The notes: generated from the letters alone by a model not told the origin. A stretch of DNA of 28,648 nt from Burkholderiales bacterium (GCA_043784585.1 JAYVYF010000192.1:1-28648), one strand, 5' to 3'. Positions 1 through 28,648 are shown, counted from the stretch's first letter. Numbers and translations are program-made.

Positions 1-44
1 AGGCAGGGCGTCGTGTTGGCAGATAGTTTGAAGCCCTGATTTTT

Positions 45-872
45 TTATTCTTCTCCGCCGCCCGAAACAATCTCCCGGCTGGCCACCTGAAAAATTGCCC
101 GATCTTCCAGCCTTAAAGCGGTCAATTCACGTCCCCATATGCAGCCTGAATCAAGGCCGATAAAGTGCGGAGTTACGTGCAGCCCCAATGCTGACCAATG
201 GCCTGCGATAACTGTAATTTCATCGCCGCGCGCATGCGGCGCAATAAACCAAGGTTGTAAATCTTCAGGCATGTCCGCAAGTCCACCCTTGAATTTCAAA
301 TTCATTCGGGCCTGCGCCGTGATGGCGCGCATTCGTGTCATCGCATTTAAAATCACACGTAGTCGCGCGTCACCCTCAAGATCGTCGCGCCATTCGTCGG
401 GATTATTGCCGTACATGTTCTGCAAAAAATGCCGGTAGTTTTTGTCGCGCAGTATGTGCGTCACCTCATTGGCCAGCGCCTGTGACTGAGGCCAATCCCA
501 ATGCGGCAGTAAGCCCGCATGCACCATCGCAAATTTGCCTTCGACATGCAGCAATTTTTGCGCGCGCAGCCATTGCAGCAGCGGTTCGCGATCAGGCGCT
601 GCCAAAATTTCGTCGAGTGTATCGAGCGCTTTAGCTTTGGCAATGCCCTCTGCGATGGCGAGTAAATGCAAATCATGATTGCCCAGCACCACCGTAGCGC
701 GGCTACCCAGCCCTTTTACGAAACGCAAACATTCAAGCGAGCCTGCGCCGCGATTGACGAGATCACCGACAAACCATAAACGATCTGAACTCGCATCAAA
801 TTTGATTTGATCGAGCAACGCCTGCAACGTTAAATAGCAGCCCTGCAAATCACCAATGGCATAAATGCTCAT
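45..872 (-). CDS. apaH: symmetrical bis(5'-nucleosyl)-tetraphosphatase (diadenosine tetraphosphatase)
   Basis: 275 aa; metallophosphoesterase motifs YAIGDLQGC, FVGDLVNRG, VLGNHDLHLL, AGHWSALG, LDSGCIWG; strong SD (GAGGAGG) before the ATG at 872. Confidence 0.95.
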   Translation of the reverse strand: MSIYAIGDLQGCYLTLQALLDQIKFDASSDRLWFVGDLVNRGAGSLECLRFVKGLGSRATVVLGNHDLHLLAIAEGIAKAKALDTLDEILAAPDREPLLQWLRAQKLLHVEGKFAMVHAGLLPHWDWPQSQALANEVTHILRDKNYRHFLQNMYGNNPDEWRDDLEGDARLRVILNAMTRMRAITAQARMNLKFKGGLADMPEDLQPWFIAPHARGDEITVIAGHWSALGLHVTPHFIGLDSGCIWGRELTALRLEDRAIFQVASREIVSGGGEE

Positions 873-884
873 GCACCTCCTCGT

Positions 885-915
885 AAAAAAAGGCGGCTGG
901 GTTTCCCTAGCCGCC
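885..915 (-). terminator. rho-independent terminator after the cytochrome c5 gene
   Basis: Minus strand reads GGCGGCTAG-GGAAAC-CCAGCCGCC-TTTTTTT: a 7-bp GC-rich stem followed by 7 U. Confidence 0.7.
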
Positions 916-953
916 CTTGGTGTGCCTGGCGTGTCGCGTGCGCCATTCCGGGG

Positions 954-1562
954 TTATTTAGCTGCTGCCACCATGTAATCCACCGCTGCTTTAACATCTG
1001 CATCGGCCAGCGCGTTGTTGCCGCCCTTGGCCGGCATCGCACCCGCTTTGCCGATATAGCCTTTAATGGCATGCTCATACAAAGTTGGTTTGCCTTGAGC
1101 GATACGTGATGCCCAAGCGACTTTATCACCGAATTTTGGCGAACCCGCAATTCCGGCACCATGGCAAGCCACACATCCGCCCTTGTAGACGCCTTCACCG
1201 CCGCCCGCTGTGGCAGGTGCTGCACCCGCCGGGAGCGCTACAGGGATCAAAGCCGCTACCACGGTAGGCGCGACAGCCGCAGAGGCTGCAGAATTAGCGG
1301 GGGCGACAGCGACTGTCGGGGGTGTAGCAACTGCTTGCGGTACCACCAATAACGTCACGACAGGCGCAATCCGCTTTGCCACCACTTCAGGATTGTTGGC
1401 GAGTTCATTGGATGCGCCAAGTTGATGCGTTCCCACCGCGAATTTAGCTAGAAGAAACACGCCAATAATAAGCGCCAGCACGCCCACTGCGACGAAAATT
1501 GCGGTTTTGATCGGATTGGATTTTGAAGCTTCACTGCTCTGCGAGGGTGTCTGGTAAGACAT
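954..1562 (-). CDS. cytochrome c5-family protein (membrane-anchored, monoheme)
   Basis: N-terminal TM helix, RIAPV motif, Ala/Pro-rich linker, one CxxCH (CVACH), GSPKFGDKVAW, Met ligand in GAMPAKGG. Confidence 0.9.
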   Translation of the reverse strand: MSYQTPSQSSEASKSNPIKTAIFVAVGVLALIIGVFLLAKFAVGTHQLGASNELANNPEVVAKRIAPVVTLLVVPQAVATPPTVAVAPANSAASAAVAPTVVAALIPVALPAGAAPATAGGGEGVYKGGCVACHGAGIAGSPKFGDKVAWASRIAQGKPTLYEHAIKGYIGKAGAMPAKGGNNALADADVKAAVDYMVAAAK

Positions 1563-1889
1563 AAGGTTTCCCGATTGGTCTGGTATGAAAAATGGCTAGT
1601 AATGGATTATACCGACGAAGCCTGAAGACCCTCATACAACATGTCGCAATCTTGTTAAAAACTAATTCGTACTTTCAGACTTAGCGTGCAGCAGAAATTT
1701 TCCACAGTTACGGAGACGCGCTTATTCTGCGAGAATTTTGCATCTTGTCGATAAAATCCTACAGCGTTGAAAATAAACACCCCATTTAATTTTCTGTAGG
1801 AGCCCAGCTACACTATTTTGAACATTAGCCCGTTAGTACAACGGTTTAAGCCAAGTTAAGCTGTAAAAATCCCTACTGTTGACTGGCCT

Positions 1890-2546
1890 ATGAAAAACCA
1901 ACGTATTTCATCACCATTTTTTGTCGCTACTGTTGCGCTTACAGTAGTGCCATGGTTCGTGGCTAGCTCTGCAATTGCCCAACCAACCGAAAGCCAAACG
2001 CGACCTGTGGTGCCGGATCATGTTGTAGCCGAAAGCGGCGGAGCGGCCAACACAATAGCGGAAAGTCTGAGGTTGTATAAAGAAATGCACGCTGTTTTAG
2101 GCCACCCGCGTTGCGTGAACTGCCATCCCAAAGATGACACTCCCAAACAAGGCATGGATTGGCATGTGCATTCCCCGCCCATCGCGCGCGGCCCTCAAAA
2201 CAACGGCCCAGTCGGTCTTCAATGTGGAGCATGTCACGGCGCGGCAAATTATGATGTGGCGCGAGTGCCGGGCGCACCTAACTGGCATTTGGCGCCCTTG
2301 GCCATGGCGTGGGAAGGAAAATCCGCAGGCGAGCTATGTCGCGCGATGATCGACCGTAACAAAAACGGAAATCGTGATTTAGCCGCCACGGTAAAGCATC
2401 TGACTGAAGATAAGTTAGTGGCGTGGGGTTGGGAGCCGGGTGTTGATGTCTATGGAAATCCGCGCGAAGCTGTGCCGATGTTGAAAGAGCAATTTAACCG
2501 TACCGTGATTGCGTGGGCAAAATCGGGCGGCGCATGCCCTGAGTAA
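1890..2546 (+). CDS. exported diheme c-type cytochrome (family often labelled isoquinoline 1-oxidoreductase subunit)
   Basis: Signal-peptide-like N-terminus, two CxxCH (CVNCH, CGACH), VPGAPNWHLAP and C-terminal GACP motifs; SD is weak, so the start is uncertain. Confidence 0.75.
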   Translation: MKNQRISSPFFVATVALTVVPWFVASSAIAQPTESQTRPVVPDHVVAESGGAANTIAESLRLYKEMHAVLGHPRCVNCHPKDDTPKQGMDWHVHSPPIARGPQNNGPVGLQCGACHGAANYDVARVPGAPNWHLAPLAMAWEGKSAGELCRAMIDRNKNGNRDLAATVKHLTEDKLVAWGWEPGVDVYGNPREAVPMLKEQFNRTVIAWAKSGGACPE

Positions 2547-2755
2547 AGCCCCGCAAAAGCGGGCGGCTGAAATGTGGCTAGGTCCAATTGATCTCCGCCA
2601 CCAACCAATCGCGAGGCACCCGCGCTTTAGGGCTCGCTGCATGTTGCGCCACCACAGCGGCATATATGACAATGCCTATTATTTACCCGGGCAATAGCAA
2701 TTAGAATTGGTGTAGGCAATTTGTCTCAGCGCTCTTACACACCACCAAGTGAACC

Positions 2756-3000
2756 ATGCCTATGGAACGCGGCACCAAAGCATCCGCCCGCCGCCCGCCG
2801 CCCGCCACGCGCCGCGTGGCCGAGCGCTACATGATCTGGCCGGCACAGGTGCCGTCTTACAAAATCAGCAAGCTGAAAATTAACCCATTGCGCGAACGCG
2901 CGAAAAAATGCATTGAGACGAAATTCGATTTCCGCGCGTTCCATGACCAAATTTTGGGCAGCGGGCGGCTGTCCCTCAGCATGTTGGCAGCCCCGTGGAT
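2756..3000 (+). pseudogene. C-terminal remnant of a DUF885-family protein
   Basis: Translation ERYMIWPAQVPSYKISKLKINPLRERAKK..KFDFRAFHDQILGSGRLSLSML follows the DUF885 C-terminal pattern (ERY..WPGQA.aYKiG.lkI..LR.rA......FD.r.FHD..L..G.lPL) with many substitutions; the N-terminal several hundred aa are absent; boundaries approximate. Confidence 0.7.
2784..2804. repeat. three perfect tandem copies of the 7-mer CCGCCCG
   Basis: ccgcccg at 2784-2790, 2791-2797 and 2798-2804. Confidence 0.9.
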
Positions 3001-3060
3001 GCTTGGGCTTGGGCAGTCGATAATTTACAGGCTGAAACTCTCGGGTAATGTGTGGTGCTC

Positions 3061-3255
3061 TCACGCCTTCCTTTTTGGGGTAGTTTTTGCAGCCGGCTTT
3101 GTTTTCGATTTGGCCGTCCGTTTTGTTTTCGATTCGGCAGTGGCTTTCTTGTCAGACGGCGGCACGTAATCGCCGATCAAACTTTTTACCGGACAGATTT
3201 TAAAAATCGGGCATTTAATGCAGCCGGATACGATGGCGATCGGGCAGATGGTCAT
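3061..3255 (-). CDS. small Cys-rich hypothetical protein with a Lys-rich tail (64 aa)
   Basis: SD-like AAGGAAA upstream of the ATG at 3255; C-x7-C-x2-C-x5-C motif, then a K/T/A-rich basic C-terminus. Confidence 0.75.
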   Translation of the reverse strand: MTICPIAIVSGCIKCPIFKICPVKSLIGDYVPPSDKKATAESKTKRTAKSKTKPAAKTTPKRKA

Positions 3256-3355
3256 GGTTCTTTCCTTGTTTTGAAATGGCTAGTTTGAACGAGCTTTAGA
3301 TTACTCGGATTCTTTGAGGGCGTCATGAAATAGCGCGTTCAATTTTAATAGCGGC

Positions 3356-4084
3356 TCACGCTTTACACTTGGTTGTGAATTCATCCTCCAGGCGATTCAA
3401 CTCACCTATAATAAAAGCATTGATAATCGGTACGGGCTGTGATGGTCCCGTTTCGAGCGCATTTTGCTTCTTCGCGAGAAGCTCTCGAACAGCGGCTAGT
3501 AACAATGGCTGCCCATCAATCAAATGCAATAGTTTTTCAAATTCTATCGGCGCTGCACAACCGTAACTTTCTATCCACCGTACGGATAAAAGCGGACGCA
3601 GCACGTAAAAATATTTCTTGAGCGGCACAGCATCAGCGCGCAAATAGCCGCGATAGCTTGTTTTGGCCATGCTGCGGTAGTGATACATCCCGCTTTCCAA
3701 TAAATAAACATCGGGCATTAGACTGCGTGCTTGCTCCGCAAAACTGCCCGTTTCAACGTACTTGATCGGCGACTGAATCCACTCAACGAATTCGGGATTC
3801 GATTTCCAAAACAATCGCAGCGCTTTTCGAATATCCCAACCATTCAAGTCAATGTCGTCAGTAATGGCATATTCGGTAACATCGCGACGCGCTTCCAGAT
3901 CGACGGCAAGATACCAATCAGGATGACGTGCATAAATGAAGCGAACATCAAAGTCACTATCGGGCGAAGCAGACCCCTATGCGCGACTGCCGGATTGAAT
4001 CGCGAGCAAGATGCAAACGTCTTCTTCGCGCTCGGTACGGGCAAGTCGACGCATTATTTCTTTGCGAATATTGGCCGGAACCAT
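3356..4084 (-). pseudogene. predicted nucleotidyltransferase (Pol-beta superfamily, YcgL/RlaP-like) interrupted by an in-frame TAG
   Basis: Manual translation from ATG 4084: MVPANIRKEIMRRL..ILLAIQSGSRA*GSASPDSDFDVRFIY..RRDVTEY..DLNGWDIRKALRLF; TAG at 3977-3979 (codon 36) sits where the family motif ESGSRAWG has Trp; the frame continues into ORF 3356..3847. Confidence 0.8.
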
Positions 4085-4191
4085 AGCGAAATTCTGTGCC
4101 CGCAGATTTCTGATGAGGTGGCCTAGGTCGAATGCTTTTCATCATATCGCGCCTATGTAATAAGCGGGTTCAAACAAGGTCTGGATAAGTG

Positions 4192-4632
4192 TCATTGCAA
4201 AGTTGACGGCACGACTTTGGTCCCCTCCAGCAAGTCAATTCGATGTTTTGTCGCGTCAACTTCAGCTACTAATGAGCTTATTAGCCAAGGTCCTGTTGTC
4301 CGTTGCGCCTTCAACGTGATGGTTCCGCTGCCTTGCGGCCCCGAAACAGGAATGGTGATTTCAGCGCTACCGGAAGTGCTCGTATATTTGAAAATTCCGC
4401 CAGCAAAAAATCCTTCTTTTAATGGTTGCCCCAGCGATTCGGAGACTGCGGCATTAAGTTTTGCGGTTGCTACTGCTTGGTGATAAAGCTCGCCAGATTT
4501 AAGTGATTGCAAGGCAACTGACATGGCGACAGCGACTAACGCTCCAATGACGGCCGTGGCAAGCAAGCAGAAGACTGCGACGAACTATTTCCAGGTTCTA
4601 CTCAACCAACCTGCGATTATGGCCTGATCCAT
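4192..4632 (-). pseudogene. cytochrome c oxidase assembly factor Coa1-family-like membrane protein interrupted by an in-frame TAG
   Basis: GAGG SD and ATG at 4632: MDQAIIAGWLSRTWK*FVAVFCLLATAV; TAG at 4585-4587 (codon 16) where homologues are recalled to read WKWF; downstream LGQPL..G, IPVSGPQGSGTI and W..SL match the family pattern. Confidence 0.65.
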
Positions 4633-4706
4633 TTAGTGCCTCAATCGATAGTTTACGAAGGGTAATCGTTTGATTCCTAGTAACTGCTTTAGCTTAGAGA
4701 AGGCCG

Positions 4707-4748
4707 TGCCGAGCCTCCCTATAAAATGCTCTCCCGCGAGGCTCGGCA
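4707..4748. terminator. 11-bp perfect inverted repeat downstream of tkt (possible terminator or stabilising hairpin)
   Basis: TGCCGAGCCTC (4707-4717) / GAGGCTCGGCA (4738-4748), 20-nt loop, no U-tract. Confidence 0.4.
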
Positions 4749-4773
4749 ATAAGCGCGTCGCTGGCTTGTAGAA

Positions 4774-6771
4774 TTAGGTGTTGATAGCTTTCACTGCCTT
4801 CACCAAAGCTTCCGCCGTGATTCCAAAATATTTATACAAAACTGGCGCAGGTGCCGATTCGCCAAATGTGTCAATCCCGATCACAACGCCATCCAGCCCC
4901 ACGTATTTACGCCAGTAATCAGTCACGCCGGCCTCAATCGCTAAGCGGGGCGGGGACGTTGGCAGGATGCTTACTTTGTAGGCGCTGTCTTGCTTATCGA
5001 AAATAAAGGTGGATGGCATGGAGACGACGCGTACATGAATGCCTTCTGCTGCTAACGTTTTTTGCGCTTCCATCGCCAATGAAACTTCAGTGCCGGTTGC
5101 GATGATCACGGCTTTAAGTTCCCCCGCTTCCTTCGACAATACATAGCCGCCCTTCGAGATATTCACCATCGTCGCAGCGTCACGTTTTTGGAATGGGCTA
5201 TTTTGGCGGGAGTAGATTAGGCAAGTCGGGCCGTCGTCGCGTTGGATCGCGTGTTGCCATGCAGCGGCGGCCTCAATCGTATCGCAGGGACGCCAGACAT
5301 CCATATTGGGAATCAAACGCAGGGATGCCACATGCTCGACCGATTGGTGTGTCGGGCCGTCTTCGCCGAGGCCGATGGAGTCGTGCGTAAAGACGCAAAT
5401 ATTGCGCAGCTTCATGAGCGCGGCCATGCGCAGCGCGTTGCGTGAATAATCACTAAAGGTTAAAAATGTGCCGTGGTAGGGAATGAAACCGCCATGTAAT
5501 GCGATACCGCTGGCAATCGCGGCCATTCCGAATTCACGCACGCCGTAGTTAATGTAGTTGCCGCCGGTGGTGGCGGATAACGCTTTGCTGCCGCTCCAAT
5601 TGGTGAATACTGAGCTGGTTAAATCGGCCGAGCCGCCCAGCAATTCCGGCATTTGCTGCGCGAACGCTTCGATGGCGAATTGTGAGGCTTTGCGGGTGGC
5701 GACGGTCTCGGCTTTCTCCATAGACTTATCAAGTAACGCTTTTGCAGTTGCGGCGAAATTGGCTGGTAAATCACCAGCCATGCGGCGTTTGAATTCAGCG
5801 GCTAATTCTGGATGCGCGGCTTGGTAGGCCGCGAACGTCGCATTCCATCGCGCCTCTACCGCCTGGCCTTTATTTTTGGCATCCCAAGCGTCGTAGATAT
5901 TTTGCGGAATTTCAAACGGGGCATAGTTCCATCCGATAGCCGCACGAGTGGCGGCGATTTCCTTTTCGCCCAGCGGCGAGCCATGTACTTTATCAGTGCC
6001 GCCCATGTTGGGCGAGCCTTTGCCAATCACGGTTTTGCAGCAAATGAGTGTGGGTTTATCGGTAACTTCTTTAGCCGCCATTACTGCCGCATCGACGGCT
6101 GCCGAATCATTGCCCGCCACATGCGGAATGACGTGCCAGCCGTAGGCTTCGAAGCGCATCGGCGTGTTGTCTTTAAACCAGCCTTCTACCTTGCCGTCAA
6201 TCGAAATACCGTTGTCGTCATAAAACGCAATCAGCTTGCCCAAGCCCAGGGTGCCTGCGAGCGAACCCACTTCGTGGGAAATACCTTCCATTAGGCAGCC
6301 GTCGCCGATGAAAACATAAGTGTGGTGATCGACGATATTGTGACCCTCACGATTAAACGTGCGCGCCATTTCGCGTTCTGCGATTGCCATGCCGACCGCG
6401 TTTGCCAAACCCTGCCCCAGCGGACCGGTGGTGGTTTCCACGCCAGGCGTGATGCCGACTTCTGGATGGCCGGGCGTTTTTGAATGGAGCTGTCGGAACG
6501 CTTTGATATCGTCCATCGACAAATCGTAACCGGTGAGATGGAGCAAAGCATAAATCAGCATTGATGCGTGACCATTTGACAACACAAAACGATCGCGATC
6601 CGCCCAGCGTGGGTTAGTCGGGTTGTGTTTCAGATGATGTCGCCACAGCACCTCCGCCATTTCGGCCATGCCCATTGGCGCACCGGGGTGGCCAGAATTG
6701 GCTTTTTGTACGGCATCCATCGCAAGGGCGCGAATGGCGTTGGTGATTTCAGAGCGGGTGGCTTGGGTCAT
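4774..6771 (-). CDS. tkt: transketolase
   Basis: [43 protein letters not shown] (ThDP motif), [15 protein letters not shown]; start moved to ATG 6771 (MTQATRSE) on homology grounds. Confidence 0.97.
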
Positions 6772-6856
6772 GGTCGGCGTCGGTAGGATTGAATGAGTGA
6801 AGCGACAGCTCTTTGAGAAAGCACCTGTCACGTTGCGGTAGGATCAGCACCTAATG

Positions 6857-6864
6857 ATTATAAT
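6857..6864. promoter_or_regulatory. palindromic ATTATAAT giving a TATAAT -10 hexamer on both strands between divergent tkt and speD
   Basis: Perfect -10 hexamer on each strand; no convincing -35 at 17 bp on either side. Confidence 0.3.
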
Positions 6865-6913
6865 TTGAACTGCGCCGCATACTTGCATCCGGCCCTTATT
6901 TAGAGGACACCTT

Positions 6914-7327
6914 ATGCAGGGCCTTCATATTATTGCTGATCTTTATAACTGTCCGCCTTTTACGCTGCTGACGTCAGCAGCCGCGCTGCGGGAAGCGTGT
7001 CTGCGCGCGTCCACGGCGGCGGGCTTGTCGGTCTTGGGAGAGCATTTTTATCAATTCGAAAGTTTTGATCAGGCGCAGGCAGCCGGTGTGACGGGAGCGG
7101 TAGTGTTGGCTGAATCGCATTTGGCCATACACACCTGGCCAGAACGGGATCAGGCCACACTCGACATTTATGTATGCAATGTGTCGGCAGACAATCGCGA
7201 CAAAGCGGAGGCGCTTTATACGACGCTGCTCGATGTCTTGAATCCTCGTGATGTACTCGTGCAGCGGGTGTGGCGCGGCAAGGATTTGCCGAATACCGTG
7301 GCCGAATCAGCTCCGCTTGCCGCATGA
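6914..7327 (+). CDS. speD: S-adenosylmethionine decarboxylase proenzyme (prokaryotic class 1b)
   Basis: GLHIIADLYNC, GVTGAVVLAE|SHLAIHTWPE self-cleavage/pyruvoyl site, TLDIYVC; SD GAGG. Confidence 0.9.
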   Translation: MQGLHIIADLYNCPPFTLLTSAAALREACLRASTAAGLSVLGEHFYQFESFDQAQAAGVTGAVVLAESHLAIHTWPERDQATLDIYVCNVSADNRDKAEALYTTLLDVLNPRDVLVQRVWRGKDLPNTVAESAPLAA

Positions 7328-8181
7328 CGGATTTGACGATGCGCCTCAATGAATACGTCACGAATCACTCTGGCGCTTACTTCAACGCAAGCCGTTTGAT
7401 TGAAAACCGCATCTCCGCATTTCAAACTATTGAGGTATTTGAAACCTCTGATCTCGGCAAGCTCATGCGTATCGACGGCTGCAATATGGTCAGTGAGCGA
7501 GATGAGTTTTTCTACCATGAAAATCTGATTCACCCGGTGGCAACCGCACATCCAAATCCGCAGAAGGCGTTAATTATTGGCGGTGGTGACGGCGGCGCGG
7601 CAGAAGAAATGTTGAAGCACCCGTCGATCGCAAAAGTCACGTTATGTGAGATGGATGCTGACGTGGTTGAGATGTCGATGCGGCATTTTTTTAGTGTGCA
7701 CGGCGGCGTTTTTGATAATCCTAGGTTATCGCTGGTGATCGGCGACGGTATCAAATTCATCCGCGACGCATGCGAGCAATTCGATCTCATTACGCTCGAT
7801 CTCACTGACCCGGTGGGCGAAGCCAAACCATTGTATTCACAAACGTTTTTTGCGGCCTGTAAAGCAAGACTCGCGACCGGTGGCGCGCTCACCATTCATA
7901 TCGGATCACCATTTGCGCACCCGGTCCGCGTGAGCCAAAGTGTCGCTAATTTGCGTGCCCAATTTCGTATCGTGAATGTCTGGTTTGTCCACATTCCCAT
8001 GTACGGCGCAACTTGGGGCTTCGCGAGCGGATCAGATGCGCTTGACCTTCGCAAGGTCAGCACTGCTGAAATCGACAAACGATTAACAGACCGCCACATC
8101 GGTGCACGACAGTTTTATAACGGGGAAACCCATCACGCCATGCAGGTGCTGCCTGAATATGTCCGCGCGCTGTTCAGGTAA
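7324..8181 (+). CDS. speE: polyamine aminopropyltransferase (spermidine synthase family)
   Basis: ERDEFFYHE, ALIIGGGDGG, CEMDADVV, DLTDP; start set at ATG 7324, which overlaps the speD stop (ATGA). Confidence 0.88.
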   Translation: MTDLTMRLNEYVTNHSGAYFNASRLIENRISAFQTIEVFETSDLGKLMRIDGCNMVSERDEFFYHENLIHPVATAHPNPQKALIIGGGDGGAAEEMLKHPSIAKVTLCEMDADVVEMSMRHFFSVHGGVFDNPRLSLVIGDGIKFIRDACEQFDLITLDLTDPVGEAKPLYSQTFFAACKARLATGGALTIHIGSPFAHPVRVSQSVANLRAQFRIVNVWFVHIPMYGATWGFASGSDALDLRKVSTAEIDKRLTDRHIGARQFYNGETHHAMQVLPEYVRALFR

Positions 8182-8219
8182 TATCGGTGTTATTTGCTAA
8201 AATTCATCGAGGATATTCG

Positions 8220-8564
8220 ATGCTTAAAAAAATTCGTAAATCGAGTTCGCATATTTCACTGGCTTTGATTGGTGCCGCCGCATTGGGCGTAACGCTGGCA
8301 GGCTGCTCGAAACAAGAAACGCGGCGCGATGTTTATGCCAGCAAGCAGGATTGTTTAGCCGACTGGGGACAAACGCCGCAAGATTGCGAACCCGCCTATG
8401 ATCGTCCCACCGGCAACGGCGCAATTACACATTATTATGGCCGCTCCTACCCCTATTTTGGTGGGTCTGGAATATCGTCGCCCTCACGCTCAGGCAAAAC
8501 CATTGGCTCATCCAGCGTTAGCCGCGGTGGGTTCGGTTCCAGCGGGCATTCCTCGTCGGGATGA
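8220..8564 (+). CDS. small lipoprotein, minimal YgiB/DUF1190-like
   Basis: Basic N-terminus, hydrophobic core and lipobox LAG-C29; YASKQDC..WG...DC motif; Ser/Gly tail with SRGGFG; SD GAGG before ATG 8220. Confidence 0.75.
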   Translation: MLKKIRKSSSHISLALIGAAALGVTLAGCSKQETRRDVYASKQDCLADWGQTPQDCEPAYDRPTGNGAITHYYGRSYPYFGGSGISSPSRSGKTIGSSSVSRGGFGSSGHSSSG

Positions 8565-8598
8565 GCACTCATTCTGAAGAACAAAACAAAGAACAAAA

Positions 8599-9771
8599 AT
8601 GAAACGCGAAGCTTTGATCCCGCGCCCCGACTGGCCGAAAAAAATGGAAGACTTGGGTTTTGGTTTCCACTCTATTGACGGCATTTATTGGGATGAGCGC
8701 GCTTGCTATTCGTTTACGGCGGCACAGATTGATGTATTGGAAACGGCCACTAACGAATGCCACCAGATGTGTATTGCCGCGGCACAGTATGTGATCGATA
8801 AAAAGCTGTATGCAAAATTCGCCATTCCGCCTGAATTTATTCCGCTGATTGAGCGCTCGTGGAGCAACGATGAAGCCACTTTGTTTGGCCGCTTTGATTT
8901 TTCGTGGGACGGTGGTGTGTCAAGCGCTTCTTTGCCTAACGGCATCGCAGATAGCCAGCCTAAAATGCTCGAATACAATGCCGACACCCCGACATCATTG
9001 ATCGAAGCAAGCGTGGCGCAATGGTATTGGCTACAAGAAGTGAAACCTGGCGCGGATCAATTCAACAGCATTCATGAGAAGCTGATTGCACGATTTCAGC
9101 AAATTGCAAAAGAATTAGGAACGACCATTCACTTCACCTGTGTTGGCGACGGCGAGGAAGACCTCGGCAATCTTGAATACCTGCGCGATGCGGCCATGCA
9201 GGCGGGGATAGAGGCTAAATTTATCGACATTGCGCATATTGGCTGGGATGCCATCGCAAAAAAATTCGCAGACGATGAATTTCAGGAAATCAAAACGCTG
9301 TTCAAACTCTACCCCTGGGAATGGATGGTGCGCGAAGCGTTTGGCCGCAATCTGCTTGATAGCGACATGCGCGTCATTGAGCCCGCATGGAAAATGTTGC
9401 TGGCCAATAAAGCGATTTTGCCGATTTTGTGGGAGCTATATCCCGATCACCCTAATTTGCTGCCCGCCTATTTTGAGCCGCAAAAATTCGCTACTGATTT
9501 CGTAAAAAAACCGCTGCTGTCACGCGAAGGTGCGAACGTCACAATTACCTCCAGCCGAGGTGAAATCGCAATACCCGGCGACTATGGTGCCGAAGGTTTT
9601 ATTTATCAGGCATACCATCCTGTGCCAAATTTTCGCGCCAATGGCGAAGACAACTATGCCGTGATTGGCTCGTGGATTATTGGCGATGAACCCGCCGGCA
9701 TTGGCATTCGCGAAGACGAATCGCCCGTCACCAAAAACACCAGCCGTTTTTTGCCGCACTACTTTGAATAG
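8599..9771 (+). CDS. glutathionylspermidine synthase-family ATP-grasp ligase (YgiC/YjfC-like, no amidase domain)
   Basis: 390 aa; LFGRFDF, KMLEYNADTPTSL, FKLYPWEW, IEPAWKMLLANK, KKPLLSREGAN, VIGSWII, GIRED, SRFLPHYF. Confidence 0.92.
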   Translation: MKREALIPRPDWPKKMEDLGFGFHSIDGIYWDERACYSFTAAQIDVLETATNECHQMCIAAAQYVIDKKLYAKFAIPPEFIPLIERSWSNDEATLFGRFDFSWDGGVSSASLPNGIADSQPKMLEYNADTPTSLIEASVAQWYWLQEVKPGADQFNSIHEKLIARFQQIAKELGTTIHFTCVGDGEEDLGNLEYLRDAAMQAGIEAKFIDIAHIGWDAIAKKFADDEFQEIKTLFKLYPWEWMVREAFGRNLLDSDMRVIEPAWKMLLANKAILPILWELYPDHPNLLPAYFEPQKFATDFVKKPLLSREGANVTITSSRGEIAIPGDYGAEGFIYQAYHPVPNFRANGEDNYAVIGSWIIGDEPAGIGIREDESPVTKNTSRFLPHYFE

Positions 9772-9798
9772 TTTTCCAACAACATCGGGAATACAAAA

Positions 9799-10212
9799 AT
9801 GAAACATCAAATCATGGAATCATTTTCCGGCTTCGACGATTTTCTCGTCTATCTTGCCATTGCGTCTTTATTGCTCGCCTGCTTCGTCGCGATTTATATT
9901 CGGATTACGCCTTATCGTGAGATTGGCCTGATCCGCGAGGGCAATATGGCGGCGGCGTTCAGTCTTTCCGGTGCCCTGATCGGCATGGTCATTCCGCTAT
10001 CGAACGCGGTCGAGTACAGCGTGAACCCCGTTGACATGGCGATCTGGGGATTCATCGCGTTGGGCATTCAATTGATCGTATTTGTCATCGCACGGATTGC
10101 GCTGCCAAATATCGTGCAGGATATTCCAGCGGGTAAACAAGCCGCCGGTTTTTTTCTGGGGGCGATCTCGATTGCGGGGGGAATTTTGAATGCGGCTTGT
10201 ATGACCTACTAG
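9799..10212 (+). CDS. DUF350-domain inner-membrane protein (YjfL-like)
   Basis: 137 aa, about 4 TM segments; ITPYRE..LIREGNMAAA and GILNAACM motifs. Confidence 0.88.
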   Translation: MKHQIMESFSGFDDFLVYLAIASLLLACFVAIYIRITPYREIGLIREGNMAAAFSLSGALIGMVIPLSNAVEYSVNPVDMAIWGFIALGIQLIVFVIARIALPNIVQDIPAGKQAAGFFLGAISIAGGILNAACMTY

Positions 10213-10219
10213 ATGGTGG

Positions 10220-11029
10220 TCAGACCGGTTCCGTTTCCGCCTGACCGGGCCGCCATTTCAACAGCCTATTCTCGGCAAACGTGACCACGTAATCAAGCAA
10301 CAGCGCAAACACGGTCAGCACCAAAATACCGGCGAAAACAGTGTTGATATCGAACGTGCCTTCGGCTTGGTGAATCAGATAACCGACCCCGCTTGCACTG
10401 CCTAGATATTCGCCCACCACTGCCCCCACGAATGCCATGCCGACCGATGTATGCAGGCTGGAGAATACCCATGACGTGGCTGACGGCAGATAGACAAAGC
10501 GCAGTAATTGCGCTTTGGATGCACCCAGCATTCGGGCGTTATTCAGGACCACGGGCGAAACTTCCTTCACACCTTGGTAGACGTTAAAAAAGACGATGAA
10601 AAATACCAGGGTGACGCCCAACGCCACTTTCGACCAAATGCCGAGTCCAAACCAAACCATAAAAATGGGGGCCAGGATTACACGTGGCATCGCATTTGCG
10701 GCTTTGATGTAAGGGTCTGCAATTGCGGAGGTCATCGGTGACAAGCCCAGCCACAGGCCAACGCCTAATCCTGACACCGTACCGATAAAAAACGCGAGTG
10801 CTGTTTCTTGCAGCGTGACCCAAAGATGCGAATAGATTTCGCCGCCGGTAAACCAAACCCAAATCGCCTTGAAAATTCGTAACGGCTCACCAAAAAAGAA
10901 AGCGGCTTTATCGTCGTTTTCAAAAACGAAATTGGGAAGAAGGCCGGGCACGGTCAACACGTGCCAAGCACCGAAGATCGCCGCGAGTAAGCCGATTTGA
11001 ATAAGCCATAAAAATCGTTGACGACGCAT
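10220..11029 (-). CDS. ABC transporter permease, NitT/TauT (SsuC-like) family
   Basis: PRVILAPIF..WFGLG, EAA-loop-like NNARMLGASK..YLPS, GAVVGEY; start moved to ATG 11029, just after the upstream stop. Confidence 0.9.
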   Translation of the reverse strand: MRRQRFLWLIQIGLLAAIFGAWHVLTVPGLLPNFVFENDDKAAFFFGEPLRIFKAIWVWFTGGEIYSHLWVTLQETALAFFIGTVSGLGVGLWLGLSPMTSAIADPYIKAANAMPRVILAPIFMVWFGLGIWSKVALGVTLVFFIVFFNVYQGVKEVSPVVLNNARMLGASKAQLLRFVYLPSATSWVFSSLHTSVGMAFVGAVVGEYLGSASGVGYLIHQAEGTFDINTVFAGILVLTVFALLLDYVVTFAENRLLKWRPGQAETEPV

Positions 11030-11034
11030 ATTTT

Positions 11035-11562
11035 TTAGCGTGTTCGAAGCGTTTTGGCGCGTTCGCCGTATTGCTGATAAGCCGGAATCGCGATGGCCGC
11101 AACAATGCCTGAGAGCGGAATAATCAGCGCACAAATCCATGCGCCGATCAATACAGCGGTAGAATTTGGCGTGGTTTTACTGCCCCAGCGGTTGGTCCCG
11201 TTGGTGCCGGGAATAAACAGGAACACGAAGTTAATTAGTGGCACCAGTATAAGAATGCTCAGCCAACCGCTGGTATTGAAATCATGGCTGCGCTGAATCG
11301 TCAGCATAAACTGCATGACCAACAGCGCGATATAAGCCGGAATCATCGCCAAGCCGGCTGTGACCAGAGAGAGTAGAGCGCCGACGCTGATAATGACCAG
11401 CGATAGCCCAACTAAGTAGACAATGTATCGTGCCCGACCCATTCTGCCGCTCACCGAAAAAGCGCTTACTTTCTGCGGCGTATCCTGATCTGTGCCAACG
11501 ATGTTTTCGCTACGAGGCGCGCTATAGGGATTTTGATTTACTGTGGTGACAGGCTCATTCAT
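11035..11562 (-). CDS. DUF805-domain membrane protein
   Basis: NPYSAP, FSVSGRMGRARY, IQRSHDFNTSGW, PGT.G.NRWG; C-terminal AAIAIPAYQQY; SD GGGGAG before ATG 11562. Confidence 0.85.
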   Translation of the reverse strand: MNEPVTTVNQNPYSAPRSENIVGTDQDTPQKVSAFSVSGRMGRARYIVYLVGLSLVIISVGALLSLVTAGLAMIPAYIALLVMQFMLTIQRSHDFNTSGWLSILILVPLINFVFLFIPGTNGTNRWGSKTTPNSTAVLIGAWICALIIPLSGIVAAIAIPAYQQYGERAKTLRTR

Positions 11563-11588
11563 TTGTGCTCCCCTTTCTGAGTGGTGTA

Positions 11589-12404
11589 TCAAATGCTGCA
11601 CAGCTTATTTTTTGTCTGCTGATAGCCCTTCAAAACTTCTTCCTTCATTGCGCTCCAAATCTGCTCATGCAGCGCCAGAAAACGTGGCGTCATGCGAATC
11701 TCGGCCACGTCGCGCGGTCGCGGCAAGTCAATCATAAATTCACCAATGGGATGGGTGCCCGGCCCGGCGGCTAGAACAATCACGCGATCTGATAGTGAAA
11801 TCGCCTCTTCCAGATCATGCGTAATAAACAGTACGGATTTTTTATCAGCCTCCCACAATTGCAACAGCTCATTTTCCATTAACTGCCGCGTCTGAATATC
11901 GAGTGCCGAAAACGGCTCGTCCATCAGCATTATTTTGGGGTCCAGAATCAGCATTTGCGCGAGCGCCACGCGCTTGCGCATACCGCCTGATAGCTGATGC
12001 GGATAGCGTGCACCAAAGCCTGCAAGGCCGACGCGGGCGAGCCAATCTTCGCCGCGTCGCCGTGCTTCTGCAGTCGCGACACCGCGAAATTGCAAACCTG
12101 CGGTGACGTTATCGAGCGCCGAGCGCCACGGCATGAGCGATTCGGCTTGGAACATATAGCCCGCTTGCGCGTTGATGCCGACGATTGGTTCGCCAAATAT
12201 TTTTACCTCCCCCGACGATGCACGTAGCAATCCTGCGGCGATGTTGAGCAGCGTCGATTTGCCACACCCGGTGGGGCCCACTACCGATACAAATTCACCG
12301 TCAGCAATCGCTAGCGTGGTGTCGCGCACCGCGCAGTAGCCAGCACCGCCCGATGGTGTGGCGAAGGTGACGGACAGATTTTGCAAGCTAAGCGCGGGCT
12401 TCAT
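11589..12404 (-). CDS. ABC transporter ATP-binding protein, NitT/TauT family
   Basis: Walker A GPTGCGKST, signature LSGGM, Walker B LMDEPF, H-loop ITHD. Confidence 0.95.
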   Translation of the reverse strand: MKPALSLQNLSVTFATPSGGAGYCAVRDTTLAIADGEFVSVVGPTGCGKSTLLNIAAGLLRASSGEVKIFGEPIVGINAQAGYMFQAESLMPWRSALDNVTAGLQFRGVATAEARRRGEDWLARVGLAGFGARYPHQLSGGMRKRVALAQMLILDPKIMLMDEPFSALDIQTRQLMENELLQLWEADKKSVLFITHDLEEAISLSDRVIVLAAGPGTHPIGEFMIDLPRPRDVAEIRMTPRFLALHEQIWSAMKEEVLKGYQQTKNKLCSI

Positions 12405-12431
12405 GCAAAAATTAATTCAAATCGCTAGCAA

Positions 12432-12473
12432 CGGCGGGCGTTATGGCGCATTTATCTGCCACAACACCCGCCG
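12432..12473 (-). other. intercistronic RNA hairpin between the substrate-binding and ATPase genes
   Basis: 16-bp stem; two apparent mismatches on the + strand (C/A, A/C) become G.U pairs only on the transcribed minus strand. Confidence 0.6.
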
Positions 12474-12500
12474 GTATTAGTGTTTGATATTGTGATGCCA

Positions 12501-13571
12501 CTATTTGTACTTTGCGCCTGCTTTTACTGCAAACGAATTATCGAAAGTCGATTCAAGCTTGATTGTACCGGCGGCCGACGCAGCCACCACGGATGGCTCG
12601 AACTGTTTCAGCACGACGTAAACATTGTTGGCTGCTTTCAACCTCATTTGCCCGTCGGTCGAATAGCCGATCATATTTTTCAAAAGCGCTTGTTTGTAGA
12701 TCGAGCGATTGCCCGCCAGGTAGGCTTCAGGCACGACGGCCATGATTTGTTCTGGTGTGGCTTTGGCAATCCAGCGCAGCGCCCGCACCATCGCGTTCAC
12801 CGCAGCTTGCGTGGTGGCCGGATTTTTCTTGATGAAGTCTTCATTTGCATATAAGCACGACGCCAGATAATCGCCGCCGTAAAATTCTTTCATGCCTTTC
12901 TCAGTGCGGCTGTCGGCGACGACCACATACTTGCCGGTCGCCTCAAGTTGGGTGATAACCGGATCAAGATTCGCTATCCCATCCAGCTCGCCTTTATCGA
13001 TTGCGGCCACCGCACCTGCGCCCGCGCCCACGCCAACAATGGATACGTCAGACGGCTTTAAACCCTCTTTTGCCAACAGGTTATTGATGAACATGTTGGT
13101 TGAAGAACCTGGCGCGGTCACACCAATTTTCAGGCCCTTTAAATCTTTTGCGGATTTGTATTTTGCCGCTTTGTCCTTCGGCATGACCAATGCAATGGAG
13201 GAAAAATTTGCCTGCAACACCACGGCTTTAATGGACTGTTTTTTTGCTTGCATATTAATGGTGTGTTCAAACGCACCCGACACCATATCGGCGCTGCCCC
13301 CGACCAGCGCTTGCAAGGCTTTGGCACCGCCCGCGAAATCCGGAATTTCCACTTCAAGGCCTTCGTCCTTGAAATAGCCTTGGCGTTCTGCAATGGTCAG
13401 CGGCAGATAATAAAAAAGGCTTTTACCACCCACCGCGATGGTGATTTTTTTCTTTTCCAAGGCTTGTGCAAAAGCGCCATTGCTCGATAAAACAAAAATG
13501 CCAATTGCTGTTGATGCAATTGTTCTTGATACGAATGCACGCGTGAACAGATTAATTATTTTTCTAAGCAT
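12501..13571 (-). CDS. ABC transporter substrate-binding protein, NMT1/THI5-like (NitT/TauT)
   Basis: Signal peptide ending AFA; VGGKSLFYYLPLTIAE..GYFKDEGL, GGAKALQAL, KIGVTAPGSST; SD GGGGGA. Confidence 0.9.
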   Translation of the reverse strand: MLRKIINLFTRAFVSRTIASTAIGIFVLSSNGAFAQALEKKKITIAVGGKSLFYYLPLTIAERQGYFKDEGLEVEIPDFAGGAKALQALVGGSADMVSGAFEHTINMQAKKQSIKAVVLQANFSSIALVMPKDKAAKYKSAKDLKGLKIGVTAPGSSTNMFINNLLAKEGLKPSDVSIVGVGAGAGAVAAIDKGELDGIANLDPVITQLEATGKYVVVADSRTEKGMKEFYGGDYLASCLYANEDFIKKNPATTQAAVNAMVRALRWIAKATPEQIMAVVPEAYLAGNRSIYKQALLKNMIGYSTDGQMRLKAANNVYVVLKQFEPSVVAASAAGTIKLESTFDNSFAVKAGAKYK

Positions 13572-13591
13572 GATTCCCCCGTACGAAATTG

Positions 13592-14539
13592 TTATGCTGT
13601 GTAAAGCTTCTCTGGCACCGGATGCAAATGCATCGTCTTACCCGCCTTCATGACTTGCCCAGGTACATCGTGACCGACAATGGCTGGAATTTTCACGGCG
13701 GCGGCTAGTAACTTATCAAGATCGATTCCTGTATCCAGCCCCATATCTTGCAGCATATTGACCAAATCCTCCGTACAAATATTGCCAGTGGCACCGGGCG
13801 CAAATGGACAGCCACCGAGCCCCGCAATCGAGGCGTCGTAATGCACCACACCCGCTGCGATCCCGGCGACAACATTAGCCAAGCCCATGCCGCGCGTGTT
13901 GTGGAAATGCAGCGTAATTTCTATATCGGAAAAACGTTGTTTAGCGTCGCGCATCATGCGCTCGACCTGGCGCGGGTTTGCCATGCCGGTGGTATCTGCG
14001 AACGTCAAACTATCGAAGCCAATCGCCAAGTATTTTTCGGCGATTTCCATGACACGCGCGTCCGACACCACGCCCTCAAACGGGCAGCCGAATGAAGTGG
14101 ACACCGTTCCATTCGTGCGAATGCCAACGCGCTTGGCCATCGGCACCATCTCCGCAAAATCTTGCAAGGATTGCGCCGTCGTGCGTTTCACATTCGCCAT
14201 GTTGTGGGTTTCAGACGCCGACATGAATAGATTCATTTCATCAATGGCAGCACCCGATTGATGGCAGGCAATCGCCCGATCCATACCCTTGATGTTGGGT
14301 GCCAGCGCCGTATATCGGACCCCGGCCATACGCTGAATATTTGCCAGTACCGTTTCCGCATCTGCCATGTTGGGCACAAATTTTGGATGTACGAATGAGG
14401 TGGCTTCGATCTTCGCCAAACCGGTTTTGGATAGCTGGTCGATAAACGCAATTTTAGTTTCAGTCGGAATAAAACTTTTCTCGATCTGAAAACCATCGCG
14501 TACGCCGACGTCGTTGATGTAAATGCGTTGCTTAAACAT
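13592..14539 (-). CDS. hydroxymethylglutaryl-CoA lyase-family enzyme (DRE-TIM)
   Basis: DVGVRDGFQ, HFHNTRGMGLAN, GLGGCPFAPGATGNICTEDLV; start set at ATG 14539 with GGAG upstream. Confidence 0.9.
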   Translation of the reverse strand: MFKQRIYINDVGVRDGFQIEKSFIPTETKIAFIDQLSKTGLAKIEATSFVHPKFVPNMADAETVLANIQRMAGVRYTALAPNIKGMDRAIACHQSGAAIDEMNLFMSASETHNMANVKRTTAQSLQDFAEMVPMAKRVGIRTNGTVSTSFGCPFEGVVSDARVMEIAEKYLAIGFDSLTFADTTGMANPRQVERMMRDAKQRFSDIEITLHFHNTRGMGLANVVAGIAAGVVHYDASIAGLGGCPFAPGATGNICTEDLVNMLQDMGLDTGIDLDKLLAAAVKIPAIVGHDVPGQVMKAGKTMHLHPVPEKLYTA

Positions 14540-14925
14540 GTTCAAAATTCTCCAATTTTGCGGCGGCACGATCAAAAGTTAATGTTGTCACGCAGCCAGC
14601 CTGCATATTTCTTGCGGCCAACAGGCAATCAGCAAAACCCACGTGACTTGACCTGAAATCGTGAAGCGCCTGCTGCACGATTTCCTTTTTTTCGAACACA
14701 AACTGTTGTACTTCGAGCAGCCCACTTATTGCGTTCAGCACCATAGCCCGTGAAAATTTATAGTTACTTTCTAGGACACAAAAATTCGCTCAACACAATG
14801 TTATTAATAAATATCTCATCATTAGCCTCAACTGCCTTGATAATTCTTGCCTCAATCGCGGCGTGCTCTCTAACCTGATCGCGCATCGAATAGCGAAGTA
14901 GACAACGGGTGTCAATACCCATCAT
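14532..14925 (-). pseudogene. vapC: PIN-domain (VapC-like) toxin with a frameshift
   Basis: ATG 14925: MMGIDTRCLLRY..IFINNIVLSEFL, then a frame change near 14776-14780 into VLESNYKFSRAMVLNA..GFADCLL..TLTFD; the span is 394 nt (not a multiple of 3); PIN acidic residues D/E/D/D are visible across the two frames. Confidence 0.85.
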
Positions 14926-15197
14926 TTGCGGCGCGCCTGGTTCGGCAAGGGGAATTTTTCACGCATACGTTTGGCAGTGCCTTCATTCATTTCTTCAACC
15001 GAAATGGGTGAGTCCTTGTAAAGGTGCGAAAGGAAGCCGGATAGCTCGCGTACATCTGTGTTGGCGGGCTTGAGGCGGTATCCGCCGATGCTATCCCGCA
15101 CAAAATCAACCTTGTCACCAGGCTTGAGCTTAAGCTCGTCGCGCAGCACCTTAAGCAGCGTCAGCTGGCCTTTACTGGTCAATGTGGCTGTGGCAAT
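14922..15197 (-). CDS. AbrB/MazE/SpoVT-family antitoxin (VapB-like), start codon probably ATT or mutated
   Basis: xATATLTSKGQLTL.K.LRDEL.LKPGDKVDF; AAGGA SD lies 5 nt upstream of an in-frame ATT at 15197-15195; stop overlaps the toxin start (ATGA). Confidence 0.8.
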   Translation of the reverse strand: MATATLTSKGQLTLLKVLRDELKLKPGDKVDFVRDSIGGYRLKPANTDVRELSGFLSHLYKDSPISVEEMNEGTAKRMREKFPLPNQARRK

Positions 15198-15201
15198 TGA
15201 G

Positions 15202-15228
15202 TTCCTTACGAAATATCAAAGTAAGGAA
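15202..15228. promoter_or_regulatory. perfect 8-bp inverted repeat, probable TA autorepression operator
   Basis: TTCCTTAC-N11-GTAAGGAA directly upstream of the antitoxin, overlapping its SD. Confidence 0.65.
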
Positions 15229-15255
15229 TGAGTCTAAGAAAAATCAACCGTCGTG

Positions 15256-16485
15256 TCAAATGACCCGACGCAACTTCAAAGCCGCCTGTGCCGTAACGTC
15301 ATAACCGAGTGCCGCCAAAATCGCTGCTGTATGCTCTCCCAACTTGGGACCTATCCAGCGCGTTTGTCCCGGTGTTGCAGAAAGCTTTGGCACAATCCCC
15401 GGCAGCAATATTTCAGCGTCGCCGCCAATTTGATGCTTCTCGATCATTCCGCGCGCCTGAAATTGCATGTCTTTCACAATGTCTGCGATTGAATAAATGC
15501 GACCGGCCGGAACATCCGCTTTTTCGAGTACTGCGAGCGCGCCGTCCAGCGAATTCGCCGCCGTCCATTTACCGATTGCATCATCAAGTTCTTTTGTGCG
15601 TGCGGTGCGTCCCGCGTTGTCCGCGAGCGTCGCATCGTTTGCCAAATCAGCGCGGCCAATCGCATGCATCATGCGTTTGAAAATTGAATCACCATTCGCG
15701 CCAATAACGATGTATTGCCCATCGCCGCATAAATAGGTGTTTGACGGCACAATTCCCGGCAGTGCCGCGCCGGTACGCTCACGCACGAAACCGGTCATGC
15801 CAAATTCCGGCAGCATCGATTCCATCATTGAAAAGACTGCCTCATACAACGCCACGTCCACCATCTGTCCGCGTCCCGTGGTGTGGCGATGATGTAGCGC
15901 CATCAAAGCGCCCATGGCTCCGTACATTGCAGCAAGTGAATCCCCAATCGATATGCCGACTCGCACCGGCGCACGGTCCGCGTAGCCGGTGACATAGCGC
16001 ATTCCACCCATTGATTCACCAATCGCGCCGAAGCCGACGCGATCTTTATACGGCCCGGTTTGCCCAAAACCGGAGAGTCGCACCATGATTATTTTGGGAT
16101 TAATCGCCGACAAAGTTTCGTAGTCCAAGCCCCATTTTTCCAATGTGCCGGGACGAAAATTCTCCACCAGAATATCGGCGCTTGCAACGAGTTTACGCAC
16201 AATTTCCTGACCCTCCGCCTTGCGCAAATTGATGGTCACCGATTTTTTATTGCGCGCTTGTGCATACCACCAGAGCGAGGTTTTCGCCTTCCCGTCGTCG
16301 TGCAATTTGCGCCATTTACGCAGCGGATCACCGCCACCACCTTTGTCATCGGCAGGCGCTTCGATCTTGATTACTTCCGCGCCAAATTCTGCCAGCAAGC
16401 GCCCACAAAACGGACCTGCAATCAGTGTGCCCATTTCGATGACTTTTAAGCCCGCAAGCGGCCCGGTATTTTTTGGTTCAGTCAT
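15256..16485 (-). CDS. CaiB/BaiF (family III) CoA transferase
   Basis: LAGLKVIEMG..IAGPF, FGAEVIKIE, ARNKKSVTINL, ENFRPG, SGFGQTGPY, GDSLAAM (catalytic Asp). Confidence 0.93.
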   Translation of the reverse strand: MTEPKNTGPLAGLKVIEMGTLIAGPFCGRLLAEFGAEVIKIEAPADDKGGGGDPLRKWRKLHDDGKAKTSLWWYAQARNKKSVTINLRKAEGQEIVRKLVASADILVENFRPGTLEKWGLDYETLSAINPKIIMVRLSGFGQTGPYKDRVGFGAIGESMGGMRYVTGYADRAPVRVGISIGDSLAAMYGAMGALMALHHRHTTGRGQMVDVALYEAVFSMMESMLPEFGMTGFVRERTGAALPGIVPSNTYLCGDGQYIVIGANGDSIFKRMMHAIGRADLANDATLADNAGRTARTKELDDAIGKWTAANSLDGALAVLEKADVPAGRIYSIADIVKDMQFQARGMIEKHQIGGDAEILLPGIVPKLSATPGQTRWIGPKLGEHTAAILAALGYDVTAQAALKLRRVI

Positions 16486-16772
16486 TTATGGTTTTGCGTA
16501 CGTCAATGATTAGCTTCGCATATTGCCACTAATAGAAGACAGGCATTAAATGTTGCGACAAAAATGCAGCTAGTTACCCGCCTACAAAATATATAGTGCT
16601 TTCCCTACAAGTTGCAAATCCCAACCTTTTTGAAGGTCCGTCAGGTTCACATTGGCGTGATTTTGCCCCGAGGACCTGCTGCCGCAGCAGCTATAGCAAA
16701 GAGCGCGATTTGTAGCTTTCTGAGTGACGCTTCCGTGGGCAAAAATATTTGCCGACACCGTTTCGCCGACTA

Positions 16773-16797
16773 CATCCAATCGCGATCCTCGTGCGTA
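16773..16797 (+). promoter_or_regulatory. possible ECF-sigma promoter CATCC-N16-CGTA
   Basis: CATCC 16773-16777 and CGTA 16794-16797, about 56 nt before the DUF4331 ATG; resembles the SigK-like ECF consensus as recalled. Confidence 0.4.
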
Positions 16798-16853
16798 CAC
16801 TCCGCAGCGACACGTCGTAGTTCCATCAAAACCAACTCTTCCAAGGAGTACAC

Positions 16854-18401
16854 ATGAAGTTAAAGCATATGAGAAATCTCAGCACCACGGCACTAGCCGC
16901 GACGCTGTTGAGTTCCGCCGTTGTTCTTACATTACCCGCGCAGGCATCCAGCCACCGTGAAGCACCTAACATTACACAATATCCAAAAGTGGATAATACG
17001 GATGTATATGCATTCCGCAGTTATGAACCCGGCCGCGATGGTTTCGTGACGCTGATTGCCAACTTCATTCCTTTGCAAGATTCCTACGGCGGCCCAAATT
17101 ATTTCACGATGGACCCGGACGCGGTTTATGAGATCCATATCAACAACAAGGGAGATGCACGGGAAGATTTGACGTTTCAATTCAAATTCAAGCAGACGTC
17201 AAAAGACATTTCACTTAACGTCGGCGGCAAAAGTATGGCTATTCCGCTGCGATACGCGGGGCCCATTTCGGATGTAAATCCTGGCACGCTTAACCAAAGC
17301 GAGAGCTATACGGTTAGTTTGATCAAAGGTCCACGCCGTCAAGCTTCCGGCATGGCAGGTTTTCTGACAAATCTCGCTGGCGGCGCAAGTGAGTTTCAAA
17401 AGCCGATTGATAACGTTGGCAACAAAACGATTCCTGATTACGCAGGCTATGCAAGCAAGCATATGTATAACGTTAGCATTCCGGGTTGCGCCACGCCTGG
17501 CAAGGTGTTTGTTGGCCAGCGCCGAGAAGGTTTTGGCGCAAATCTGGGCGAAATTTTTGACTTAATCAATATCCCGACCGCCAAAATTATTGGCAGCCGT
17601 ACCGGTTCGACCAACACGCTGGAGGGGAAAAATGTCACCTCTATTGCGCTGGAATTGCCGATCGCCTGTGTTACCAGGGCTGACGACCCCGTTATCGGTG
17701 TGTGGAGTTCGGCCAGCCTGCCACGTTCACGTTTGGTAGCCGACAAACCGACACCATTGCGCAGCATTATTCTGGACCGCAACCTGCAACAGGTATCACG
17801 TCTTTCCGCACCGCTCGTCAACGAACTGGTGATTGGTTTGAAGGACAAGGATACATTTAATGCCAGCGAGCCAAAAGATGACGGCCAGTTTGCCGACTAC
17901 GTGACCAACCCGACGCTGCCTGCGTTGATTGAGTTGCTGTATGGTGCTGACGGTGTGAAAGCGCCGACCGTGTTCCCGCGCACTGATTTGGTCGCCGCGT
18001 TTCTGACGGGTGTTCCGGGTGTTAATCAACCAAAGAATGTGGTCGGCTCGGAAATGATGCGCCTGAATACCGCGCTGCCAGTCACTCCCAAAGGTAAGCA
18101 AAACAGCCTCGGCGCAGCAGCATGTTTCGTCAATGGCGCCTTAACCTTGGCCAACGCAGGTTGCGATCCAGCCGGCTTCCCAAATGGTCGTCGTCCAGGC
18201 GACGATGTGGTGGATATTGCACTTCGCGTGGTGATGGGCTATTTGCTTCCGCCGGGCGCAGGCAAGCCTGCCAGTGCCGATTTGCCTTACACCGATGGCG
18301 TGTTGGTTGAAGACAGCCAGTTTGACAATGCATTCCCGTATCTGCGGACGCCTATTCCGGGCTCGCCTAACGGTAAAAACGGCGAATCGCCAAATATGTA
18401 A
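16854..18401 (+). CDS. DUF4331-domain exported protein
   Basis: Signal peptide ending AQA, then SSHREAP..DNTDVYAF; QVSRL..PLVNE, FPNGRRPGDDVVD, FPYL..P; SD AAGGAG. Confidence 0.9.
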   Translation: MKLKHMRNLSTTALAATLLSSAVVLTLPAQASSHREAPNITQYPKVDNTDVYAFRSYEPGRDGFVTLIANFIPLQDSYGGPNYFTMDPDAVYEIHINNKGDAREDLTFQFKFKQTSKDISLNVGGKSMAIPLRYAGPISDVNPGTLNQSESYTVSLIKGPRRQASGMAGFLTNLAGGASEFQKPIDNVGNKTIPDYAGYASKHMYNVSIPGCATPGKVFVGQRREGFGANLGEIFDLINIPTAKIIGSRTGSTNTLEGKNVTSIALELPIACVTRADDPVIGVWSSASLPRSRLVADKPTPLRSIILDRNLQQVSRLSAPLVNELVIGLKDKDTFNASEPKDDGQFADYVTNPTLPALIELLYGADGVKAPTVFPRTDLVAAFLTGVPGVNQPKNVVGSEMMRLNTALPVTPKGKQNSLGAAACFVNGALTLANAGCDPAGFPNGRRPGDDVVDIALRVVMGYLLPPGAGKPASADLPYTDGVLVEDSQFDNAFPYLRTPIPGSPNGKNGESPNM

Positions 18402-18430
18402 TTAAGCGCTGTAGCGCTACTTTAGTTGCC

Positions 18431-18480
18431 GCATCACCGTACCGCTGAGCCGATCATTGGGCTCAGCGGCAAGGTGGTGC
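18431..18480 (+). other. 50-nt intercistronic RNA hairpin after the DUF4331 gene
   Basis: Inner 10-bp perfect stem CCGCTGAGCC/GGCTCAGCGG plus outer 8-bp stem GCATCACC/GGTGGTGC (one G.U on the + strand); no U-tract. Confidence 0.65.
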
Positions 18481-18531
18481 CAGCACCTAAGCGAGCAATG
18501 AGCACAGCATCTAATTATTGGGAATTCAATC

Positions 18532-19770
18532 ATGCAAATTTGCCATAGCGTTATAGTACGCAGCCGCAAGTTGGCAGCCACCCTGCTCGCACCGTTAATT
18601 CTGCTGACGGTCAGCAATGTGTTGCTGGCGGCCCCCTACATTCCAACAAGTGATGCAACACCACTCACGCAACTATCAACCAAGCTTGCACCATCCGCTC
18701 AAGCTCAAACCCGAATTACACCCTCAAACAGGGCTATGCGAGCATTGCTGGCGCGTGATCCAAAAAATGTTGATCTGGCGGTGCGCATTGCACAGCTCTA
18801 TGTCTCCCGTTCGCGTAGCCAATCCGATCCGCGTCTGCTTGGCCAGGCGCAAGCAGCGCTGGGTGTCTGGTGGGCACAAGTCGAACCCCCGGTCCCGGTG
18901 CTACTGCTGCGGGCGACTATTCGTCAGACAAATCACGATTTTACTCAGGCCCGGCATGACCTTGAACAAGCGGTGACGCGCGAGCCAAGAAATTCACAGG
19001 CCTGGCTTACACTTGCGACCGTGCAGCAAGTCACGGGCAATCTAAAAAGCGCCGCTGAAAGTTGCGGTCATTTAGTACCAATTGCCCCCGGTTTGATCAG
19101 CACGACCTGTATCGCAAACGTAAATGGAGCGCAGGGGCAAGCGAGTCAGTCGTTTGACTTGCTAACGCGGGCACTGGCTGAATCGGCGGCCGACCGCAGC
19201 ACGACGCCAGGAGTAAAAACGTGGGTCTTGACCCTGCAGGCTGAACTGGCCGAGCGCTTGTCGCGAATGGCAGATGCCGAGCGGTTGTACCGCGCAAGCT
19301 TGGCGCTTGATCCGTCAGATGCTTATACGGTCGCCGCATTTTCCGATTTCCTGATTGATGCCGGTAGAGCTGGCGAGGTGTTGCCGCTGATTCCGGCCAC
19401 GACACCGACTGACATTTTATTGCTACGTCGTGCGATTGCGGCAAAGGCAATCGCAGCACCTGATTCGGCAATGCTGGCGGACTTGTTAGGCCAACGTTTT
19501 GCTGCGTCGCGGGCACGAGGAGATCGCGTACATCTTCGCGAAGAAGCACGTTTTGCACTGACAATTAAAAATGCACCTGATGAAGCATTGGACCTTGCCC
19601 GCGCGAACTGGGCCGTACAAAAAGAACCGCTTGATGCCCGCATTGCGCTAGAAGCGGCGCTTGCAGCCAAACGACCGGACGCAGCTCGCGAAATCGTTGC
19701 GTGGGTGGACAGCACAAAACTAGAAGGCAGTAAATTAGCGCAACTCACCACCTTGGCACGCACGCCATGA
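18532..19770 (+). CDS. exported tetratricopeptide-repeat protein
   Basis: Signal-peptide-like N-terminus; Ala/Leu-rich helical repeats (e.g. ARHDLEQAVTREPRNSQAW, AERLYRASLALDPSDAY). Confidence 0.8.
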   Translation: MQICHSVIVRSRKLAATLLAPLILLTVSNVLLAAPYIPTSDATPLTQLSTKLAPSAQAQTRITPSNRAMRALLARDPKNVDLAVRIAQLYVSRSRSQSDPRLLGQAQAALGVWWAQVEPPVPVLLLRATIRQTNHDFTQARHDLEQAVTREPRNSQAWLTLATVQQVTGNLKSAAESCGHLVPIAPGLISTTCIANVNGAQGQASQSFDLLTRALAESAADRSTTPGVKTWVLTLQAELAERLSRMADAERLYRASLALDPSDAYTVAAFSDFLIDAGRAGEVLPLIPATTPTDILLLRRAIAAKAIAAPDSAMLADLLGQRFAASRARGDRVHLREEARFALTIKNAPDEALDLARANWAVQKEPLDARIALEAALAAKRPDAAREIVAWVDSTKLEGSKLAQLTTLARTP

Positions 19771-20993
19771 TTGACCGGGTTATAGGACGTATTTTTGCGC
19801 CCGCGTCGTCGTTAATTCTCTCGTCGTTAATTCTAATGAGTGCCATGCTTGTCCATGCGCTGCCGGCGAGCGCCCACAAGGCCAGCGACAGCTTCCTTGC
19901 GCTACAAACAAAAGGCGCAAAAATCAGCGGCCAGTGGGATATTGCGCTGCGCGATCTCGATCTTGTGCTGGAACTTGATCGCGACGGCGACAATGTCATT
20001 AGCTGGGGAGAAGTGCGGACCCGGCAGGCCGACATCGACGCATATGCGCGTGCTGGCTTGGAGTTGAAGACGGGGCAAAGTGTGTGCCCGTGGGAGGTTA
20101 CCGACCATCTGATCGACAATCATACCGACGGCGCATACGTGGTGCTGAAATTAGCTGCGGTATGCCCCAGCGCTGTCACGGCCTTGACAGTCAACTATAA
20201 ATTACTGTTCGAGGTTGACGCGCAGCATCGAGGTTTACTTAAGCTTGAAATACTGCCGGCAGAAGGAGCCGCTCACACCATGAGCGCGGTTTTCCCGGTC
20301 GAGAATGCAACCCAAACGTTTAATGTTTCTGCAAATGGAGAAACGCCGATTCTGGCCAAGGCCGCGCAGTTGGGCACTTACGTTGCTGACGGTATAAAAC
20401 ATATCGCCATTGGTTTTGATCACATCCTGTTTCTGGTCGCGCTGCTGCTGCCTGCGGTACTAGTGCGGACGAAAGATGACCGCACAGGTGTTACACGCTG
20501 GATGCCGGTAGCAGATATGCACACCGCGTTTATAACTGTTCTAAAAATTGTGACAGCGTTCACTATCGCCCACTCGATCACGCTATCGCTCGCCGCGCTG
20601 GATGTCGTGCGCTTACCGTCGCGACTCGTTGAGTCCTTGATTGCGGTTTCCGTATTGGCCACGGCGTTGGACAATCTCTGGCCGTTTTTACCCAAGAAGC
20701 GCTGGTTGGTGGCGTTCTCGTTCGGGCTTATTCACGGCTTCGGCTTTGCCAGCGTGCTGGCGGATCTCAACCTGCCGAATTCATCGTTGCTGCTATCGCT
20801 GCTGGGGTTCAACATTGGCGTCGAGGTCGGGCAGCTGGCGTTGGTCGCGATTCTTATACCACTGGCGTATTTCACCCGCACCACCCGCGCTTATCCGCGC
20901 GTCGCGCTGCAAGCCGGGTCTGTTGCTATCGCTGCCGTCTCGCTTGGCTGGCTTCTGGAGCGCAGCCTCAATTTGCAGCTTATGCCTTTTTAA
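19767..20993 (+). CDS. HupE/UreJ-like (HupE_UreJ_2) membrane protein with an N-terminal periplasmic domain
   Basis: Signal peptide ending ASA then His; GIKHIAIGFDHILF, AFTIAHSITL, FGLIHGFGFA, FNIGVEVGQL; ATGA overlap with the TPR gene. Confidence 0.88.
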   Translation: MIDRVIGRIFAPASSLILSSLILMSAMLVHALPASAHKASDSFLALQTKGAKISGQWDIALRDLDLVLELDRDGDNVISWGEVRTRQADIDAYARAGLELKTGQSVCPWEVTDHLIDNHTDGAYVVLKLAAVCPSAVTALTVNYKLLFEVDAQHRGLLKLEILPAEGAAHTMSAVFPVENATQTFNVSANGETPILAKAAQLGTYVADGIKHIAIGFDHILFLVALLLPAVLVRTKDDRTGVTRWMPVADMHTAFITVLKIVTAFTIAHSITLSLAALDVVRLPSRLVESLIAVSVLATALDNLWPFLPKKRWLVAFSFGLIHGFGFASVLADLNLPNSSLLLSLLGFNIGVEVGQLALVAILIPLAYFTRTTRAYPRVALQAGSVAIAAVSLGWLLERSLNLQLMPF

Positions 20994-21067
20994 CAAAATC
21001 CATCCGTTTCACCGCTAACGTTTTACTCTTAGTACCAGCCTCAACTACTCCACTCAAAAAAGGAAAT

Positions 21068-21709
21068 ATGATGAAAAAGAAAATTGTGATTGCTACTTTC
21101 GCCTTACTGGGTTTAGGTGCTGCCGCACCCTCATATGCCCAATGGTATGTAGGCGCAAGCGTAGGTCGTTCGCATATCACCTTTGATAATGCAGCGCTCG
21201 CCGATCAATTTCTGGACTTGGGTTTTACCAGTGCGACTACCACCAGCAGCACACGCGGCACCGGCTATCGCGCATTCGGTGGCTACCAGTTGCAGAAATA
21301 TATTGCCGCAGAAGTAGCCTACATCGACGCAGGACGTTTCCAGTCCCATTCAGAAGTCACCCCTGCAGGCGTGTTGACGGGCTCAACTAAAATTGATGGT
21401 GTTGAAGTAGCCGCTGTAGGCACTTTACCGATTGGCGATCGTTTCAGTATTTTCGGGCGGGTCGGCGCATTTGCAGCAGATACACGGACATCTTATATGG
21501 GCCAAGTTTCAGTCAGCACGGTAACCGGTGGCGACATCCAGGAACGTCGACAGACCAGATTAAGCTACGGCGCAGGCGCCAGCTACAACATCGATAAAAA
21601 TGTTTCAGTGCGCGCCGATTGGTCACGTTACACCAAGCTTGGCGATGATTTCACCGGCGGCAAGACAGACGTTAACCTGTATGCGATTGGCGTGGTGTAC
21701 AAGTTTTAA
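21068..21709 (+). CDS. outer-membrane beta-barrel protein (OmpA-like transmembrane domain)
   Basis: Signal peptide ending SYA; WYVGASVG, FGGYQ, YGAGASY, VRADW; C-terminal aromatic residue (GVVYKF); SD AAGGA. Confidence 0.85.
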   Translation: MMKKKIVIATFALLGLGAAAPSYAQWYVGASVGRSHITFDNAALADQFLDLGFTSATTTSSTRGTGYRAFGGYQLQKYIAAEVAYIDAGRFQSHSEVTPAGVLTGSTKIDGVEVAAVGTLPIGDRFSIFGRVGAFAADTRTSYMGQVSVSTVTGGDIQERRQTRLSYGAGASYNIDKNVSVRADWSRYTKLGDDFTGGKTDVNLYAIGVVYKF

Positions 21710-21827
21710 ATCAGCTTGATAACGTTATTTTTATGGAGCCTAGTATTGGAGAGCATCCCCAGGCATAAATGCTTGTAGAATGCGCTCATTGCTAGGACCC
21801 ATAAAAGTTTGCTAATCCAATCCTGCT

Positions 21828-22697
21828 TTACTTGAGTTTGGTCCGCTCTAAAATCCCATCTAAATGCTCATAGTCTAGAAACGCAATAGTAAGCGAGCCT
21901 TTGCCTTTTTTGTCGGCTTTGAGTGAGACGCGCGTGCCCAGTTTTTCGGCGAGATCGTTCTCCAAATGGCGGGTATCGCTATCTGCGTTAGGTGCGGTTT
22001 TGGCTAATGCCGGTCGGTTAGTCTCGGCCTTAACTAGCCGCTCGGCGTCGCGCACGCTGAGGTTTTTGTGCACGATTTGATGCGCCAACTCCACCTGTTT
22101 CGATTTTACCAACGATAGCAGTGCACGGGCGTGCCCCATGTCGAGTTTGGCTTCCATCACCATGTCTTGCACCGGCTTTGCCAGTTCCAGTAGCCGCAGT
22201 AAATTGCTCACTGCCGCGCGCGATCGACCGACCGCTTGCGCCGCTTCTTCATGGGTGAGCTTGAATTCTTCGATCAGGCGAAAAATCCCTGCCGCCTCTT
22301 CCATGGCGTTCAAATCTTCGCGCTGGATATTTTCGATCAGGCCGATACCAAGCGCGGCATCATCCGCGATCTTGCGTACCAGCACCGGCACCGTGGCCAA
22401 GCCTGCAATCTGCGCGGCCCGCCAACGGCGCTCGCCGGCAATGATCTCAAATTTGCCATTTGCGACTTCGCGGGTGAGGATCGGCTGGACGATGCCGCGT
22501 TGCTTGATGGAAAGCGCTAGTTCCTCCAGCGCCGCACGATCCATGCGCGTGCGCGGCTGATATTTGCCGGGTACCAAATCGGAAGTTTTTAACTCGCGAA
22601 GTTCGCCTTGTGCAGGCGCGACGGCGTCGGCGCTAGTGTCAGATCTGCCGCCTAATAATGCGTCCAGGCCACGGCCCAACCCTTTGGTTTTAATCAT
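21828..22697 (-). CDS. parB: ParB/Spo0J chromosome-partitioning protein
   Basis: KGLGRGLDALL, PGKYQPR, IIAGERRWRAA (CTPase motif), ENIQREDL, HTH LTHEEAAQAVGRSRAAVSNLLRLL; start set at ATG 22697 (the track uses TTG 22733). Confidence 0.93.
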   Translation of the reverse strand: MIKTKGLGRGLDALLGGRSDTSADAVAPAQGELRELKTSDLVPGKYQPRTRMDRAALEELALSIKQRGIVQPILTREVANGKFEIIAGERRWRAAQIAGLATVPVLVRKIADDAALGIGLIENIQREDLNAMEEAAGIFRLIEEFKLTHEEAAQAVGRSRAAVSNLLRLLELAKPVQDMVMEAKLDMGHARALLSLVKSKQVELAHQIVHKNLSVRDAERLVKAETNRPALAKTAPNADSDTRHLENDLAEKLGTRVSLKADKKGKGSLTIAFLDYEHLDGILERTKLK

Positions 22698-22781
22698 GCT
22701 GTTTGCGGTCTTTATTAAGTTTGGGGTGGACAATCAATGCGCAATAAAATCAACGAAGAATTAAACGATAGCAGGAACAGT

Positions 22782-22810
22782 CAGTTTGCTCAGTTTTGCT
22801 CAGTTTTGCT
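22782..22810. repeat. near-perfect 10-bp tandem triplication spanning the response-regulator stop codon
   Basis: cagtttgct, cagttttgct, cagttttgct; the minus strand reads GCAAAACTGA twice, then GCAAACTGA. Confidence 0.85.
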
Positions 22811-24080
22811 CGGTCTTGCCGGAGGGGCGGATTCCAAGCTGTTTTAACTTTCGATAAAGATGGGTGCGCTCCAGCCCAACCTTATCCGCGACACGCGACA
22901 TATTGCCATCCTCGCGTCTGATGTGGTGCTGAAAATACTGAAACTCGAATCGTTCACGAGCTTCACGTAGCGGTAAATCATATTCTATGATGCCGTGAGC
23001 GGGTGCTGCGTTGCTGGCGGCGTCGAGTCCAAATTCGCGCGCTACCCTAGCTACATCCTCCGCTGAAATTTCGGTATTGAGGCCGGTCAGTGCCAGTGTT
23101 TTAACCGCATTTTGTAGTACGGGCAGATTGCCCGGCCACTCCAGATTTCTGAGCGCATTGAGCGCCCCGATGCTGAAATGACGCATGGGCGATTCATTAG
23201 CTTCCACCATTTGCAACATCACAGTGCCTGCTAATTCGGGAATATCTTCAGGATGTTCACGCAGTGATGGAACCCGCAATGTCACCCCGGACAGCTGCGT
23301 CAATAACGCGCCATCAAACGCGCCGCCCTCGATCAGCGGCCCCATCGATTGGGAAGCCGCTGCGACTAGGCGCACGTTAAATTTTTCAAGCTTGGTCAGT
23401 AGCTGCGCCAAGCCCTTTTGCTCATTGCGGGTCAGCAGTTCTATGTGTTCGATAAACAGCACACCGTCGCGCGCCTCGGCCAGCGACGCGAACGGATTCT
23501 CAGCGAGCCACGCATTGTTGGCAGGGGTTACCCAGGCGGTATTGCGCTGGTGGAGCATGCGCGCAATCAACTCAAAGCCGCAACCAGGCTCGCCGCTCAG
23601 CAAAAGTGGCACCTTCAGACGACTCACCTGATCGATGCGTTGCCGTAATTCCAGCATGATTTTAGCGCGGCCAAGATGTTCGAACGCCAAGCCAGGCTTG
23701 GGTGAGATGCGTCCGCCTTGAATCGCTTTGCCGACGGTGGCAATCAGCTTGGGCAGACTGATCGGCTTCTCCAAAAAGTCAAACGCACCTATTCTTGTGG
23801 CTTCGATGGCAGATTCAATCGTGCCGTGACCGGACATCATCACAACTGGCATCGTCAGCTGCCCGGTCGATGCCCACTCCTTAAGCAGTGAGATACCATC
23901 CATATCCGGCATCCAGATGTCGAGCAATACCAAGTCAGGACGCGCGGCGCGGCGCATGGCGCGTGCGGCCGCTGCATTTTCGGCGCACCTCACATCAAAC
24001 CCTTCGTCTTTGAGAATCTCCGAAAGCAACTCACGGATGCCGATTTCATCATCGACCACCAAAATATTATTTGCAGACAT
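22800..24080 (-). CDS. NtrX-like response regulator (receiver, degenerate AAA+, Fis-type HTH)
   Basis: ILVVDDE, LLDIWMPDMDG, FLEKP; GEPGCGFEL in place of Walker A; VADKVGLERTHLYRKLKQLG. Confidence 0.88.
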   Translation of the reverse strand: MSANNILVVDDEIGIRELLSEILKDEGFDVRCAENAAAARAMRRAARPDLVLLDIWMPDMDGISLLKEWASTGQLTMPVVMMSGHGTIESAIEATRIGAFDFLEKPISLPKLIATVGKAIQGGRISPKPGLAFEHLGRAKIMLELRQRIDQVSRLKVPLLLSGEPGCGFELIARMLHQRNTAWVTPANNAWLAENPFASLAEARDGVLFIEHIELLTRNEQKGLAQLLTKLEKFNVRLVAAASQSMGPLIEGGAFDGALLTQLSGVTLRVPSLREHPEDIPELAGTVMLQMVEANESPMRHFSIGALNALRNLEWPGNLPVLQNAVKTLALTGLNTEISAEDVARVAREFGLDAASNAAPAHGIIEYDLPLREARERFEFQYFQHHIRREDGNMSRVADKVGLERTHLYRKLKQLGIRPSGKTEQN

Positions 24081-24178
24081 ATTTCACACCTCAACTTGGC
24101 TTCATGATACGGCTAATGCGTTTGCAGCAGATTTATTACGAAATGGGGTGATGTGCTGAGCGTTTTGATTTTCTGCCA

Positions 24179-26422
24179 TCAACTTGCCGCCGCTGCACCG
24201 CGACTGCCATCTTCATTTGTGGCATTGACGACGCTCGCGGCACTGCCAATACTGTTAATCGGCAATACAATATCCACGCGGGCACCGTGTAGCGCGGCAT
24301 TGCTTATGCTGATGCGGCCGCGATGCTCTTCAATAATCTTTTTCACAATCGCCAAACCTAATCCCGTGCCCTTTGGCTTGGTGGTCACGTAAGGTTCAAA
24401 AATTCTCGTTTTGACATCTGTCTTGATGCCACTGCCATTGTCTTCCACCACCAGCTGGATCATTTCACCGACTATTTTTGTCTCGATTGTGATGCGCGGG
24501 GCAGCAATGTCGGTTAACGCATCCAGCGCGTTTTGAATAACGTTATGCAACACTTGTCTGAGCAGCGCAGGGTCGGCCATCATCAGCGGCAGGTCGGGTT
24601 CCAGTTGCTGGTCAATCTCCACGTTCATGGATTCGTAGAGTACAAGCACATCGCGCACCAGCTCGTTGAATCGTAATGGCAACGGTGTCAGACGCGAGCT
24701 GCGCGAATACAACGCGAAGTCATCGACCATGCTTTTGAGGGCACCGACTTGGGCGACGATGGTGCTGGTCGAGCGCGCCAGCATATCGCGATCAGCTGGC
24801 TCCAGCTTGGCTGCCAGCTTCATTTGCAGCCGTTCGGCGGAGAGCTGAATCGGTGTCAGTGGATTCTTGATTTCGTGGGCCAATCGTCGTGCTACCTCGC
24901 CCCACGCAGCATCGCGTTGCGCTTGAATCAGGCCAGTAATATCGTCAAATACAAACACAAAACCTGAATTGATGGTGGCGGGCAGTTTTGTCGCGCGAAC
25001 CAGCAACGTGCGCCGTCCGAGCGGCCCGTCAAAGATGACCTGGTGTTCCCACTGCTTGTCGCGACCCAGTTGCAGCTGGGCTTTGATCTCCGCAATGAGT
25101 GGGGCGAGTCTCGGCTGCATTTCTCCCCATTCAGGAAGCTTTAAGCCTTTAAGTGCCAACTGGTCGAATCCCAACATATCCTGCGCATTTTTGTTGATGG
25201 TTTTTGCGTACCAGCGCTCATCCAGCGTAATAACGCCTGAAGTAAGGTTGCCTAAAATAGATTCGAGATAAGTATTGGCGTTTTCGAGTTCCTGCTGTTT
25301 TCGTGCAACAACCTCCGAAGCTTCGCCCAATTGTCGGGTCATGGTGTTAAATGATTGCGTAAGCACGCCGAATTCATCACGGCTTTTAACCGGATTCAGT
25401 TTCGAAAAGTCACCTCTGGCGATAGCACGGGTAGATTCCGCCAATGCAGATAACGGTGCCGCCAGCCGCTCGGACAGCAGAAATGAAATCGCCAACGCCG
25501 AAAACAGCGTGAGCAGCATGGCCAGCGTTAGGGTCAGCGCGAATAAGCGTTTCAAGCCGTTTCGTTGTAGGCCCAAACGCGCGTAGTCGTTAAAGCCTGC
25601 TTCAACAGCCTGCGCATCTGCGGTCATCAATTTGGGTGCGGCTCGAACCACCTGAATGACCCGTCGCCGCTCAGTGCTGGGCAGCGGGGAAGCCCGAGAC
25701 AATACGTTGGGCACCGGGACGACCGCTCGCAACAGAAAGCCACGTTCTGCCACTGTTTCTATCGCTTGCACAGGAATGCCCAAATCAGCATCACGCAGTT
25801 CTTGCGGCGTCGGCTTGTCGGCAAAAAGTGCCGCGGGCACGGCTGATTTCTGTAGGTCTGAAGCGAGTCCGGTCGCCGACGCCGAGCCGAGCGGTGTGCC
25901 GTCAACCGTGAATAGCGCAATTTCATCGAAAGCAGCTGCGCTAAGCGCTCTTTTAAGGGTATCTGTGTAGTCAGCCTCACCCAGAGCGACTTTTGCCGCC
26001 GCTTCGTGGGCGGATCGCGCCACCTCTATCAGCGCACTTTCGAGCGCACCTTTACTCAGACTGAGTGCAGCATTCAATGCCTTGTCGACGGGCACATCGA
26101 ACCAGGAATCAATGGAGCGATTCAAGAATTGCACCGATATACCGTACACCAGTCCGCCCGGAATCATGGCCATCAATGCAAACACCGCCATCAGGCGCAG
26201 CGCCAGTTTTGAGCCAAAAACGCGGGCGCGAAGTTTGCGTACCAGTGAAAAAATTTGGTAGGCGATCAGGAACAATAATCCTGCCGTGAGGGCCACACCC
26301 AGGCCAAACAGCCAAGTGTAGTACTCGCCTAAAAATGTGTTGTTACTGCTCGCCCGGAACATCAGTGTGATGAGCATGACGCCGATTACCATGCAAACAA
26401 AAATAATGGCGCGTTGGATCAT
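24179..26422 (-). CDS. NtrY-like sensor histidine kinase (TM, HAMP, PAS, HisKA, HATPase)
   Basis: WGEVARRLAHEIKNPLTPIQLSAERL, LHNVIQNA, DNGSG, FEPYVTTKPKGTGLGL; start set at ATG 26422 (ATGA overlap with the DUF4390 gene). Confidence 0.92.
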   Translation of the reverse strand: MIQRAIIFVCMVIGVMLITLMFRASSNNTFLGEYYTWLFGLGVALTAGLLFLIAYQIFSLVRKLRARVFGSKLALRLMAVFALMAMIPGGLVYGISVQFLNRSIDSWFDVPVDKALNAALSLSKGALESALIEVARSAHEAAAKVALGEADYTDTLKRALSAAAFDEIALFTVDGTPLGSASATGLASDLQKSAVPAALFADKPTPQELRDADLGIPVQAIETVAERGFLLRAVVPVPNVLSRASPLPSTERRRVIQVVRAAPKLMTADAQAVEAGFNDYARLGLQRNGLKRLFALTLTLAMLLTLFSALAISFLLSERLAAPLSALAESTRAIARGDFSKLNPVKSRDEFGVLTQSFNTMTRQLGEASEVVARKQQELENANTYLESILGNLTSGVITLDERWYAKTINKNAQDMLGFDQLALKGLKLPEWGEMQPRLAPLIAEIKAQLQLGRDKQWEHQVIFDGPLGRRTLLVRATKLPATINSGFVFVFDDITGLIQAQRDAAWGEVARRLAHEIKNPLTPIQLSAERLQMKLAAKLEPADRDMLARSTSTIVAQVGALKSMVDDFALYSRSSRLTPLPLRFNELVRDVLVLYESMNVEIDQQLEPDLPLMMADPALLRQVLHNVIQNALDALTDIAAPRITIETKIVGEMIQLVVEDNGSGIKTDVKTRIFEPYVTTKPKGTGLGLAIVKKIIEEHRGRISISNAALHGARVDIVLPINSIGSAASVVNATNEDGSRGAAAAS

Positions 26423-27012
26423 TTGTTTTCCCCGGTTACCGTCCAGCGGTACCAATCTGATGACAGATTCCAGTCCTTCGAGGCAAGAATATCGAGCTGA
26501 AATGGTTTCGGCAGCTGTGCGTTGTCCAGCCTGAAACGAACCGCGGCATCATATTTTTCGCCGGGTTTCAAACGCCCTTTCTGCAACACTGTCCAGGAAC
26601 GTACCCGCGACAGCAGGCGCTGCACATCTTCAATCGTCGCCACAGTTTGTGAAACGCCCGACACCGCAATCCGGTACTGGTCGGTCAGGGGTGCATAGCT
26701 CACCCGACGATCGCGCGAAGCTTTGACCACCCCCTGATCAAACCAATACCAGCGCCCCTTGCTGAGCTCAAACTCAACGACAAAATAGAGCGGCACACCT
26801 TTGCGCACCGCTTCCAACATGGAGCTGCTAAGCTGAAAATCAATATCGGCACTGAGCTGATAGCCGTCGTCGGTGGCTTCCAGTTTGGCGTCGCGAATAG
26901 TGGTGTCATCTGCTGCAAATGCCGCACCGCAAAATAGTATGAATAGCCCCATGCAGGCCAGCGTCCACCATCTCGCCGCCGGCGCGACGCGCGGGTTTGC
27001 CAACGTCAGCAT
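26419..27012 (-). CDS. DUF4390-domain protein
   Basis: Signal peptide; LSADIDF.L, AVRKGVPLYF, WYWFD, QLPKPFQ; conserved position between rsmB and the kinase. Confidence 0.88.
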   Translation of the reverse strand: MLTLANPRVAPAARWWTLACMGLFILFCGAAFAADDTTIRDAKLEATDDGYQLSADIDFQLSSSMLEAVRKGVPLYFVVEFELSKGRWYWFDQGVVKASRDRRVSYAPLTDQYRIAVSGVSQTVATIEDVQRLLSRVRSWTVLQKGRLKPGEKYDAAVRFRLDNAQLPKPFQLDILASKDWNLSSDWYRWTVTGENK

Positions 27013-27045
27013 AAATGCATGGCGAATAAGATGCCTAGCGGGCAG

Positions 27046-28428
27046 CTAAGCAGATTTCTGCGTGGCTTTGGTGCTGGTAGGCGCGGCTTCTTTTTGAAAT
27101 AAGGCGTAATAAAAACCGTCGTGATGTGAGTTGGGGAGAAGTTGGCCGTTTTCGGTGGAGGGCGTGGCGTCATCATCTGCCGCTACAATTTTTACATTGT
27201 TTTGCATAGCGGCGGCGGCAAAAACATTAAGTAGTGTAGCGATATCGATTGCCTTCGCATCCGGTGTGGCGCTCAGAAACTGTGTCGCAATATCCTGATT
27301 TTCGGCACGAAAAACGGAGCAAGTCACGTACAACAATCTACCACCAACGTTAAGGCAATTCCAGAGCGAAGCCAACAAGCGCGCCTGTTGCCGTGCGAAG
27401 CTGCCCAAATCGGTCTCGCGGCGCAGCCACTTGATGTCTGGATGACGACGAGTCACACCAGAGCCGGAGCAGGGCACATCCACTAAAATTCGGTCAAATG
27501 GTTTTTGGTCCCACCAAGTGTCAATTTCAGCAGCGTTCGCGTTTTTGAGCGTCGCCTTAAATTTCAGCCGATCCAGATTCTCTTGGACTCGCTTCAGTCG
27601 CTGTTTGTCGCTGTCGATGGCGGTCAAATCTACATTCGCTAGCTCCAAAATATGCCCTGCTTTGCCACCCGGTGCGGCACACGCATCCAGCACACGCATG
27701 CCATCTTTTGCCCCCAATAGATTTGCTGCGTGCTGCGCGCCTTCATCCTGCACCGAAACAAACCCGTCTCTAAAGCCCGGCAGGTCATGCACCGAAACCG
27801 GCTTTACAAGCTCGATCGCCATCCCGCCACGTGCTTCTGCAGACATGCCCACCGTGGCCAGCTTGGCCAAATATTGGGCAACGGTGCCGCGCCTGGTGTT
27901 GACCCGCAAGCCCATGGGTGGATGTTCGGCTGCCGATAGCAGCACATCGTCCCAACTGTTAGGTAATTCACGTTTAAGCCGTTCGCTCCACCAACGCGGG
28001 AAATCATAGTGCGCTAAATCAGTTTTGAATCGCTCGCGTTTGAATTTATCAGGTGTGCGCAAATAGTTACGCAACACCGCATTGACCAGCGGTTTGGCAC
28101 GCGGGAACCCGAGCGCCTCGGTGGCGGTGACCGCGTGGTCAACAATAGCGTGGTCGCTTGCCTTGGAGAACTGAAGTTGAGCCAAAGCCACTAATAACAA
28201 ATGGCGTACCGGGGCATCATTGATGGGCGTCGACAGCAGCAATTCCAGTTGAGAAGAAATGAGACCGTAGTGACGCAGCGTATCAAATGAAATTGAATGG
28301 ACCGCGGAACGCTCGTTCGGTGTGAGCGGCTTCTTGGGTGTGCTGATCGTGTCGAGCACGCGGTCCAGATTTTTACCGCCGAGTACAAGCCCGACCACTT
28401 CTGCGCTGGCTACTTGAATTGGAATCAC
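27046..28428 (-). CDS. rsmB: 16S rRNA (cytosine967-C5)-methyltransferase
   Basis: NusB-like N-terminal domain; VQDEGAQ, LDACAAPGGK, DVPCSGSG..RRHPDIKW, YVTCS. Confidence 0.95.
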   Translation of the reverse strand: MIPIQVASAEVVGLVLGGKNLDRVLDTISTPKKPLTPNERSAVHSISFDTLRHYGLISSQLELLLSTPINDAPVRHLLLVALAQLQFSKASDHAIVDHAVTATEALGFPRAKPLVNAVLRNYLRTPDKFKRERFKTDLAHYDFPRWWSERLKRELPNSWDDVLLSAAEHPPMGLRVNTRRGTVAQYLAKLATVGMSAEARGGMAIELVKPVSVHDLPGFRDGFVSVQDEGAQHAANLLGAKDGMRVLDACAAPGGKAGHILELANVDLTAIDSDKQRLKRVQENLDRLKFKATLKNANAAEIDTWWDQKPFDRILVDVPCSGSGVTRRHPDIKWLRRETDLGSFARQQARLLASLWNCLNVGGRLLYVTCSVFRAENQDIATQFLSATPDAKAIDIATLLNVFAAAAMQNNVKIVAADDDATPSTENGQLLPNSHHDGFYYALFQKEAAPTSTKATQKSA

Positions 28429-28648
28429 GTGAAAATGTCTCCGACTTTGGGGTGAATGTGGGTAGCTGCCGCGCTGCGGAGGCCGTGCAAATAGTCCGCG
28501 ATGGCGAGTCGTTTGCCGCCGGGTTTTTGCACTGTTTGGATTGAAAGAAGATGATCGCCGCAGCTCACGTGAAGTGATTGCGAATTGATCACGACGATCG
28601 TTCCTGGCGCCGCCTTCGAGATTTCTGGGATGACTGTCGCACGCCAGA
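28425..28648 (-). CDS. fmt: methionyl-tRNA formyltransferase, C-terminal part (runs off the window)
   Basis: Manual translation WRATV..APGTIV..LHVSCGDHLLSIQTVQKPGGKRLAIADYL..G; stop overlaps the rsmB GTG; fmt-rsmB synteny. Confidence 0.85.
   Translation of the reverse strand, partial: WRATVIPEISKAAPGTIVVINSQSLHVSCGDHLLSIQTVQKPGGKRLAIADYLHGLRSAAATHIHPKVGDIFT

Follow-up and report, generated by a model that had tools for sequence, protein, structure and literature searches.

A putative five-gene operon in a betaproteobacterial lineage links spermidine-synthesis genes to a YgiC/YjfC-type ligase, a DUF1190 lipoprotein and a DUF350 membrane protein

Positions 6914-10212 of the 28,648-nucleotide stretch of DNA analyzed here (hereafter, the window) are occupied by five plus-strand open reading frames (ORFs), which encode, in order, SpeD, SpeE, a lipoprotein, an ATP-grasp ligase, and a DUF350 membrane protein. 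The flanking genes both lie on the minus strand: a divergent transketolase gene (tkt, 4774-6831) on one side and a convergent ABC permease gene (10220-11140) on the other. The host is a betaproteobacterium of soil/glacier. Because the stop codon of speD and the start codon of speE share the tetranucleotide ATGA (7324-7327, read directly from the sequence), because the speE/lipoprotein, lipoprotein/ligase, and ligase/DUF350 junctions measure only 38, 34, and 27 nt, and because a site scan recovered no terminator-like site in any intergenic gap of the unit, we read the five genes as one operon. A preliminary description, made from the sequence alone, had reported five co-directional genes with an ATGA overlap and gaps below 40 nt; this layout is confirmed, and its five gene identities agree with the family profile scores given below. 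The same gene order returns in 16/16 loci fetched from the genus, as well as in other betaproteobacterial lineages, a recurrence that far exceeds chance. Counting against the one-operon reading, no transcript spanning all five genes was found in the runs containing the region; the sole true RNA library that includes it, metatranscriptome X20, provides a few short, low-depth contigs over the lipoprotein, ligase, and DUF350 genes. Two further libraries, X3 and X4, are labelled RNA-Seq and were rejected as RNA evidence, given that their contigs of 50-60 kb are probably derived from DNA.

The 82-nt intergenic region between tkt and speD contains a palindromic, unstranded element, ATTATAAT (6857-6864), which reads as a perfect -10 hexamer on either strand and is the sole block that stays unchanged when this region is aligned across 17 loci. 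It may thus be part of a promoter serving the operon, tkt, or the two together. A -35 match is absent, and the element is therefore missing from the list produced by a consensus promoter scan. An Rfam search of positions 6000-11000 returned no match even at E values up to 1, and therefore no riboswitch or leader.

The first gene, speD (6914-7327, plus strand), encodes a 137-aa proenzyme that matches PF02675 at 93.3 bits and scores above the cut-off of TIGR03330 (85.6 vs. 75.65). Its translation contains the AESH self-processing motif (AESHLAIHTWPE) and, downstream, the cysteine of a YVCN motif. These are features of class 1b pyruvoyl S-adenosylmethionine decarboxylases (AdoMetDC), an activity that is accordingly predicted for this protein; its best solved relatives are the AdoMetDC of Aquifex and Thermotoga. 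The second gene, speE (7324-8181, plus strand, ATG start), encodes a 285-aa polyamine aminopropyltransferase of the spermidine synthase type (PF01564, 155 bits), which exceeds the cut-off of NF002010 (306.9 vs. 260) but falls under that of TIGR00417 (214.5 vs. 249.55). Over 276 residues it shares 33% identity with SpeE of E. coli, with the GGGDG and DLTDP motifs in alignment. Its best PDB match is the Thermus polyamine aminopropyltransferase 1UIR, an enzyme of broad specificity, a point against a firm assignment of the polyamine made. From family membership, the product of SpeE is most likely spermidine, made from putrescine.

The source of that putrescine would lie outside the window. A search of the host's own genome, 92% complete, yielded no gene of the SpeA, SpeB, or SpeC type, and the sole PF02784 protein there is LysA. 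Complete congeners encode a PF01276 (SpeC-family) decarboxylase of ~760 aa, and we therefore treat the missing putrescine-supply gene as a matter of genome incompleteness. The speD gene is the lone AdoMet_dc match in the genome, so speD and speE may also, or mainly, cover general spermidine needs. Unlike the neofunctionalised SpeD homologues described previously (PMC10407285), the speD of the window is paired with speE.

The fourth gene (8599-9771, plus strand) encodes a 390-aa ATP-grasp acid-amine ligase without an amidase domain, which matches PF03738 over the complete profile (positions 1-371/371, 480.5 bits). It aligns with E. coli YgiC and YjfC over its entire length, at 48% and 44% identity, respectively, and both are recovered among its PDB matches with far lower E values (YgiC, 7UK8, 9e-105; YjfC, 7UK6, 5e-90) than GspS, the E. 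coli glutathionylspermidine (Gsp) synthetase (5e-24). The catalytic and ATP/Mg residues of GspS, numbered as in the GspS structure papers, are retained in invariant columns of the ligase alignment: R316, D318, E330, and N332 correspond to R98, D100, E125, and N127 of the ligase, and K498, K533, R538, and R598 correspond to K271, K304, R309, and R371, while the equivalent of E391 is likewise invariant. A 36-nt in-frame insertion (8914-8949, plus strand) adds 12 residues, GVSSASLPNGIA, to the loop between the R98/D100 and E125/N127 strands. This insertion is species-specific, being absent from the ligases of the two nearest relatives (96% and 93% identical) and from YgiC, YjfC, and GspS; it is present in metagenome contigs with zero differences.

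Judged by its sequence, then, the ligase is a member of the YgiC/YjfC peptide-spermidine ligase family, in which ATP-dependent ligation of spermidine to a peptide C-terminus is known only from the E. coli enzymes. The preliminary description correctly recognized an amidase-less ligase of this type. However, its account of YgiC and YjfC ended at ATP hydrolysis and the lack of Gsp synthesis, and it has since been overtaken: a later report credits both enzymes with peptide-spermidine ligase activity (Pederick, 2023, cited by PMC11762307 and PMC12568646), and RefSeq names their products accordingly. As summarized in PMC11762307, the E. coli enzymes act on peptides, and their physiological substrate is described there as unknown.

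Between speE and the ligase gene lies the ORF of a 114-aa lipoprotein (8220-8564, plus strand), with an ATG start, GAGGA upstream, a signal peptide, and an LAGC lipobox. The protein contains a cysteine pair (DCLADWGQTPQDCEP / DCLADWGQTPQDC) and ends in a Ser/Gly-rich tail (SRGGFGSSGHSSSG) with an RGGFG motif; the Cys-pair motif and the RGGFG tail are common to all orthologs in the genus and to E. coli YgiB and YjfM, and the two E. coli proteins have a lipobox as well. Its match to the DUF1190 profile NF008655 is confined to the N-terminal 60 residues (E 9e-7, 28.9 bits vs. a cut-off of 223), and it has no Pfam match at E values up to 0.01; the Undibacterium ortholog scores above the PF06693 cut-off (25.3 vs. 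22). On the strength of these motifs and profile matches, the window lipoprotein is probably a shortened, minimal DUF1190 form of the YgiB/YjfM family. The preliminary description had left it unrecognized as such and had therefore missed the resemblance to the E. coli ygiBC/yjfLMC module.

The last gene (9799-10212, plus strand) encodes a 137-aa inner-membrane protein of the DUF350 (YjfL) family with four transmembrane helices (PF03994, 122.5 bits, cut-off 26). Its identity to YjfL of E. coli is 43%, and it is the lone DUF350 match in the host genome. An AlphaFold2 model (pLDDT 92.7) predicts four long helices, and a fold search with this model recovered no relative among solved structures (lowest E value in the PDB, 1.6). 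Since the matches are other DUF350 models alone, the search yields no functional clue.

In E. coli, the same ligase family is encoded at tolC-ygiB-ygiC and at yjfI-yjfJ-yjfK-yjfL-yjfM-yjfC, where, as in the window, a DUF1190 protein with an RGGFG tail is encoded directly 5' of the ligase. The loci differ in gene order (lipoprotein-ligase-DUF350 in the window, DUF350-lipoprotein-ligase in E. coli) and in the position of the spermidine-synthesis genes: the E. coli speED genes sit elsewhere, whereas speD-speE of the window are joined to the front of the operon. Also unlike the E. coli loci, the window operon is without PspA (YjfJ), YjfI, YjfK, and TolC, and its lipoprotein is cut to 114 aa. No gene for PspA/IM30 (YjfJ), YjfI (DUF2170), or YjfK (DUF2491) was found between tkt and the ABC permease gene, nor was PF04012 (PspA) found in the 92%-complete host genome; PspA, YjfI, and YjfK genes are present in other members of the class (loci L052, L054, and L056).

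Operons of this general kind have been described before. Ravi et al. (2024, mSystems, PMC11237479) documented operons that combine a GspS-like ATP-grasp ligase with DUF350 and DUF1190 genes, with or without a CesT/Tir-PspA dyad, and in some cases with an AdoMet decarboxylase; the association had, as they note, been pointed out by Li et al. (2019, Biochem J 476:2579). The window shares with these operons the core of ligase, DUF350, and DUF1190, the in-operon AdoMetDC, and the PspA-less form. It differs in possessing a full speD and speE pair and in being without genes for polyamine oxidase, a K+ channel, DUF2491, DUF4247, and DUF2617. The pathway, which the preliminary description proposed as uncharacterized, is thus not seen here for the first time, as such operons, including variants with AdoMet decarboxylase, were already present in that study.

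What is new is the distribution of the speD-speE linkage, which is limited to certain lineages yet stable within them. The arrangement speD-speE-lipoprotein-(GNAT)-ligase-DUF350 is found in all 16 loci of the genus as well as in Usitatibacter (G071) and Undibacterium (G033). Among the 80 nearest loci, 22 are linked in this way, with ligase identity down to ~54%; all 22 are betaproteobacterial, although several are titled only Burkholderiales or Pseudomonadota. Of 24 high-quality genomes of the genus, 23 have speD and 23 have the ligase, and one 99%-complete congener (G122) is missing both jointly while retaining the SpeC-family decarboxylase. Beyond the genus, the picture differs: in a sample of 151 genomes from the order, speD occurs in 55, of which 49 have no ligase, and of 10 ligase-bearing genomes, four have no speD and two harbor it elsewhere. 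Given these two disparities, the coupling of speD and ligase is not general. The link between speD-speE and the other three genes, on which the preliminary description had staked its proposal, is thus borne out within the lineage (16/16) but not across the order, and its argument for a dedicated use of spermidine is weakened by the many speD genomes without a ligase and the ligase genomes without speD.

Taken together, these observations suggest that the five genes form one operon in which an ordinary pair of spermidine-synthesis genes is coupled to the envelope module YgiB/YjfM-YgiC/YjfC-YjfL, a reading to which we assign a probability of roughly 0.6. The operon context supports spermidine as the natural amine of the ligase, and we infer that the polyamine made by the operon is the substrate in question. 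It is also conceivable, if unlikely, that the genes are adjacent without dedicated coupling, a housekeeping spermidine pathway having been inherited beside the ligase module in one betaproteobacterial lineage; the ligase may then use spermidine as in E. coli, without the operon constituting a self-contained pathway. The status of speD as the sole AdoMetDC gene of the genome is consistent with such a history. So, too, are the wide occurrence in the order of speD-speE units of this type, in many cases as fusions, without a ligase, and the occurrence of the ligase module without speDE in most lineages. The linkage may, in addition, be of single origin. The linked ligases all sit in one part of the ligase tree; the ligase and SpeE trees each contain three linked subclades, and the branching among these settles neither one origin nor several. 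Conservation of the linkage could therefore reflect inheritance rather than repeated selection. However, the linkage is retained among lineages whose ligases are merely ~54-60% identical, and it survives the cluster rearrangements seen among them, including insertion of a GNAT gene, fusion of speD and speE, and variation in lipoprotein length from 111 to 163 aa. The joint absence of speD and ligase from G122 likewise argues for coupling, as do the reports of other polyamine genes beside ligases of this family in lineages that are not related (Ravi et al., 2024, PMC11237479).

If the operon does couple synthesis to ligation, its chemistry can be outlined from family membership. Observed directly are the gene identities, the intact catalytic residues, the conserved gene order, and the fact that speD and the ligase occur or are missing together in the genus. 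SpeD would generate decarboxylated SAM, and SpeE would transfer its aminopropyl group onto a diamine, most likely putrescine supplied by the SpeC-family decarboxylase encoded elsewhere in the genus, to give spermidine. The cytoplasmic ligase would then turn the carboxylate of a peptide or protein into an acyl phosphate and from it form an amide with the polyamine, a reaction reported in vitro for the E. coli YgiC/YjfC homologs (as relayed in PMC11762307 and PMC12568646). The DUF1190 lipoprotein and the four-helix DUF350 protein may be its obligate partners and link it to the cell envelope; the preliminary description gave them a putative role in envelope delivery or sensing.

The best-defined candidate for the acceptor would be the RGGFG tail of the lipoprotein, modification of which would have to precede export. 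A lipoprotein with this tail is encoded directly 5' of the ligase in 62/77 loci from many phyla. The RGGFG motif is a conserved feature of the tail, located a median of 10 residues before the C-terminus, and the last residue in the 62 loci is Ser (37), Gly (23), or Glu (2), which rejects an invariant terminal Gly. A cytoplasmic partner in other phyla was considered and rejected; nearly all partners have a signal peptide with a cysteine. Because the partner is exported nearly everywhere and the ligase is cytoplasmic, the topological problem for the tail as acceptor stands. We offer only tentatively the proposal that the ligase amidates the C-terminus of the RGGFG tail with operon-made spermidine, either ahead of export or in the course of it on a DUF350 platform; such a spermidine-capped lipoprotein is possible but doubtful.

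A rather improbable alternative is that the acceptor is not the lipoprotein but a small peptide or one of the cell wall, such as a stem peptide or precursor of peptidoglycan. DUF350 would then export the conjugate or hold it in the membrane, and the lipoprotein would act as a periplasmic receptor or regulator, with polyamine-modified envelope material or a polyamine-buffering shunt as the outcome. The export of the lipoprotein away from a cytoplasmic ligase and the variable end residue of its tail are both in keeping with such an acceptor, and in some Negativicutes the covalent attachment of polyamine to peptidoglycan is established. According to PMC11762307, peptides are what the E. coli enzymes act on, and an envelope-directed spermidine supply has precedent in Pseudomonas aeruginosa, where the PmrAB-controlled operon PA4773-PA4775 (speD2-speE2-PA4775) reportedly provides surface spermidine that protects the outer membrane (PMC3572637, PMC9746822). 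The speD-speE pair of that operon, a second and envelope-directed one in its genome, is joined to a gene of unknown function, PA4775, much as the pair in the window operon is joined to genes of unexplained function. However, ligase, DUF1190, and DUF350 genes are unreported there, and the window operon has no adjoining two-component system. Further, the window cluster contains no peptidoglycan or transporter gene, and the predicted DUF350 structure appears unlike any solved transporter.

It is very improbable that the ligase is a plain Gsp synthetase that stores or protects glutathione and spermidine in the manner of E. coli GspS, even though it belongs to the Pfam GSP_synth family, shares the catalytic residues of GspS, and is encoded beside spermidine-synthesis genes. 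GspS and trypanothione synthetase, which also use spermidine as the amine, have in common with the window ligase the PF03738 ATP-grasp fold and the Mg/ATP and acyl-phosphate residues; over the synthetase domain, however, identity to GspS is ~30%, and the match to the bifunctional Gsp profile NF007801 (139 vs. a cut-off of 882) is confined to the C-terminal third. The glutathione-site motif of GspS, NADSASC, is replaced in the ligase by NADTPTSL, as is typical of YgiC and YjfC: S335, S337, and C338 of GspS become T130, T132, and S133, and T130, P131, T132, and S133 are identical to the residues in YgiC and YjfC, the much closer relatives. According to Sui (2012, cited by PMC12506659 and PMC11762307), neither of these two enzymes makes Gsp. 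Simple Gsp synthesis, which the preliminary description had itself set against its proposal, is thus unlikely for a ligase that lacks the glutathione-site residues of GspS.

The operon alone opens no new kind of biology. The module of ligase, lipoprotein, and DUF350 protein is already known, and YgiC/YjfC ligases, DUF1190, and DUF350 have their place in the tolC and pspA-like operons of E. coli. By hard-wiring spermidine synthesis to this module, the operon adds an independent genomic argument that the natural amine substrate is a polyamine. It also represents a minimal form of the system, with a 114-aa lipoprotein and without PspA, TolC, or a K+ channel, in a compact set of five genes that lends itself to expression as a unit. 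Were the spermidine-capped lipoprotein to prove true, the module would tether a polycation within the envelope, and the natural substrate long sought for YgiC and YjfC of E. coli would have been identified.

The five genes at 6914–10212 form a real and well-conserved operon. All lie on the plus strand, as the preliminary description had read them; by direct sequence reading, speD and speE share an ATGA overlap at 7324–7327, and the gaps downstream of speE measure 38, 34, and 27 nt. No terminator-like sites were found in the internal gaps. A divergent transketolase gene (tkt) flanks the operon on one side and a convergent ABC permease gene on the other. The product of speD (6914–7327) is a class 1b S-adenosylmethionine decarboxylase proenzyme (PF02675, 93 bits; TIGR03330, 85.6 against a cut-off of 75.65) containing the AESH self-cleavage motif; speE (7324–8181) encodes a polyamine aminopropyltransferase (PF01564, 155 bits; NF002010, 306.9 against a cut-off of 260) that shares 33% identity with E. 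coli SpeE and has the GGGDG and DLTDP motifs in place. They are followed by genes for a 114-residue lipoprotein with the lipobox LAGC (8220–8564), a 390-residue GSP_synth ATP-grasp ligase (8599–9771; PF03738, 480 bits, whole model covered), and a DUF350 protein (9799–10212; PF03994, 122 bits). Within the tkt–speD divergent intergenic region, the palindrome ATTATAAT (6857–6864), with TATAAT on either strand, is the sole invariant element among 17 loci compared, and is possibly a −10 element for tkt or speD, maybe shared, or an operator. Elsewhere in the window, two short ORFs match only part of their profiles (2756–3169, positions 466–529 of 532 in DUF885; 3356–3847, positions 74–231 of 249 in RlaP) and may be gene fragments.

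Metagenomes from glaciers, ice, and sediment cover the region from end to end. Runs labelled RNA-Seq that contain the whole region gave contigs of 50–60 kb and probably derive from DNA. A single genuine metatranscriptome yielded short, low-depth contigs confined to the last three operon genes, which speak neither for nor against a single transcript. An Rfam search of the region returned no match.

Judged by homology, the last three genes are the known YgiB/YjfM–YgiC/YjfC–YjfL module, because the N-terminal part of the lipoprotein matches the DUF1190 model NF008655 (E 9e-7), the best solved relatives of the ligase are E. coli YgiC (7UK8, E 9e-105) and then YjfC (7UK6, 5e-90), and the DUF350 protein shares 43% identity with YjfL. 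E. coli K-12 carries tolC followed by ygiB (DUF1190)–ygiC, and its yjfIJKLMC operon ends with yjfL (DUF350)–yjfM (DUF1190)–yjfC; the order in the window is instead lipoprotein–ligase–DUF350. Operons joining a GspS-like ATP-grasp ligase, DUF350, and a DUF1190 lipoprotein have been described (Ravi et al., 2024; PMC11237479), an association that the same article credits to Li et al. (2019; Biochem J 476:2579), so the pathway in the earlier proposal is not a first sighting. The accompanying statement that YgiC and YjfC were reported not to synthesize glutathionylspermidine matches the findings of Sui et al. (2012) as given by PMC12506659 and PMC11762307, but reflects knowledge as of 2012: peptide–spermidine ligase activity was later reported for both enzymes, with no physiological substrate established (Pederick et al., 2023; Biochemistry 62:899; as cited in PMC11762307 and PMC12568646). 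The RefSeq product name for both is now 'peptide--spermidine ligase'.

The association of speD and speE with this module is stable within the lineage but is not general for the module or for speDE, as counts from the genus, order, class, and nearest loci indicate. The 3.14-Mb metagenome-assembled genome that contains the window (92% complete) has single GSP_synth, AdoMet_dc, and DUF350 genes, every one in this operon. Two further weak spermidine-synthase-like genes on other contigs (C332, L003:2-658; C371, L004:1156-2049) are PRK04457-like and fall under curated cut-offs; the single SpeD could supply their products as well. Rare linkage of speD–speE to the other three genes, which the preliminary description had named as evidence against its proposal, is not what the genus shows: tkt followed by speD–speE–lipoprotein–ligase–DUF350 was present in 16/16 loci fetched. 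The genus sample comprises metagenome-assembled genomes titled 'Betaproteobacteria bacterium', beside Usitatibacter; speD and the ligase were each found in 54 of its 61 genomes, and each in 23 of the 24 high-quality ones. The one 99% complete congener in which the ligase was not found also lacks speD, and retains a PF01276 (SpeC/LdcC/AdiA-family) decarboxylase, as do other complete congeners. Across the order, in a sample of 151 genomes with completeness of 90% or more, 10 carried the ligase and 55 carried speD; speD was adjacent in four of the ligase-bearing genomes, elsewhere in two, and not found in four. A genome from another family of the order has lipoprotein–ligase–DUF350 adjoining an opposite-strand class-III aminotransferase gene and speE (L069:8716-10053 and 10230-11057); speD was not found in that genome.

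Other ligase loci in the class are of the PspA-linked yjf type, lipoprotein–ligase–DUF350 without speDE, or tandem ligase arrays. Among the best 80 loci worldwide (ligase identity 48–74%), speD–speE lies directly upstream of the module in 22, all betaproteobacterial (own genus, Usitatibacteraceae, Undibacterium, and one more metagenome-derived clade), several with records titled Burkholderiales or Pseudomonadota only. These linked loci fall in the ligase tree within one 29-row group, as three subclades; the SpeE tree recovers the same three clades, with the branching among them not settled. Either one origin with losses or a few separate origins would be compatible with these trees. The remark that many Betaproteobacteria do not accumulate free spermidine cannot carry the argument for a dedicated use.

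The cluster also varies internally. Several congeners have a GNAT acetyltransferase gene (PF00583) between the lipoprotein and ligase genes (L037:4626-5228; also L036, L038, L039, L044, and L086-L088), which may encode a polyamine or conjugate acetyltransferase. Undibacterium encodes a 428-residue SpeD–SpeE fusion protein (L047:7214-8500), and open frames of 396–506 aa spanning speD in many genomes of the order (L163 and L164 among others) suggest that such fusion is common there.

We favor, at a probability of about 0.6, a coupled reading in which the polyamine made by the operon is used by its ligase in a process linked to the envelope. SpeD and SpeE would produce spermidine, or a closely related aminopropylated amine, starting from a diamine that a decarboxylase encoded outside the operon provides; the YgiC-type ligase would then form an amide between that polyamine, which we infer to be its amine substrate, and a peptide or protein carboxylate, and the lipoprotein and DUF350 protein would tie this chemistry to the envelope. 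A functional analogue for envelope-directed spermidine supply is the speD2–speE2–PA4775 operon of P. aeruginosa, which provides surface spermidine under PmrAB control (PMC3572637, PMC9746822). It is doubtful that the arrangement reflects inherited adjacency of housekeeping speDE with no dedicated coupling.

For the coupled reading, the most concrete candidate acceptor is the lipoprotein tail, since this tail is widely shared and lies beside the ligase start. All genus orthologues, the partners in Undibacterium and other Betaproteobacteria, YgiB, and YjfM carry a lipoprotein signal, a Cys-pair motif in the N-terminal part, and, at the C-terminus, RGGFG with a short Ser/Gly/Arg/His-rich stretch after it. 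In 62/77 loci from many phyla, an RGGFG-tail ORF stops only a few bases away from the start of the ligase gene. Lipoprotein length in the linked clades ranges from 111 to 163 aa. Two findings weaken the case for the tail. It ends in Ser in 37 loci, in Gly in 23, and in Glu in two, so what is conserved is not a C-terminal Gly like that of glutathione. The partner has a signal peptide and Cys in nearly every lineage; because it is an exported-type lipoprotein and the ligase a cytoplasmic ATP enzyme, any modification of the tail would need to precede or accompany export. Quite unlikely, in our assessment, is a small-peptide or cell-wall acceptor whose conjugate is exported via DUF350. The confident AlphaFold2 model of DUF350 (pLDDT 92.7) has four long helices and matched other DUF350 models only, with no match among solved structures; the predicted fold gives no hint of function.

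The ligase matches trypanothione synthetase (5e-34) and GspS (5e-24) far more weakly than YgiC and YjfC. When it is aligned with E. coli GspS, all nine positions that we take to be catalytic or ATP/Mg-binding in GspS (R316, D318, E330, N332, E391, K498, K533, R538, R598) prove invariant. At the glutathione site, S335, S337, and C338 give way to T, T, and S with an intervening Pro (NADTPTSL), a pattern identical to that in YgiC and YjfC. That the ligase simply makes glutathionylspermidine, the other outcome named beforehand as contrary to the proposal, is unlikely because of these YgiC/YjfC-style replacements and a score of 139 against a cut-off of 882 on the curated bifunctional-Gsp model, and we give this explanation almost no weight. 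A 36-nt in-frame insertion, GVSSASLPNGIA (8914–8949; 12 residues), is private to this ligase: it was not found in relatives with 96% and 93% identical ligases, nor in YgiC, YjfC, or GspS. It lies in the loop between the R98/D100 and E125/N127 strands, beside the acyl-site strands. Tandem GSP_synth arrays, of five paralogues at L059:777-6391 and three at L060:7024-10373, encode ligases about 40–46% identical to that of the window, with neither an RGGFG-tail partner nor DUF350 in the vicinity.

The operon does not represent a new type of system. It is a known, functionally unexplained module with a complete spermidine-synthesis pair attached; its compactness makes it useful for testing, and it lends genomic support to the view that the amine substrate of the ligase is a polyamine.
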